A stretch of DNA of 64,000 nucleotides from an uncultured Methanosarcinales archaeon. GTDB taxonomy: Archaea; Nanobdellota; Nanobdellia; Woesearchaeales; CAZYIM01. The stretch is from positions 1-64,000 of the forward strand of contig CAZYIM010000005.1 in assembly GCA_964647565.1 (NCBI GenBank), in the 5' to 3' direction. Of this stretch, positions 1 through 64,000 are shown in pieces (the first letter of the stretch is position 1; each line of letters opens with the position of its first letter). Below the pieces are notes generated by a model. The model was not told the DNA's origin. It saw only the letters and a program-made list of their open reading frames with translations, and did not search any database. The translations under genes were made by a program, and so were the position numbers.

Positions 1-114
1 AGGATAAGCTATAAGTTCCTGCTCAGAAGATTGGGTTTTAATCTCAATAAGTTCTGCGTCAGTCTCAACAAAGACATCAACTACATTGCTTCCAATAGCA
101 ATAACATCGTACAT
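1..114 (-). CDS. PfkB-family carbohydrate kinase, N-terminal part (runs off window)
   Basis: Hand translation MYDVIAIGSNVVDVFVETDAELIEIK...; G-S-x-x-x-D N-terminal PfkB motif; GAGGTGGG SD upstream of ATG at 114. Confidence 0.7.
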   Translation of the reverse strand, partial: MYDVIAIGSNVVDVFVETDAELIEIKTQSSEQELIAYP

Positions 115-172
115 ATCCCACCTCTCTCTTTTAATATACATTCAAATATGCTTAGTATATAAATATTATTAT

Positions 173-1186
173 TCAGAAACTAATATTATCCAGGATTTGA
201 TGTGCATTCAAGCTTCTTGAATTTTTCTGCAGCTTTTTCCAGTTAACTCCAGATTCCATCATAACCCGGGTCTTAAGCATCTCTGATTCTTTATTTGAAA
301 TCCTCGCTACCTGATCAGCTTTGATCAAGCCATAAGGATAACCTATAAAAACAGGATCCTTACAAGACTCAAGCAAACAGGCTAATAATCCCCGCACATC
401 ACACTCTGGATAAAAATCTAACCTAAAGATATAATCTGCCAAGGGGTGAAGCTTCACAAACGAAATATCATGTAGAGCAGGATCTCGTTTATTAAAGACC
501 TTGTTATAATGCCAATTACTGTCAGGAGAGATATCTAAAAGAAGGGTTATCATACTAGCACCACTCCTGGTTACAAGTCTACAACTCTTACTAAGGGCTC
601 CAAGACCGGTATGGTTATCATCGCCACTCTGTCTCAATGCATTCAGATATTCCTGTTCATGGGTAAAAATGGCATCAAAAGAGCCGTCTATGATTAAATG
701 ATTGCAATGTGCAGTCATCTCTTTGGCATAATCCAGCTCAGCAAATCGCCTAATAACATTGCCAACCTTGGATGCAGAGACCATCCTGTTTGATTCACTC
801 AAGGTTTTGTCATAGGCATGAAATATCATTCCGTTGAAAACAGTCTCGGGTTCTGTATGTACTTCATAATTATCATTGTTCAAGCTTACTAAAACATAGA
901 TCTCTTTCTTATTCAATGAAATGAATTGGTTTTTCTTGAAACTTGTTGCCACAAGTCTCATAAATTGAAACGAAAACTCACTAGATGAAATCAATTCACT
1001 ATTACCGCCGTCAATAAAACAAACCGTTTGATCCTGGTCAGAAGGCTCAATACTCTCAAAGTTTGAGACATCAATCTTAACACCTTCATAGTCATCAGCA
1101 GGGGGTGTTGGGATCTCTTCTGACTCAACCTGATTTGAAGTCTTGTTAACAAGAATATCCAGCAACCTCTTCATGATCTTTGACAA
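173..1186 (-). CDS. nurA: NurA-family DNA double-strand-break repair nuclease
   Basis: FIDGG, IIDGS, GYPYGLIKADQVARI motifs. Confidence 0.85.
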   Translation of the reverse strand: MSKIMKRLLDILVNKTSNQVESEEIPTPPADDYEGVKIDVSNFESIEPSDQDQTVCFIDGGNSELISSSEFSFQFMRLVATSFKKNQFISLNKKEIYVLVSLNNDNYEVHTEPETVFNGMIFHAYDKTLSESNRMVSASKVGNVIRRFAELDYAKEMTAHCNHLIIDGSFDAIFTHEQEYLNALRQSGDDNHTGLGALSKSCRLVTRSGASMITLLLDISPDSNWHYNKVFNKRDPALHDISFVKLHPLADYIFRLDFYPECDVRGLLACLLESCKDPVFIGYPYGLIKADQVARISNKESEMLKTRVMMESGVNWKKLQKNSRSLNAHQILDNISF

Positions 1187-1234
1187 AAGATATGACTATA
1201 AAAAAGTTATGTTTTAATGGATTGCGTTGAAAAT

Positions 1235-1840
1235 TTAAGCAATCTTTCCCAGATCAGGGAAGAACTCTTTTGGCCTTTCACCTGGCGATTTGAGCTTGAG
1301 GTAGGCCTTAAGCATATTACTACATTTGTAGGACCTAATATAAAGATCCCGCCTCAAAGCTTCGCGTTCATGCTTATACATCCTTTTCAGAAAATAATTC
1401 TCAAAATATTTCAATATGGGGTGAGTAGGCCATTTATTTTTATAGTCTAAAATCAACCATGATTCAAATCTAATGATAAGATCTGCTGTATTGGACTTTG
1501 TCTTAAATCCCTTGTCCATAATCTCTTTTGATTTGGGATCCACGTACAGAGTTTGAAAGTTGATCTTAAAATAATACATATAGTAAGAGTTACCTTCGGG
1601 AACCATCATCAACCGCCACCACCAGTGATGCTCATTAACACCCATTCTATGCCTCTCCCAATAGAGGTATTCTGGTTTGTTACCACCCTCTAGATCCTCC
1701 CAGCCTTCTTCAGAAAGCCATGCATAGAATCGCTTATAAAAATTTTTTAGATGGAACATATCTTGATGCTCAAGTTCCCATTTGGCTACCATAATATCTT
1801 TAAGGCCGTTATCATTCAAGGGAACACGAGGAGGTATCAT
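1235..1840 (-). CDS. Hypothetical protein
   Basis: 201-aa ORF with own TATA upstream; no recognisable motif. Confidence 0.7.
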   Translation of the reverse strand: MIPPRVPLNDNGLKDIMVAKWELEHQDMFHLKNFYKRFYAWLSEEGWEDLEGGNKPEYLYWERHRMGVNEHHWWWRLMMVPEGNSYYMYYFKINFQTLYVDPKSKEIMDKGFKTKSNTADLIIRFESWLILDYKNKWPTHPILKYFENYFLKRMYKHEREALRRDLYIRSYKCSNMLKAYLKLKSPGERPKEFFPDLGKIA

Positions 1841-1885
1841 AATAGGTCCTATGAGAAGATGATATTTAAAATTTGTTGTTTTGGA

Positions 1886-2557
1886 TCAGGTTTTGAAGCC
1901 AAGAACTATCAGTATGCCTCTTAAGACTGCCCTCCACCAGGGAATTGGTCGAGTTTTAATTAGAAGGAATCCTTTCTTTATTGCTTTTAATACTGATTCT
2001 ATGTTTTTCTCTGCATCAATCAAGGTGTATGTGTATCCCATCTGGTATAGGTGATGCATGTCCGAAGTACCCACCATAGGCAATTTATATTTCTTGGCGA
2101 TTTTTCTAGCTTTGTTATTGAAGAAGTTAAAACCCTTGATATAGAAATGCGAAAACTCTATTGCATCAAACAGGTCTATGTTCTTCTCTAGTGCATCAAA
2201 AAGGCATTTTTTTTTGGGATAGAAAGGATGGGGCGCCATTATGAGGATGTTCTTTTTCTTATTTCTTATTGCCCTCAGGTCATCAAAGGTCTTAAGTTTT
2301 TCCAGCTCGAGTTCTGTGATGTTGTAGATCAATACCTCTTTCTTCTCGATATAAGCCTCCACCCCGGGCAATAGTAAGATACCATTTTTCTTGGCATATT
2401 CTCTTGCTTTTTTTGGGTAAAAGAAACGATGATGGAAACAAAAACTAATGACATCAAAACCATTTTCGGCAGCATGGTCAATTGCCTGTTTATAGTTGTA
2501 TTTTATCCGGTCTCTACTGTCTTCTCTGGAATGTAAATGCAGGTCTGTCTTTAGCAT
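1886..2557 (-). CDS. PHP-domain metal-dependent phosphoesterase
   Basis: DLHLHS, PGVE, APHPF, GTSDMH. Confidence 0.9.
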   Translation of the reverse strand: MLKTDLHLHSREDSRDRIKYNYKQAIDHAAENGFDVISFCFHHRFFYPKKAREYAKKNGILLLPGVEAYIEKKEVLIYNITELELEKLKTFDDLRAIRNKKKNILIMAPHPFYPKKKCLFDALEKNIDLFDAIEFSHFYIKGFNFFNNKARKIAKKYKLPMVGTSDMHHLYQMGYTYTLIDAEKNIESVLKAIKKGFLLIKTRPIPWWRAVLRGILIVLGFKT

Positions 2558-2581
2558 TGTAAATTTAGGTTTCGGATTGTT

Positions 2582-3328
2582 TTATAAACTTTTTTTCTTT
2601 TTGTCATCCATATTGGCTTTTACACCACAACAATAATTAATATATAAGTCTTGGGGATAATATCGGGGGTTTTGAGAAAAAGGCGAGTTTGATATTATTC
2701 CATGCAGATGAATCTCATTACAATTTCCAATAAATTTGGTTTTCTCAATTACTAAAAGAGATTGTAGAGTGTCCCTAATAATATGGACATATAATTTTTT
2801 ACCTAGTTGTCCTTTAAACACATCCGCGTACTCCAATTTAAAATTATTCTGCTCCAATTTATTTATAGAGCGGGGACACATTCCCTCGTAAGTCTGGTAC
2901 TCTAATAACTTACGTCTTAAATACATTTCATTTTTTTCCTTCTTGTTTCTCGGCATTATTTCCATTCCAGATTTGTACATGATCTCAAGATAGTCATCTA
3001 AAACTTGCTCTTTCTTTTTAATCTTCCATTTTTTTTCTCTGTACAACGAAATATTAAGAGGTATTGTAAGTGAACAAATACCAAGACTCTTTTTTGACTT
3101 TGTATCTCCAATAAAAGGATAGTATTCATATGTAATTTCTTCCAAATGCCCTTTTATGATTCTTTTTTTTATCGGTGTTTCAATTAGTCTTGTTTCATAT
3201 CTGACAAATAGAATGTTGAACATATTCAATTCATACATATCCAGTAGATCCCTATATGAAAACCGTTTCTCTAGAATGTCCAACTTGCCCCAACAAGGAG
3301 ATAGCTTACTACCTGAACTATCATTCAT
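2582..3328 (-). CDS. Hypothetical protein
   Basis: 248-aa AT-rich ORF with GAGGTGG SD. Confidence 0.6.
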   Translation of the reverse strand: MNDSSGSKLSPCWGKLDILEKRFSYRDLLDMYELNMFNILFVRYETRLIETPIKKRIIKGHLEEITYEYYPFIGDTKSKKSLGICSLTIPLNISLYREKKWKIKKKEQVLDDYLEIMYKSGMEIMPRNKKEKNEMYLRRKLLEYQTYEGMCPRSINKLEQNNFKLEYADVFKGQLGKKLYVHIIRDTLQSLLVIEKTKFIGNCNEIHLHGIISNSPFSQNPRYYPQDLYINYCCGVKANMDDKKKKSL

Positions 3329-3383
3329 AAATAACCACCTCTGACAAAGTAAACAGATAAATTATAAAAACCTTACGAAATGC

Positions 3384-4466
3384 TTATGGCAGCCAGCTTT
3401 TCTGATTCTTAAGTTTAGCCGGTAAATATTTGGTGATTACAAAGTTAAGACCCCATTTTGCAAGTGCTTGCTGTTCTGCACGGACTTTCATCTGCAGCTG
3501 TTGCTTAATGGCTTTGGCCCAGGGTCTATGCTGGTGCACAAATGGATCGTTCTTGATAGCATCCTTTCCTCTCTTGATATCCACTTCTTTTAGAGGATGT
3601 GTCGGCAACTTGTAGTCAACGATATCTTGCGGTGTAATACCTATGAATTGGGCTTTGGGCACACAGAAATACTTGTTGATATGAGCGGCATTTCCAGAAC
3701 CTACCTTAAGAGTTCTGTAGATATTCATATATCCATAGAAATCCCCGTCTGTAAAGACAAAAACAGGAAGATTAAGATCATCACTTAATCTTCTGATAAA
3801 CCTTCGACAGGCCCGCGTTGGTACACCTCCCATGCTGATAAGTATGCATTTAGCTTTTTTCCAATAATTGTGCTTGACTAATCTTTGAAACATACCTGCC
3901 GTCTCTATGGCCAAAATAAACTCTGCATTAGCCTCAAACTTGAGTTCTTCTACACTTGATGGGATAGAATATGCTCCGCTACCGAACTTGGTACAGTCTA
4001 TTCTAAGTTCTTTGCCAGTATCAGGATTTTTATCAATTACAATAAGTCTGCCAGCCACATCACCGCCTTTTTCTTCAGGTGTGAATCCCAGCCGTTCCCT
4101 GTTCACACCAAACATAGCCTCAACATCATCCATAACAGTATCTGATTCTGGCTGTTCATTAAAACGGGCATCACCCCAATTTTTGGAGACATAATAAGCC
4201 TCTCTTTTGGTGGCCATATCCTTACTCTCAATAATTTCTTTTGAAAGGGACATCATCTTCAGAGTCTGGGCAAAGGTCTTAACAGTGTTAGCTGTCAAGG
4301 TCCTAGACTTGTATTGGCCTTTTAATTCAAAATATCCATCAGCTTCGTTATAGCTTACATTACTAAGAGATCTTATTGGGGATGTGAGTTCTGGTTTTTT
4401 CATGACGTTAATTTTTTTATATATGTCTAGGCATTTCTGCTTGATCTTTTCAATGACTTCATTCAT
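3384..4466 (-). CDS. top6A: DNA topoisomerase VI subunit A
   Basis: TKREAYY catalytic Tyr region, [14 protein letters not shown] Toprim, AEQQAL. Confidence 0.97.
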
Positions 4467-6219
4467 CCTTACTCACCTCCTCATCATTTTTATCATCTGC
4501 ATCCTTTGAATCCTCTTTTTTACCTATAGCAGCAAATTTTGCATCAAACTCAACATTCTTGGTCTCATCAAATTCCACATCTTCAACCACACCTCGCTGC
4601 ATCTCAAGCATCTCCTCCAACTTCTTGATCAGAATTTCTTTATCAGACTCTTCTTTTCCTAAAATACCAACCAATGCCTCTGCCAGATGGGGGATATATT
4701 TCTCAATGTAGCTTCTCTTCTTCAGTTCATCATGTACTCTTCTTTTCTTAGAAACATATCTTGACAGGTTTCTTCCAACCTCTTGTAATGCAAGCTTGAT
4801 TTCTTTAATGATATCTGGATAATGCGCAATAGCCTCTTTTGCTTCGCTGGTGAATGGAACCCACACTGAGGCTATATGAACCAGTATTACAATAGGTCCC
4901 TGGGGCAGGCTTCCAGATGACTGAGAAAGGCCATATCCCCTCCAAGAGGTCTTGGTTATTGAATCTGTCATTGCACAGGCTCCCTGCTGATAAAGCAAGG
5001 GCACCCTATTAGCAAACCTCATAATTCTTGCAGAGCCCTCTTTTTCAAGAGCTCCTCCATATGCTAAGGCTGTTTCAATCACAAAGGGATTACCCCTATA
5101 TACACTCGGACTCCTACTGCAACTGGTATAAAACTCTGCATTAATTTCTTTTTTCAATCCTTTTTCAAGAAGATTATGCCCTATTGGACTTATGCAGTCA
5201 GATGGCGGCGACATTATTCTCGTATTTTTTATTCCCTTCATCAACTGCTCCGCCATTTCCCTACTGACCTTGGATGGCTTTGTCTTTGGAAGGATCGCTG
5301 CATTCTCAAGAATTTCATTGGCTGATTTAGATCCAACTCTGCTAAACTCCTCCATCAGGAATCTTTTTATGGTTTTAGACTGGGTCCAGCGAAGCATTTT
5401 CATCATTATTCCAAGCTCCACCCCGTACGGATGCGGCTTTATCTCAACAGGATGCTTAGGTTTCTGTTCTGTTGCCCTGGGAAATATAATCTGCTCTGCT
5501 TTAGGATTAACATATATGATAGTTGCATGCGGATTAACAATTGCAGTCTGCTTAAGATATTCATCAACAGACTGGGTTCCTTTGAGATAACTTGCCTCAA
5601 TATCCATCTCGACACGAGTTCCATGATCCTTAGACCACTCCTTGATATCCTCTTTAACTATATTCGGTTTGTTCTTGGTGGTATCTATACGAAGTTCATA
5701 ATAATGAGCAGGCTCATTGGCATGTATCTTACTCAGTATTTTGGCAGGTCTACCAGTTGTAAGCTGACCGTACATGACAGACGCAGATATGCCTATGCCC
5801 TGCTGGCCTCTTGATTGAGACAGCTTATGGAATTTACTACCGTAAAGCAGCTTAGCAAAAATCTTAGGTATCTGTGCTTTTACAATACCCGGGCCATTAT
5901 CCTCTATAATTACCCTGAATCTATCTTCGCCCATATCAATTAACTCTATTGCTAGTTCAGGCAGTATTTCTGCATCCTCACACGCATCCAAAGCATTGTC
6001 AACAGCTTCTTTTACAGTTGTCAAAAGAGCCTTTCTCTTATTATCAAAGCCTAAAAGATGCCTATTCTTCTCAAAGAATTCAGCAATGGAAATATCCCTC
6101 TGCTTCTTGGCCAATTCGTGGGCCTTGGGCATTTTTTTTTCATGTGTTGGATCTGTTTGTGGTTTAACCTCTGCCTCTTTTTTTGAAAAATCATTCAAGT
6201 CCATAGTTGTTTCTGCCAT
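4459..6219 (-). CDS. top6B: DNA topoisomerase VI subunit B
   Basis: [31 protein letters not shown] motifs; [10 protein letters not shown]. Confidence 0.97.
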
Positions 6220-6352
6220 AATAAGTGAGGCTAGGATTGAGTTAATAAACTTTTCTAGTCTAGAGACAATAAATTTTCAAATGGATCCTACCACTCTTTT
6301 CCAAACATTTAAATACTATTCTCTACACTTAAAATCTAAAAGAGGGGTGAAG

Positions 6353-6892
6353 TTGGTCAAGTCTGAAATTGTCAATTATATTAAAAAGCACTTGAATGAA
6401 GGCTATGATATTAAGATTATACGTGACTGGCTGATCCATCACGGATATTCTCAAAAGGATGTGGACGATGCTGTCGACAGTATCTACGCCATACAAACCA
6501 AATCTCCTGCTTCAAAGAAGGAAGACAATCCTGTTGAACATAGACACTTGAGCAAGAAATCATTGATATCGATTGTTGTGACAGTGCTCATTCTTTTTTT
6601 AGTAGTAATAGCTATAACACTAATAGTCAGGTTAGGAAATATAAATCAACCGGTAGGTGAAGATGTTGAAGAACCGATTACTCCACCACCTGAAGAACCT
6701 TTAGTGACAGAATTCAAGTTCACACCTTCTGGCGTCACCGAGTGCATCAATGTCTCGGATTCAGAAAGGATTAATTGTTATTATAAATTCTTCGAGATGT
6801 CGGGCTTGGATGCTTGTGAAGAAATTGAAGACCGTGAAGAAAAAAACTTCTGTTATTCTACAAAAGAATTCTATCTTTTAAAAGAAATTTGA
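6353..6892 (+). CDS. Single-pass membrane protein: small N-terminal helical domain, Pro-rich linker, Cys-containing C-terminal domain
   Basis: Start moved to TTG after GAGGGGTG SD, since the ORF-track start overlaps top6B; one TM helix; C-x8/9-CY repeats. Confidence 0.65.
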   Translation: MVKSEIVNYIKKHLNEGYDIKIIRDWLIHHGYSQKDVDDAVDSIYAIQTKSPASKKEDNPVEHRHLSKKSLISIVVTVLILFLVVIAITLIVRLGNINQPVGEDVEEPITPPPEEPLVTEFKFTPSGVTECINVSDSERINCYYKFFEMSGLDACEEIEDREEKNFCYSTKEFYLLKEI

Positions 6893-7419
6893 TCGTCTGG
6901 TTTTATATCCCTTATTTTTCCTTCTAAAGATTTATATACATTAGAATGAGGGGCGCCTCTAAGCAAAGCCTCTATTGCTTTTCGGACCATCATAATCTTT
7001 TCAGGCCTGCCAATTACACCGACAGTATTGCCATATACAGAAATCCTGCAATCTGAGAGTATCTCCAGAGTTGATCTTGATTTACCTTTTTTACCAATAA
7101 TACGGCCTCTTAATCGTTCAATAGCATTCTTGCCCTTTGCAAATTCTTTTATAGGCACAAGCTCAAATGTATAGTCCTGTTTAAGCAGAGTAAATGCGAC
7201 GTCAGGATTAAAGCCTCTGCCAATGGCCTTGATAACTGATTGGAGGGTGAATAACTTAAGAGGATCTGATCCTGTTATCTCTATCTCACCCTCTTTAGAA
7301 TCTACATTTATCTTTGAACCTGTAAGTTCCTCAAGCTCTCTTTTAACTTCACCGCCTGTACCAATAAATACAGCTATTCTATCACGGGGTATTTTCATGA
7401 GATGTGAATATTCTTCCAT
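6871..7419 (-). CDS. KH-domain rRNA-processing protein (Dim2/Pno1-like)
   Basis: IGTGG, AIGRGF, GRIIGKKGK, GAPHSNVY. Confidence 0.93.
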   Translation of the reverse strand: MEEYSHLMKIPRDRIAVFIGTGGEVKRELEELTGSKINVDSKEGEIEITGSDPLKLFTLQSVIKAIGRGFNPDVAFTLLKQDYTFELVPIKEFAKGKNAIERLRGRIIGKKGKSRSTLEILSDCRISVYGNTVGVIGRPEKIMMVRKAIEALLRGAPHSNVYKSLEGKIRDIKPDDQISFKR

Positions 7420-7562
7420 AAAATTTGTTGAATTAGAACGGGTTTATAAGTTTTTCCAGATGAATATACAAGAAATAAAAGTTGAGAAATTAACACAGTT
7501 AATTCCAGTCGTCTTTAGAATTATAAAACCAATTGAAACAAAGAAAAAAAAAGAAAAAACAA

Positions 7563-8843
7563 TTAAAGATCGTCAGAAACAACAATAGTGACTCTTGAAG
7601 ATGTCTTCACCTTGGAATCCATTCCCACAAGGAAGCACAACTGTGCTCTCTCTGCAATAGCCAAAAGATCCTTATCTATGATTCCATCAAAGATTACTGC
7701 ATATACTCCTGTTTTCAGGCTTCTAATAGTACTCTGAAGCTCTGATACAGGCACTTTACCGAGAATATTGAGCTTGTTGTCAAGCACATAGGCTCCTCTT
7801 GTGCCAACCAGATTCTCGAGCATCTCACCAAAGACTTTCTTCTCATTGTCTGTAACCTTTTTCTTTGCAACCGGCGCTTTTGGACTTGGCGGCGGTGCAG
7901 AATTCCTGCTACCTCCGGAAGAAGAAGGGGGTTTTCTCGAGTCTCTGCCTTTGTCTCTATCTTTATTATTTCTAAAATTCTTACCGCCTGACTTAGCGTC
8001 TGAGGCTGTTATGCTTGGATCCAGTTTGACCTGCTCTGCAGCTATTCTGCTCCTCAATGCTTTGTGAATCTCTTTCTTTGTTAACTCCTCGACTTCTTTG
8101 CCATCTGGAGCTTTGGTCACAAAATCTATCTCTGTTGCAGAGAGTAGTTCTTGAATTATGAGGTCTCCACCTCTGTCTCCGTCTACAAATGCAGTAATTG
8201 TTTTCTTTCTACCAAGGTTTATTATAGTATCTGGCACGCTGGTACCATTCACAGAGATTACATTCTTAAATCCATGTTTTAAGAGATTCAGTACATCTGC
8301 TCTTCCTTCCACTACTACGAGTTCGTCGCTTTCATCTACTGCAGGTCCCGCGGGCAGTCTCTCTTTACCATATTCCTGAATCTCCATGACTCTGACTGAA
8401 TAAGCAACTTCGTCCGCCAACTCTTGTGAGTCTGGCATGACCGAATCCATAAGATTCTTGAGCAGCGTCTTGGCTCTATCAATAACAAACTGTCTCTTGG
8501 ATATCCTTACGTCTTCTATACTTCCTACTTTGATCTTTGCGTTGCAGGGGCCTATCCTCTGGATAACCTCCAATGATGCACCCACAATGGCAGTCTCTGC
8601 CTTGTCAAGTGAACTTGGAATTACTATGGATCCTTCTGTTTTGCCCCCTTTTGTTGATACATCAACTTCAATCCGCCCAATCCTTCCTGATCTTTGAAGT
8701 TCCCTAAGTTCAAGATCTGCTCCTAAAAGACCCTCTGTCTGCCCGAAAATTGCACCTATAACATCGGGTTTATCTACAACTCCTTCGATCTGGATAGTGG
8801 CATGAATGATGTATTTTGCTGATACTTGTGCTATCTTTGCCAT
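7563..8843 (-). CDS. dnaG: Archaeal DnaG (Toprim; exosome-associated in characterised archaea)
   Basis: DVIGAIFGQTEGLLG, VVEGRADV, DGDRGG. Confidence 0.96.
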   Translation of the reverse strand: MAKIAQVSAKYIIHATIQIEGVVDKPDVIGAIFGQTEGLLGADLELRELQRSGRIGRIEVDVSTKGGKTEGSIVIPSSLDKAETAIVGASLEVIQRIGPCNAKIKVGSIEDVRISKRQFVIDRAKTLLKNLMDSVMPDSQELADEVAYSVRVMEIQEYGKERLPAGPAVDESDELVVVEGRADVLNLLKHGFKNVISVNGTSVPDTIINLGRKKTITAFVDGDRGGDLIIQELLSATEIDFVTKAPDGKEVEELTKKEIHKALRSRIAAEQVKLDPSITASDAKSGGKNFRNNKDRDKGRDSRKPPSSSGGSRNSAPPPSPKAPVAKKKVTDNEKKVFGEMLENLVGTRGAYVLDNKLNILGKVPVSELQSTIRSLKTGVYAVIFDGIIDKDLLAIAERAQLCFLVGMDSKVKTSSRVTIVVSDDL

Positions 8844-8914
8844 GCTAATCGCCTCCTAGCGTCTATTTAACCTAATTTTTAGCCATCAATCTTAGAAGAA
8901 GTATTATTATAGAC

Positions 8915-8974
8915 CTAACCAATCAACCTAATTAAATACATATTCAAATTATTCAAAGTGAATGCGGTGATCAT
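8915..8974 (-). CDS. Putative 19-aa uORF in the dnaG leader (MITAFTLNNLNMYLIRLIG)
   Basis: GGAGGT SD at 8981-8986, ATG at 8974, TAG at 8915-8917. Confidence 0.4.
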   Translation of the reverse strand: MITAFTLNNLNMYLIRLIG

Positions 8975-9085
8975 AATAATACCTCCCTTTACAGAACAAG
9001 CCATTTCAAACAATAATGTAAATCCAATATTTGATGTGAGTGAATGTGATAAACTTGTTCAGTGATAAGTAATGACTATGATTTT

Positions 9086-9225
9086 GTCGCCCGAAACACT
9101 AACTCCCAAGCTCATTGCTTGACTTTGTCGTAAGCTCCCGTGAGTACTCTCGTGTCGGGCTGGATTACGCAAGAGTGTCTTGTTCTCCTTGCTAAACCTT
9201 AGTTCTACTCGAACAAGGACCCATT
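9086..9225 (-). ncRNA. Putative structured RNA in the long dnaG 5' leader
   Basis: GC-richer block with complementary segments (GCCCGACAC/GUGUUUCGGGC; CUUGUUC/GAACAAG; GCUU-ACGAC-AAA-GUC-AAGC) just downstream of a BRE/TATA. Confidence 0.45.
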
Positions 9226-9254
9226 TGCATAATATGACAAGGAATTAATATGTC

Positions 9255-9270
9255 TTTAAAAAAGTTTCGC
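9255..9270 (-). promoter_or_regulatory. BRE-TATA promoter for the dnaG leader transcript
   Basis: GCGAAACTTTTTTAAA on the minus strand. Confidence 0.55.
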
Positions 9271-9331
9271 TTTCTTATCGACGGGAAACAACCCATTTAT
9301 AAGTGAAATAAGAATAAAAAAAAGAAAAAAA

Positions 9332-10732
9332 TCAGGCCGGAACTTCACAACCAGTAAGCTGACCTAATCTCTGAAATGTCTGTACTCCAGGATAAGATGC
9401 GCCATCGACATACCAAGTCGGATATCCCGGTATATCAACCTCATCACACAAAGGATTCTGCACTTCAGGAGTCTCCTCTGCTATACACTCTACATGATCC
9501 AGATACTGCAATGCATCTCCAAACAAGTTTTTCTGATCTTTGCAGTGACCACACCAGTAGGCGGTATAAAGGGTTGCACCATTTTCCTTAAGGCACTTGG
9601 CAAACTCTACTACATCCTCTCCAGCTACAACAGGCCCGTCTGGCTGATCGGGTTGATCAGGTTCATCAGGTTCATCAGGTTCATCAGGTTCATCCTCACC
9701 ATCATAAAAAATCTCCACAGTTGTAGCAGCACTAAGCTCAGTGACATACTCATTGAAGGCCTCTACTTGTTTTTCCTGTTTTAGGAAACCCTCAATCATC
9801 TCAGAAGCCTCCTCCAAAGGTATAGTAGATTCAGGAAGCTTCTCAAGGGTCTGTATGATGTGGAAGCCGTATTGTGTCTCAACAGTTTGAATCTCATCTA
9901 CATCCATAGTAAAAGCAGCAGCCTCAAACTCTGGCACCATCTGTCCTTTTGGGAAGGTATATTCACCACAATTAGCCACGCTTCCAGGATCTTCGGAGTA
10001 TTCTGTGACTAAGTCACAGAAATTTGAGAAATCCTCTGCAATCAAAGCCTCAACATCAGCTGCTAATGCTTCAGCTTCTTCTTTAGTTCTCGACTCAAGA
10101 CCTATAAGTATATGTCGGGCTCTTACCTGCTCAGGCTGGACAAAGAACATAGGATTTTCGTCATAAAATGTCTGTATCTCTTCATCAGTAAGCTCAATCA
10201 TAGATGTGATCTCCTGTTCAATAGACTTGTTAAAGAACATATCCTTCTGAATCAATGCCCTAACTTCTTCCATAGTCAATCCCTGAGCCACGAGATTCTG
10301 CTCAAACTGCTCCATAGTCATCATATTTCTCTGAATAAGATCATCGATGGTAGCATCCACTTCAGCAGCAGTCACTTCAATGCCAAGCTCATTAGCCTTC
10401 TGAAGAAGCATAGTTTCATTAATTAAAAGCTGTAATATGGTCATCTTTGAGATCGGAGTGGGCGATGCCGCATTCAAACGCTCATAACGCCAATCAACAT
10501 CAGACATTAAGATTGGCTGACCATTAACAGTGGCTGCAACATCATCACTAGGGCCAGCTTTAAACAAATCTGGCTTAAGGATTGCGACAATAACCACCGC
10601 GATTATAATTATTCCAAGCACCAGCCACAATATCCATGAGATATCAGACTCTTTTTTTTCTTTTTTTGGTGCATGCTTTGCCTTATGTGTAGATTTAGAT
10701 TTCTTTGATTTCTTTTTTACCAAAAATATCAC
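9332..10732 (-). CDS. Membrane-anchored SurA/PrsA-like parvulin PPIase fused to a thioredoxin-like CxxC domain
   Basis: TM anchor; AATVNG, VRARHILI, GQMVPEFEAAAF, ETQYGFHII; C-terminal AYWCGHC...GYPTW. Confidence 0.88.
   Translation of the reverse strand: MIFLVKKKSKKSKSTHKAKHAPKKEKKESDISWILWLVLGIIIIAVVIVAILKPDLFKAGPSDDVAATVNGQPILMSDVDWRYERLNAASPTPISKMTILQLLINETMLLQKANELGIEVTAAEVDATIDDLIQRNMMTMEQFEQNLVAQGLTMEEVRALIQKDMFFNKSIEQEITSMIELTDEEIQTFYDENPMFFVQPEQVRARHILIGLESRTKEEAEALAADVEALIAEDFSNFCDLVTEYSEDPGSVANCGEYTFPKGQMVPEFEAAAFTMDVDEIQTVETQYGFHIIQTLEKLPESTIPLEEASEMIEGFLKQEKQVEAFNEYVTELSAATTVEIFYDGEDEPDEPDEPDEPDQPDQPDGPVVAGEDVVEFAKCLKENGATLYTAYWCGHCKDQKNLFGDALQYLDHVECIAEETPEVQNPLCDEVDIPGYPTWYVDGASYPGVQTFQRLGQLTGCEVPA
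9643..9693 (-). repeat. 9-bp tandem repeat encoding an EPD/QPD linker
   Basis: (tcaggttca)n; protein EPDEPDEPDEPDQPDQPD. Confidence 0.85.
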
Positions 10733-10841
10733 CTCAAACTATCCCAACGAGTATACAGGTTTATAGGGGAAGTATTTATAATTTTTGTTTTTCTGTACCC
10801 ATTCCAATAAATTTTTAAATCCAGAAAAAAGGATAACTCTT

Positions 10842-12164
10842 ATGTATGATATCATCATTGGAAGGGACGAGGAAGATAAAAAAAAGTTCGGCACAGAAGG
10901 AACTATTCTTATTGGAAAACATTATATCAAAATGGGTAGGACCACGACCCTTTCCAACAAGATCTATATGGACATGATCCGTTCTCATGTCGTCTTTATT
11001 TGCGGAAAGAGAGGAAGTGGTAAATCTTATACAATGGGAGTTATTGCAGAAGGAGTTGCTGACCTGCCAACAGAGATAAAACAAAACATCTCAATAATAT
11101 TCCTAGATACTATGGGCGTCTACTGGACCATGAAATATCCCAATAAACAGGATAGGCCATTACTGGATGATTGGGAACTAAAGTCAAAAGGTCTGGATGT
11201 CAAGATATATACTCCCTCAGGCTATCACGAAAGTTTCAAGAAAAAAGGCATACCCAGCGATTTTCCATTTTCTATAAAAGCCTCGGAACTCGATGCGGAT
11301 GACTGGTGTGTAACCTTTGATATTAAAGCCACAGACCCAATCGGAGTTTTTATTGAAAGAATTATCCATGATATGAAAGAAAAACTTGAAGATTTCACAA
11401 TCAAGGATATAATAAATGTCATCAGCAAAGACAAAGAAGCTGAAAACACAGTCAAGAATGCGGCCAAGAACCGCTTCAGGAATGCAACGAACTGGGGACT
11501 ATTCAGCGAAGAGGGTACTCTGCTCAAGGATCTGGCTAAAGGAGGACAGGTTTCTATACTTGATGTTTCTTGCTATGCAACCATGCCAAACTCTTGGAAT
11601 GTCAAGAGCTTGGTAATCGGTCTTATTGCACAAAAACTTTTCATCCAGAGAATGATTGCCAGAAAAAACGAAGAATACCAAGAGATTCACAAAAAGCTTT
11701 CTGTAAGCGAAGATGAAGGATCTAAACAGGAATTTCCGCTGGTGTGGTTGGTTATTGATGAAGCGCACGAATTCCTACCAGTACAAGGTAGCACACTCGC
11801 TTCAAATCCTCTTATAACCATCCTAAGAGAAGGTAGACAACCAGGAATTTCCCTGATATTGGCCAGTCAACAACCAGGCAAGATACACTCAGATGTGATG
11901 ACCCAATCAGACACAGTCATCGCCCACAGGATAACTGCCAAATTGGACACAGAAGCTCTTGGCACATTGATGCAGTCCTACATGAGAGAAGGTTTGGTTG
12001 TACAGCTTGATAATCTTCCAAGAGTTAAGGGCTCTGCCATCATCTTTGATGACACCAATGAACGGATGTATCCGATGAGGATCAGGCCAAGGTTCACATG
12101 GCATGGCGGAAGCGCGCCAACCGCCATACACAAGAAGGATACTTTCTTTGAAGGATTGGAATAA
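10842..12164 (+). CDS. HerA/FtsK-superfamily (DUF87) ATPase
   Basis: GKRGSGKS Walker A, LVIDEAH Walker B, REGRQPG; start moved to the ATG downstream of the TATA. Confidence 0.88.
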   Translation: MYDIIIGRDEEDKKKFGTEGTILIGKHYIKMGRTTTLSNKIYMDMIRSHVVFICGKRGSGKSYTMGVIAEGVADLPTEIKQNISIIFLDTMGVYWTMKYPNKQDRPLLDDWELKSKGLDVKIYTPSGYHESFKKKGIPSDFPFSIKASELDADDWCVTFDIKATDPIGVFIERIIHDMKEKLEDFTIKDIINVISKDKEAENTVKNAAKNRFRNATNWGLFSEEGTLLKDLAKGGQVSILDVSCYATMPNSWNVKSLVIGLIAQKLFIQRMIARKNEEYQEIHKKLSVSEDEGSKQEFPLVWLVIDEAHEFLPVQGSTLASNPLITILREGRQPGISLILASQQPGKIHSDVMTQSDTVIAHRITAKLDTEALGTLMQSYMREGLVVQLDNLPRVKGSAIIFDDTNERMYPMRIRPRFTWHGGSAPTAIHKKDTFFEGLE

Positions 12165-12233
12165 GTCAAATCCGCAATCTTTCCATAATTTCTTGCAACA
12201 AATTTATAAAGAGTTTTACACTCACTAACATCT

Positions 12234-12533
12234 ATGCCATTCAGCAAATCTTATCCTAAGACAACTGACAAAAGCGTCTATCCAAAATGGGAAGAAGTAT
12301 TTCTGAGTGAAGAAGAGGAAAAAGAACAGGAAAAGCTCTGCAGAAAAGAGAATCTAAGACTGATGCAGGAATGCATTGAAGATGCTAAGAAAATCATGAC
12401 AGCAAGAGGACTAAAGGATTACCAGACAGATGTTATTAATATAGCGATTTCTTTGTTTGAAAAAAGAGCAAGCCATCAGGTTTTCTGGAAAGAGACCAAA
12501 GCCAAAGAAAAGTTCGACGAAGGGAACAAATGA
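12234..12533 (+). CDS. Hypothetical protein
   Basis: 99-aa ORF about 25 nt after a TTTATAAA box. Confidence 0.7.
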   Translation: MPFSKSYPKTTDKSVYPKWEEVFLSEEEEKEQEKLCRKENLRLMQECIEDAKKIMTARGLKDYQTDVINIAISLFEKRASHQVFWKETKAKEKFDEGNK

Positions 12534-12601
12534 GTTCTAGTTTAAAGACGTTTAAAGATTATAAGAATAATTTGATTAATTCTATACTATAAATTAAATG
12601 T

Positions 12602-12847
12602 ATGAAAAGAACTGTTGCTGAGCATATTGGCCTAAACAATGAAAAAGAGAAAAAACAAGAGTGCAGGACCTACTTTCTTGATGACTTGCTAGAACAGGAT
12701 CCTAGAAATATCTGCCCTGGTTGTGAAAGTTCAAAAATACGTTCATTGCACATGCATGATCCTGATGCTTACCATTACAAGTGCAGCGATTGCAACCTCC
12801 AATATGAGCTATATCTCTACACCAAAAAAGAGGCGGGGGCGCATTAG
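12602..12847 (+). CDS. Small zinc-ribbon protein
   Basis: CPGC...CSDC. Confidence 0.6.
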   Translation: MKRTVAEHIGLNNEKEKKQECRTYFLDDLLEQDPRNICPGCESSKIRSLHMHDPDAYHYKCSDCNLQYELYLYTKKEAGAH

Positions 12848-12893
12848 AAATGATCCCAGCTATTCATTAGAAGCCGAAAAAATGGCCTGATGA

Positions 12894-13433
12894 TCAATCA
12901 TGAGAAAACATGGATCGTAAGGTTCTGCCAGTAAAATCATCATAAAAAAATGCTTTCATCGGATTACCCGGATATGCACGCTTAAGAGCCCACAGTATCT
13001 GCTGATTGCCGTGTTTTTCGAAAGGATTTGTCAGGTTTTCGAACACATTCTACCAGGATTCTGAAACATTTTTGGGTGTTTCTGTAATCTCTCTAAATGT
13101 TCTATCCTCTTTCCAGAAATAGGTAACAAAGGCAGCTGTGCATTGGTGGTGATCAGTACCAGAAGTGATAACTGCCCAAGGCAAATAGAGTTCATTGGCA
13201 ATATCTGCAAGACCAAAACCAAGCTTCCCGGGTTGGTCGCCCTCTTTTTTTGGAAGCTCAAGATCAAAGATTGCAAAATCATATTCTTTGGACCTAAGCA
13301 GTTCTTCTCCAGCAGAGTAAGTCTCAGCGATATCTACGGGCTGATCAACTCTGTTAAAATATTCAAGCGCCGCTTTAATATTCTCTTCCCTGTCCTCGAC
13401 AATAAGCATTCTGAATTGATCCATTTTAATCAT
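12894..13433 (-). pseudogene. Response-regulator receiver protein with in-frame TAG at 13050-13052 (127 aa, or 179 aa if read through)
   Basis: LIVEDR, AIFDLELP, VITS, PK; frame stays open 51 codons past the TAG to TGA at 12894. Confidence 0.65.
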
Positions 13434-13911
13434 TTCTTTCAGCTGTATAAATTAACTTATGGAAACCACCTTTAGGCAGAGTAAAATAATTCTGGCCGCT
13501 CAGCAGCTCAGGAATCTTTCTTGTCAGTTCATAATGAGTCACTATGATAACTCCCTTTACCTGTTCGTTCAAATTATCAAGCTCCTGTTTCATCTGTTCT
13601 GCTTTTTCTGTTGATCCCGACCAATTCTGGGATGCAAGATATTGCTTAATCAAGATTCCATCAATACCTTTACCAAGCTTTCCAGCAATCAACTCTGCAG
13701 ATTCAATAGTCCGAATTTTTGGAGAGCTGTAAATTTTAATTTCTGAATTCATTATACCTTCTCGGATAAGTTCAGACTCAATTATCCTGGCATTTAGCCT
13801 AATGAAGGTTTTACCTTCATTATTCAGGTCCCCAGAACCCTTATCATACTCTCCATGCCTAACAATATATGTCAACAGGCTATCTGCCATCTTATTCACC
13901 GTTTTAAACAT
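13426..13911 (-). CDS. Histidine phosphatase family protein (SixA-like)
   Basis: IVRHGE, SSPKIRTIESA, IVTH. Confidence 0.88.
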   Translation of the reverse strand: MFKTVNKMADSLLTYIVRHGEYDKGSGDLNNEGKTFIRLNARIIESELIREGIMNSEIKIYSSPKIRTIESAELIAGKLGKGIDGILIKQYLASQNWSGSTEKAEQMKQELDNLNEQVKGVIIVTHYELTRKIPELLSGQNYFTLPKGGFHKLIYTAERND

Positions 13912-14959
13912 TGAAGAATCTTACTTCTCGCCTACCAAGATCTACGACTAGTTCTGATATGTCTCCAAACCTATAGTTGAACTCCTTGTATATCTCAGGA
14001 GCTACCTGACTCTTCTGGAACTCAAGCCGACCTCCCCAATCTCCAAGACCAGAGTAAGGCATACCGGAGTAGAGCACTGTAAGAGCCTCCAGATTGTCTC
14101 TGCCATTATAGACACCTTTAAAAGTGTGGACATTCTGGCCGTTTTTCTCTTCCTCTTCATGTATCTTCGCCCCACCCATGAAACAAGCGATAAGCAACTC
14201 ACCCATGTTAGAGTCCTTCTTTACTTTACCATTGATTCGAGTCAAACCAAGTGGAAAAGCTGGATGTATGACATAGTCGTGTCCGTGTTTCTTTTTCATT
14301 TCATCAGGATTTTTAGCTTCTCCCAATCCTATAGAGCTATCCTTGTTGTTATTCAGATACTCAACTAGCTGCTCTTTGGTAGCTTCTAAAGGCAATCCTT
14401 TGAAAAAATCCTTACTCTCTGTTTTTTCTGCAGCCTCTCTGATCTCTTTCAGATAGTCTTTGAATTTGCTGTTTTTGTTGCTAAAAAGATAGATTTTTTG
14501 GGTTCCTCTCCAGAACATGTTCTTGTATGTACAAACACAGATGCCCCCCTTTATCTGGTCGTACATGTCTGCAGATCCTGAATGGTTCAAGGTAAGGTAT
14601 GAAGGATACCTACCATCTGTAATCTCGTTAAAAAAATCATCCAGATCGTCTTTTCCAAAATATTCATTATGCTTTTTCTCCATAGCCTTCACTTTATCTT
14701 TTAGCTTCTCTGCCATATCTTCCCTGCTTCCCATCGAGTGAAGAGGACCAATTAGCTTCTCAATAAGCTGAGCAGCCCTTGCATGATGTCCTTGATCATC
14801 TGATGTCAGATAACTATTAAGTTTTTTCAGATCAGATATCTCTTCTAACATCTGTTCCATTTCAGGCATAAGGCTGTCAAGATGCCTTATCTTCACTTGG
14901 AAGCCAAGTTGTTTGTCATGAATGATCTCATCTGTATATTTTATGTTCATATTTCTCAC
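13904..14959 (-). CDS. Hypothetical protein
   Basis: 351-aa ORF coupled to neighbours by short overlap/spacing. Confidence 0.75.
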   Translation of the reverse strand: MRNMNIKYTDEIIHDKQLGFQVKIRHLDSLMPEMEQMLEEISDLKKLNSYLTSDDQGHHARAAQLIEKLIGPLHSMGSREDMAEKLKDKVKAMEKKHNEYFGKDDLDDFFNEITDGRYPSYLTLNHSGSADMYDQIKGGICVCTYKNMFWRGTQKIYLFSNKNSKFKDYLKEIREAAEKTESKDFFKGLPLEATKEQLVEYLNNNKDSSIGLGEAKNPDEMKKKHGHDYVIHPAFPLGLTRINGKVKKDSNMGELLIACFMGGAKIHEEEEKNGQNVHTFKGVYNGRDNLEALTVLYSGMPYSGLGDWGGRLEFQKSQVAPEIYKEFNYRFGDISELVVDLGRREVRFFNV

Positions 14960-14963
14960 CTTT

Positions 14964-16358
14964 TTAATTCAGATATTGCAACAGCATCTCTGAAGCTTTC
15001 ATGTCTATTTTCTTGCCATGTTTCATATCATACTGATAAGCACAATCTCTACTCAGGGATTCTGTCTTTTGAGGTGTGATCTTGTAGGCCACCCACTCAA
15101 ATTGCTTTCCTCGTGAAGCACTATGGTCTATCTGTGCTTTTACAATAACAACGCCTATTCCTTGATCTGCTCTGACTACCTCATCAGCTATTGTTGACTC
15201 TTGATAGGGAACTAACCGGCCTGAGGGACCTGCCCCTCGGGAAAAGGTAACACCTTCAACGCCCCACATGCTAATGTAATCTGCCATTAGTGCATTTTCT
15301 TTGTAATGCTGCTTGAGAAGTCGCACTTTTTCCTCTTCAAAATGCTTGAGATATTCTTTCTGAGCCTTTTTATCAAGAGAAGGTTTGACTTTCTTTTGCT
15401 TTTTCTGTGCAAGATCAAAGCTTACCGAGTATTCATAATCATTGCTCTTCAACTTCACTGTCAAATTGGTCTTGTGGATCTTCTCTATCTCTGCAGTTTT
15501 AAACCTAAGATGCCAAGCATCACCACTAGAGGAATATGCATCCCTATACTTAAAGTACTGGCTCTTGGTTTTCCCATCTCTAAATACAACTGCATTTATT
15601 CCATATTCACAACCTGCAGATCCAGAGTCCCACCACCTATCCAAGAGGATTATACCTATCCCTTGTTCATGATTTGCTAACGCAAAAGATACATTATTGT
15701 GAGAATCCCCAGAATTCTTCATTAATTCTATAAAGTCCGGCATCTCTTTTTCAACTAATTCATAGTCTGAATCAGATCTATCTAACTTATTATATGCCCA
15801 GCAGTTCTCTGATTTCTGCTTAAGTTCGGATTTCAGCTCTTCAATTGCGAGCTGTTTTTTGCGGATCAGGTTTTCAAGATTCACAACTTTCTTTTTATCA
15901 CTAGGCTCAACTAACTGTTCCCTTGCATTTTCAAAGACTTCACTTGGAATACGATAACATCTATCACCAACAAATTCAACATAATCTTCTAACTTGAATC
16001 TATGAACATTTCGTTCACCTTCATGACAGCTTCCACAACTGGTCGGATTCTTGTATGAACCAAATCCTCCGCAGCTGCGCAAAATACCCGCTCTGTTTAG
16101 GAATTTTCCAACAATAAGTTTCTCCTCATCAGATCCTGCTTTGAGTTTATTCACTATCTCTTCTTCTTTTGCTTGCAACTCCTCTCTTTTGTCAGAATAG
16201 AATTCTCCAAGAAACCTCTTTGAGATCATCTCATCAAGATAGCTTTTAATGTTGGATTTTTTCTTACTAAGTTTTTCAAGGGTTTCTTCTCTCCCTTTGA
16301 TACGTTTTTCTAGATTTTTTATTTCATTGTTTAATTTTTTTTGTTTCATTTCATTCAC
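14964..16358 (-). CDS. Hypothetical protein: N-terminal coiled coil, Cys motif, beta-rich C-terminal half
   Basis: Heptad-rich N-terminus; SCGG...SCGSCH; GAGGTGA SD. Confidence 0.75.
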   Translation of the reverse strand: MNEMKQKKLNNEIKNLEKRIKGREETLEKLSKKKSNIKSYLDEMISKRFLGEFYSDKREELQAKEEEIVNKLKAGSDEEKLIVGKFLNRAGILRSCGGFGSYKNPTSCGSCHEGERNVHRFKLEDYVEFVGDRCYRIPSEVFENAREQLVEPSDKKKVVNLENLIRKKQLAIEELKSELKQKSENCWAYNKLDRSDSDYELVEKEMPDFIELMKNSGDSHNNVSFALANHEQGIGIILLDRWWDSGSAGCEYGINAVVFRDGKTKSQYFKYRDAYSSSGDAWHLRFKTAEIEKIHKTNLTVKLKSNDYEYSVSFDLAQKKQKKVKPSLDKKAQKEYLKHFEEEKVRLLKQHYKENALMADYISMWGVEGVTFSRGAGPSGRLVPYQESTIADEVVRADQGIGVVIVKAQIDHSASRGKQFEWVAYKITPQKTESLSRDCAYQYDMKHGKKIDMKASEMLLQYLN

Positions 16359-16370
16359 CTCTTAAGTTAC

Positions 16371-16432
16371 TACTTTAAAGTAAATATTTCTAATTATTAA
16401 TATCTTTTCACTATTAAAGATAGTGAAGATAT
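16371..16432. promoter_or_regulatory. Palindromic operator(s) between divergent genes
   Basis: TACTTTAAAGTA perfect palindrome at 16371-16382; ATATCTT(T)TCACTAT-taaag-ATAGTGAAGATAT inverted repeat at 16400-16432. Confidence 0.6.
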
Positions 16433-16476
16433 CTTTTTTCAATAACTTTAAAAATAAAAGAGTTTAACTATATCAC

Positions 16477-17385
16477 ATGAAAAGAAAACTTATCAAACAA
16501 GGTGGCACCGGATTGACTTTTTATGTTCCTAAGAAATGGATAGATAAAAAAGGCCTAAAACCCGGTGACGAGATAGAAATCACAGAGATCAAAGATAACC
16601 TATTACTCTCTGCTACAGAGATCGAAAAAGAACAGATGACTATAACTCTCGAGATAAAGAAGTCCCGAGAAAGCTCTATCAGGACCCTACTTGTCAATGC
16701 ATACAGGGCTGGTTTTGATAAGATAACAGCCCATTTTCCAGGCAATATAAAAATCATTAACAAAATCATAGACAACCATCTTATAGGTTTTGAAATCTTC
16801 AAGAAAAATAAAGATATCTTCCTGCTTGAGAGTGTTTCTGAACCGAATTATGATAATTTCAAGAACATGATGCATAAACAACTCTATCTGATATCCGAAA
16901 TACTCAGTAACATAGTAAATCCTGAAATTAGTCTTCTTGTCAACAAGGTACAAAGATATGATAACTTCCTGAAGAGATGTATCTCAAAAAAGTTTTTTTC
17001 TCAGCCAGGCGCAGAATTTCTCTGGCAATTTCTCAGTCACATCAACCAGATATCAAGGCTATGCCTCCATTTCCACACGCATCTAATAAAGAAAAAACTC
17101 AAGCTAAGCAAAGATGCAGATGGTATGATCCACGAAATACAGTATATGTTTGATGTTCTGAAAACAGCCTATCTGAAGCATGAGGCTCACGCATTGCACA
17201 AGTTGCATGAAACAGAACAGCTAATTGTCTACGAACAAGGACCTAAACTGTTGAAAAAAAAAGATCCTTTTGTGATCTGCCATATTATGATGATAGCTAA
17301 ACAGATTTATCTTGCCAACAGTCCGTTAACAGGATTTATAGAAATGAAATCGTTTAAAGAAAGATCTAATGAAGACACTCTCTAA
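16477..17385 (+). CDS. AbrB/MazE DNA-binding domain plus PhoU-like regulator
   Basis: MKRKLIKQGGTGLTFYVPKKWI...GDEI; LVNAYRAGFDKI. Confidence 0.85.
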   Translation: MKRKLIKQGGTGLTFYVPKKWIDKKGLKPGDEIEITEIKDNLLLSATEIEKEQMTITLEIKKSRESSIRTLLVNAYRAGFDKITAHFPGNIKIINKIIDNHLIGFEIFKKNKDIFLLESVSEPNYDNFKNMMHKQLYLISEILSNIVNPEISLLVNKVQRYDNFLKRCISKKFFSQPGAEFLWQFLSHINQISRLCLHFHTHLIKKKLKLSKDADGMIHEIQYMFDVLKTAYLKHEAHALHKLHETEQLIVYEQGPKLLKKKDPFVICHIMMIAKQIYLANSPLTGFIEMKSFKERSNEDTL

Positions 17386-19183
17386 GCTTGTTAAGATACT
17401 TCTTTGCTTCCTGATTACAGTTTCTAGATAGTTTTGAGGACATAGTCCTCACCAGATTAATATAGCTAAGGGGATTTACCCTATTTTTCAAAACCAGGAT
17501 ATTTTTTTCATTCAGCTCAAAATTATTGCCTTTTTCTTGCTCTAAAACATTACAGGCATAGGCATACAGAGGAACATAAAAGCTATTATTTTCAGATTCA
17601 AGTCTTGAAAGATCAAAAGCAACAGGTCCTGGTCTGGCAAATTCAAAATCACCCACGGGTCTAATTATTTTTCCATCAGAATCCGGAAATAAGTTCTCCC
17701 TTCTGGAATCAAAATATAGGAGACTCATGCTGGCATCATCTTTTCCAGCTTCAAAATAATCCATAACAGCCTTGTGATAGTTCTCTGCCTGTTCAGATAA
17801 CTGCTCTAATAATCCCTTATCAGTTGTATTCCCTGCGCGCTCTACAAGATGTTTGAATGGCAGTACAATCGGACTTTTATCACTCGCATATATCTCTTTA
17901 TCCATGTACGTTTTCATAAATGTGTGGGCAATCGCTCTGTTGAATACATCAATAGCAAAGGGATCGAGCAACAATTGATCTTGATCCATATTATTTACAG
18001 ATGCAAAGTCAGTCAGGGTCTGGCTTCTTTTTTGCATATAAATTTCAACAGCCTTAAGATAGCCGGGAAACTGGTTTTCAATAAGCCAACCAGGATTCTC
18101 AGTTCCATAAGTAAGCAATACAGCCAAGCCATCCTCTATTGCAACTCCCAGCAGTTTAGGGATTATGGGTCGCATCAAAACATGCTTCCAAGCGTCTGTA
18201 TAGAACTCAGCTTCTTTTTTTATTCGTCCAATAGAATCACTCCCTTTAGCATATACAAGCAAATCATCTACAACGAACTTAGTGACAAAACCAGAATTAG
18301 TCTTTTCTGTTTCTTTCCTGAATTGTGAAATAGGCTTGTCAAGTGAATTGATTATGATCTCTAAAGCATGAGTATTCTTTTCAGGAAACATCTTCTCAAT
18401 CTGTGATCCTAGTGACTCTGTCGCCGCACTATTTATCAAACCAAGTTCTTTGGCATTTACAACAATATCTTTTTCCCAAGATGTTCCACTATAGCTACCA
18501 CCGCTCCTTACTTTTATTGAAAAAGAACCATTGGTTTCAACTATGTCCTCCAAATGGATATAATCTTTTGTATCTCTTGAGTTCAGTAGCTCTTTATATT
18601 TCAACTCTCCGCGATCATCTTTCCACACTATATATACTGTATTGAAGCCATAGTTGGATCCATTCTCTGTATCATAGATCACGGCAGCAATATCTCTTTT
18701 ACCAAATTGTTTAATGGCCTTCACATAATCAGAATCACTTAATTTGGGTGCCATACTCTGGATCAACTGTTTGGCAGCTTCAAGAAAATCCTTTGGCTCT
18801 TCTTCGGATTTATTTCTTTCTTGAAATGGCGTAATAAGTGAACCATGTACGCCCTCAAAATATACCATGTTGAACCTGTTAAGTACTTGGTTGGTCTTTT
18901 CGGGATCCTTAATGGCATAAACATTCATGTTTTGCAGATAGTTGTCTATCGTGCTTGTGTGAAGGGTATTCATTTCTTTAAAAATTCTTGCCCCCTCTTC
19001 GAGTGTTAGATCGTCTTCTCGTATAATCCTCGCATAGGAAGTCATTTGTTCTATGGCTTCTTCAAGTATATGAGTCGGATCAGTCGCATTAACTTTTTTA
19101 TCAGGATGTTTATCCTGTAACTCCTCAGCCATTTTAGCTGTGGCAATTGCCAACAATGTGCCCTCTTCAAACATGCTCATCAT
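17366..19183 (-). CDS. Multidomain protein with C-terminal aminoglycoside/choline-kinase-like phosphotransferase domain
   Basis: VYAKG..KKEAEFY..IPKLLG N-lobe; YFDSRRENL, VGDFEFA.PG..FDL; start moved to ATG after GGGGGTG SD. Confidence 0.65.
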   Translation of the reverse strand: MMSMFEEGTLLAIATAKMAEELQDKHPDKKVNATDPTHILEEAIEQMTSYARIIREDDLTLEEGARIFKEMNTLHTSTIDNYLQNMNVYAIKDPEKTNQVLNRFNMVYFEGVHGSLITPFQERNKSEEEPKDFLEAAKQLIQSMAPKLSDSDYVKAIKQFGKRDIAAVIYDTENGSNYGFNTVYIVWKDDRGELKYKELLNSRDTKDYIHLEDIVETNGSFSIKVRSGGSYSGTSWEKDIVVNAKELGLINSAATESLGSQIEKMFPEKNTHALEIIINSLDKPISQFRKETEKTNSGFVTKFVVDDLLVYAKGSDSIGRIKKEAEFYTDAWKHVLMRPIIPKLLGVAIEDGLAVLLTYGTENPGWLIENQFPGYLKAVEIYMQKRSQTLTDFASVNNMDQDQLLLDPFAIDVFNRAIAHTFMKTYMDKEIYASDKSPIVLPFKHLVERAGNTTDKGLLEQLSEQAENYHKAVMDYFEAGKDDASMSLLYFDSRRENLFPDSDGKIIRPVGDFEFARPGPVAFDLSRLESENNSFYVPLYAYACNVLEQEKGNNFELNEKNILVLKNRVNPLSYINLVRTMSSKLSRNCNQEAKKYLNKLRECLH

Positions 19184-19319
19184 CAACACCCCCTTCAACA
19201 ATTTGGTTAAAACAGTGTTCAAAAGCATGAGATCGATTCTTGAATCTACCCTTTCGAATGCCTTCTCTGACCTTTAGAATAGTATCTTCATCAACAGCAA
19301 TACAAACACGGTATTTCAT
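19167..19319 (-). CDS. Small ribbon-helix-helix (CopG/Arc-like) DNA-binding protein, absent from the ORF track
   Basis: MKYRVCIAVDEDTILKVREGIRKGRFKNRSHAFEHCFNQIVEGGVDDEHV; alternating beta strand plus F-x-N-R-S helix start; ATG about 25 nt after TATA. Confidence 0.75.
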   Translation of the reverse strand: MKYRVCIAVDEDTILKVREGIRKGRFKNRSHAFEHCFNQIVEGGVDDEHV

Positions 19320-19391
19320 GTATATTATAGAGTATTACTAATATATAAATCTTTCGGTTTTTCACCACTATAAAGTGATAAAAAATGAAAA

Positions 19392-20564
19392 CTAAAGTTT
19401 CTTAACGATTGCCAATGTTATATCATCTCTTTCAGGAGTCATGCCAGCATAGTTACAAACATCAGTTAACACAATCATGTTAATTTCTTGCGCAGACTTA
19501 TGTCTATTTTCATTGACAAGATTCGCAAGTCGAGTCTTACCATACATCTTACCTGACTGGCCGTTCGGTTTTTCAACAATCCCGTCAGTATATATGGTTA
19601 AAACATCCCCTTTTTCAAGTCTGAAAAAATCAGTTGTAAAATCTGCATCTTCTGAAATACCTAAAGGAAGATTTATGCTTGGCAGCTCCACATATTTTTC
19701 CCCATTTACTATAAAAGCAGGATTGTGACCAACATTAGAGTAATGCATCACCCCACTCGACTGCAGGCTTGCAAGAAATAGTGTGATAAAATCATAATCA
19801 GGAGTTACTCGGGTAATATTATTGTTAAGGGTTTTAAGAAGGTGAACATATCCATGACCCGAATCTATACTCATATCAAGTGCTGTATGCAATCTGGTTG
19901 CGAGCATTGTAGCACCAAAGTCATGCCCTCGTGCATCAGCAACCACCAGGTTCAAGCGATTATCAGAGATACTGTGATAGAACAAGTCACCTCCAACTTC
20001 TCTTGCAGGTATACACTCTCCCCAAATCTCATAACCTTCAAACTCAGGATTTGGTGACGAGATCATACCTTTCTGCAATGCAATTGCTTCATGAACATGA
20101 TTATCAACATGAGTTTTGCCTATGAAAAGGTTAGTCACTCTTTGAATTTTCTTTAATGTGTTCAAAGCCACATCTTTTCTTTCACAGTTGTTGAGAGTCC
20201 AGGATATCAAATAGTTATTTTCATCAAGTGCAATTGCACTAAAAAGCCTGATACCATACTTTTTAAGATTATCATCATCTTCCTCTGAAAAAGCAATACC
20301 ATCTTTTAAAAAATTCTTGAGGCCTCCATTATGTAATGGCAGTTCAAAGCCTTCCGGAAGTTGGGGAGTGCCTATTTGGTATTTCAACGTATAATTATCT
20401 ATCTGATACTGCCAGACTCTGCCACCAGTCATACCCAGTTCTGTGCCATAGAGATTCTTAACCATCTCCATTACAAGCTTGCATTGATCCAATACGTCTC
20501 TTGACTCTTCAAGAGAAATTATTATCTTCTCCAATCTGTCATCAGTTTTCATAATACAATCCAC
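19392..20564 (-). CDS. SpoIIE/RsbU-type PP2C Ser/Thr phosphatase with unknown N-terminal domain
   Basis: PAREVGGDLF, VADARGH, YTDGIVE, DDITL. Confidence 0.92.
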   Translation of the reverse strand: MDCIMKTDDRLEKIIISLEESRDVLDQCKLVMEMVKNLYGTELGMTGGRVWQYQIDNYTLKYQIGTPQLPEGFELPLHNGGLKNFLKDGIAFSEEDDDNLKKYGIRLFSAIALDENNYLISWTLNNCERKDVALNTLKKIQRVTNLFIGKTHVDNHVHEAIALQKGMISSPNPEFEGYEIWGECIPAREVGGDLFYHSISDNRLNLVVADARGHDFGATMLATRLHTALDMSIDSGHGYVHLLKTLNNNITRVTPDYDFITLFLASLQSSGVMHYSNVGHNPAFIVNGEKYVELPSINLPLGISEDADFTTDFFRLEKGDVLTIYTDGIVEKPNGQSGKMYGKTRLANLVNENRHKSAQEINMIVLTDVCNYAGMTPERDDITLAIVKKL

Positions 20565-20627
20565 CTACTTCGGATTTATATAGAATGTGCCCCTTTTTAA
20601 AAAGTTAATGGAGTAAGATTATGTAGA

Positions 20628-22040
20628 TCAAACACAGACTGCAACATTATAAGTATGGGTACTTATGAAGCTGACTCTATCAGGGCAATTTAAGGCAATC
20701 CAATTTAAGGTTCTTTGAAACTTAGCAATCCCATACCCTTCTGAATATATGAAAAATTTGAAATCATCATGCTCTTTTAGATCCACAAACAACTTCTCTA
20801 ACCCAAGGTTTCCAGATTCAAAACGCATATCATTTGTATCTGTAATGTCCATAGCAATCCTCCTACCTGAAAGCAGCGCGACCAAAGGCGCCATATCAGT
20901 ATCTCCGATTAGCTCAGCAGTTTTAGATCCTCTATTTGATACAACTACACTCAACTGCAGGGCTTTATCAGCCTCAAGATAGTTAACAGATCTTATAGAC
21001 ATAACTACTGCTATTGCTGCATTGATCAGTACTATAACCACCAATATATAAGGTAAATAACCCGAAAGGGATTTGAACCTATCTAACAGCCACACCATAC
21101 CCTTGGAAGCTGCAACTGCCAGAAAAGGGAACAGCAACAAGGTATAATATGGAAAAGCTTTCTTAAGCAACAATATGAAAACTAGATAACCCACTATGAT
21201 GAAAAGATATGTTGGAATTGATTTTCGGTTCTTTTTATTCTTCAGGCTAAAGAATGAAACAACAATCAGTATGAAAACCAGAGCATCATATTTAATCATG
21301 TTGAACAGGATGCCTAAACCTGAACCAATTGTTCCAGTTTTATTCAGATGATAAAGCAGCACTTGTTCAAGAAATCTAACTCCTACCAAACCAAGGAAAA
21401 TCAAGAACAGACCTCCAAAAACCAAAACAAAGCCGAGGCAGAGTTTGCAAAAAGCCTTGAATCTCTTGCCGAATAAGAGAACAAGACCTAAAACTAAAGG
21501 AACTACAGCAGAATAGAGTCCAGTCATTGCAGCCATGCCTAGCAACAGGCCTGAAGTAACATGCCATTTCTTGAAATGGAAATAAAAACCCATCATGATG
21601 AATGCTAAACTCAGGTTAACTCCCGTATTATAATGACTTGTCAACAAGACAGCGAATGAAGATAGGAAAAGAAAGACTGAGATTAACGCCTCCCTATCCG
21701 ACAATTTCATTTTCACAGTCTCAAAAAGGAATAAGGCAGTTATAACAGTCGCTACCAATGATAAGGATTTAAGAACAAAGAAATTAAATTCGACCACCTT
21801 ATATATCAAAGCAAGAGCATAAAGATGTATTGGTGGGTGTGCAAAGAAAAAATCTTTATAAGGGGTTTTTCCTTCAGCCACCAACTTAGCGTCATAGAAA
21901 TAAAGATTCTCTTCTGACAAGGAATATTTTATTTGGCTAAGCTGCAGTATCAGAAAGGCTGCAATTATCACCAATAGTATAATTCTAATTTTCACAACAT
22001 TCTTAATTGCACGCCCCATGATAATAATAAAATGAATCAA
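20628..22040 (-). CDS. GT-C fold membrane glycosyltransferase (ArnT/PMT-like)
   Basis: GKTPYKDFFFAHPP, multiple TM helices, YYTLLLFPFLA. Confidence 0.8.
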   Translation of the reverse strand: MIHFIIIMGRAIKNVVKIRIILLVIIAAFLILQLSQIKYSLSEENLYFYDAKLVAEGKTPYKDFFFAHPPIHLYALALIYKVVEFNFFVLKSLSLVATVITALFLFETVKMKLSDREALISVFLFLSSFAVLLTSHYNTGVNLSLAFIMMGFYFHFKKWHVTSGLLLGMAAMTGLYSAVVPLVLGLVLLFGKRFKAFCKLCLGFVLVFGGLFLIFLGLVGVRFLEQVLLYHLNKTGTIGSGLGILFNMIKYDALVFILIVVSFFSLKNKKNRKSIPTYLFIIVGYLVFILLLKKAFPYYTLLLFPFLAVAASKGMVWLLDRFKSLSGYLPYILVVIVLINAAIAVVMSIRSVNYLEADKALQLSVVVSNRGSKTAELIGDTDMAPLVALLSGRRIAMDITDTNDMRFESGNLGLEKLFVDLKEHDDFKFFIYSEGYGIAKFQRTLNWIALNCPDRVSFISTHTYNVAVCV

Positions 22041-22064
22041 ACTTTAATAAGTTTATGCAGAATT

Positions 22065-22970
22065 TTAACGATGTACTGGGAAAAGCCGGTGGTGTCTAAG
22101 GTAATGTTCTACTAATCTATCTTTGCGTAATTTCCGCTTTTCTTTCATGGTCCTCAGCTCCCTGAGAAAAAATGACTTTGTATAAGTCTTTATCTCATGA
22201 TGTGTCACCACATCCTTTAAGATTCGTTCTTCGCGAACAGGAACAGTAAGAATGGTTTCATACAATCTATGTTCATGTCCTCTTGCAATGGTCTTTTTTT
22301 TCTTGAGAGCATTAAGAAATCCTTCCCTATCATCTGCTTGTGCAAAGGTCAGGCATCTTCCCAACTCAGAGGTCATATGACCATCTGTGCCTGCGGTTAC
22401 AGCTTTTTTTGTTTCCTTAGCCCATCTTAAAGCCCTAAGATTATAGCGATGTGGATTGTATCCATTGATCACTTCGATTGCATGGATCTTCTTTGAAATT
22501 TTATTCATATCAAATCCGTGTCGACCAATGCCAAGCACATCAGGCACATAAGGATGGGGCGTACATATCAAGCAGTTTTGGTCTAATGCAATATCAAGCA
22601 ATTCAGGGGTTTTCAAGGAAGAAAGATAATGGCTGTGGGTAAAAGATGGTTGAAGGGTTTTATTGTAGAATTCCTTTAGCTCATCAGCATGATAGAAATA
22701 AAGTAGAATATGTGAACCTTCAAAGCATGTGAACTCAATACCAGGTATCACAAGCACATCCTTAAATTTATTTATCCTCATCGCCCCAGCAATCTCACAG
22801 TGATCTGTGACAACAGTCCCTATCTTATACTTCCTTAGTTTCTTAATAATATCAGGAATCTTAGATATACCATCCATAGAATACTCTGTATGAAAATGCA
22901 TATCTACTCCAAAATAGCCTTCTTTTCTTAGAGAATCAGTCTCTGGAAAGCCGAACTCGACCTTGTCCAT
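22065..22970 (-). CDS. PHP-domain phosphoesterase
   Basis: DMHFHTEYSMDG, VTDH, PGIE, PHPY, GTDGH. Confidence 0.9.
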   Translation of the reverse strand: MDKVEFGFPETDSLRKEGYFGVDMHFHTEYSMDGISKIPDIIKKLRKYKIGTVVTDHCEIAGAMRINKFKDVLVIPGIEFTCFEGSHILLYFYHADELKEFYNKTLQPSFTHSHYLSSLKTPELLDIALDQNCLICTPHPYVPDVLGIGRHGFDMNKISKKIHAIEVINGYNPHRYNLRALRWAKETKKAVTAGTDGHMTSELGRCLTFAQADDREGFLNALKKKKTIARGHEHRLYETILTVPVREERILKDVVTHHEIKTYTKSFFLRELRTMKEKRKLRKDRLVEHYLRHHRLFPVHR

Positions 22971-22979
22971 TGTCTCCCA

Positions 22980-23243
22980 CTATTTTTTCTTCTTGCGAGG
23001 TTTTTTCTTTCTCTTCTTTCCGGCAATCTCGTCATGGATGGCCAGACTCTCAACATCAATTTTAGATTCAGCGGCAATATGACTCATACTTATTACTGAT
23101 GAAATGAACATCATAAAGAACACCAGGCTGAAGGTAAATCCCCAGCTTAACGAAAAAGTAGGTGCGATATAAAACACAGATATGAGAAAGCCTATGATAC
23201 TAAATAACATGAAGCTGCTTGGCAAGATATGAACTTTTTTCAT
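22980..23243 (-). CDS. Small two-TM membrane protein with basic tail
   Basis: Two hydrophobic helices, WGF motif, GAGGT SD. Confidence 0.75.
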   Translation of the reverse strand: MKKVHILPSSFMLFSIIGFLISVFYIAPTFSLSWGFTFSLVFFMMFISSVISMSHIAAESKIDVESLAIHDEIAGKKRKKKPRKKKK

Positions 23244-23355
23244 TGTAACTACCTCTTTTTTCTGGAGGTCCCGGCAAAATTATCTTTTGCTTAGTACCTC
23301 TTTTTATTATATTAAACTAGGGTAAGGGTATTTATATATTTTTTCATAAAAAAAA

Positions 23356-24453
23356 CTAGCTAAATTTAACGAACTTCAGTTTGCCAATGTTTTTCCTTGC
23401 TTGCTCAACTTTTTTAGTGAAACTGTCCATAAATGCAGTCATCTTATCACAGGCTATCTGTTTGCATTCTCCACAAAGCAGCTTGCCAGCCTTGCAGTCA
23501 TCAAAGATTTTTTGCAACTTTTTATCATCCTCGATCAGATGTTGTTTATGAAGTTCAAATATTATACACTTTTCAGGCTCACCACCAAGCTTCCTCTGTT
23601 CATCCACAGATTCCCTACCACCAGTCAAAGCTCTCTTGAGCTTCTTGGTTACGACAGCATTATCTTCAGGCAAAGATAGACAAGATTCTGGCTTGGACTT
23701 CGACATCTTCATGCTACCATCCAAGGACGGCATGTACTTATGGTAGAGCGATGAAGGAAAGAAAAACTTCTCAGATTTCATCCTGGAAACAACATCGCGT
23801 GTCAATCTTATATGAGGATCCTGGTCAATACCAACAGGGATGATGCCAGGCATCCGCTCATTAAACTGAGGATAGAGGATGTCTCCAACCTGTGTGACGG
23901 CAGACAGGATTCTTCCTGGATCAGCATTTCCATAGATAGCTCTAAATTCATTTAATGTAATTTTTTTTGCGGCTCTATAACCAAAATGTACAACATCTTT
24001 ATTTTCTGATTGAAAGTAAAAAGTTGTTTTCTTAGGATCAAGGCCCAGGGCAACATAAGCAGGTATATGAAAATCCATGGCTCTTTGCTTGCCTTCTTCA
24101 AGAGAGACTCCTCTTGCAGCTGCAGCCTCAAGGTCAGCGACCAAGATAAAACTATGGGCCCCCTGTTCCTGAAAATACCTTATTCCTTCTACAACCATCT
24201 TAGTACCAAAATGAATCTGAGGATTAGTGGGCATTATTCCAGAAAGTACATAAAAAGGCTTTTTCTCCTTTATACATTTAGAGATTATCTCCAGACCCCT
24301 GCCTGCAAAAACAGTCCCTCTCCTCATTATCCTATTAGGATTTGGAAAGATAGAACTATTGAAAACTTCCATGCCAAAATCCTTCACAAGTTTTGTATAA
24401 TCCTCAACAAGCTCTGAACCGTATGGATCTATTATTTTAGTCATGTTTATCAC
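23356..24453 (-). CDS. trpS: Tryptophanyl-tRNA synthetase (archaeal type)
   Basis: SGIMPT..IHFG, PVGIDQDPHIRLTRD, KMSKS, ALTGGR, CGECK. Confidence 0.95.
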   Translation of the reverse strand: MINMTKIIDPYGSELVEDYTKLVKDFGMEVFNSSIFPNPNRIMRRGTVFAGRGLEIISKCIKEKKPFYVLSGIMPTNPQIHFGTKMVVEGIRYFQEQGAHSFILVADLEAAAARGVSLEEGKQRAMDFHIPAYVALGLDPKKTTFYFQSENKDVVHFGYRAAKKITLNEFRAIYGNADPGRILSAVTQVGDILYPQFNERMPGIIPVGIDQDPHIRLTRDVVSRMKSEKFFFPSSLYHKYMPSLDGSMKMSKSKPESCLSLPEDNAVVTKKLKRALTGGRESVDEQRKLGGEPEKCIIFELHKQHLIEDDKKLQKIFDDCKAGKLLCGECKQIACDKMTAFMDSFTKKVEQARKNIGKLKFVKFS

Positions 24454-25031
24454 CTATTATCGTACTTATATAAATTTTTCCTATCTAAAAAGACTCCCTT
24501 TCCTGTTTTGCAATCAAAGCCAGCAAAATAAGAGGTAAATCTTCCATCGCACACAATAGTACTCATATCAACTCGGAATTGTTTGCAAAAAATCAGCCTC
24601 ATCAAGAAGCTGTGAGTTAATATCAAAGCGTTGTCCCTGAAAAGTCTCTTGATTCTGTTGTAATCAAACTTAGCTTCAAGGCTCTTGTTGACCAGGTAAC
24701 TTCTCATAGCCCGGGTTCCAGCTTGGTATACGCTCTTAGGTATGTCCTCAAATCTGACCTCCTTAAGATCATCAACTACCTTGATAGGAAGGCCCAACTC
24801 TTTACCTATATAGCTGGCTGTCTGCAAAGCTCTTATCGAAGGTGCACAATATATCACAGAGTATTTCATCTTACGAATTCTTTCCATATCCAATCTTGAA
24901 AGTAAAAAAGAAAAATCAATCAATGGATCAGACTCATTCCTGAGGAGCCTTACCAATTGATTATGGTCGAGGATGTCCCAACTGTTCACAGTCTTACCAT
25001 GCCTAATCATAATTGAGCTGCACATAGTCAT
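24450..25031 (-). CDS. Histidine phosphatase (phosphoglycerate mutase-like) family protein
   Basis: IRHGKT, APSIRALQTA, LKEV, LTHS. Confidence 0.85.
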   Translation of the reverse strand: MTMCSSIMIRHGKTVNSWDILDHNQLVRLLRNESDPLIDFSFLLSRLDMERIRKMKYSVIYCAPSIRALQTASYIGKELGLPIKVVDDLKEVRFEDIPKSVYQAGTRAMRSYLVNKSLEAKFDYNRIKRLFRDNALILTHSFLMRLIFCKQFRVDMSTIVCDGRFTSYFAGFDCKTGKGVFLDRKNLYKYDNR

Positions 25032-27102
25032 CTACCTCCTTTATGTTGGTGTGAGTGCGGTCTTTCATTTGTTTAAGTTCAACTTTCGGCACAGATATCA
25101 CAGGAATCCCATAGTCAGATAGCACCGTGAACAAATGAGATCCTGGTCGAACATTATCCGGTACCATAACAACCTTTGTGCCAGCAGGAATATCTACAGT
25201 CTGATCAACAGCATTTACAATATAGGCATCAGTTCCAATGGCCATTTTGCAATCTGGGGGAAGTTTTCCAAAGATCAGTTGAGGCTTCTTCTCGTAGTGC
25301 CTTTCAATTCCATGTTCCAAATCCTTTCCAAACACAGGATCTGAAAAAAGCTCTTTGCCTTTCATCAATTTTCTGAGCTCTATCCTATAGTAAGCCAGCA
25401 CAGACTCCTTCTTTAGTGAATCAAGCTCATTTGCTTCAAGCATATAGATATCCTCACCAAACCCGCTCAAATCACCAAGTTGATTGTATAACTGAGACAG
25501 ATAGTCATAATCTCTAAACAAAAAGAACTTGACCTTTTCCCTATATTCAAGAATATCTCTAAGCCCTTCAATCTTGTTCCTCAAAGCCTTATTTTTTATA
25601 GGTCTTCCCTGCTTAAAATGCCTTTTGGGAGGATATCCCCTTGGTAGAGTAAGTTCGAAACTTCCTAAGTATCTATACTCTTCTTGTTCTGGCATTTCAA
25701 ACGAACCAATACTCTGATCATAGGCTATATTATCCCTTAGATTCACCAAGTCATGTGCAGAGTAGGCTTTCATCATCTCTTCAAATTCCTGCGTAGGTAA
25801 ATTGGCTAAAGTAAGCCTTAAGTCTTCCATAGCAAAAAAGGCAAGTCTTGCGGCCTGGACATACTTCTTAGCACTATCTGTCCTCATATCATCCAGCGTA
25901 GCATTTATCTCTGACAAACAGCGCTCAATATCCTCGTAATTCTTAGCAATCTTTTTTATGGGCGGCATTGTCAGCTTCTCAACATGCTTGATGGCGTACC
26001 TATTTTTCTCAGCTAGTTGCCTATACGGTTCTGGATCCAAGCCGACAGCTTCAGCTTGCTCGGGGAACTGTATATATAGATGCAACTCAGGATAGTTAAT
26101 CAAGTCGGGATCCCCTCTTACCTGAGCCAAATATATCTTATTGATTATATGTACAAGATCCTCGAGAGACGTTCCTTTTGGCCTGAACTGAAGGGCATCG
26201 CCCACAAAGTTAAAGTAGACCTTACTGCCAAGCGTCAGAACCCAAGGGAAAATCTCAGTACCAATATCATATCCCATCTCATTCCTACCTAATTGGACTG
26301 CGCCCAACACAGTATCACCATCTCCGCTGAAGATATAGTTGAAGGTTGTTGTACTCAGCTGTGTGGCAGCTTCATCCCCTAGGATTTCTCTGTAATTTCC
26401 TACGCCCAACACAATTTCGTCAAGGTTGTACTGTTGGGTTTTGGAGAATAGCTCATTCAGTCTTCTTTTTTCGTGCTCTTTCAAAGCCTTATCAGTCGGA
26501 TTGGGCAGAGGCCTGGCTTGCAAATCTATAATATCCTCTTCAACAAATGCAAATTCAACATCCATCGGCCTTCCGAAATACTGCTCAATTCTATCCAGTT
26601 CTTCTTTAAGGCTATCTATCAGATGAGGATTCACAGGTCTGTTCTTCAGAGAGTATTGGCTACCGTTTATCAGAATCTCTGTCTCAGGATCACCTCCCTC
26701 CACAATTGCCTGAACCATGTTTTTCCGCCCAATAGCAATAACATAGTTACCATTGAGATTGGTATAAGCAACCCCCGAATAAGTCATCTCTTGTGTGATA
26801 TCAAGTTGGATGGCTACATCTCCAAAAACATAACCGGATTTCACCTTCTTAATGGCTTGTGAAACATCCGTCTTTTTCACACTAAGTTCAGAATGATTTC
26901 TTCCTGCAGCAGTCTGATCTACAGAATCTTCTCCTGCGGCACTGCTCCTGACAATATATCTTCTGGCATCTTCAAGTTTAGCAATGTCTGCTGAACTGTA
27001 GGTAGCCAGTACATTGAATCCGCCTTTCTCAAGCAAGTGAAGATGGAAAACCTTCCCGCCCTGTTGTTTTATTAAACTTGCAAAGTTGCCACGGGCAACC
27101 AC
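25003..27102 (-). CDS. PEP-utilising ATP-grasp/phosphohistidine-swivel kinase resembling glutamine kinase Cj1418; true start may be ATG 27136 via a frameshift
   Basis: GGKV, IVRSSAAGED, SGVAYT, PMDVEFAF..LQARPL; C-terminal GSHLFTVLSDYGIP swivel-His motif. Confidence 0.8.
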   Translation of the reverse strand: MVARGNFASLIKQQGGKVFHLHLLEKGGFNVLATYSSADIAKLEDARRYIVRSSAAGEDSVDQTAAGRNHSELSVKKTDVSQAIKKVKSGYVFGDVAIQLDITQEMTYSGVAYTNLNGNYVIAIGRKNMVQAIVEGGDPETEILINGSQYSLKNRPVNPHLIDSLKEELDRIEQYFGRPMDVEFAFVEEDIIDLQARPLPNPTDKALKEHEKRRLNELFSKTQQYNLDEIVLGVGNYREILGDEAATQLSTTTFNYIFSGDGDTVLGAVQLGRNEMGYDIGTEIFPWVLTLGSKVYFNFVGDALQFRPKGTSLEDLVHIINKIYLAQVRGDPDLINYPELHLYIQFPEQAEAVGLDPEPYRQLAEKNRYAIKHVEKLTMPPIKKIAKNYEDIERCLSEINATLDDMRTDSAKKYVQAARLAFFAMEDLRLTLANLPTQEFEEMMKAYSAHDLVNLRDNIAYDQSIGSFEMPEQEEYRYLGSFELTLPRGYPPKRHFKQGRPIKNKALRNKIEGLRDILEYREKVKFFLFRDYDYLSQLYNQLGDLSGFGEDIYMLEANELDSLKKESVLAYYRIELRKLMKGKELFSDPVFGKDLEHGIERHYEKKPQLIFGKLPPDCKMAIGTDAYIVNAVDQTVDIPAGTKVVMVPDNVRPGSHLFTVLSDYGIPVISVPKVELKQMKDRTHTNIKEVDDYVQLNYD

Positions 27103-27276
27103 CTTTTTTGTTTGTTATCTGATTGTTATTTTGCATTTTTAACCTCCGTTAGTTTAATAATCTTGATTTAAAAAAAATAGAAAAAAATAGTAAGATCTAA
27201 AAAGAATAGCTAACAAAATATCTAACGCCAGAAACCAACAGAGATTTTGAATATATTAATATCTAATAAGAAGTTG

Positions 27277-27309
27277 CTAGTGCCACCGACAATCACTTTG
27301 TAGTGTCAT
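27277..27309 (-). CDS. Putative leaderless 10-aa leader peptide MTLQSDCRWH
   Basis: ATG about 23 nt after BRE/TATA (27331-27347); followed by U-rich tracts. Confidence 0.3.
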   Translation of the reverse strand: MTLQSDCRWH

Positions 27310-27426
27310 AAAATTTGATACGACATACATCTTTAAATATTTTTCGGTTGTTAGCACCAGCAAGTAGCTAACAAATACAGATAAAATTTATAAAGAGCCT
27401 GACAACCTTGTCAGTTAGGTGATATT

Positions 27427-27876
27427 ATGAACATAATAGGATTCAATTTTACAAGAGTGTTGGTTGAGAAAAAAAACCCCATCAAGGGTAAGCTCAATAT
27501 AGATTTCAATATAAATATACAATCTCTGCAAGACGCAGGAGTATTTGTACTTGACAAGACCAAAAGACCGATTAAACTAAATTTCTTGTTTAAAACAGAC
27601 TACAAACCAGATATTGGCACCCTGGAATTAGGCGGGGAACTAGTATATCTTATAGATGCCAAAAACGGCCAAAAAGTTCTGGAAGACTGGAAGAAGAATA
27701 AAAAGCTCCCATCAGACATAATGGCAGAGATAATGAACCACATCTTCAACAAATGTCAGGTCCAAGCTATTGCCACGACAAGGGAAGTTAATCTCCCACC
27801 ACCAATGCCTTTACCCAAGATACAACAGGCCGTGGCTGAAGCCAAAGCAAAAGAAAAATCTAAGAAAAAGAAATAA
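27427..27876 (+). CDS. Hypothetical archaeal protein
   Basis: IIGFNFTRV...NLPPPMPLPKI; AGGTGA SD. Confidence 0.8.
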   Translation: MNIIGFNFTRVLVEKKNPIKGKLNIDFNINIQSLQDAGVFVLDKTKRPIKLNFLFKTDYKPDIGTLELGGELVYLIDAKNGQKVLEDWKKNKKLPSDIMAEIMNHIFNKCQVQAIATTREVNLPPPMPLPKIQQAVAEAKAKEKSKKKK

Positions 27877-27960
27877 GCTATCTCATCTTAAATTCAAAAG
27901 ATATATAAATTAATATATTCTTCGAAAATAGTATAAAATAGGTGGTTATGAGGTGTTAAA

Positions 27961-30606
27961 TTGAGCGAGCATAAACTAAAAGTGGCTGAAGCCATACAAG
28001 ATGATGTTAACAAAGGAATTGTGAGGATTGACAGTACATATTTACGAGATCTGGGAATAAGAGAAGGCAACATTGTTGAAATAACAGGAACTAAAACAAC
28101 TGTTGCCATTGTTGCAAGAGCACTTCCAGGAGATTTAGGTCTCAATATAATCAGGATGGATGGCATAATAAGGCGAAATGCCAAGACCACTATTGGCGAG
28201 ACAGTCACTCTTAAGAAAGCAGAAGTCAAAGAAGCTAAAAAAGTATTTATTGCACCTGCAAGAAAAGGTCTCGTCATTCGTGCAAGCAATGAGATGTTTA
28301 AAAGAGGCCTTCTAGGACGTGCTGTTGTAAAAGGAGATATTGTTGCATTAGGAGGAACAAAACAAAGAAGATCAACTATGACAGACAATCCTTTCTTCGA
28401 GGATATGTTCAGTATGCTTGATGATACCATGTCAGGTTTTGGTCTTGGAGATCTAAAGTTTATTGTCGTCGATTGTGCACCCAAAGAAACAGTGTTGATA
28501 ACAGAACATACAGAGATTGTTTACAATCCTGAAGCTCCAGAAGTCCTTGAAGAACAGACCATAGACATCTCATACGAAGACATAGGTGGTTTGGATGAAG
28601 AGTTAAGGAAAGTTAGGGAGATGATAGAACTGCCCTTAAAACATCCCGAGATTTTTGAACAACTCGGAATTGACCCGCCAAAAGGTGTTCTTTTACATGG
28701 TTCTCCTGGAACAGGGAAAACATTGTTAGCAAAAGCAGTCGCAAATGAAACCAATGCAAACTTTATTCTTATCAATGGCCCGGAAATCATGAGTAAGTAC
28801 TACGGCCAGTCCGAAGAGAACCTAAGAAAGAAGTTTGAAGAAGCAGAAAAAAATGCTCCGTCCATCATATTCATAGATGAAATAGATGCTATAGCCTCCA
28901 AAAGAGAGGAGAGCAAGGGTGAAGTTGAGAGAAGAGTTGTTGCTCAGCTCCTCGCCATCATGGATGGTCTAAAGAGCAGAGGTAAAGTCATAGTAATTGC
29001 CGCCACCAACATCCCTAACTCACTGGATCCTGCTTTGAGACGACCTGGAAGATTTGACAGGGAATTGGAAATTGGCGTACCAAGAAAAGAAGGAAGATCT
29101 GCCATTTTGAAAATTCATACAAGAAACATGCCTATAGAAGGCAATCTAAAAACCTTAAGAGTCTCAAAAACAAAAAAAGAATTAAGTGTAAGTATAAAAG
29201 ACGTCCTTGTCAAGATAGACCTTAATAAGGTAGCGGAGATTTTAGTAAAGGCCAAGAAAGGTGCAAAAGATCTAGAAAGTAAAAGAGATATTATTGACGC
29301 AATTAAAGATATTGTTGCTAAGTCCCTAAAAAGCATATCTTCTTCAATTAAATTGAAAGAACAAATCACCTCACGCGTTGCTGAAAGTTTTTATTCATCT
29401 GGCGCAGATAGGGAGACTCTTGAATCTGCTGTCAAAAAACTTATGGAACGTCTTGATGAACTAAAAAAAGAAGAACAAATTTCTTCTATGATTGATGGTG
29501 CTATAAAGGAAATTATTCTAGAAGAAATTGCAGAGGTCACACACGGATTTGTTGGCGCAGATCTTTCTGCGCTAGCCAAAGAAGCAGCTATGATTGTATT
29601 AAGAAGAGTACTGCCTGACCTAGATCTTAATGAAAACGAGGCAATATCATCATCAATTCTTAACAAGCTATATATTAAAAAAGAAGATTTTAAAGAAGCC
29701 CTTAAGGTTGTTCGTCCAAGCGCATTAAGAGAAGTCCTAATAGAGACTCCCGATGTGAGTTGGAATGATATTGGGGGTTTGGATGATGTGAAGCAGGAAC
29801 TAAAAGAAGCTGTTGAATGGCCCATCCAAAATAAAGATATGTTTCTAAGGTTAGGAATAACCCCCCCAAAAGGTGTGCTTCTTTATGGAGCTCCCGGGAC
29901 AGGAAAAACCTTGCTAGCAAAAGCAGTTGCAAATGAATCGCAAGCAAACTTTATTCTTGTAAAAGGTCCAGAACTATTAAGTAAGTGGGTAGGAGAAAGT
30001 GAAAAGGCAGTTAGAGAAATATTCAAAAAGGCAAGACAGACAAGCCCATCTATAATCTTTTTTGATGAAATCGATGCTATTGCTCCAAGAAGAGGTTTGA
30101 ACCTATCAGGTCATAGTGGAGTAACTGAAAGTGTTGTAAATCAACTTTTAACTGAAATGGACGGTCTTCAAGAGCTAAACGATATTGTAATTATAGCAGC
30201 GACTAATAGGCCTGACAGAATTGATACTGCACTTATGCGACCCGGAAGATTTGACAGGATAATTCTTGCACCAGTACCTGATGCAGCAACTCGAAAAAAA
30301 ATATTCGAGGTTCATACCAGCAACATGCCTCTTGCAAAAGATGTTTCGATACCAACATTAGTTACAAGAACAGAAAATTATGTCGGTGCGGATATTGAAG
30401 CAGTCTGTAGAGAAGCAGCAATCATGGCTCTGCGTGAAGATATCAAATCTAAAGAAATCTGTTTAAAGCATTTTCAGGAAGCACTTAAAAAAGTGAGAGC
30501 TTCTACTACAAAAGATATAGCCAAGGGATATATGGATCTGCAGAATCAATTCACCTCTGCACATGCCAAAGAGATGAAGGATGAACGGCCAAGCTATTAC
30601 GGATAA
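27961..30606 (+). CDS. cdc48: CDC48/VCP AAA ATPase with an ~125-aa insertion in D1
   Basis: N-domain; two AAA modules ([32 protein letters not shown]); C-terminal YYG HbYX-like tail. Confidence 0.96.
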
Positions 30607-30608
30607 AG

Positions 30609-31349
30609 ATGAAACTCAAAAAGATAGTTGATTTTCTTGATAATGAATTGGATATTTGTTCAGTTGATGACAAATCAGTGAATGGACTGCAAGTTGAGAA
30701 TTCTAAAGAGATAAAAAAAATCGGACTCGCTGTTGATGCATGCATAGATACATTCAAACTGGCCAAAAAAGAAAAGGTTGACCTGCTGATTGTACATCAC
30801 GGATTATTCTGGAGCAACCGAACCCGAGTAACAGGTCTATTATATAAGAGAGTTAAGTACCTATTAGACAATAATATTGCACTCTATGCAGCACATCTTC
30901 CTTTGGATGCACATGATGCTTTGGGTAACAACACCAGCTTTCTTAGAGCACTCGGTGTTAAAAAAATAGAGCAGTCCAAAGATGTTATGAGACGAGGCGA
31001 TTTATCATCCACTATTAACATCAAGGATCTTGAAAAAAAAATCAATAATAGTTTTAATACGAGATGTAGACTCTTTTTATTTGGAAAACAAAAAATTAAA
31101 CGGATTGCCATCTGCACAGGTGCTGGCGGCTCAGGTTATTTTCTCGAAGCAATTAAAAAAAAGATTGATGTATATATTTCAGGAGAAGAACATCATAATA
31201 TTTATCTCCTGGCTAAAGAGGCTAATATAAATCTTATCTTCGCAGGACATTACGCCACTGAAACTCTGGGGGTAAAGAATGTTGGCAAACTTCTTGAGAA
31301 AAAATTTAAATTGAAAATTATTTTTCTGGATAATCCCACACAATTATAA
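30609..31349 (+). CDS. Nif3-like dinuclear metal-centre protein (DUF34)
   Basis: NGLQV, IVHHGLFW, HLPLDAH, GHYATE. Confidence 0.93.
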   Translation: MKLKKIVDFLDNELDICSVDDKSVNGLQVENSKEIKKIGLAVDACIDTFKLAKKEKVDLLIVHHGLFWSNRTRVTGLLYKRVKYLLDNNIALYAAHLPLDAHDALGNNTSFLRALGVKKIEQSKDVMRRGDLSSTINIKDLEKKINNSFNTRCRLFLFGKQKIKRIAICTGAGGSGYFLEAIKKKIDVYISGEEHHNIYLLAKEANINLIFAGHYATETLGVKNVGKLLEKKFKLKIIFLDNPTQL

Positions 31350-31505
31350 TTTAAAAAAAAGAAAACTCTGGCGCATATACTTCTTGAGTTGTATTTTTCG
31401 ATTAGCTCAAAAAGAAAACTTTATTAAGGACCTAATCAAAAAAGCAGATTAGAGTATATTTTTGTATGCTCAATAATAAAATAAAAAGGTGAGGTGTAAC
31501 CCAAA

Positions 31506-31754
31506 GTGGCTGCAAAAAAGAAGAAAGCTGTCAAGAAAAAAACAGTGAAAAAGAAGACAGCAAAGAAAAAGAAACCAGTAAAAAAGAAAGCAGTAAAGAA
31601 AAAGGCTACTAAGAAAAAAGTAGTCAAAAAGAAAGCTGTCAAGAAAAAGAAACCCGTCAAGAAAAAAGCTGTGAAAAAGAAAGCCGTTAAGAAAAAGAAA
31701 GCAGTAAAGAAAAAGAAACCAGTAAAAAAGAAAGCCAAAAAGAAAAAAAGATAA
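31506..31754 (+). CDS. Histone H1-like lysine-rich repeat protein
   Basis: KKK(A/P/T/V)(V/A/T) repeats with synonymous codon variation; GAGGTG SD; stop 1 nt before gatD. Confidence 0.7.
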   Translation: MAAKKKKAVKKKTVKKKTAKKKKPVKKKAVKKKATKKKVVKKKAVKKKKPVKKKAVKKKAVKKKKAVKKKKPVKKKAKKKKR

Positions 31755-31755
31755 G

Positions 31756-33054
31756 ATGGTGGGTTCTGGTAAAGTTAAAATTTTTTTAAAGGGCGAGGTG
31801 ATCGAAGGACACATAATGCCTCGCTCTGATTCAAATTTTCTCGTTCTAAAGCTTGATAATGGATATAATATAGGTATTGACAAATCTACAATCAAGAAAA
31901 TGGAAGAGATTAAGGGAAATAAAGCTGTTAAAGACGAAAAGATCAAGAAAATCGTCCCAAAAAAAGGCCTGCCTAATGTTTCTATACTACACACAGGAGG
32001 CACAATCGCCTCAAAAGTTGATTATAAGACTGGTGCGGTCATCTCAAGATTCACTCCAGAAGAAATTGTTTCCATGTTTCCTGAACTTAAAGAGATTGCA
32101 AATATCAAATCTAGACTTATTGGCAACATGTGGAGTCAGGATATGAGATTTTCTCATTATAATGTTATTGCTAAGGAAATAGAAAAAGAAATAAAAGCTG
32201 GAGCTGATGGAGTGATTGTCACACATGGCACCGATACTCTCCATTATAGTTCTACAGCTCTCGCATTTATCCTAGAAGACCTAACTATCCCTGTATTGTT
32301 AGTTGGATCCCAAAGAAGTTCTGACAGGGGCAGCAGTGATGCAGGTATGAATATCATAGATGCAGCATATTTCATTACCAAATCTGATTTTTCAGAAGTT
32401 GGTGTTTGTATGCACAATTCTTCCAGCGATGATTTCGCAGCCATCCTACCTGCCACCAAAACAAGAAAATTACATACCAGCCGACGTGACGCATTCAAGG
32501 CAATCAATTCCAAGCCATGGGCTTTGGTCGATTATAAATCCAAGAAAATTAAATATCTGGATAAGGGATTTTATAAAAAATCGAAATCTAAAAAATTAAA
32601 GCTTAGATTATTTAATGAAAAGATTAAGGTAGGCATCTTAAAGCAATATACCAATATGACCGCAAATGAATATCTTTTCTTTAAGAACTATGATGGTCTA
32701 GTCATTGAGTCGACAGGCTTAGGCAACCTTCCTGTCACAAAAAAAGATGATCTAACCAAAGAGAGCGACAAGATCTTCAAAGCTCTAGAAGAGATGATCA
32801 AAAAAGGATTGATTGTTGTTTTAAGTCCTCAAACCATATTCGGAAGACTGAATATCAATGTCTATGAAAACGGAAGGAGGCAGCAAGAGATCGGCATCCT
32901 GGGTAATTACAATGATATGACTACAGAAACCACCTTCATCAAACTGGCTTGGCTGTTGAGCAACTACAGCAAGGCTGAGACCAAGAAACTCATTCTAAAA
33001 AACCTAAGAGGAGAAATTAACGAAAGGATTGAGTTTGAAAAAGAATTCATCTAA
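31756..33054 (+). CDS. gatD: Glu-tRNA(Gln) amidotransferase subunit D
   Basis: KLDNGYNIG, TGGTIAS, HGTDTL, GSQRSSDRGSSD, KLHTSRRDAF. Confidence 0.96.
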   Translation: MVGSGKVKIFLKGEVIEGHIMPRSDSNFLVLKLDNGYNIGIDKSTIKKMEEIKGNKAVKDEKIKKIVPKKGLPNVSILHTGGTIASKVDYKTGAVISRFTPEEIVSMFPELKEIANIKSRLIGNMWSQDMRFSHYNVIAKEIEKEIKAGADGVIVTHGTDTLHYSSTALAFILEDLTIPVLLVGSQRSSDRGSSDAGMNIIDAAYFITKSDFSEVGVCMHNSSSDDFAAILPATKTRKLHTSRRDAFKAINSKPWALVDYKSKKIKYLDKGFYKKSKSKKLKLRLFNEKIKVGILKQYTNMTANEYLFFKNYDGLVIESTGLGNLPVTKKDDLTKESDKIFKALEEMIKKGLIVVLSPQTIFGRLNINVYENGRRQQEIGILGNYNDMTTETTFIKLAWLLSNYSKAETKKLILKNLRGEINERIEFEKEFI

Positions 33055-33100
33055 TTCCTAGTGCAATATTGGAAAGATTTATAAATACAAACTTCTTAAC

Positions 33101-33128
33101 TTTCTGAAATCACAGAAAATTCAGAAAT
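33101..33128. promoter_or_regulatory. Probable operator of the GbsR/MarR-type regulator
   Basis: TTTCTG-aaatca-CAGAAA plus a further TTCAGAAA half-site between TATA and start codon. Confidence 0.6.
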
Positions 33129-33139
33129 TTCAGTAAAGA

Positions 33140-33631
33140 ATGAACACAGACAACCTCGATAAGGAATTCCAGGAATTTTTCTTTCAGATTAGTACAGGCA
33201 TGGGCCATGAGGGGGTCATCTCAAAGATTATAGGCATTATGTTCCTAGAACCCAAAGAAATCTCTCTTGAGGAACTTGCTAAAAAGACAGGCTATAGCCT
33301 TTCTGCAGTCAGCACAGCCATGAAACTCTTTGAAAACTGGAACACCGTCAAGAGAATCAAGAAACCAGGCTCAAGAAAGAAGTATTTCTATATGGAAAAA
33401 GACCTAAAAAAATTGGTCAAGGGTAAATTCAAGAAGATGAGAGAAGTTTACTTTAGTCCTGCGAAGACCAAACTCCCTGTTCTGATTGAGAAATATAGAA
33501 CAAAACTTAAAAACTCAAAAGATGACTATAGTAATAAGAAGCTAAATATATTGAAGAACTATCATGCCCAGATTATTGTAATGGATAAACTTATGGAAGA
33601 CTTTATGAAAAAGGTGGAAAGAATTGACTAA
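33140..33631 (+). CDS. GbsR/MarR-family transcriptional regulator
   Basis: ISLEELAKKTGYSLSAVS, KPGSRKKYF. Confidence 0.88.
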   Translation: MNTDNLDKEFQEFFFQISTGMGHEGVISKIIGIMFLEPKEISLEELAKKTGYSLSAVSTAMKLFENWNTVKRIKKPGSRKKYFYMEKDLKKLVKGKFKKMREVYFSPAKTKLPVLIEKYRTKLKNSKDDYSNKKLNILKNYHAQIIVMDKLMEDFMKKVERID

Positions 33632-34334
33632 ACTAGACTGTGGAGAAACCATCATCGAACTAAAGAATGTTTGGAAGATATACCAGATGGGTAATGTGGA
33701 GGTACATGCCCTTCGAGGTCTGGATCTTAGTGTGAAAAAAGGAGAGTTTCTGGCAATAATGGGACCTTCTGGAAGCGGCAAATCAACGGCTATGAACATG
33801 GTGGGCTGCCTGGATATCCCGAGCAAAGGCCAGATATTGCTATGCAACCAAGACATCTCCCAGCTTGGAGAATCTGAGCTCGCCCAGATTCGTGGAAAGA
33901 GAATAGGATTTATTTTCCAGACCTTCAACCTTATTAATACTCTTACTGCTAAGGAAAACATAATGTTGCCAATGGTTTTTCAGAACAAATCCGCAAGTGA
34001 AAGAGCGAAACGTGCAGAAAAGCTCTTGAAAATGGTTGAGCTTGATGAAAGGATGGATCACAAGCCAACAGAACTTTCAGGGGGACAGAGGCAGAGGGTA
34101 GCTATTGCACGATCTTTGGCTAATGAACCAGAAGTCATCTTGGCAGATGAACCGACAGGCAACCTGGACAGCAAGACAGGTCATAATGTGCTCGATTTCC
34201 TAAAAAAACTCCACAAGGAAAAAGGTACAACAATCGTAATGGTCACACACGATTCAGATGTGGCAAAAGGAGCCCAGAGAATTGAATTTCTCAGGGACGG
34301 TAAGATTATTAAGGATCAAATTAAGAAGAATTGA
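33624..34334 (+). CDS. ABC transporter ATP-binding protein (LolD/MacB type)
   Basis: [31 protein letters not shown]. Confidence 0.95.
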
Positions 34335-34344
34335 GGTGAATAAT

Positions 34345-35598
34345 ATGAAAAAATTAATGTTTGTTTGGATGTTGGCAATAATATTAGCATTACCATTGGT
34401 CTTTGCATCGACCAATCCTATATTGAAGGCAAGCCTGGTAAAATACGAACCATACCCTGCAGAGCCAGGGGATTATGTTGATGTATGGATCAAGCTGGAA
34501 AATGATGCTGACTATGATGCAGAAGACACTGTTGTTGAATTTCTCAAGTCATTCCCATTTAGTTTGGACCCTGGCGTGGATCCTGTGACCAATATGGGCA
34601 TTATTGGCAGCCGAGATGACTATGTGATAAAATACACTCTTAAGGTAAGCGAAGAAGCTGTCGAAGGCACCAACAAGCTCAAGATAAGATTCAATCCTGA
34701 ACCAGCATTATACAGCTGGAAAGAAAAAGAGCTCGAGATCGAAGTGCAGACAAATCTGCCTATCATAGCTGTCACGTCTACCAAAGTAGATCCTGCTGAA
34801 CTTATACCGGGAGAACCTGCAAACCTCATGCTGGATATTGAAAACATGGGACAGTCATTCCTTAAGGATATCTCAGTAAAGCTCGATATCTATAGTGCTG
34901 TTACCCAGACAGCTACTGCATTCGGTACAAGCACATCTGTAGCAACAGACCTCCCATTTGCACCTCATGAATCAAGCATCGAGAAGAGGGTGCCTATGCT
35001 TTCAGCTGGAAAGACCAAGGAACTTGTTTTCAAGATCAAACCTTACCCTGATGCAGAATCTAAAATCTACAAGATCCCAATTGTACTTACATATACAGAT
35101 AATGTTGGAACAGTCCATACAAGGACAGAAGTTGTCAGTTTGATTGTGAACAGCGAACCGGATCTTTCTATGAAGATAGAATCTACAACTCTATCTACTA
35201 AGCAAAAAACAGGAGACATCTCTTTTGAAATTGTAAATAAGGGTCTTAGCGACGTTAAATTTGCGAATGTAGTTCTAGCAGATACAGACGACTATGATTT
35301 GCTCTCACCATCAGCAGAAGTCTACATTGGCAACATCGACTCAGATGATTATGAGACTGCAGAATTCAGAGTTGCTCTGAAAAAAGAGGGCGGAGATGTT
35401 GTATTCCCACTCACTATGGAATACAAAGATGCCAATAACAACAAGAAGACATTATCAGAAGATATCGTATTGAAACTGCCCGATTCAAAATACAATGGCA
35501 AGAAGAGTAACACAGGAGTAATCATAGTAGTTGTTGTGGTTATCTTGGGAGTTGCAGGCATTATTATTTATCGGAGAAGGAAGAAGAAAAAGAGTTAA
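34345..35598 (+). CDS. COG1361-type surface protein with signal peptide and C-terminal TM anchor
   Basis: EPYPAEPGD, Ig-like repeats, VYIGNIDSDD; GAGGTGA SD before ATG 34345. Confidence 0.85.
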   Translation: MKKLMFVWMLAIILALPLVFASTNPILKASLVKYEPYPAEPGDYVDVWIKLENDADYDAEDTVVEFLKSFPFSLDPGVDPVTNMGIIGSRDDYVIKYTLKVSEEAVEGTNKLKIRFNPEPALYSWKEKELEIEVQTNLPIIAVTSTKVDPAELIPGEPANLMLDIENMGQSFLKDISVKLDIYSAVTQTATAFGTSTSVATDLPFAPHESSIEKRVPMLSAGKTKELVFKIKPYPDAESKIYKIPIVLTYTDNVGTVHTRTEVVSLIVNSEPDLSMKIESTTLSTKQKTGDISFEIVNKGLSDVKFANVVLADTDDYDLLSPSAEVYIGNIDSDDYETAEFRVALKKEGGDVVFPLTMEYKDANNNKKTLSEDIVLKLPDSKYNGKKSNTGVIIVVVVVILGVAGIIIYRRRKKKKS

Positions 35599-35623
35599 CT
35601 CTTTTTTCTTTTTTTAATTTAAA

Positions 35624-36844
35624 ATGTTCTTGGATTACCTAAAAATAGCATTATCGAACCTTCGCAAGAGAGGGTTACGATCCTGGTTGACCATGATAGG
35701 TATATTCATAGGCATTGCAGCAATTGTTTCTCTTTTAAGTCTTGGCGAAGGTCTTAGAGTCGCCATCACATCCCAGTTCGGTTTTCTAAGTGCTGATGTT
35801 TTGTCAGTCCAGGCAGGAGGTATGCAGATGGGTCCGCCAGGAACAGGGGTAATTACCCCGTTCACTATTGATGATGCAAAAACACTGTCAAAAGTTCAAG
35901 GTGTTGAAGCTGCTATCCCCCGACTTGTCAGATCTGGAACTTTAGAATATAATGATAAATTGGCCAGAGGATATTCCATAAGCGTACCTAGTGGTAAGAA
36001 CAGAAAGATAATTGAAAGGGTGGCAAATTTAGAAGTTGACGAAGGAAGACTTCTGAGGGATGAAGATTCGTACGGTCTCGTCCTCGGTGCGACTTTTAAA
36101 GAAGAAGATATCTTTGGAAAACCAATATCAGTAGGTCAACAAGTATTGTTGAACGGTAAAAAGTTCAAGGTTCTGGGCATTTTGGAAAAAAAAGGAAGTT
36201 TTATGGTCGATGGTGCTGTTATTATGAATGAGGACATCTTTAGAGAGCTTGAAGATGATAATAAAAAAGCAGATATTATCGTAGTGGTTGTGAAGAATCA
36301 AAAAGAGATGGATCTTGTTCAGGAACGTGTTGAGAAACTACTCAGAAAAGAGCGAAATGTTGATGAAGGAGAAGAAGACTTTGATGTCACTTCACCTCAA
36401 GCTGCAGTCGAGTCCTTGAATGACACCTTATTTGCAGTGCAATTGTTTGTATATATTATTGCAGGCATCTCTCTGTTGGTAGGCGGCATAGGCATTATGA
36501 ATACCATGAACACTGCAGTGATAGAGCGAACCAAGGAAATTGGAATCATGAAATCCATTGGCGCCAAAAACAAAGATATTTTCATGCTTTTCTTCATTGA
36601 ATCAGGATTCCTTGGCAGCGCAGGAGGTATTATAGGGACCATCCTCGGCTCCTTAATTGCTATTAGTCTAAGCGCATTAGCCAACATGGGTACAAGCGCA
36701 GGACTCATACAGACCTATTTCCCGTGGTGGCTTATACCCGGCGCCATATTATTCTCATTTTTAGTTGGCAGCATCGCAGGCATAACACCTGCACTCAGCG
36801 CTGCTAGATTAAAGCCTGTCGATGCATTAAGAGCAATAAAATGA
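35624..36844 (+). CDS. ABC transporter permease (MacB/FtsX type)
   Basis: RSWLTMIGIFIG, GGIGIMNTM, ERTKEIGIMKSIGA. Confidence 0.93.
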   Translation: MFLDYLKIALSNLRKRGLRSWLTMIGIFIGIAAIVSLLSLGEGLRVAITSQFGFLSADVLSVQAGGMQMGPPGTGVITPFTIDDAKTLSKVQGVEAAIPRLVRSGTLEYNDKLARGYSISVPSGKNRKIIERVANLEVDEGRLLRDEDSYGLVLGATFKEEDIFGKPISVGQQVLLNGKKFKVLGILEKKGSFMVDGAVIMNEDIFRELEDDNKKADIIVVVVKNQKEMDLVQERVEKLLRKERNVDEGEEDFDVTSPQAAVESLNDTLFAVQLFVYIIAGISLLVGGIGIMNTMNTAVIERTKEIGIMKSIGAKNKDIFMLFFIESGFLGSAGGIIGTILGSLIAISLSALANMGTSAGLIQTYFPWWLIPGAILFSFLVGSIAGITPALSAARLKPVDALRAIK

Positions 36845-38058
36845 AACTAGACTACATCAAATACGCCTTCAACAACCTGCTAAGCAGGAAGATGAGGAGC
36901 TGGCTGAATGTCCTCTCAATACTTATAGGCATAGCAGCCATATTTGCATTGGTCAGTTTTGGAGAGGGTTTAAAAGCCTACACAGTCGAGATTGGCGAAA
37001 AAATGGGTACTGACAAGATCATGGCACAGGTGGGTAGTGGCTTTGCAGGTTCGCCGTTGGATGATAATTATTATTTCACAGACGAAGAGATCAAATTCCT
37101 TGAAAAAGTCAAAGGCGTAGATGAATTGGTTCCAATGACTATGGGCAGTATTAAGGTAAGTAACGAAAAGAAGACATTCTATACTCTCTTCATGGCATGG
37201 GAACCTGGACTTTACGAAGGACTGGTCGAAGAGGTGTTTACAGTCGACTTGCTTGAAGGAAGAACTGTAAGAAAAACAGATAAAAATAAGGTAACTGTAG
37301 GATATAATTACCTGGTGCCTGGAAGAATATTTAAGAAACCGATGAAAAGGGGAGATATTATCTTGGTAAATGATGTAGAGCTTGAAATTGTCGGATTCTA
37401 TGATGCAATTGGTAATCCCCAGGATGACTCCCAGATCTATACAAACATCGAAACATATCTTTCACTCTTTCCACAACATGAAGATCAGTATAAGTTCTTT
37501 TTTGCAAGATCAAACCCAAATGCCAATCCCGCAGAAGTTGCAGATAAAATGGAAAAAAAATTAATGAAAAAAAGAGATCTGGAAGAAGGTGAAGAAGACT
37601 TTTCCATCCAGACCTTTGAACAGGCTATTAAGACTTTTGGTGCAGTGCTCAACATCATCAATTCTGTTTTGGTCTTGATTGCATTAATCTCAGTCATAGT
37701 CGCAGCAGTCAACATCATGAACACCATGTACACTGCAGTGCTGGAAAGAACCAAAGAGATTGGCATCATGAAGGCCGTTGGCGCAACAAGAGGTATTATA
37801 ATGACTATCTTTGTTATTGAATCTGGAACACTAGGTCTTGTTGGCAGTGGTTTGGGCGCACTGATTGGTTTTCTGATCGCTTCTGCAGGTGGCGCCATTG
37901 CTGCAGGCGCAGGATATCCCATTCTCAAGCCGGTTTTCCCTGCCTGGCTAATCATTGGTTGCCTATTGTTTGGCTTTCTTTTGGGAGCTATCTCAGGTCT
38001 TATGCCTGCCAGGCAAGCAGCTAAACTGAAGCCCGTAGACTCATTACACTACGAGTGA
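36841..38058 (+). CDS. ABC transporter permease (MacB/FtsX type)
   Basis: RSWLNVLSILIG, ERTKEIGIMKAVGA, KPVDSLHYE. Confidence 0.93.
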   Translation: MKLDYIKYAFNNLLSRKMRSWLNVLSILIGIAAIFALVSFGEGLKAYTVEIGEKMGTDKIMAQVGSGFAGSPLDDNYYFTDEEIKFLEKVKGVDELVPMTMGSIKVSNEKKTFYTLFMAWEPGLYEGLVEEVFTVDLLEGRTVRKTDKNKVTVGYNYLVPGRIFKKPMKRGDIILVNDVELEIVGFYDAIGNPQDDSQIYTNIETYLSLFPQHEDQYKFFFARSNPNANPAEVADKMEKKLMKKRDLEEGEEDFSIQTFEQAIKTFGAVLNIINSVLVLIALISVIVAAVNIMNTMYTAVLERTKEIGIMKAVGATRGIIMTIFVIESGTLGLVGSGLGALIGFLIASAGGAIAAGAGYPILKPVFPAWLIIGCLLFGFLLGAISGLMPARQAAKLKPVDSLHYE

Positions 38059-38176
38059 AACTAGTAGTGCTAATGTCAAGGAAGATTACGTTACGCAGTA
38101 GCGCTAACCTGGCAGAAAAACCAAAATGGTTTTTCAACACACAAGTGACAGACTTTGCATTACGAGTAAACTAATA
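38047..38176. repeat. ~110-bp insert with a perfect hairpin, flanked by an imperfect duplication of the permease 3' end
   Basis: CACTACGAGTGAAACTAGTA / CATTACGAGTAAACTAATA; GAAAAACCA-AAA-TGGTTTTTC. Confidence 0.55.
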
Positions 38177-38213
38177 AAAAATTTTATAAACCATTTCTTG
38201 CACACTTACAAAT

Positions 38214-39230
38214 ATGGGGGATAAAAAAGAGGTGAGTAGGTATTTTATTATAGTTGGACTTTTAGTTCTTCTCTATATTACCTTCCTGCTTGTCAAACCA
38301 TATCTTACCTATGTGCTGCTGGCGTTTTTACTTGCTTATGCGTGTTATCCGATATATAACAAGCTTCAGAAGAAGATCAAGAACAAGACTTTTGCTTCTG
38401 CCATTATGATAATAGCCATCTTAATCATCATATTCATACCATTGTTCTTCATTGTCTCGTCTCTGGTCGATCAGTCAAGGGATGTCTATGGTATGGCGAC
38501 CAGACAGAATATTGATGCGACCCTAAATAATATTGAAAATGCTTTGCATCTTAAAGAAGATCTGAATATTTATGTGGATGCAGTCATTCTAAGAATTAAG
38601 GAATCCACATTAAAGATGATCCCTAATGTAATAACTGGTATAACAGAGGCAACAGTCGGCCTTTTTATTATGTTTTTCATCATGTTCTATCTCTTCAAAG
38701 AGGGGGATGTGCTTATCAATAGTATAAGGAATTATCTGCCAATGAGCCGAAAACATAAAAAGTTGCTTTTCCAGAATACAGAGAGGGTGACAAAAGGAGT
38801 GATTTATGGCCAGATCTTAACCGCAATCATCCAAGGAGGCATTGCAGGCATCGGCTTTATCATCTTTGGTGTTTCTAACCCGATATTTTGGGGTTTCATA
38901 ATGATGATACTCGCATTTATACCTGTTGTTGGAGCCTGGTTGATCTGGTGGCCTGCAGTCGCCATCTCAATAGCCCAAGGCAACTATGTGACAGGCATAG
39001 GACTTGCTGTCTATGGTCTAATCATCGTCTCTAATGTTGATAACCTCGTAAGACCTAAGTTGGTTGGTGACAGGGCTAAGCTACATCCTGCTCTGGTATT
39101 AATCGGTGTGCTTGGTGGCCTTAAGCTATTCGGCTTTATAGGTATGCTAATAGGGCCTGTGTTCTTCTCTATCTTATTTGTCTTCTTTAAGGTCTATATG
39201 GAGATCAGTGACAAAAAAAGCAAAGCCTAG
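38214..39230 (+). CDS. AI-2E family transporter
   Basis: Multi-TM; QILTAIIQG, DNLVRPKL, HPALVLIGVLGG. Confidence 0.92.
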   Translation: MGDKKEVSRYFIIVGLLVLLYITFLLVKPYLTYVLLAFLLAYACYPIYNKLQKKIKNKTFASAIMIIAILIIIFIPLFFIVSSLVDQSRDVYGMATRQNIDATLNNIENALHLKEDLNIYVDAVILRIKESTLKMIPNVITGITEATVGLFIMFFIMFYLFKEGDVLINSIRNYLPMSRKHKKLLFQNTERVTKGVIYGQILTAIIQGGIAGIGFIIFGVSNPIFWGFIMMILAFIPVVGAWLIWWPAVAISIAQGNYVTGIGLAVYGLIIVSNVDNLVRPKLVGDRAKLHPALVLIGVLGGLKLFGFIGMLIGPVFFSILFVFFKVYMEISDKKSKA

Positions 39231-40225
39231 ACCATTTTTTTCAAATATAGAAGCAGTTTTTGTAACACTTTCTTTTTCAGCTCTTTCGAAAGTTTAAGAG
39301 CTTCGATCTCTTGTTCCCAGTCAAGATTAGGCATTGTTGTTAGACTGCCTTTGAATATGCGCTGAGCCAGCACCACTTGTATTTCCAGTTCTTTTGCTGC
39401 ATCTCTGTTAAAGCATTTCAAAGCAGGAAACTTACTTATTGAGTTGGCACCTGCCTTTAAGAGCAGAGAGACATAATCAATCCTATCCTGCCAGATACCT
39501 GCCTGGATGTCAAGCTTAGGGAATTCAATCCTGGTCTTGGCTATCCACCATGCTTGATATTCCATTGAAGGAGGTTTGCTCTTTTCAAAAGGAGTTCCTT
39601 TCTGAGGATTAAGACCATAGAAATGTATCTTCGATATCTTGTATTTTTTTATGAAATCAGCAAGATTTAGAAAGTCTTTCTTGGTCTCGCCAAGGCCCAA
39701 TATTATTGTCATCGCAGTCTTCATCTTAAGCTTCAATGCAGACTCAAACATCTCTTCATAAGGCTCTATTGGCTTAGATGGACAAACCTTTTTATGCACA
39801 CGTGGATTGATTGTCTCAATTGAACCTACAACTCCCTTTGTATAAGGCTTGTATTTCTTCAATTGTTTTTCTGGCAAGGGGCCAATATTCAACCAAATCT
39901 TCCTCTTGTTAACAGCATAAACCAGTTTTAGGAGCTTGAAGAAGTCTGCTTGAGTAAATGCATCTATACCTCCAGAGAAAAAACCAAACTGCCATCCAAG
40001 CTTTTTTGAAAGTAGCACTTCGGCTAGTAGAGATTCTTTTGATCGAACAGCGGGTTTTTTAGCCAGTTTAATATCAGGCTGGGTACTCATGTAACAATAT
40101 TTACAATCCCTTATCTTACAGTACCAGCTAAAGAACACAGCCCTCTCAAAACAGGTCTCTGCAGGAAAATTCTGAAGGAATATATTATTTGCTTTTTTAA
40201 TAAGAGTATTGGTCTTTAAATCCAT
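39227..40225 (-). CDS. Radical SAM protein (BioB-related fold) with Cx4Cx2C motif
   Basis: WYCKIRDCKYCYMS, FSGG, IETIN, ILGLGET, PQKGTP. Confidence 0.85.
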   Translation of the reverse strand: MDLKTNTLIKKANNIFLQNFPAETCFERAVFFSWYCKIRDCKYCYMSTQPDIKLAKKPAVRSKESLLAEVLLSKKLGWQFGFFSGGIDAFTQADFFKLLKLVYAVNKRKIWLNIGPLPEKQLKKYKPYTKGVVGSIETINPRVHKKVCPSKPIEPYEEMFESALKLKMKTAMTIILGLGETKKDFLNLADFIKKYKISKIHFYGLNPQKGTPFEKSKPPSMEYQAWWIAKTRIEFPKLDIQAGIWQDRIDYVSLLLKAGANSISKFPALKCFNRDAAKELEIQVVLAQRIFKGSLTTMPNLDWEQEIEALKLSKELKKKVLQKLLLYLKKMV

Positions 40226-40264
40226 AAAAAAAAGAAGAACTGTTTTGTTTAAAAAAGTTAGGAA

Positions 40265-40999
40265 TTAGTATCTCCTAGCAGGTATGTTTTGATATTCAAA
40301 AGGATTTCCTACACCCAAATCTTCAAAAGCATAGTAAATTATTCTACAGGGATCACATTTCCCACACAATTTATCTGCCCCTCTATAGCAAGATCGGGTA
40401 TGTTCAATAGGTGCACCGAGTTCCAAACCTTTTTGTAAAACTCTTTTTTTGTCAAATTTAATTAAGGGGGTTTCGACTTGAAGAGAAGCTTCATATTTTT
40501 TACCGACCTCTGTTGATATTTCAAACAAGCTATTAAGAGTTTTGTAAACTTCCAAACTACAGTCTGGATAAACGAGACTATCCTGCTTATTTGTTCCAAT
40601 TATTACCTTACCTACCACAGATTCTCCTGTTCTTAGATAGTCAAGCATAATACTTTCCAGCCAAGAAGAAGCAATCATAATAAATGTTGGATCACGCCCA
40701 GGAGGATATGTCACAGGTATTTCTGAAATGTTTTTTTCTAATGTTCTATTTTTTGGAATCTCTTGATGTGCTGTTAGTGCTGATTTCGAGAGCGGGTTAT
40801 AAGATCTCAAATCAAGAAATTTATGTTCAACAGGTTGAAATATGTCGGATAATATTTTTGCATTTTCAAGTTCCCTTACAAGGGTCTGACCCCAGTCTAT
40901 AGACAGTAAATAGAGATCATTATTGTCTTCTTTTGTTATTGCTGTTGCGACACAGGAATCAAGTCCGCCACTTAATAAACAAACAGATATAGTTTTCAT
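40265..40999 (-). CDS. queC: QueC-like 7-cyano-7-deazaguanine synthase
   Basis: LSGGLDS, SALT, YPDC, TRSCY..CGKCDPC. Confidence 0.85.
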   Translation of the reverse strand: MKTISVCLLSGGLDSCVATAITKEDNNDLYLLSIDWGQTLVRELENAKILSDIFQPVEHKFLDLRSYNPLSKSALTAHQEIPKNRTLEKNISEIPVTYPPGRDPTFIMIASSWLESIMLDYLRTGESVVGKVIIGTNKQDSLVYPDCSLEVYKTLNSLFEISTEVGKKYEASLQVETPLIKFDKKRVLQKGLELGAPIEHTRSCYRGADKLCGKCDPCRIIYYAFEDLGVGNPFEYQNIPARRY

Positions 41000-41382
41000 T
41001 TTTTGATTACCTCTTCTGATTTAAAATCAGACTCATGACAGTATAAGAAAGCTATATTCCTTGAGCAGAATTTTCTTTTCAAATAGGCCAGAACAGAATG
41101 ATAATCAAAATCATTACACGAATGGACATCTGCAACAAATCTTGGATTGATTGTATAAGTGCTGATAGTGATTTTTGAGGCATCTATAGCAACATATCCT
41201 TCAAGACCTGGATTAGCATATGCTTCAGTAATAATAGGCTCGATCAGAGCATGCATATTAACAGCAGTAGGCAGGGTTTTCAATACATTCGAAAGAAGAG
41301 TTGTATCAATTAACAAATCAAGATTGGGGGAATCACCAGTTACAAGCAAAAAAGCATCTCCATCATCAGGTTTATGTTTCAT
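40996..41382 (-). CDS. Divergent S-adenosylmethionine decarboxylase (SpeD)-like protein
   Basis: GLEGYVAIDASKITISTY...ADVHSCNDFD aligns by eye with G.sG...I.ESHISIHT...vDvFsC..FD. Confidence 0.65.
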   Translation of the reverse strand: MKHKPDDGDAFLLVTGDSPNLDLLIDTTLLSNVLKTLPTAVNMHALIEPIITEAYANPGLEGYVAIDASKITISTYTINPRFVADVHSCNDFDYHSVLAYLKRKFCSRNIAFLYCHESDFKSEEVIKK

Positions 41383-41482
41383 TATACACAGGTAGGATTT
41401 TCTAATATAATATATATTTTTGTTGTCTATACTACCAACAACAATGGAAAAATTTAAGAATCAGTTTAAAAACAAAGAATCT

Positions 41483-42226
41483 ATGAACTATGAAATACTG
41501 GAAAAAGCAGGCTTAAACAAGAGTGAAACTAGAATATACTTAAAACTATTAGCAATCGGAAGTTGCAAAGCAGGAAAGTTGGCTAAAGAGACGAAATACA
41601 ACAGAACAACCATCTATAAAGCACTGGAAACTCTAATCAGAAAAGGATTAGTTAGCTACATATTAAAGGAAAATAGAAAATATTTTGAGTCTAATGATCC
41701 TAAAAACATTATCGAAGTACTTGAAAAAAAAGAAAAAGAAATAAGGGATCAAAAAAAAGAAATTGAGTCTATAATACCAAATCTTGCCAGAATTTACGAA
41801 AGCCAAAAAGAAGAGCTTGAAACAAAAATATTCAAAGGAATTAAAGGATTAAAGGTTGTCTTCAATGATATCATAAAAGATCTAACAAAGGGGGATGAAT
41901 ATCTTGCCTTCGGAATCCCAAAACATGCAGAGATATTCTGGGGATTTTTTGAAGAGTTTAATAAAACACTTCTTAAGAAAAAAATCAAATGTAAAATTAT
42001 TTTTGACGAGAGGGCAAAAGAAAATATCGAATCCTGTAAAAAATACGGATATAATGTCAAAACACTTAGAAAAGAATTCATGAGCCCCGCAGAAATAAAT
42101 ATTTATAATAATAAAACAGCAATAGTACTTTGGCACAAAACACCTTTGGCCATACTGATCAACAGTAAGGATATAACCAATAGTTTCAGGCAATATTTTA
42201 ATTTACTTTGGAAAATTGCAAGATAG
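41483..42226 (+). CDS. TrmB-family transcriptional regulator
   Basis: GLNKSETRIYLKLL, RTTIYKALETLIRKGLV, INIYNNKTAI, FNLLWK. Confidence 0.9.
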   Translation: MNYEILEKAGLNKSETRIYLKLLAIGSCKAGKLAKETKYNRTTIYKALETLIRKGLVSYILKENRKYFESNDPKNIIEVLEKKEKEIRDQKKEIESIIPNLARIYESQKEELETKIFKGIKGLKVVFNDIIKDLTKGDEYLAFGIPKHAEIFWGFFEEFNKTLLKKKIKCKIIFDERAKENIESCKKYGYNVKTLRKEFMSPAEINIYNNKTAIVLWHKTPLAILINSKDITNSFRQYFNLLWKIAR

Positions 42227-42239
42227 CTACCTAAAAAAA

Positions 42240-43709
42240 TCAAAGCACTGGAAGAAACTCCTCGAGCTCGTACCTCGTTACTACAATTGGATTTTCTGTT
42301 TGGTCTTCGTGTTTGGTTTTATTAATATAATCATCCCACTCTCTCTTTTTATTTTCAATAAAGCTTCGATACAAATGGTTTCTGAAAGCTTCTCTGACAA
42401 GAGTTCCTTGTTCTGTTGTTTGTATTGCTTCTTTAAGGTTACCCGGAAGACTCTTTATTCCCTTTTTTTCCCGTTCAGTCTCATCCATTTCATAGACATT
42501 CTCGTGCACGGGCTCGGGTATTTTATATTTTTCAGAGACGCCTTTTAATCCTGCATGCAACATGACTGCAAATGCCAGGTAGGGATTACAGGCAGGATCC
42601 GGGCTTCTAAGTTCTAATCGAACTGCATTCTCTTTGCCAGGTTCATATATGGGTACTCTGACAAGGTTGGACCTGTTTTCAGGATCCCAACAGATATAGA
42701 CTGGCGCTTCATATCCAGGAACTAGACGCTTATAAGAGTTCACCCACTGGTTCAACACAGACGTTACCTCAGGAGCATGTTTCATTATACCTGCCATAAA
42801 CTGTTTAGAAGCAATAGACATTCCAAATGGATCTTTAGAGTCAAAGAAAAGATTCTTATTTCCCTTGAAGAGAGACATATGTATATGCATACCGCTGCCA
42901 TTCACACCCCTTAGAGGTTTAGGCATAAATGTTGCAAACAGCCCATGTAATCTGGCAACTCGCCTCAAGACATACTTATATAGAATAATAAAATCAGCCA
43001 TCTCAAGAGCATCTGTATATCTAAAATCAGTTTCATGTTGTGACGGCGCCACTTCGTGATGATCATACTCAAACTTGTAGCCCATTGCCTGCAATAACAA
43101 CTGGCTCTCTTTTCTAACCACACCATACCTGCCACCCTTAAAATAATCACCATGATCTGTGATTAGAGGTACACCATTCTCAAGCAAAGGTCTGCCCATA
43201 CCATTGGCCTGGAAAAGAAAGAACTCCAGCTCCGGACCTACATAGACATGGTCTGCACCCATTAATTTTTTTGCATTTGCCAATCCCCTTTCAAGCACAT
43301 AACGAACATCACCTTCGTATCTTTGCCCATCAGGATTGTACAGTTTGGCAAACATGATCAACTCTCTCCAGGTCTGGTCTTCAATACCTGCTGTTTTTGG
43401 CGTGTATATCCAGGGTGTGACTCTTGCACTCTCGACAATAGGCACCGCTAGCTTGTCACTCTCCTGTATTCTGGACTGGCCGAGTACAGAACTGCCGTCG
43501 TATCCAAAGCCCCTCTTAAGGCTTTCTTCTGTAACCTCATAGCTGGGCACTGTAAAATCACATTCCATATTTCCCAACAAGTCTGTAAAAAAAATTCTCA
43601 CAAACCTTATGTCCGGATTTGTCTTGAGCAGATCTAAAACATCTTGGATAGTCTTGCAGGGTTTGTATTTCATCGGATCAAAGTCAACTTTATATTTTTC
43701 TTCACTCAT
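42240..43709 (-). CDS. glnA: Glutamine synthetase type I
   Basis: YDGSS, GPELEFF, HHEVAPSQHE, TFMPKP..NGSGMHIH, ELRSPDPACNPYL. Confidence 0.96.
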   Translation of the reverse strand: MSEEKYKVDFDPMKYKPCKTIQDVLDLLKTNPDIRFVRIFFTDLLGNMECDFTVPSYEVTEESLKRGFGYDGSSVLGQSRIQESDKLAVPIVESARVTPWIYTPKTAGIEDQTWRELIMFAKLYNPDGQRYEGDVRYVLERGLANAKKLMGADHVYVGPELEFFLFQANGMGRPLLENGVPLITDHGDYFKGGRYGVVRKESQLLLQAMGYKFEYDHHEVAPSQHETDFRYTDALEMADFIILYKYVLRRVARLHGLFATFMPKPLRGVNGSGMHIHMSLFKGNKNLFFDSKDPFGMSIASKQFMAGIMKHAPEVTSVLNQWVNSYKRLVPGYEAPVYICWDPENRSNLVRVPIYEPGKENAVRLELRSPDPACNPYLAFAVMLHAGLKGVSEKYKIPEPVHENVYEMDETEREKKGIKSLPGNLKEAIQTTEQGTLVREAFRNHLYRSFIENKKREWDDYINKTKHEDQTENPIVVTRYELEEFLPVL

Positions 43710-43834
43710 ATAATCACCTTAATTAGATTAGAATATGTTGACAAATATATACGTATGGGGGATTTTATTAATAAAAAGTAAAAAAAAACAGAAATAATTA
43801 AATATATGTTCAGTTTATTAGATAAATACTACTC

Positions 43835-44323
43835 ATGACTAAACAAACATTTAGCAATAATGCGCGAATTGAAATAGACAATACAGATAAAAAAATCCTG
43901 AATGTCCTTATAGACAACTCGCGGCTGTCCTATAGGCAGATTGCTAAAAAAGTCAAGGTTTCAGTTGCCACTGTCATGCACAGGGTTAAGAGGCTGGAAA
44001 AAGATGGTATAATCACTAAATATACCATCGGCATCAAGTATTCAAAAATTGGCTATGATATGCAAGTCATTATCGATGTCAGAATCTCTAAGGGAAAACT
44101 AAAGGAAGTCGAGGCCAAGATCGCTACACACCCCAATGTCTTCGCCGTCTATGATAACACAGGCCCTTTTGACGCCACCATCATTGCTAAATTTAAGGAC
44201 AGGAAAAGCCTCGATACATTTATCAAGAAACTACAGAGTTTTGATTTTGTCGAGAGAACAGAGACCAAACTCCTATTATGGACTGTAAGAGAACACCCTA
44301 TTAAACTCCCAGTTCGTACATGA
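43835..44323 (+). CDS. Lrp/AsnC transcriptional regulator
   Basis: DKKIL..NSRLSYRQIA..RVKRLEKDGII; TGPFD. Confidence 0.93.
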   Translation: MTKQTFSNNARIEIDNTDKKILNVLIDNSRLSYRQIAKKVKVSVATVMHRVKRLEKDGIITKYTIGIKYSKIGYDMQVIIDVRISKGKLKEVEAKIATHPNVFAVYDNTGPFDATIIAKFKDRKSLDTFIKKLQSFDFVERTETKLLLWTVREHPIKLPVRT

Positions 44324-46142
44324 GCTCTATGAACGTAGCTGCACTCCATGCCTGATTAAAACAACCCTTTGATCTGAGTTTTGAAGCCGAGCTAAGTTCT
44401 GATAAACACGCAATTTCTCCTGAGAACATCATCTCATGAATGGTTGCATCGCGGATCTTCTCAGCATACTTCCCATATCTGTCCCTATCAAGCATCAACA
44501 TAGAAATTGCTGCGAGATGATTTACCCAAAACCATGAGTCACCCCTATGATAACTCTGGTCATTGTTACTGATGTAATCAGAACAGAAAAGATGATGACT
44601 TTTATCAATAGTACTAAGTCCACCCCAATCCAACCAAAGAGCTTTTATGCCCTTATCAAATGACAACTTCCATTCTTTCTTGGAAAGAAGCTCAGGATAG
44701 ATATAATATGCAAGAAACATATTAGATCTGATTTTAATATCTAATTCCTGTTTATGACAGTCCTCGAGCACATCATTCTTAAAAAATGTGGCTTTTACGG
44801 TTTTCCTAAGATTTTTTTCCATTTCAGCATATCTCTCTGCAGCATCATGTTTGGTCATATTGCATAATTTTTTCATGAAACGATAGAAAACCAACTGAAG
44901 AGCTTGTATCTCAATACTAAAACCTTGGCGCGTGTCTCCCCCAAAAGGAGTATCCATCCAGGTTTCCTGAGCCTTGTTAAAGACCATGTTTTCCTTCGCA
45001 TAGTTTTCATGCAACCGATTAAGGCTTAAGGAAAGTTTCTCCTGCACAAAAAGAAGATCTTCTTTTGAAAAATAGTTATCTAGCACTTTTTTCTGCTCGA
45101 GCAGTTTAATCAAATCATCCAATCTCTTAACAAGCCAGCCAATACCGTCAGCGCTGCCTAATTGAGAAGAAGGGTACCTATTAGGTATCCGGCCATCAGG
45201 CAGGATTGAGTTTAGATATCTAAAAAGTATTTTCTTGACCAAATCAAATTTTTCTTCAAGAATAATAGCTCGCAAAGATATCAGTTCATCTCTCGACCAA
45301 AACTGAAAGAACCACGGCAAACCAGCAAAAATACCGACATATTTAGATCCTTTCTCAAAAAAGGAGACTATTAATGAATCAAGTGCATTGACAGCGGAAT
45401 TAAACATCAAAGTTTCCTTATTTAATAGTGTGCTATGATAATTTATCAGAGCCCTTTTTAGGTAATAAGCATTCTCAAATGACATCTTGGCTTTTTCAAT
45501 GGCACCCTTTTTGTCTTCAGAAAATGAAAAAACCAGGCTTAGCGCACCTTTGATTGGGATGCGCAAAGCATTATAAACATAAAACTCAGAGCGTGTACCT
45601 CTTGCAAGATCGAACGTATATTGTTTCTGCACCCATCGAGCCACCTTTTCAAATTTATCAACCCCTTTTATAGCTAAAAACACCTTATAGGCTTGTCCTG
45701 ATAGAGTATCATCCTCGAACTTGGTGTATTCCACAATTATACAGCCGTCCTCTTCATATATGTCATATATTCTGCCGTGATCATCGAAATCATAGATAAA
45801 TCTACAATCCAGATCTATGTTAACATAACCTTCATAACTATCCACTTCATATATCATGCTGCTGCCAGTCATCCAAAAACTCTCTGTCTGGGCATTTTTC
45901 TTTCTTTGTACATTAGAGAAATTGTTTATTAGTTGATCAAAATCTTCATCAAGATAGATATTTTCAACTGTCTTAAACATAGTCCAGTCCTTAAAGAAGA
46001 ACAGACCTTGAAAATAAGATTTATTATGTCTTGAATCAGAACCAAGCGACAAATAATCTCCTTTTTTGTTGGAAAGTAGAAAAGCTGCATCGCCATCTGT
46101 TCCACTAACTTGTTTCTTACCTATCTTATGTAGTATTTTCAT
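44301..46142 (-). CDS. Glycogen debranching enzyme (amylo-alpha-1,6-glucosidase, archaeal type)
   Basis: AGLPWFFQFWSRD, TWMD, YHRGDSW, QAWSAA. Confidence 0.88.
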   Translation of the reverse strand: MKILHKIGKKQVSGTDGDAAFLLSNKKGDYLSLGSDSRHNKSYFQGLFFFKDWTMFKTVENIYLDEDFDQLINNFSNVQRKKNAQTESFWMTGSSMIYEVDSYEGYVNIDLDCRFIYDFDDHGRIYDIYEEDGCIIVEYTKFEDDTLSGQAYKVFLAIKGVDKFEKVARWVQKQYTFDLARGTRSEFYVYNALRIPIKGALSLVFSFSEDKKGAIEKAKMSFENAYYLKRALINYHSTLLNKETLMFNSAVNALDSLIVSFFEKGSKYVGIFAGLPWFFQFWSRDELISLRAIILEEKFDLVKKILFRYLNSILPDGRIPNRYPSSQLGSADGIGWLVKRLDDLIKLLEQKKVLDNYFSKEDLLFVQEKLSLSLNRLHENYAKENMVFNKAQETWMDTPFGGDTRQGFSIEIQALQLVFYRFMKKLCNMTKHDAAERYAEMEKNLRKTVKATFFKNDVLEDCHKQELDIKIRSNMFLAYYIYPELLSKKEWKLSFDKGIKALWLDWGGLSTIDKSHHLFCSDYISNNDQSYHRGDSWFWVNHLAAISMLMLDRDRYGKYAEKIRDATIHEMMFSGEIACLSELSSASKLRSKGCFNQAWSAATFIELMYELGV

Positions 46143-47131
46143 TCAGAATCACCGAAAGATATCTCAGAGTGGTCACCTATATTTATTGACTTTGTATCAC
46201 CTTTCACCAGCGCATTCTTACCGATCAAAGAACCTTTTAACCTGGCACTCTCAACAGTCGCATCCTCATTGACGATACTATCCCTTAAAATAGATCCTCT
46301 AACTTTGGCACCCTTAGCAATAGAAACAAAAGGACCTATGATACAATTCTCCACAACAGCACCTTTTTCAATGTGAACAGGATCTATGATGATGGAAAAT
46401 TTAGCTTGATGCACGCCACTTGATTTCTTCAGGATCTTCTTTTGAGACTCTAAGAGTATAGCATTAGTGCCAAAATCAATCCATTCATCCACTTCATGAT
46501 TCTTGAAGTGCCTATCCATCTTTTGTACCAGATGGTTGATGGCAGAGACCATTCTCATCTCGCCTTTTTCGCGTATATTATTCTCAACAACATGGTCCAG
46601 AGCATCTATCAAGTCCTTGCCTTTTTTAAAATAGTAAAGTCCTATGTTGACCAGGTTCGAGGTTGGGTTTTCAGGTTTCTCAACCAACTTATGAACCTTC
46701 CCATCTTTTAAGAAAACTATACCGAAACGTCTTGGATCATCAACAGGCTTAGTGAAGACAATACCATCACAATCACAGTTTTTCACCACAGAGAGATCAG
46801 CTTCAAAAAGGGTATCTGCAAAGTCTGTGATGACTTCATCATCATCCTTGATGAACTTCTTAGCATGCCAGATAGCATGACCGTCACCATCTTGTTGAAT
46901 CTGCTTGATCATGTGTACCTTATAAGGGTAGTTGCTCTCAACGTATTCTTTGACCTGCTCCTCGAAATGGCTGTATACAAAGATAACATCTGTAATATCA
47001 AGCTGTTTAAATCTGTCCAGAATGTGACCTATTATAGGTTTACCCGCGACGTGAAGAAGTGGTTTTAGTCTGGTGTGTGTATGCGGCCTCAAACGAGTGC
47101 CTTTTCCAGCAATAGGAATGACTAATTTCAT
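46139..47131 (-). CDS. Sugar-phosphate nucleotidyltransferase with LbH tail
   Basis: AGKGTRLRPHT..KPL, DPRRFG, VEKP. Confidence 0.9.
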   Translation of the reverse strand: MKLVIPIAGKGTRLRPHTHTRLKPLLHVAGKPIIGHILDRFKQLDITDVIFVYSHFEEQVKEYVESNYPYKVHMIKQIQQDGDGHAIWHAKKFIKDDDEVITDFADTLFEADLSVVKNCDCDGIVFTKPVDDPRRFGIVFLKDGKVHKLVEKPENPTSNLVNIGLYYFKKGKDLIDALDHVVENNIREKGEMRMVSAINHLVQKMDRHFKNHEVDEWIDFGTNAILLESQKKILKKSSGVHQAKFSIIIDPVHIEKGAVVENCIIGPFVSIAKGAKVRGSILRDSIVNEDATVESARLKGSLIGKNALVKGDTKSINIGDHSEISFGDSE

Positions 47132-47226
47132 TGACTGTCCTCTCGATAACAAGAAAAGAGCTTGGTTTAAAAATATTGTGATGCTAGATAAAAAAGTATA
47201 TATACAAGTAAGCCACAGGACATATT

Positions 47227-48294
47227 GTGAAATCTATTATTGGCTTAAAAAAAGAGGTTAGTAAACTAAACCCTACTAATAAAAAGCTTTTTAACAGATT
47301 CTTCTCAGTTACAGAGACTGTTGGAAGACTAAAAGCTCCTAAATCCATGTTTGGATATATTGAAAAGAACTTTGGCAGCATCAAGAAAGTAGAAAAGCAG
47401 AAAATAGTAAAAACATTCAACAAACTCAGCTTCGAGGGCGCCCTATTCAATGAGCTTAGAGCAAACAGGCCTATTGAAGCCAAAACTACAGTCGATATTC
47501 ACAAGCTTATTGATAAAAACTTAGGAGATCCTTTCTGCAAGCCCCTAAAGATGACTCCTGCTGATGTCTTTGGCAGGATCAAAGGCAAGAAATGCATAAC
47601 TGCCAGTAATTTTGCAAAATATGACGGATGGCATGGCCTGGTTGTCTTTGACAAGCACAATCCTTTAAAAGTTAATAAAGCAGAAATTCTAGATTATTTG
47701 AATACAGCAGAACTCTGGATCAAAAAGGTGCACTGCAGGGATAAACAAGCTAATTATCCTTTTATCCTCTGGAATTGCCTATGGAAGGCGGCAGGTTCAA
47801 TCATCCACGGCCATCTTCAGTTGATTGTGACCAAACAGCAACATTATTCCAAAATCGAGAGTCTAAGAAAGGTCTGGACAGACTATTCAAAAGAATACAA
47901 CTCAGATTATTTTGAAGATCTATTCAAGGCGCATAAAAGTCTGGGATTAGGTGTTAAAAAAGGTAAACTAATGATATTTTCCAGCATTACGCCTGTAAAA
48001 GAAAAAGAAAGCTGGATTGTCTCAGAAAAATTTAATAGTGCACATAAAGAAACCATAGCAGGCACAATTCTTTCTTTCCTGAAAATGGGTGTTTCGAGCT
48101 TCAATCTGGGCAGTGTTTTCCCACCCTTAGATAAACAAGAGAAATGGACCAAATTTCCAGTTGTAACCCGGATTTTAGATAGGGGACAACTTAGTAACAA
48201 GACATCGGATATTGGAGGTATGGAACTCTATGGCGCAAATGTAGTTGCATCTGATCCATACAAGGTTTTTAAGAAGATAAAATCATCTCTTTAA
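47227..48294 (+). CDS. GalT/HIT-like nucleotidyltransferase
   Basis: DPFC, SNFAKY, WNCLWKAAGSIIHGHLQ resembling GalT N.G..AG.S..HPH.Q. Confidence 0.6.
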   Translation: MKSIIGLKKEVSKLNPTNKKLFNRFFSVTETVGRLKAPKSMFGYIEKNFGSIKKVEKQKIVKTFNKLSFEGALFNELRANRPIEAKTTVDIHKLIDKNLGDPFCKPLKMTPADVFGRIKGKKCITASNFAKYDGWHGLVVFDKHNPLKVNKAEILDYLNTAELWIKKVHCRDKQANYPFILWNCLWKAAGSIIHGHLQLIVTKQQHYSKIESLRKVWTDYSKEYNSDYFEDLFKAHKSLGLGVKKGKLMIFSSITPVKEKESWIVSEKFNSAHKETIAGTILSFLKMGVSSFNLGSVFPPLDKQEKWTKFPVVTRILDRGQLSNKTSDIGGMELYGANVVASDPYKVFKKIKSSL

Positions 48295-50058
48295 GGCTAA
48301 GTTATGCGCCAAAACATAATTCTTTATAAGTCCCTGCCAATCTGCCAGATTCGATAGATTCTTGGCCATGATCTTGTTCCTAACCCTATCATTATGCGAC
48401 AGCATGGCAAATTTGTACATTATATCTGCCAAATCTGCAACTATTAAATCCTCTTTTTGTTGATATCTTTTGAGAACAAATATACCGCCTTCTACATTAC
48501 CCCTTTCTTTTTCTATGAATCTGCCAAATCCTGCCAGATCAGTTGTGATAGCAGGCACACCAATTGCAGAGGTCTCAAGAGGAGTATATCCCCACGGCTC
48601 ATAATAACTGGGGAAAATACCTAAATGGCCTCCCGCCATGGCATCATAGTATGAAAGGTTGATAAGACTGTCATTTCCTGTCAAATAAACAGGGTAAAGT
48701 ATGGCTTTGACCTTATCTTCCTCTTTATTATCTAATCCTTCTGCTTTCAAAGCTGTAATGATGGGATCATTGTTCTCATTATTTATCTCGTGGGTAAGTA
48801 TCAGAGGATTACCCTGTCTCTTGAACTTAAGGATGTCTTTTTTCAGCTCTATTAAAAACTCTTTAGAAAACAGCGTTTCGGAGGATAAGTCTCTTTGTGA
48901 TACAAAATCCTCTACAATGCGTTTCAATATGTGTGGAGAGTTCCATTCAACAAAATTCTTTATGTGCCTATAGTAGTTCTTGTTCTCAAGCAGCTCTATC
49001 TTAACGCTGTGTGTCTGTTGAGGTATCCAGAAGAAAACCGCAATAGTCCGGTTCCTCTTCTCAGTCTTAAGCCTGGTATTTAGTATGGCAAGTGCCTTAA
49101 TCAGAATATCTAAACCCTTATTTTTAAATTCATATCTGCCAAATACAAAAAAAATCAGGTTATGAGTAAGATCGAAAGTATAGTGCGGAAAAAAATGATA
49201 AGTCAGGTGTTCTCTAATCTTCTCCCTACAGGTAACATGCTTTATTGAAGTCTCTTCTGTAGTTGGAAACTTTTCAACATCCAGACCATTCAACACTAGA
49301 ACATCTGCCTTTCGACCCAGTATCTTCTCAGCTTCGATAGCTGTAATCTCAGAGACTGTAGTGAAAACCTGTGCGTTTTGAGCACATGCACGTTCAACAT
49401 GAAACTTGTCCTGGACATTCAATTCATAGGCTTCTTTTTCAGGATCAAGCACAGGAAGCAAATCATATAGATTTTTGCCATTACAGCACATCGACCTGCC
49501 TAACATCGTTGCATGGGTAGTAAATACAGTCTTGACATTAGACTTGTTGGATTTAAGGAAAAGAAGGCTAGCTCCTGCCATCCATTCATGAAAATGAGCC
49601 ACTATTTTCTTATTTTTATGAACCTCACCCACCTTATCAAGAAGCATGCCAATTGCCCAGGACCATAATACTGGTTCCTCAAATTCATGCCCTGATTTCA
49701 ATGAATCAATCTTATAGTCTTCCCAGAGTTTGGCCTTAATAGTGTCTTTAATAACCCAAAGTTTCTCAAAATCAATAAGAATCACATTTGGCTCACTCTT
49801 GATCTGCCATTTACCATAGTGACAAACAATGCCCTCTTCTTCTAGTGCATCGAAAATGACTTGTAATTCTTTGGGCACTTTAGTCTTTTTAAGTTCTATT
49901 TCTGCATTCTGTTCAAAATAAGGACCTATGAGAAAATAATTCTTGTAATACTCCTTCATTAGAGCAGCTTTGCTGACTACAACAGTATATATGCCGCCTA
50001 CCTTGTTACAGACTTCCCATGAAGCCTCAAAAAGCATGTCTGCATTTGCATTCACCAT
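48283..50058 (-). CDS. GT3 glycogen synthase
   Basis: EASWEVCNKVGGIYTV, HFHEW, FTTHAT, GRYEFKNKG, PSYYEPWGYTPLE. Confidence 0.93.
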   Translation of the reverse strand: MVNANADMLFEASWEVCNKVGGIYTVVVSKAALMKEYYKNYFLIGPYFEQNAEIELKKTKVPKELQVIFDALEEEGIVCHYGKWQIKSEPNVILIDFEKLWVIKDTIKAKLWEDYKIDSLKSGHEFEEPVLWSWAIGMLLDKVGEVHKNKKIVAHFHEWMAGASLLFLKSNKSNVKTVFTTHATMLGRSMCCNGKNLYDLLPVLDPEKEAYELNVQDKFHVERACAQNAQVFTTVSEITAIEAEKILGRKADVLVLNGLDVEKFPTTEETSIKHVTCREKIREHLTYHFFPHYTFDLTHNLIFFVFGRYEFKNKGLDILIKALAILNTRLKTEKRNRTIAVFFWIPQQTHSVKIELLENKNYYRHIKNFVEWNSPHILKRIVEDFVSQRDLSSETLFSKEFLIELKKDILKFKRQGNPLILTHEINNENNDPIITALKAEGLDNKEEDKVKAILYPVYLTGNDSLINLSYYDAMAGGHLGIFPSYYEPWGYTPLETSAIGVPAITTDLAGFGRFIEKERGNVEGGIFVLKRYQQKEDLIVADLADIMYKFAMLSHNDRVRNKIMAKNLSNLADWQGLIKNYVLAHNLALKR

Positions 50059-50068
50059 GATTTACCCC

Positions 50069-50767
50069 CTATAAAATATATGCTATCGCTAATCCAATTA
50101 TCAAACCAAAAAAGAAGCCATACAGAAAATCCTTAATAATGTAACGCCTGAATTCGTGATAATCCAGAAAACGAACATCTTTTTTTTTAATCTTCTCCTG
50201 TATTCTTTCAAGACCCCTCTTGGCCTGTTCTGATACTTGTTTATGAATATGTTTAACCTTAATTGTATCTTGCTTTTCCTCTTTTTGTTTTTCTGATGTA
50301 TCTTGCGCCGTTTCTTGCTCTTGCTCAGATTCTTGCTTAGGCTCTTGCTCAGGCTCTTGCTCAGGCACCTTATAGACCTGCGCTTCGGTACCAGATTCCT
50401 GCTTATCGGAACTATCCTGATTAAAAGACTCTTGAGTCTTAGAAGTTTCCACAGACTCAGAAGCAGTATCAGTTATCTGTAATTCTGGCTCAGAGTTCTC
50501 AAAACTCTCTGGAGTCTTAGAATATTGATGCATCTCGAGTATTCTTATTGTCCCTGCAAGAGTAGTCTCATTTCTTAGTTCTTGGCCAAGCGCTTTATCT
50601 AAAAATACTCCCTCTATCCACTGAGCTATATCATTCTTCTGCTCATTAACATGTTTCTTGAAGTCTGATTCAGGCATCACACCGAGAATATCCGCTAACT
50701 CAGCAAGGGATTTAACTACAACACCATCCTCAAATGTAAAGTACTTACCCTCTGGAGCTTCTATCAC
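50069..50767 (-). CDS. DUF5752-like domain protein with acidic linker and C-terminal TM anchor
   Basis: YFTFEDG..SLAEL..HV..KNDIAQWI; EPEQ repeats; hydrophobic C-terminus. Confidence 0.7.
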   Translation of the reverse strand: MIEAPEGKYFTFEDGVVVKSLAELADILGVMPESDFKKHVNEQKNDIAQWIEGVFLDKALGQELRNETTLAGTIRILEMHQYSKTPESFENSEPELQITDTASESVETSKTQESFNQDSSDKQESGTEAQVYKVPEQEPEQEPKQESEQEQETAQDTSEKQKEEKQDTIKVKHIHKQVSEQAKRGLERIQEKIKKKDVRFLDYHEFRRYIIKDFLYGFFFGLIIGLAIAYIL

Positions 50768-50794
50768 TCAATTTCACCTCTTTTTTATAACGTT

Positions 50795-51127
50795 TTAGTT
50801 TAATGCCTTGTTTAACATATGTTTGTATAGAACAATCCTAAGATGATCCTTTTGCTTTATACCTGCAATCTTCTTAGCTAATGTAATATCTTTAAAAACA
50901 TCGCGAACCCAGGGTGCAAAATCATTCTTATTATTGCTGACATGATGATTGAAAACTTGATCCTCAAGATGCTCCATGATGTCTGCCAACTCTTTAACAT
51001 GCTTCACAGGCTTGCCGTTACATAGAATGAAATAATGCTCGGGTTTAGTGCTCCTGCTAAGCTTGTTCAGGGACGCTGTCTTTTTCTTGATAGCTCCCTT
51101 TTTTCTGCTTTTTTTTGTCTCTGACAT
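50795..51127 (-). CDS. DUF5752-like small protein
   Basis: YFILCNG..KEL..FNHHV..NDFAPWV. Confidence 0.75.
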   Translation of the reverse strand: MSETKKSRKKGAIKKKTASLNKLSRSTKPEHYFILCNGKPVKHVKELADIMEHLEDQVFNHHVSNNKNDFAPWVRDVFKDITLAKKIAGIKQKDHLRIVLYKHMLNKALN

Positions 51128-51150
51128 ATTTCACCTCTTTATTTTAATGA

Positions 51151-52398
51151 TTAACTAAGAGTGGATAGATTATCGCTGATTTTAAGGTTCGGTTGCCCTG
51201 TGAGCTGTGCGTAATAGTCCTTATTCTGCAGTTTAATCCTAAGCAGCATATCGTTCAGGATGTTCATAAATGCAATAAATGCATCATAGGGGGAATCATA
51301 AGGGTTAAAGTATTTGTGGACATCACCATCGTTGAACCATTTCGTACACATATAGTAGAAATGGTCGCTCGTGGTAAGCTTTCTCCAATCAGCCAGTAAA
51401 TTTTTATCACCAATGCTCTTTATGAATTTTTCAAGGTTGAAAAGCTGTTTTAAGGCTGAATTCTGGATCTCATTGCCCATCCAAGCACTTAGATCCCTTT
51501 CAACATCTGCCCAAGAAACAAAGTTATGGATATCCAGTTCTGCCTTGGACTGAAGCTTGATCAGTTCAGATGGCGTCGCAAATCCTATGTTATTTTTCTT
51601 GAATGCCTCTTCTGGAAGATGTTCAAGAAAGTTGAAGATGCCACTGTCTTCCCATTGATGCTCACCAAAGGTCTCATAATCCATAAAAAGATTGACTACC
51701 TCGCCAGGCACCTCTGTCACCCAATTTGCAAATTTAACAGCAGTCAATGGATGTTCCTTCCAGCTCCTATCACCGAACCTAAAGGCAATATCATCACTCA
51801 GTTTATAGTTCTTCAATAACAGCTTCAGTTTTTCAGCTGTCTTAGGTGTGTAAACAAAATTAGGCGATCTCCAGCCTAGCACATGATCTGCGCCTTCTGC
51901 TAAAATAGCCTTATATCCCAGTCCCTGGACAAAATTTGCTAACTCATTGTTATATATCAACTCTGTGTTCCGGAAGACAGAGGGTTCTACATTAAATAAG
52001 CGTTTCATTAGTTGTTTATGCATCAGAATCTGTTCCTTGAACTCGTCCTTTGAAAAAAGGAATGAAAGTGAGTGATAATAGGTCTCTGAAAGAAATTCCA
52101 CACAACCTGTATCAGCCAACTGCTTGAAGCTCTCAAGTGTTTCAGGACTATATTTTTCAATCTGTTCAGCTACAACTCCTGTGATTGAGAAGGCTATCTT
52201 AAACTTACCCTTGTATTTCTGTATCAGATGAAGCAAAAGCCTATTGGCAGGCAAATAGCATTTGTTTGCCACTTTTTGCAATATTTCCTTATTTTTATTG
52301 TCATCAAAATAGTCTGAATTGTTACCAATGTCAAACACATTGTAGTTTCTTAGCCTATATGGCTGATGTACCTGAAAATATATACATATGTTTACCAA
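51151..52398 (-). CDS. GH57 alpha-amylase
   Basis: FQVHQP, ETYYHSL, FRNTEL, FMDYETFGEH, SWAD, TSDHFYYM. Confidence 0.93.
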   Translation of the reverse strand: MVNICIYFQVHQPYRLRNYNVFDIGNNSDYFDDNKNKEILQKVANKCYLPANRLLLHLIQKYKGKFKIAFSITGVVAEQIEKYSPETLESFKQLADTGCVEFLSETYYHSLSFLFSKDEFKEQILMHKQLMKRLFNVEPSVFRNTELIYNNELANFVQGLGYKAILAEGADHVLGWRSPNFVYTPKTAEKLKLLLKNYKLSDDIAFRFGDRSWKEHPLTAVKFANWVTEVPGEVVNLFMDYETFGEHQWEDSGIFNFLEHLPEEAFKKNNIGFATPSELIKLQSKAELDIHNFVSWADVERDLSAWMGNEIQNSALKQLFNLEKFIKSIGDKNLLADWRKLTTSDHFYYMCTKWFNDGDVHKYFNPYDSPYDAFIAFMNILNDMLLRIKLQNKDYYAQLTGQPNLKISDNLSTLS

Positions 52399-52400
52399 AC

Positions 52401-53627
52401 CTAACCACCCATCAATTTGTTATATAATCTCGAGCATTTTTCAGCAGGAACATTCCAATTGAACTTTTTGATCTCATATTCGCCATGTGATTTAAGGGTG
52501 CTATGCAGGGATTGATAGCTCAATACTGCCACTATCTTATTAGCCAGTTCATCTATATCCCAAAAATCCACCTTTAAACAGTGGTGCAGCACCTCGCTAA
52601 CACCTGACTGCTTTGATATGATAACCGGCGTACCATTTCGTATAGCTTCAAGCGGAGTCAAACCAAATGGCTCTGAAACAGATGGCATGACATATACATC
52701 AGCCATCTGGTATATTTTGTTGATCTCGTCACCCCTTAAAAAGCCAGTGAAAAGCACCTTATCTGAAATACCCAGTTCAGCTACTCTGTTTATAATCTGG
52801 CCTTCCATATCACCTGAACCCACAAATACAAACTTGATAGTAGGATCCAAATCCAGCACTTTTTTTGCAGCCTCAATAAAATAATCCGGCCCTTTTTGTA
52901 AGGTAATTCTACCTAAAAAAAGCACGATTTTGTCGCTTTTATTGATTTTAAATTGCTTTTTTTCACCAAGCTCAATTGCGTTATGGATAACCTCGATTTT
53001 GTGTTCAGGTATTCCATATTTTTCCATAATAATGCTCTTCATAAAATGGCTGACTGGCACCACTTTATCTGCCATTTCCATGCCTTTTTTTTCCTGCTCA
53101 TATACCCACTGATTTATGTTGCTGCCACCGCTTCGGTTGAACTCTGTTGCATGTACATGAACCACAAGCGGTTTACCAGTTGCAAGCTTAGCATTTATGC
53201 CTGCTTGAAAGGTCATCCAGTCATGACAATGTATAATATCGAATTCCTCGTTTTCTGCAATGAATTTGGCCTTTATTCCAAACCTAAAAACCTCATCGTG
53301 TAGGTTGTGGCCATAAAGCACAGTCCCTTTGCTTTTACCACCAATTGCAAAGCTAATAAATGCCAGTTTTTCATCGTATTCATGGCTTGTCATATATGGC
53401 GTAATGATAGTCTTGATCTTCTTAATTTTGATATTCACGTTTTTGTAGACATTCTCGGCAACTAACAGTTTTGCATAATCTGAGCTTGCATTTTCAGGAC
53501 CTTTGGGCATCACAAAAGTTACTTGAATATTATGATGGCTTAGTCCTTTTACTAGGCCTAGACAAGCAGTGCCTAACCCCCCGGAATAGATCGGCGGAAA
53601 TTCCCAGCCGAACATCAAGACTCGCAT
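52401..53627 (-). CDS. GT4 glycosyltransferase (probable alpha-glucan synthase)
   Basis: GWEFPP..GGLG, HCHDW, GRITLQKG, PSVSEPFG. Confidence 0.92.
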   Translation of the reverse strand: MRVLMFGWEFPPIYSGGLGTACLGLVKGLSHHNIQVTFVMPKGPENASSDYAKLLVAENVYKNVNIKIKKIKTIITPYMTSHEYDEKLAFISFAIGGKSKGTVLYGHNLHDEVFRFGIKAKFIAENEEFDIIHCHDWMTFQAGINAKLATGKPLVVHVHATEFNRSGGSNINQWVYEQEKKGMEMADKVVPVSHFMKSIIMEKYGIPEHKIEVIHNAIELGEKKQFKINKSDKIVLFLGRITLQKGPDYFIEAAKKVLDLDPTIKFVFVGSGDMEGQIINRVAELGISDKVLFTGFLRGDEINKIYQMADVYVMPSVSEPFGLTPLEAIRNGTPVIISKQSGVSEVLHHCLKVDFWDIDELANKIVAVLSYQSLHSTLKSHGEYEIKKFNWNVPAEKCSRLYNKLMGG

Positions 53628-53650
53628 TATTCACCTCTTTTATTTGCAAT

Positions 53651-53687
53651 TCTCACTAACAATATGATTCCTAACTCTCACTAACAA
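53651..53687. repeat. 12-bp direct repeat TCTCACTAACAA in the 5' leader of the glycogen operon
   Basis: Exact copies at 53651-53662 and 53676-53687. Confidence 0.6.
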
Positions 53688-53850
53688 AAAGTAATATCTT
53701 AATTCTGTTTATAAATTTTGTGCAAGTCAGTACTCATAAATCATATAGTAACATATTTTTAAACTATTAAATTTAATAATTTACTTATAAACTAAATTTA
53801 ATTAACAACAAATAGAAAAATTTATATATGGGCTAGCCCTTAAAAGTATT

Positions 53851-54549
53851 ATGCGGGTTGAAAGTATCCTGACTCCTTCAAGATGGAGCATTCTAAAAGA
53901 GGTTGCAAAACGCAACAATTCTGCTACAGAAATTGCTAAAAAACTCGGCACAAGCATAGCTAACATTTCCCAACAAATAAAGCTTTTGGAAGCTTACAAT
54001 TTTCTTAAAGAACGCCGAAAAGAAAAGCAAAATAAAAGCCCTGGTAAACCCAAAACAGAATATGAAATTGGCAGCGAACTAATACAAATAACATATCTCC
54101 GAAAAGATATGGCTGGCAGAAAAACAGTGATGCTCAAAGAAAAAGATGCTTATTTTAAAACTATTGTCAACATCCTATTTCTACCCAAACCTGAAGATCC
54201 ACCATTCATCATAAGGTTCCTATGCAAGTTTGAAAAACTTAGAGAAGTTGCTGAATCAGTGGCATTCATCTACTCTGACAATGAGAAAATTGAACTGCAG
54301 GTAGTAGCTCCAAAAATCGATGAAGCATTTGCAAAGCAGATTGATGGCGTAATCATAAAAAACATTGATGGAAGCTCCAAGAAAATCAAATGCTGGGTAA
54401 ATACGTTTGAAGAGATAGTCGATGGTATAAAACAAGGCGATCTCCATTATATCGGACTAGTAAATAACGCTCTACCCATTTTTGAACAAAAGGAAAACTT
54501 AATATATAACTTAAAGGAGAGGATTAATCAGAATGAACAAACTGGCTAA
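53851..54549 (+). CDS. ArsR-like winged-HTH regulator with unknown C-terminal domain
   Basis: RWSILKEV..SATEIAKKLGTSIANISQQIKLLE..GKPK. Confidence 0.8.
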   Translation: MRVESILTPSRWSILKEVAKRNNSATEIAKKLGTSIANISQQIKLLEAYNFLKERRKEKQNKSPGKPKTEYEIGSELIQITYLRKDMAGRKTVMLKEKDAYFKTIVNILFLPKPEDPPFIIRFLCKFEKLREVAESVAFIYSDNEKIELQVVAPKIDEAFAKQIDGVIIKNIDGSSKKIKCWVNTFEEIVDGIKQGDLHYIGLVNNALPIFEQKENLIYNLKERINQNEQTG

Positions 54550-54814
54550 GCTCATTGACAATCTGGATGTTGAGGATTTAAAACTAATCAGGAGCGATCT
54601 TGAAAACGGCCATATTGAACGGTTAATAAACAAAAAGATTGAATTATCCTCTAGCAGATCTAAATTCTGCCCTGTTTGCCACAGTAATGTTGGAGGAGAA
54701 GGACTAACGCTCATATTCGGTCCCAAGGAATTCAAACAAAAGGCCTCATTCTGTGCTTTTGACTGCCTTGAATACTTCCTCAGTAAGCTTAAACAAAAAA
54801 AAGAGAGTGACTAG
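54533..54814 (+). CDS. Small protein with TRASH-like zinc finger
   Basis: CPVC...FCAFDC. Confidence 0.7.
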   Translation: MNKLAKLIDNLDVEDLKLIRSDLENGHIERLINKKIELSSSRSKFCPVCHSNVGGEGLTLIFGPKEFKQKASFCAFDCLEYFLSKLKQKKESD

Positions 54815-54815
54815 A

Positions 54816-55070
54816 ATGACCCTGGCTGAAGTGAAAAAAATCATAGAAAAGAGAAAATACGACATAATACACATCCTTAAATGCGACAATGAAGAGATGG
54901 AACTTTCCAAACAACACCAGCTTTATGGTGCAATACGGGAGCTAGAAACCACGCTTCGGATCATCACATTCTACCATGACCAGGAGATTAAGCAAAAAAC
55001 AGAATATAAGTTCCAAAAGGAACCCCGCGAGGATCTCAGAACCAAGATCTCTTTAAGATTGAAAAGATAG
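54816..55070 (+). CDS. Hypothetical protein
   Basis: ATG immediately after upstream stop; QHQLYGAIRE. Confidence 0.65.
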   Translation: MTLAEVKKIIEKRKYDIIHILKCDNEEMELSKQHQLYGAIRELETTLRIITFYHDQEIKQKTEYKFQKEPREDLRTKISLRLKR

Positions 55071-55072
55071 TC

Positions 55073-56512
55073 TTAAAACTTTTTCTTATTAGCTAAAAGC
55101 ACTAGCACGAAATACAAGGGGGCTATTAAAAGTACAGTAATACCAACTAGCACTCTGAAAAAGACTGGAAGACCGAAAGTATGAGCAACGTATGATCCTA
55201 AAGGAATCAAAATGAGATAGGGAATCAGAACCAATATACCCATTGAAGAATAATACATCTTTCGTTGATACTCAAACATGATTTTTCTGGCCAATAAACC
55301 TTGTGCTATGCCTACAAGTGCAGATCCAAAAACAGAGAAAATTGCAGCTATACCCACTGTAAGAATATGTGGATTGAAAGCCATAGAAAGCGGCATCAAG
55401 GCAGACAACATGGTACCAAATACCAACATCGGAGCCATTCCGATCTCTTTGTCAACAATTTTTGTTAAGTTTGGACTAACAAAAGATGCCAGAATAGCCA
55501 TAAAAAAGACTACTGCTACATTAAGGAAACCTCCAAAACCAAGATATTGAAATTCTTTATAGATGAAAATGCCATAATATGTGCTTCCGAGAAGCTGAAC
55601 TGCTCCAAAAAGCAGAGAGGTTATTAGCAAAAGAAGGACTAGCTTATTCTTGAAAAAAACATGGATATGATAACTGAGCTTGTGCATATGATTTATAATA
55701 AATGCCTTAATAGGTACATCTTCCTCTTGGGTTTTGTCCTTAAGGGAAGAAAGCATATAACCTGAGAGAATAAACATGAGCGCTGTTATCTCAAATGAGA
55801 GCAGATAGCCAAATATTTTCATCGAGAAAGTCTTACCAAATAGGGTTAATGAAAAAATAGCTCCTGTTTCGGGTATTAGGTCCATAATGAAACCTGATAA
55901 AAGCATGGTAATACCTGTAATGAGTACACCATAAGTTGCAATCTTAAGCAAGAAATGGCTAAGGTTTTCTTTCTTGATACGAGACCAAATAAGATTGTTG
56001 AAAAGATCACCATAGCTAACAACACCCAATGAACCAATCAGAAATGCAAATGTAAATAGCGGAACTGAGCGTATCGACCTAGCTAAAGCTATAAAAAGGA
56101 AGCTAAAACCAAAGAGAATGCCTGAAAAACTGATAAGATTCTTGCCAATAGTTCTCAACTTGGAATATTCCTGGAGAAAAGAAGTCAAAATAATTGAGAT
56201 GATAGCTTTCAGGCCATTGAAAAGACCAATAAGAAAAATCGATGCTCCTGTATGTAAGAACAGGATATTAATGAACTGTTGCGAACCCATACCATAACCT
56301 ATCCTGTCAAATATTTCCTTGATAGTAAAAATACGAGTCAGTTTGTTTTTTTCTGAACTATGCAGATCTCTAACTTTCTCTGTCACATGCCCTATCGCAT
56401 CATCTATATCCTCTGCAGAGTAGCCTTTTTCTAATAGGTTGTCTCGAACTTCAGAAATAGGCACATGATCTACTAACTCCTCTTTTATTAACTCTACTAA
56501 CTCATCCTCCAT
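55073..56512 (-). CDS. MFS transporter with extra N-terminal soluble domain
   Basis: About 12 TM helices in 6+6 arrangement. Confidence 0.8.
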   Translation of the reverse strand: MEDELVELIKEELVDHVPISEVRDNLLEKGYSAEDIDDAIGHVTEKVRDLHSSEKNKLTRIFTIKEIFDRIGYGMGSQQFINILFLHTGASIFLIGLFNGLKAIISIILTSFLQEYSKLRTIGKNLISFSGILFGFSFLFIALARSIRSVPLFTFAFLIGSLGVVSYGDLFNNLIWSRIKKENLSHFLLKIATYGVLITGITMLLSGFIMDLIPETGAIFSLTLFGKTFSMKIFGYLLSFEITALMFILSGYMLSSLKDKTQEEDVPIKAFIINHMHKLSYHIHVFFKNKLVLLLLITSLLFGAVQLLGSTYYGIFIYKEFQYLGFGGFLNVAVVFFMAILASFVSPNLTKIVDKEIGMAPMLVFGTMLSALMPLSMAFNPHILTVGIAAIFSVFGSALVGIAQGLLARKIMFEYQRKMYYSSMGILVLIPYLILIPLGSYVAHTFGLPVFFRVLVGITVLLIAPLYFVLVLLANKKKF

Positions 56513-56625
56513 AGGACAGGACTAATCAACTGCATATATAAAATTTTTGAATTTCGTCTAAGACTAATGACAAAAAAAACAAGATTTATAAAGTTCGTCG
56601 CCATCTCAAATTATTAGTCTATAAA

Positions 56626-57876
56626 ATGTTCTTTTCATTAAAAGACCTTTTTAAAAAAAAGAGGGGAAGGATTGTAAAAAGGTGGGAGTTCGACTGCAAG
56701 AGTCACCTCTTGACCAAATCTGTTGTTGAAGATATTGATAATGATGGGAAGAAAGAGATCATCTTCGGCACCAAAAGCGGTGAACTCTTTGTTCTTCAGG
56801 ATGACTGCAAACTTAAATGGGTATTTGACGTAAAAGAAGACATTGGCGATGTTGAAATGCTTTTTCTTGATAGTACTAAAATCAGTAGCATTGCCGCACC
56901 TCCAATTGTAGTGGATATAAACGAGGATAAGAAGAAAGAAATAATCTTTGGAACTGAGCTGGGCATTGTATATGCACTTAATAACAAAGGTAAACTACTC
57001 TGGAAGTTCAAAGCAGGCGGCTCAATAAAGGGAGGTATTCTTTCTGTTGACGTAAATAATGATTACATCCCAGAATTAGTTTTTGGTTGTGGGGATAGGT
57101 ATCTCTATGCCATAACCAATAAGGGTGAGTTAATGTGGAAATATGATGCTAAAGCCCGAATTGAATCAAGACCAGAATTATTTGGAAATGACCAGATAAT
57201 CTTTGGCTGTAATGACGGCAATATCCATTCTATCAACAAGAATGCCGAACTGAACTGGAAGTTCAAGACAATGGACAGGGTAATTGCACAACCAGCTGTC
57301 GCTGACCTCTTCAAAGACGGCCAGAAATATATAGTGATAGGCTCGACTGACAACACACTCTATGTGTTGGATAAAGACGGAGACCTGATCTGGAAATATA
57401 CCACAGAAGGTGCCATCTGTTCAAAAGCATGCATCATAGATATTAACGAGGATAATCGACCTGAAATCATCTTCGGAGCATGTGACAACAATGTCTATGC
57501 GTTATATAACAACGGAGATAAGTTCTGGTCTTATGAAACTGGGTTCTGGATTGTAGACCAACCTCTTATTTATGATATCAATAATGACGGTAAACCTGAA
57601 GTTGTTGTTGGTTCTTATGATAGTAACATTTATATACTTAGAGGCGAAGGTAACTTTATACTTGACTATGTTCCAGGACTATCAGGTATGATACAACAGA
57701 CAGGAATATACAGCAATATCATCACCAAGGATCCTGGAGAGATTCATGGCAAAAAACTCTGGCAATTCAAAACTGAAAGCGTAGTGGTGGGTTGTTCAAA
57801 CATTCCAAAAACAAGTAATATCATAGTCAATACACAAAAAGGAAAGATAAATAACCTAGCACATTCGAAAGATTAA
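56626..57876 (+). CDS. FG-GAP/PQQ-like beta-propeller repeat protein
   Basis: Repeats of DINxDxxxEIIFG..D..LY.L...G...W. Confidence 0.88.
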   Translation: MFFSLKDLFKKKRGRIVKRWEFDCKSHLLTKSVVEDIDNDGKKEIIFGTKSGELFVLQDDCKLKWVFDVKEDIGDVEMLFLDSTKISSIAAPPIVVDINEDKKKEIIFGTELGIVYALNNKGKLLWKFKAGGSIKGGILSVDVNNDYIPELVFGCGDRYLYAITNKGELMWKYDAKARIESRPELFGNDQIIFGCNDGNIHSINKNAELNWKFKTMDRVIAQPAVADLFKDGQKYIVIGSTDNTLYVLDKDGDLIWKYTTEGAICSKACIIDINEDNRPEIIFGACDNNVYALYNNGDKFWSYETGFWIVDQPLIYDINNDGKPEVVVGSYDSNIYILRGEGNFILDYVPGLSGMIQQTGIYSNIITKDPGEIHGKKLWQFKTESVVVGCSNIPKTSNIIVNTQKGKINNLAHSKD

Positions 57877-57919
57877 AATAGGGGTAGTACATTTATAATT
57901 TAAAAAGAGGGTGAGGCAT

Positions 57920-58729
57920 ATGGATGTTGTTAATAAAAAAGAGGATATAAAGAGGATAAGAACCTATATTCACGGTCTTGACGAACATATGGAGTATGGC
58001 GTCCCAGAAGAACACGTCGTTCTTGTAAGCGGTGGACCCGGAACAATGAAATCTTCTCTTTGCTTTAATGTACTCTACAATGAAGCTCTAAGAGGCAACA
58101 ATAGCATCTATATCTCGCTGGAACAGTCTCACCAGTCACTAATCAATCATATGATCAATATGGGTCTGGACATGACTAAGATCAATCTGTTGGTCATAAA
58201 AGACCTTTCAACATTGAGAGTTGAATTGAATAAGATCAGCAACGCTAAGACCGGCACCATCATATTGGTGGATGTTGGCTGTATAAGAAAGGAGATTAAA
58301 GACCTAAATGTAAGCGATAACAAGAGCTGGATGAATGTCATCAAGAACATAGCCAAGAAGATACGGGCTGAAACCCAATGCAAGGTCTTTGTAATGGACT
58401 CGCTTGCAGCTCTCTATGTACTTTCAAGGTTTGAAAATCCAAGAATTGAAGTATTCTATTTCTTTGAGTTCTTAAGAGATCTAAAAATGACATCTTTGCT
58501 TGTGTCAGAAGGGCCTCCTGACCACAGCAGGTACGGTCAGTTCGAGACAGAAGATTTCCTTGCAGATGGAATCATACAACTAAAATTGACTCCATTTAGA
58601 AGAAATATAGTCAGGGAGATCAACATTGTCAAGATGAGGGCGACTAAGTGTAACAACGATGTCTTCTCACTGGAAGTTAAGAACGGCCAGTTCCACGCAT
58701 TGTATGGTGGGCAGAATCCTTTGTTGTAA
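57920..58729 (+). CDS. Single-domain KaiC/RAD55-family ATPase
   Basis: SGGPGTMKSS, YISLEQ, VMDSL, FLADGII, IVKMRAT. Confidence 0.88.
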   Translation: MDVVNKKEDIKRIRTYIHGLDEHMEYGVPEEHVVLVSGGPGTMKSSLCFNVLYNEALRGNNSIYISLEQSHQSLINHMINMGLDMTKINLLVIKDLSTLRVELNKISNAKTGTIILVDVGCIRKEIKDLNVSDNKSWMNVIKNIAKKIRAETQCKVFVMDSLAALYVLSRFENPRIEVFYFFEFLRDLKMTSLLVSEGPPDHSRYGQFETEDFLADGIIQLKLTPFRRNIVREINIVKMRATKCNNDVFSLEVKNGQFHALYGGQNPLL

Positions 58730-58807
58730 AGGGAAAAAAATAAAAAGCATCTATCGTTATCTTGTTTTTTATTGGGTAGTTCGTCTGAAATCTATAAGTT
58801 TTCAAAG

Positions 58808-58963
58808 ATGACTAGATTCGAATGTGCTGTATGAGGATATGTGTATGATGAAGAAAAAGAGATCAATAAATGGACTGATCTTCCAGATTATTAGTGCTGT
58901 CCTGTATGTGGAGGTTTAAGAAATATTTTCAAGGAAATTGAGGTGAATACTAAAAATGACTAA
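58808..58963 (+). pseudogene. Rubredoxin with two in-frame stops (TGA at Cys, TAG at Trp)
   Basis: MTRFECAV*GYVYDEEKEINKWTDLPDY*CCPVCGG...F; absent from the ORF track. Confidence 0.85.
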
Positions 58964-59507
58964 AACTGAAGAAAATTTAAAAGCTGCCTTTGCTGGTGAG
59001 AGCCAGGCAAGGAACAAATATACCTACTTTGCAAAAGTAGCCAGGAAACAAGGCTTCCATTATATTGCAAAGATATTTGAGGAGACTGCAATAAATGAGA
59101 TGCAACACGCCAAAGATGAGTTCAAGCTACTCAAAGGCATAGGTGACACTGCCGCTAATCTGCAGGCAGCCGCAGATGGCGAACACTATGAAACCAACGA
59201 GATGTATCCTGAGTTTGCCAAGGATGCCGAAGAAGAAGGCAACGAAGAGGCAGCCATACTTTTCAAACAGATCGCCAAAGTTGAGGCTGCGCATGAGGCC
59301 AGGTATAAAAAATTGCTCGAGCTAGTCAATAATGACTCTGTCTTCAAGAGAGGCAAACCCATAAGATGGAAATGCTCTAAATGTGGTTATATCCATACAG
59401 GCGAAGAACCTCCTAATAAATGCCCTGCATGCAAGCATGCCCAGGAGTATTATGAGCCTGAGTGCATGTGCTTTGCAGATGACTGTGGATGTTGTAATCC
59501 AGGATAG
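58956..59507 (+). CDS. rbr: Rubrerythrin with Cys-rich C-terminal extension
   Basis: AFAGESQARNKY, EMQHA, EHYE..MYP, EAAH, WKCSKCGY..CPAC. Confidence 0.94.
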   Translation: MTKTEENLKAAFAGESQARNKYTYFAKVARKQGFHYIAKIFEETAINEMQHAKDEFKLLKGIGDTAANLQAAADGEHYETNEMYPEFAKDAEEEGNEEAAILFKQIAKVEAAHEARYKKLLELVNNDSVFKRGKPIRWKCSKCGYIHTGEEPPNKCPACKHAQEYYEPECMCFADDCGCCNPG

Positions 59508-59544
59508 AAAATTCATTTTTTTATTTTTATAATTCAGAATCAGA

Positions 59545-61308
59545 TTAATTCTTTGAAATAAAATCAAATAGGGCTTTTGCAGCACTCTCAGGCCCTTTGG
59601 TCTCGTAGCCAGGAATTCCAAGCATAGTCTTAATTTCGCCAACGATCATATCTTTTTCAAAAAAGAAATTGAAGAATCGCGTAGCTATTTCTTCGTGTAG
59701 ATTCTCGTATTGAGGCGGTCCAAAGGGATTGGCAAAATAGCTTTGGGTTATACCTGATTCAGATGTTGTGCCCTTGGCCATCCTCTTACCTTCTTTGAAC
59801 ACATCGAAGGCATCCTGCCAACTCGTAAATTGATTTATGCAATCACCTTGTTGAACAGTAGAATAATTATTTGCATATAGGATGAGATCAACATTATGAC
59901 CTTGAATAATCTCTTTTAAGGTTGTGATTGGCAGTACTGCACGGGCATTGATCTTCTCAGGGCTCATAATAATAGACCTATCAAGATTTCCATAGACAAA
60001 TCCGGGCTGAAGGTCATCGAGTCTCACAAAAGCACCCGTCTCAGTACCATATGCTTTAAGTTTCCCATCTTTAATCTCGAGTGAGCCCATATCATCAAAA
60101 ATTATCACCATTTCTCTTAGATATTCCTGACTCAGTATCCTTAATGCTTCTAGCAATTCAGATTTACCAGCTCCAGAATCACCCACGAGAATTATATTTT
60201 TAGATATGCCGTTTTTCAGACAGATTCTGACCATCGCGCCATGCAAGGGAAGACGGCCTTTTTTTACACAGATGATATTATGCAATGTCAGCACCATCTT
60301 TTTTAGATAGCCAAAATAACCATACTCATCTTTTCTGGATACAAAACCCACAAGCAAATTATTTTCAGTATCATCATAAAATATGGTTTGTGGCTCCCCA
60401 TGTTGGACTATTACTTTTTCATCCACCCCGAAAAGGTATATCGCATCAGGAGTTCTAGTCAAATCCTCATCTTCAGCTAAGTCAAACAGATTCGCCACAG
60501 CAGAGCCTAAGCCGATGAATTTCATATGAAAGAAGATGTGTATAACTAAATCACCGACTTTCGCAGGATAACATAGCCAGTCCGCGGGATCAAAGTCCAG
60601 ATTCTTAATAGGATTGGAATCCACTCGCCTAAACAATCCTGTTCTTTTATTCATAAGAGGATTGATTATTAGGGGCGGTTCAATCAGAATTTGACGGATT
60701 ATTGGCGCCTGCTTTAAAAAAGAGTACGTTTCTGGCATATTCTGCTTTTGAGCGCTTGCAATGATTCCTACCTGAAATCCTGCAGGCATCTGCCTGTATA
60801 CTCTCGGATGTTCAGATGTTATGTTTTCACATATGTCTCTATAGCAACTTCGGACCAAGTGATTCAACTGTTCAATTGTATTGTTAAAAGATCGGTATGG
60901 TTTCTTATGGTAATGCTGGTCTTTTTTTTCAGTTGACAGGAGTATGAAAAAGCGTTCATAGTTACGCCAAAAATTGTAGAGCTCCTCTATAAATTGATTG
61001 AACATGTATGTATCAATAAAAAATTCATTAAATTCAGGATGGGATTTGATTATATCCTGCCTCGTATGTTCACCTAGCAGCTGTAAGAGTTCAACTATCT
61101 TTTGGTTTTGCACAGCCTCATCCTCTGCAAAAGATGCCGGAATTATACTGAGAAGAGGAGAGTCTTTTTCTCTTAGAGAGTCAAGATATTTATACAGAAC
61201 TTCTTTAAAAATAGCTGTTTGAAGCAACCCGTTATTAGTAGTACAAATATTCCCATCCGAAGCTACTATCACCTGTAAATCTTGGAATTGATAATTTTTC
61301 TTCTTCAA
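59545..61308 (-). CDS. PEP carboxykinase-like protein (ATP-type fold)
   Basis: GYLKKM, LPLHGAM, GDSGAGKSE, IFDDMG. Confidence 0.75.
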   Translation of the reverse strand: MKKKNYQFQDLQVIVASDGNICTTNNGLLQTAIFKEVLYKYLDSLREKDSPLLSIIPASFAEDEAVQNQKIVELLQLLGEHTRQDIIKSHPEFNEFFIDTYMFNQFIEELYNFWRNYERFFILLSTEKKDQHYHKKPYRSFNNTIEQLNHLVRSCYRDICENITSEHPRVYRQMPAGFQVGIIASAQKQNMPETYSFLKQAPIIRQILIEPPLIINPLMNKRTGLFRRVDSNPIKNLDFDPADWLCYPAKVGDLVIHIFFHMKFIGLGSAVANLFDLAEDEDLTRTPDAIYLFGVDEKVIVQHGEPQTIFYDDTENNLLVGFVSRKDEYGYFGYLKKMVLTLHNIICVKKGRLPLHGAMVRICLKNGISKNIILVGDSGAGKSELLEALRILSQEYLREMVIIFDDMGSLEIKDGKLKAYGTETGAFVRLDDLQPGFVYGNLDRSIIMSPEKINARAVLPITTLKEIIQGHNVDLILYANNYSTVQQGDCINQFTSWQDAFDVFKEGKRMAKGTTSESGITQSYFANPFGPPQYENLHEEIATRFFNFFFEKDMIVGEIKTMLGIPGYETKGPESAAKALFDFISKN

Positions 61309-61441
61309 AATATCTACCTATTTATTTATCTATTAACTGCTCTTTGATTTGGGTTTGAATATCGGTTTATAAAAGTATTGAGGATATTACGTGTTTAGGC
61401 ATTCATAAAGTTTATAAAACATCACCCTCCTCTTATGCTTT

Positions 61442-62965
61442 ATGAAAAAGGGGCAGATTATCTCTGGCAGCTTTGGTCAGCTTCTAGTCAGGAAGAAATC
61501 AGATGTAGATGTTGAGATTGGAGAGCTTCTGGTTGCTGAAAACAATGATATCAAGATGCTTTTCCAGGTCTTTGACCTTCAATTCGCAAGCCAGATATCA
61601 CAACAGAACCTTGAGCTTATCTCAGGCATGAAGCTAGAAGAGGATGTTGATCTTGAATTCATGGAGCCACATCTTAGAAATTACTCACTGGTTTTCTTAA
61701 AAAATCTCATTACTTTAAAAGAGAAGAATGCCAAGTCTTCCAAGTCAATGCCTGAATTCTTCTCAGAAGTAAGAGAAGTGGAAAAAGAGGATCTTGATTT
61801 TCTAACCAAACCTACAGATCCTATGTTTATCGGACATCTCAGGAGTGGGGCAAAGACTATTGATTTCCCACTCTTCCTTCCAGGAAGGGATGTCTTCAGC
61901 CACCACATATTGATAAGTGGCACAACTGGAAAGGGCAAGAGCGTACTTATGAGCAACCTGCTTTGGGATGTTACTGATAAGGACTACTGTTCTATGCTAG
62001 TACTTGATCCTCATGATGAGTATTTCGGCAGGAACAAGTTGGGTTTAAAGGACCATCCTGACAAGGAAAAACTAATCTATTATTCAGCACATAATCCGCC
62101 TCCAGGTCAAAGAACCCTTAAGATCAATCTCAAGATATTAAAACCAGATCATTTTAACTTCATGGATTTTTCACCTCCTCAAAGACAGGCAATGAATGCA
62201 TATTTCCGAGAATATGGAGCTGGCTGGATTGAGGCTATTATACTGGAAAGAGAGATAAAACTTGAGTTCCAGGATACAACTTGCGCTGTGCTTAAGAGAC
62301 GGTTCTGCTCCTTGCTGGATCTTGATTTTTCTGAAATGCAATTATTCTGTAATGGAGTATTTGATATGCAAGCAGGGGAAACCCTTGTGAAGGATATTGC
62401 ACAGGCTCTTGAAGAGACCAAAACAGTAATCATCGACACCAGCAATTTCTCAGGAACCCTGGAGTTACTTATTGGCAGCATCTTGACAACAGAGATTTTC
62501 AGGAGATATAAGAATTACAAGATGAATGGTTCTTTAAAGGACAAACCTGTTATATCTATTGTACTTGAAGAAGCGCCAAGGGTTTTAGGTAAAGAGGTAC
62601 TTGAAAAGGGTTCTAACATTTTCAGCACGATAGCAAGAGAGGGGAGGAAGTTCAATGTAGGCCTTACTGCGATTACCCAACTTCCTTCATTGATTCCGCG
62701 TCAGATACTCGCAAATATCAATACCAAGATCATCCTTGGCACTGAGATGAACAGCGAAAGACAGGCTATTATTGAATCAGCTTCTCAAGATCTTTCTGAA
62801 GATAATAGAAATATTGCTTCCCTTGACAAGGGAGAGGCAATTGTGACCAGCAACTTTGCAAGGTTTGCACTGCCGATCAAGGTTCCATTCTTTGATGATG
62901 TTGCCAGAGCAAAAATAGAAGGACGTGATCAGTTTTCTCAGGATTTTTCTGGATTAAAGAAATAG
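61442..62965 (+). CDS. herA: HerA helicase-like ATPase (HAS barrel plus DUF87)
   Basis: [38 protein letters not shown]. Confidence 0.88.
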
Positions 62966-62998
62966 AAAAAGGAAAAAAAAGAAAAAAATTTAGTGGGT

Positions 62999-63742
62999 TT
63001 ATTCGACTTCGATTGTCTTTTCTTCTAGACTTGCACCGCTATCTTCTGGTTTTTTCTGCTCTTTTGGCGGAGGAGTAATTATAACATTATCCTCTCCTGC
63101 TTGTGCCATTTCTTCTGCTTTCTGTGCCACTGTATCCTTAGCTGTCAAGACATGACTCTTGATATAAGGTCCAAGTCTTGTCCAAGCTGGCAAGCCTCCC
63201 AGAACAACTCCAAGCACTCCGCCACTCAAGAATAAAGGCACTGCAGTTACATAGGCTGCACCTTTTCCAAGAACTTTACCCTCTGCATAAGCAGGTTCTG
63301 CTGACCTTTCGCATGGCTGCTTGATAAATACATTCAGATAGCCATCCCAGAATCCTGCCTTCTTGGGTTTTGCTACTACATCCTTTTCGATTGCCGTATT
63401 TATCTTTTCGTCGTAGAGTTCTTTCAGCTTCTTCTTGATCTCTTTTGGGCCGCCTGAGGTTGTATCATAGATAGTCTGTAGGATCTGCTTGTAGTCACCC
63501 TCAGACATGGTCTTGATCAGGTCTTTAGCACCTTGTTGACCTAGTCCAACATATTTTTTCACTGCAGGAGCTCCTGTCTCCTTGTAAAATTTCGTTACAT
63601 CTCCTTCGAGGCCTTCAAGAGTCTGTTCAACAACATCGCCGAATTTCTCGAATTTGTTCCCAATGTTTCGTACTTTCTTATTGAAATACGATCCAAATTT
63701 TCCTTTTAACGTTTTTTCTTCTGGTTTATAGTTTGGTTCCAT
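62999..63742 (-). CDS. Hypothetical protein with hydrophobic glycine-rich segment
   Basis: 247-aa ORF, GGAGGTGG SD. Confidence 0.7.
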   Translation of the reverse strand: MEPNYKPEEKTLKGKFGSYFNKKVRNIGNKFEKFGDVVEQTLEGLEGDVTKFYKETGAPAVKKYVGLGQQGAKDLIKTMSEGDYKQILQTIYDTTSGGPKEIKKKLKELYDEKINTAIEKDVVAKPKKAGFWDGYLNVFIKQPCERSAEPAYAEGKVLGKGAAYVTAVPLFLSGGVLGVVLGGLPAWTRLGPYIKSHVLTAKDTVAQKAEEMAQAGEDNVIITPPPKEQKKPEDSGASLEEKTIEVE

Positions 63743-63795
63743 TTATTACCACCTCCTGATGGGGAATAAAAAAATAAATAAAAAGGTTTCGGTTT

Positions 63796-64000
63796 CTACC
63801 TGTTCTTAGAGACCGCATAATTGGCTTTTTTATCCCCTGTCAACCCTTTGTTTATTTCTATGTTTTCTATGTTCTGAGGACCAAGATCCTCAATCATGCT
63901 GGAAAACTCCTGGTTCTTCAAGAACAGCGCTGTAGTTGGGTTATTACCAATAGCCTTGGCAAACCTATCTATAGACTTGAGTTGTGTACGTCTCCGCTCG
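63796..64000 (-). CDS. C-terminal fragment of an unknown protein (enters from window edge)
   Basis: Open frame ...ERRRTQLKSIDRFAKAIG...YAVSKNR* ending at TAG 63796. Confidence 0.5.
   Translation of the reverse strand, partial: ERRRTQLKSIDRFAKAIGNNPTTALFLKNQEFSSMIEDLGPQNIENIEINKGLTGDKKANYAVSKNR

Follow-up and report, generated by a model that had tools for sequence, protein, structure and literature searches.

A two-hairpin RNA upstream of dnaG in a Woesearchaeales archaeon, very probably a box H/ACA guide, and a conserved element in the dnaG leader downstream of it

The window analyzed here is a stretch of 64,000 nucleotides from the genome of an uncultured archaeon of the order Woesearchaeales (assembly GCA_964647565.1, contig CAZYIM010000005.1; genome G000 below). 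On its minus strand, a PPIase-like gene (9332-10732) lies 5' of an archaeal dnaG gene (8843-7563) that encodes a protein of 426 amino acids (NCBIfam PRK04031, 491 bits). The dnaG ATG is at 8843, preceded by a Shine-Dalgarno sequence, AGGAGG, at 8852-8857. The gap between the two genes contains a BRE/TATA-like promoter sequence (9253-9268, minus strand), from which transcription is predicted to start at about 9232, where hairpin 1 of the RNA described below begins. An earlier note on this DNA, made from the letters alone, had placed a GC-rich structured RNA in a long dnaG leader behind this promoter; its coordinates hold, with the BRE/TATA-like stretch at 9268-9253 and the dnaG start codon as given above. 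A sigma-70 promoter scan was set aside as inapplicable to archaea. The PPIase-like gene (minus strand) encodes a membrane-anchored SurA/parvulin PPIase that an acidic, proline-rich repeat joins to a thioredoxin-like CxxC domain. On the 3' side of dnaG (3384-8843, minus strand), a gene for a Dim2/Pno1-like KH protein is followed by the genes for topoisomerase VI B and A.

Positions 9233-9085 of the minus strand fold into two hairpins that can be compared with the plan and spacing rules of archaeal box H/ACA RNAs as set out in PMC4652768 and PMC7075261. Hairpin 1 (9164-9233, minus strand) has a lower stem (9233-9225/9172-9164), an internal loop formed by a 5' pocket (9224-9218) and a 3' pocket (9178-9173), an upper stem (9217-9211/9185-9179), and a K-turn with GA at 9210-9209, a bulge at 9190-9188, and GA at 9187-9186. 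Hairpin 2 (9089-9160, minus strand) has a lower stem (9160-9152/9099-9089), a 5' pocket (9151-9145) and a 3' pocket (9104-9100), whose strands are near-invariant among relatives, an upper stem (9144-9138/9111-9105), and a K-turn with GA at 9137-9136, a bulge at 9116-9114, and GA at 9113-9112. The lower stems covary and are 9 bp long in both hairpins (7 to 9 bp in the H/ACA plan), both K-turns consist of tandem GA pairs and a 3-nt bulge, and the GA stem of each hairpin has nine pairs and one stacked mismatch, compared with an expected 9 to 10. A K-loop takes the place of a K-turn in one relative (L030). Three pairings proposed in the earlier note fall into place here: CUUGUUC/GAACAAG (9217-9211 with 9185-9179) is the covarying upper stem of hairpin 1, GCCCGACAC/GUGUUUCGGGC (9160-9152 with 9099-9089) forms the lower stem of the second hairpin, and the inner GCUU..GAC-AAA-GUC-AAGC is the canonical stem with its apical loop above the K-turn.

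The ACA box of hairpin 2 (9085-9087, minus strand) and the guide base paired with C1914 of 23S rRNA are 16 nt apart; the corresponding box-to-target distance is 14 to 15 nt for hairpin 1, and the rule is 15 ± 1. Among 76 automatically cut loci, a few of them miscut, the box of hairpin 2 reads ACA in 44, AUA in 7, AAA in 1, NCA in 17, and otherwise in 7, so that an ANA box follows hairpin 2 in 52 of 76. The hinge box of hairpin 1 (9161-9163, minus strand) is ACA in 9 of 13 aligned relatives. In the window it is CCA, which is not ANA and is a point against the guide reading; a hinge ANA was described as necessary for the 5' hairpin of a haloarchaeal guide (Majumder 2020, PMC7075261).

Folding of the minus strand from 9080 to 9235 gave −44.7 kcal/mol (z, −2.6; 3 of 200 shuffles did as well), with a z value of −2.0 for the plus strand. 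In alignments of relatives, 88.6% of cells are paired in hairpin 2, with 39 two-sided changes compared with 13 after shuffling (0 of 500 shuffles), and 82.3% are paired in hairpin 1, with 47 compared with 16 (0 of 500). The main helices of both hairpins are thus conserved and covarying, which is the outcome for which the earlier note had suggested looking in relatives. A search of Rfam 15, another of its suggestions, gave nothing at gathering score anywhere in the window and two chance matches at E ≤ 10 within 8800-9350; none of the Rfam H/ACA families matched the RNA even at E ≤ 10, and ARAGORN found no match in the stretch upstream of dnaG. The note's statement that no known RNA family could be assigned is mistaken at the level of class, very probably that of the archaeal box H/ACA RNAs, although none of the models in Rfam matches the RNA.

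Conservation was examined in 61 genomes, namely, the genome itself and 60 others of the same order, 56 of which contain dnaG. A conserved hairpin was found upstream of dnaG in nearly all of the best 30 dnaG loci, and a covariance model of hairpin 2 (R2) was built from 22 of these. R2 matches 54 of the 61 genomes, once each, and 53 of the matches lie 88 to 565 nt 5' of dnaG on the same strand. In the remaining one (G054) the match is on another contig than dnaG; two genomes (G033 and G047) have dnaG without a match, and the five genomes without dnaG also have no match. A direct search of 31 loci revealed diverged copies of hairpin 2 near dnaG in 5 more of them (E < 0.004). In a class-wide sample, R2 matches at least 43 of 151 genomes. 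Hairpin 1 is optional: a two-hairpin pattern matches 91 of 301 genomes of the order, and its reversed control matches none. This total and one of the pocket 1 counts include genomes flagged as unpublished, which no other claim uses. A pattern scan of all GTDB genomes showed both hairpins in a Woesearchaeota record (L156), among the 80 matches listed; the pattern is too loose for the other matches, which were taken as chance.

Several features of these loci vary among relatives. PPIase-like 3' ends similar to that in the window lie upstream of the RNA in L002, L003, and L007, and a small GC-rich hairpin repeat starting CACCUCUUUUUCCC recurs 5' of it in L013, L019, L021, and L006. A small ORF that looks TOPRIM-like by eye lies between the RNA and dnaG in class members L277, L297, and L299. 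In distant members of the class (L132 [G070], L273, L278, L283, L285, and L287), the RNA starts with the heptamer GGCAAGG. The pockets of hairpin 1 are quite different in L014 (G024), L132, L273, L278, L283, L285, and L121, and that of G024 looks, by eye, complementary to the surroundings of E. coli U2506. Such differences between lineages suggest that the 5' module has been swapped while hairpin 2 was kept.

To assign targets, the organism's own rRNAs were assembled and all 1,108 uridines were scored against both pockets. E. coli numbering was taken from an E. coli 23S gene, which we take to be 2 nt shorter than the K-12 length. The best site of pocket 2 is 23S U1915 in helix 69, with 10 Watson-Crick pairs (4 + 6) that leave U1915-A1916-U1917-A1918 unpaired; its runner-up, position 299 of the organism's own LSU rRNA, scored 9.5 compared with 10. 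The best site of pocket 1 is U2555 in the A-loop, with 12 pairs, followed by U2554. Shuffled pockets equaled these best scores in 2 of 100 trials each. The rRNA genes lie outside the window (G000:C15; L031 and L032) and contain short insertions, near 720-830 in the 16S and near 2485-2515 and 2570-2605 in the 23S sequence (positions in the extracted sequences), which look like archaeal rRNA introns. The insertion near 2570-2605 is directly 5' of the A-loop target.

Very probably, then, the RNA marks helix 69 and the A-loop for pseudouridylation. Each pocket would pair with the 23S rRNA segments that flank the target uridine, L7Ae would bind each K-turn, and Cbf5-Nop10 would bind the lower stem and the box; we infer both the protein binding and the modifications. 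Hairpin 2 is the predicted guide for U1915 and U1917. The four-base U-A-U-A gap corresponds to the "UNUN" arrangement of SL2 of the Haloferax volcanii guide sR-h45, for which reason hairpin 2 should make both helix 69 pseudouridines. With this geometry between a 4-bp and a 6-bp duplex, Psi1915 would be formed first and Psi1917 second. Both modifications are described as conserved in H. volcanii (PMC2584109). In about 15 of 91 genomes (counted by eye), hairpin 1 has C instead of A as the guide base opposite U2554, and in the account of Majumder 2020 (PMC7075261) the modified uridine is the 5'-most unpaired one. Taken together, these two points favor U2554, which fits all lineages; the product of hairpin 1 would on balance be Psi2554, and Psi2555 is a serious candidate of lower standing.

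Further evidence for these targets is that the pockets and the rRNA vary together (tallies made by hand). At the 3' strand of helix 69, 28 of the 29 genomes with rRNA ACUCUC have guide GAGAG, the exception being G058; 7 of the 8 with AUUCUC have GAGAA, and the other one, G038, retains GAGAG and thus a G·U pair; 6 of the 7 with ACCUUC have AAGG (G081 has a wobble only); and the single genome with ACCCUC has GAGGG. Several of these helix 69 variants were foretold from the guide sequence before the rRNA was retrieved. Two strict helix 69 patterns were found in 0 of 10 genomes and a looser pattern in 14 of 43, with G095 dropped as spurious looking. At one position of the 3' strand of the A-loop, all 5 genomes with rRNA U, which represent three families, have A in the pocket 1 guide, and rRNA C occurs with guide G in 41 of 44 (mismatches in G089, G289, and G281). 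This tally left out G316, G246, G346, and G356, whose matches were truncated or out of register, G274, which has two versions of the rRNA, G210, whose rRNA row was not listed, G315, which is unpublished, and G024 and G165 (other hairpin 1 pockets); G215, G430, and G042 have the rRNA variant and lack hairpin 1. A Fisher P value of about 1e-5 overstates the association because related genomes are not independent, and we estimate that there were perhaps three or four independent guide-target changes per pocket.

Pairing with rRNA explains the conserved unpaired bases of the GC-rich structure, and this bears directly on the proposal that the structure is instead a cis-acting switch, that is, a riboswitch or a DnaG-bound autoregulatory leader in which alternative folds control dnaG. 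Its position agrees with such a role, since it lies 5' of dnaG in 53 of the 54 genomes of the order with a match, mostly with no terminator in between, and the K-turns could allow L7Ae to act on the transcript. However, the invariant unpaired bases follow changes in the rRNA, hairpin 1 is optional, and one genome (G070) carries the same RNA away from dnaG with a T-run of its own. The pairing that the earlier note had called mutually exclusive, GCAAGGAG/CUCUUGC, is a possible fold here, yet relatives do not conserve it: it is 65% paired compared with 62% after shuffling, and 201 of 500 shuffles matched its covariation. We consider a switch in the GC-rich part very improbable and return to the guide RNA.

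The case for a guide, built from structure, conservation, complementarity and covariation of pockets and rRNA, and three of the four proteins, is strengthened by a known relative. Nanoarchaeum equitans has a single two-hairpin H/ACA RNA, which has been sequenced (Randau 2012, PMC3491384). R2 matches G070 at 58.4 bits, and the G070 sequence is letter for letter that of the N. equitans RNA in the supplement of that study. Both RNAs have two K-turn hairpins and a three-base hinge box, and their second hairpins are homologous, with the same lower stem and pockets; the N. equitans RNA differs in the pockets of hairpin 1 and in its location, as it adjoins tyrS, with its own terminator, and not dnaG. 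We conclude with high confidence that 9233-9085 (minus strand) encodes a box H/ACA sRNA of two hairpins, whose hairpin 2 is orthologous to that of the single N. equitans H/ACA RNA, with K-turns for L7Ae and pockets for 23S helix 69 and the A-loop. The targets given by RNAsnoop for stem 2 of the N. equitans RNA are 23S U614 and 16S U796 (Randau 2012, PMC3491384). Helix 69 of G070 pairs fully with the hairpin 2 pockets of G070, and the joint variation of both pockets and the rRNA from genome to genome argues against the RNAsnoop targets. The published stem 2 targets are probably wrong, with helix 69 as the likely target instead.

Other archaeal guides resemble the RNA less closely. H. volcanii sR-h45, as described by Majumder 2020 (PMC7075261), also has two hairpins, and its 3' hairpin makes both helix 69 pseudouridines, leaves four target bases unpaired, and needs its ACA; its 5' hairpin, in contrast, guides Psi2605 and not an A-loop site, its hairpins are 56 nt apart, and Gar1 is present. 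The comparison is one of architecture and guide function. Pyrococcus Pab40/Pf7 and the third motif of Archaeoglobus Afu-4 are also guides for a helix 69 uridine (PMC2377435 and PMC2584109), but they have three hairpins, one helix 69 site was made in vitro, and the Rfam search gave no match to the present RNA. For the A-loop, none of the P. abyssi sites in the published Table 1 maps there if an inferred offset of about 92 is right. In yeast, the A-loop target of snR10 is the equivalent of U2554. This eukaryotic RNA, which acts in the peptidyl transferase center (PMC1766470) and is without a K-turn, is a possible functional counterpart of hairpin 1. A literature search turned up no paper that describes the RNA from Woesearchaeota, an A-loop guide in archaea, the loss of Gar1 among DPANN archaea, or a motif in dnaG leaders; it was a weak search, as most subscription papers fell outside it and "H/ACA" is poorly searchable, and the further archaeal guides listed in the supplements of PMC4652768 and PMC2584109 were outside the search for an A-loop guide.

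The genome encodes Cbf5 (NF003280, 425 bits; cutoff, 242), Nop10, and L7Ae, and Nop10 is present in 42 of the 43 genomes of the class with an R2 match. Gar1 (PF04410) was found in 0 of the 61 genomes of the order and 0 of 5 others, in a search of limited sensitivity, as its control at E ≤ 0.01 found Gar1 in 3 of the 4 archaea named for it; none was seen among the ORFs beside tfb. Class-wide loss or strong divergence of Gar1 is possible. Classic Sulfolobus particles retain some activity without Gar1 (PMC11077068).

We also asked how the guide relates to the dnaG transcript. A TATA-like box lies about 25 to 30 nt 5' of hairpin 1, and in loci with only hairpin 2 the nearest TATA-like word is 28 to 38 nt upstream in 19 of 45. 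T-runs after the box are rare (4 of 76 loci), and the dnaG leaders are poorer in TATA-like words than shuffled sequences (37 of 76, compared with 47.6), which makes read-through from the guide into dnaG likely. The dnaG transcript probably begins with the guide RNA, which would then be excised from it or else would end by a signal that was not recognized; we infer transcription, cotranscription, and release. Contigs from public runs (X1 to X3, mostly less than 95% alike, with shares of 0.04 to 0.06) were rejected as a sign of expression: those that pile up on hairpin 2 are conserved parts of relatives, and a probable DNA run piles up there too.

Between the box and the dnaG start codon lies a second conserved element. 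In the window, unit 1 (8992-9062, minus strand) has a stem (9060-9052/9002-8994) with the consensus AGAACAAG/CUUGUUCU and a UCAY-rich stretch (9053-9033) on the 5' side of its loop; unit 2 (8895-8987, minus strand) has a second purine/pyrimidine stem and a UCAY cluster at 8971-8958, and by eye, comparable folds are present in many of the relatives whose leaders are long. In 76 leaders, UCAU and UCAC are the top 4-mers between the box and the start codon (z, ∼14), and CUUGUUCU is enriched as well. UCAY words occur at 2.8 per 100 nt, compared with 0.7 in other intergenic regions, and are concentrated in the 5'-most 30 nt of the loop. The AGAACAAG/CUUGUUCU stem encloses 39 to 126 nt in 35 of 76 leaders; changes in its 5' arm preserve pairing through G·U, and its ninth pair covaries (28 of 35, compared with 17.1 after shuffling; 0 of 5,000). 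A looser detection rule, written after the leaders had been seen, found the unit in 37 of 76 dnaG leaders, compared with 0 of 76 antisense and 0 to 2 of 76 shuffled leaders and 4 of 769 intergenic regions of the genome, dnaG included. The three other matches in the genome look like chance, and a regulon was rejected; by eye, the genes that they precede are one like pyrB, one like DHH, and one unknown. By a strict rule, two tandem units are present in only 4 of 76 leaders, and unit 2 of the window was not scored; a second, similar stem often occurs 3' of the first, nearer the start codon. The unit typically begins 14 to 60 nt 3' of the box, its 3' arm lies 14 to 397 nt from the start codon, and two genomes without a detected guide (G047 and G075) also have the unit 5' of dnaG.

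We read this element as a putative protein-binding site in the dnaG mRNA, and our best guess for the protein, ahead of a processing signal and a KH protein site, is DnaG itself. In this tentative but possible account, DnaG, through its RNA-binding N-terminal domain, would bind the UCAY loop held open by the stem and either repress itself or direct the exosome to the transcript. The counts of the unit in leaders against antisense and shuffled sequences, the covarying ninth pair, and the enrichment of UCAY are in keeping with it, as are the presence of the unit at dnaG in G047 and G075 and the genes for Rrp4, Rrp41, and Rrp42-like proteins in the genome. On the other hand, the detection rule was post hoc, the variable distance to the start codon implies no fixed Shine-Dalgarno masking, and Sulfolobus DnaG is described as preferring poly(A), not UCAY (PMC4227792 and PMC7667871). 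The autoregulatory leader of the earlier note, which is not supported for the GC-rich 140 nt given the rRNA pairing and the unconserved alternative fold, may apply to the AU-rich 9062-8895, a part that the note left undescribed.

A rather unlikely alternative is that the unit serves in processing or partial termination, by which the H/ACA RNA would be released or the new 5' end of the mRNA shielded. The unit usually starts shortly past the box (14 to 60 nt), and dnaG-linked guides seldom have T-run terminators (4 of 76), with the stand-alone G070 guide having a T-run and no unit; against this, the unit also occurs where no guide is detectable (G047 and G075), and the second copy is often nearer the start codon. 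Still more doubtful is a KH domain protein, such as the Dim2/Pno1-like one encoded after dnaG (arCOG04150, 7419-6871), as the ligand of the UCAY words. KH domains bind UCAY and Dim2 binds the 16S 3' end, whose AUCAC the UCAY words resemble. However, of 30 loci, only 3 have the KH gene downstream of dnaG in the same orientation and 8 have it anywhere in the retrieved region, and it was rejected as a conserved operon partner of dnaG.

Guide-target covariation assigns targets to the H/ACA RNA that a large class of uncultured archaea carries, and it suggests that the published predictions for N. equitans, a cultured organism, should give way to helix 69. It also points to a probable archaeal A-loop pseudouridine guide and a possible Gar1-less particle. 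The leader unit is an uncatalogued conserved RNA element tied to archaeal dnaG, and it offers a handle on the regulation of DnaG as an exosome subunit and on the excision of archaeal guide RNAs from mRNA leaders. In a broader picture, to which we assign a low probability, the main H/ACA guide across much of the class Nanoarchaeia would be the 5' end of the dnaG mRNA and would act in a three-protein particle without Gar1, including an archaeal A-loop guide (Psi2554/2555); the stem with its UCAY-rich loop would then be a new family of cis elements by which exosome-bound DnaG controls both how much DnaG is made and how the guide is released.
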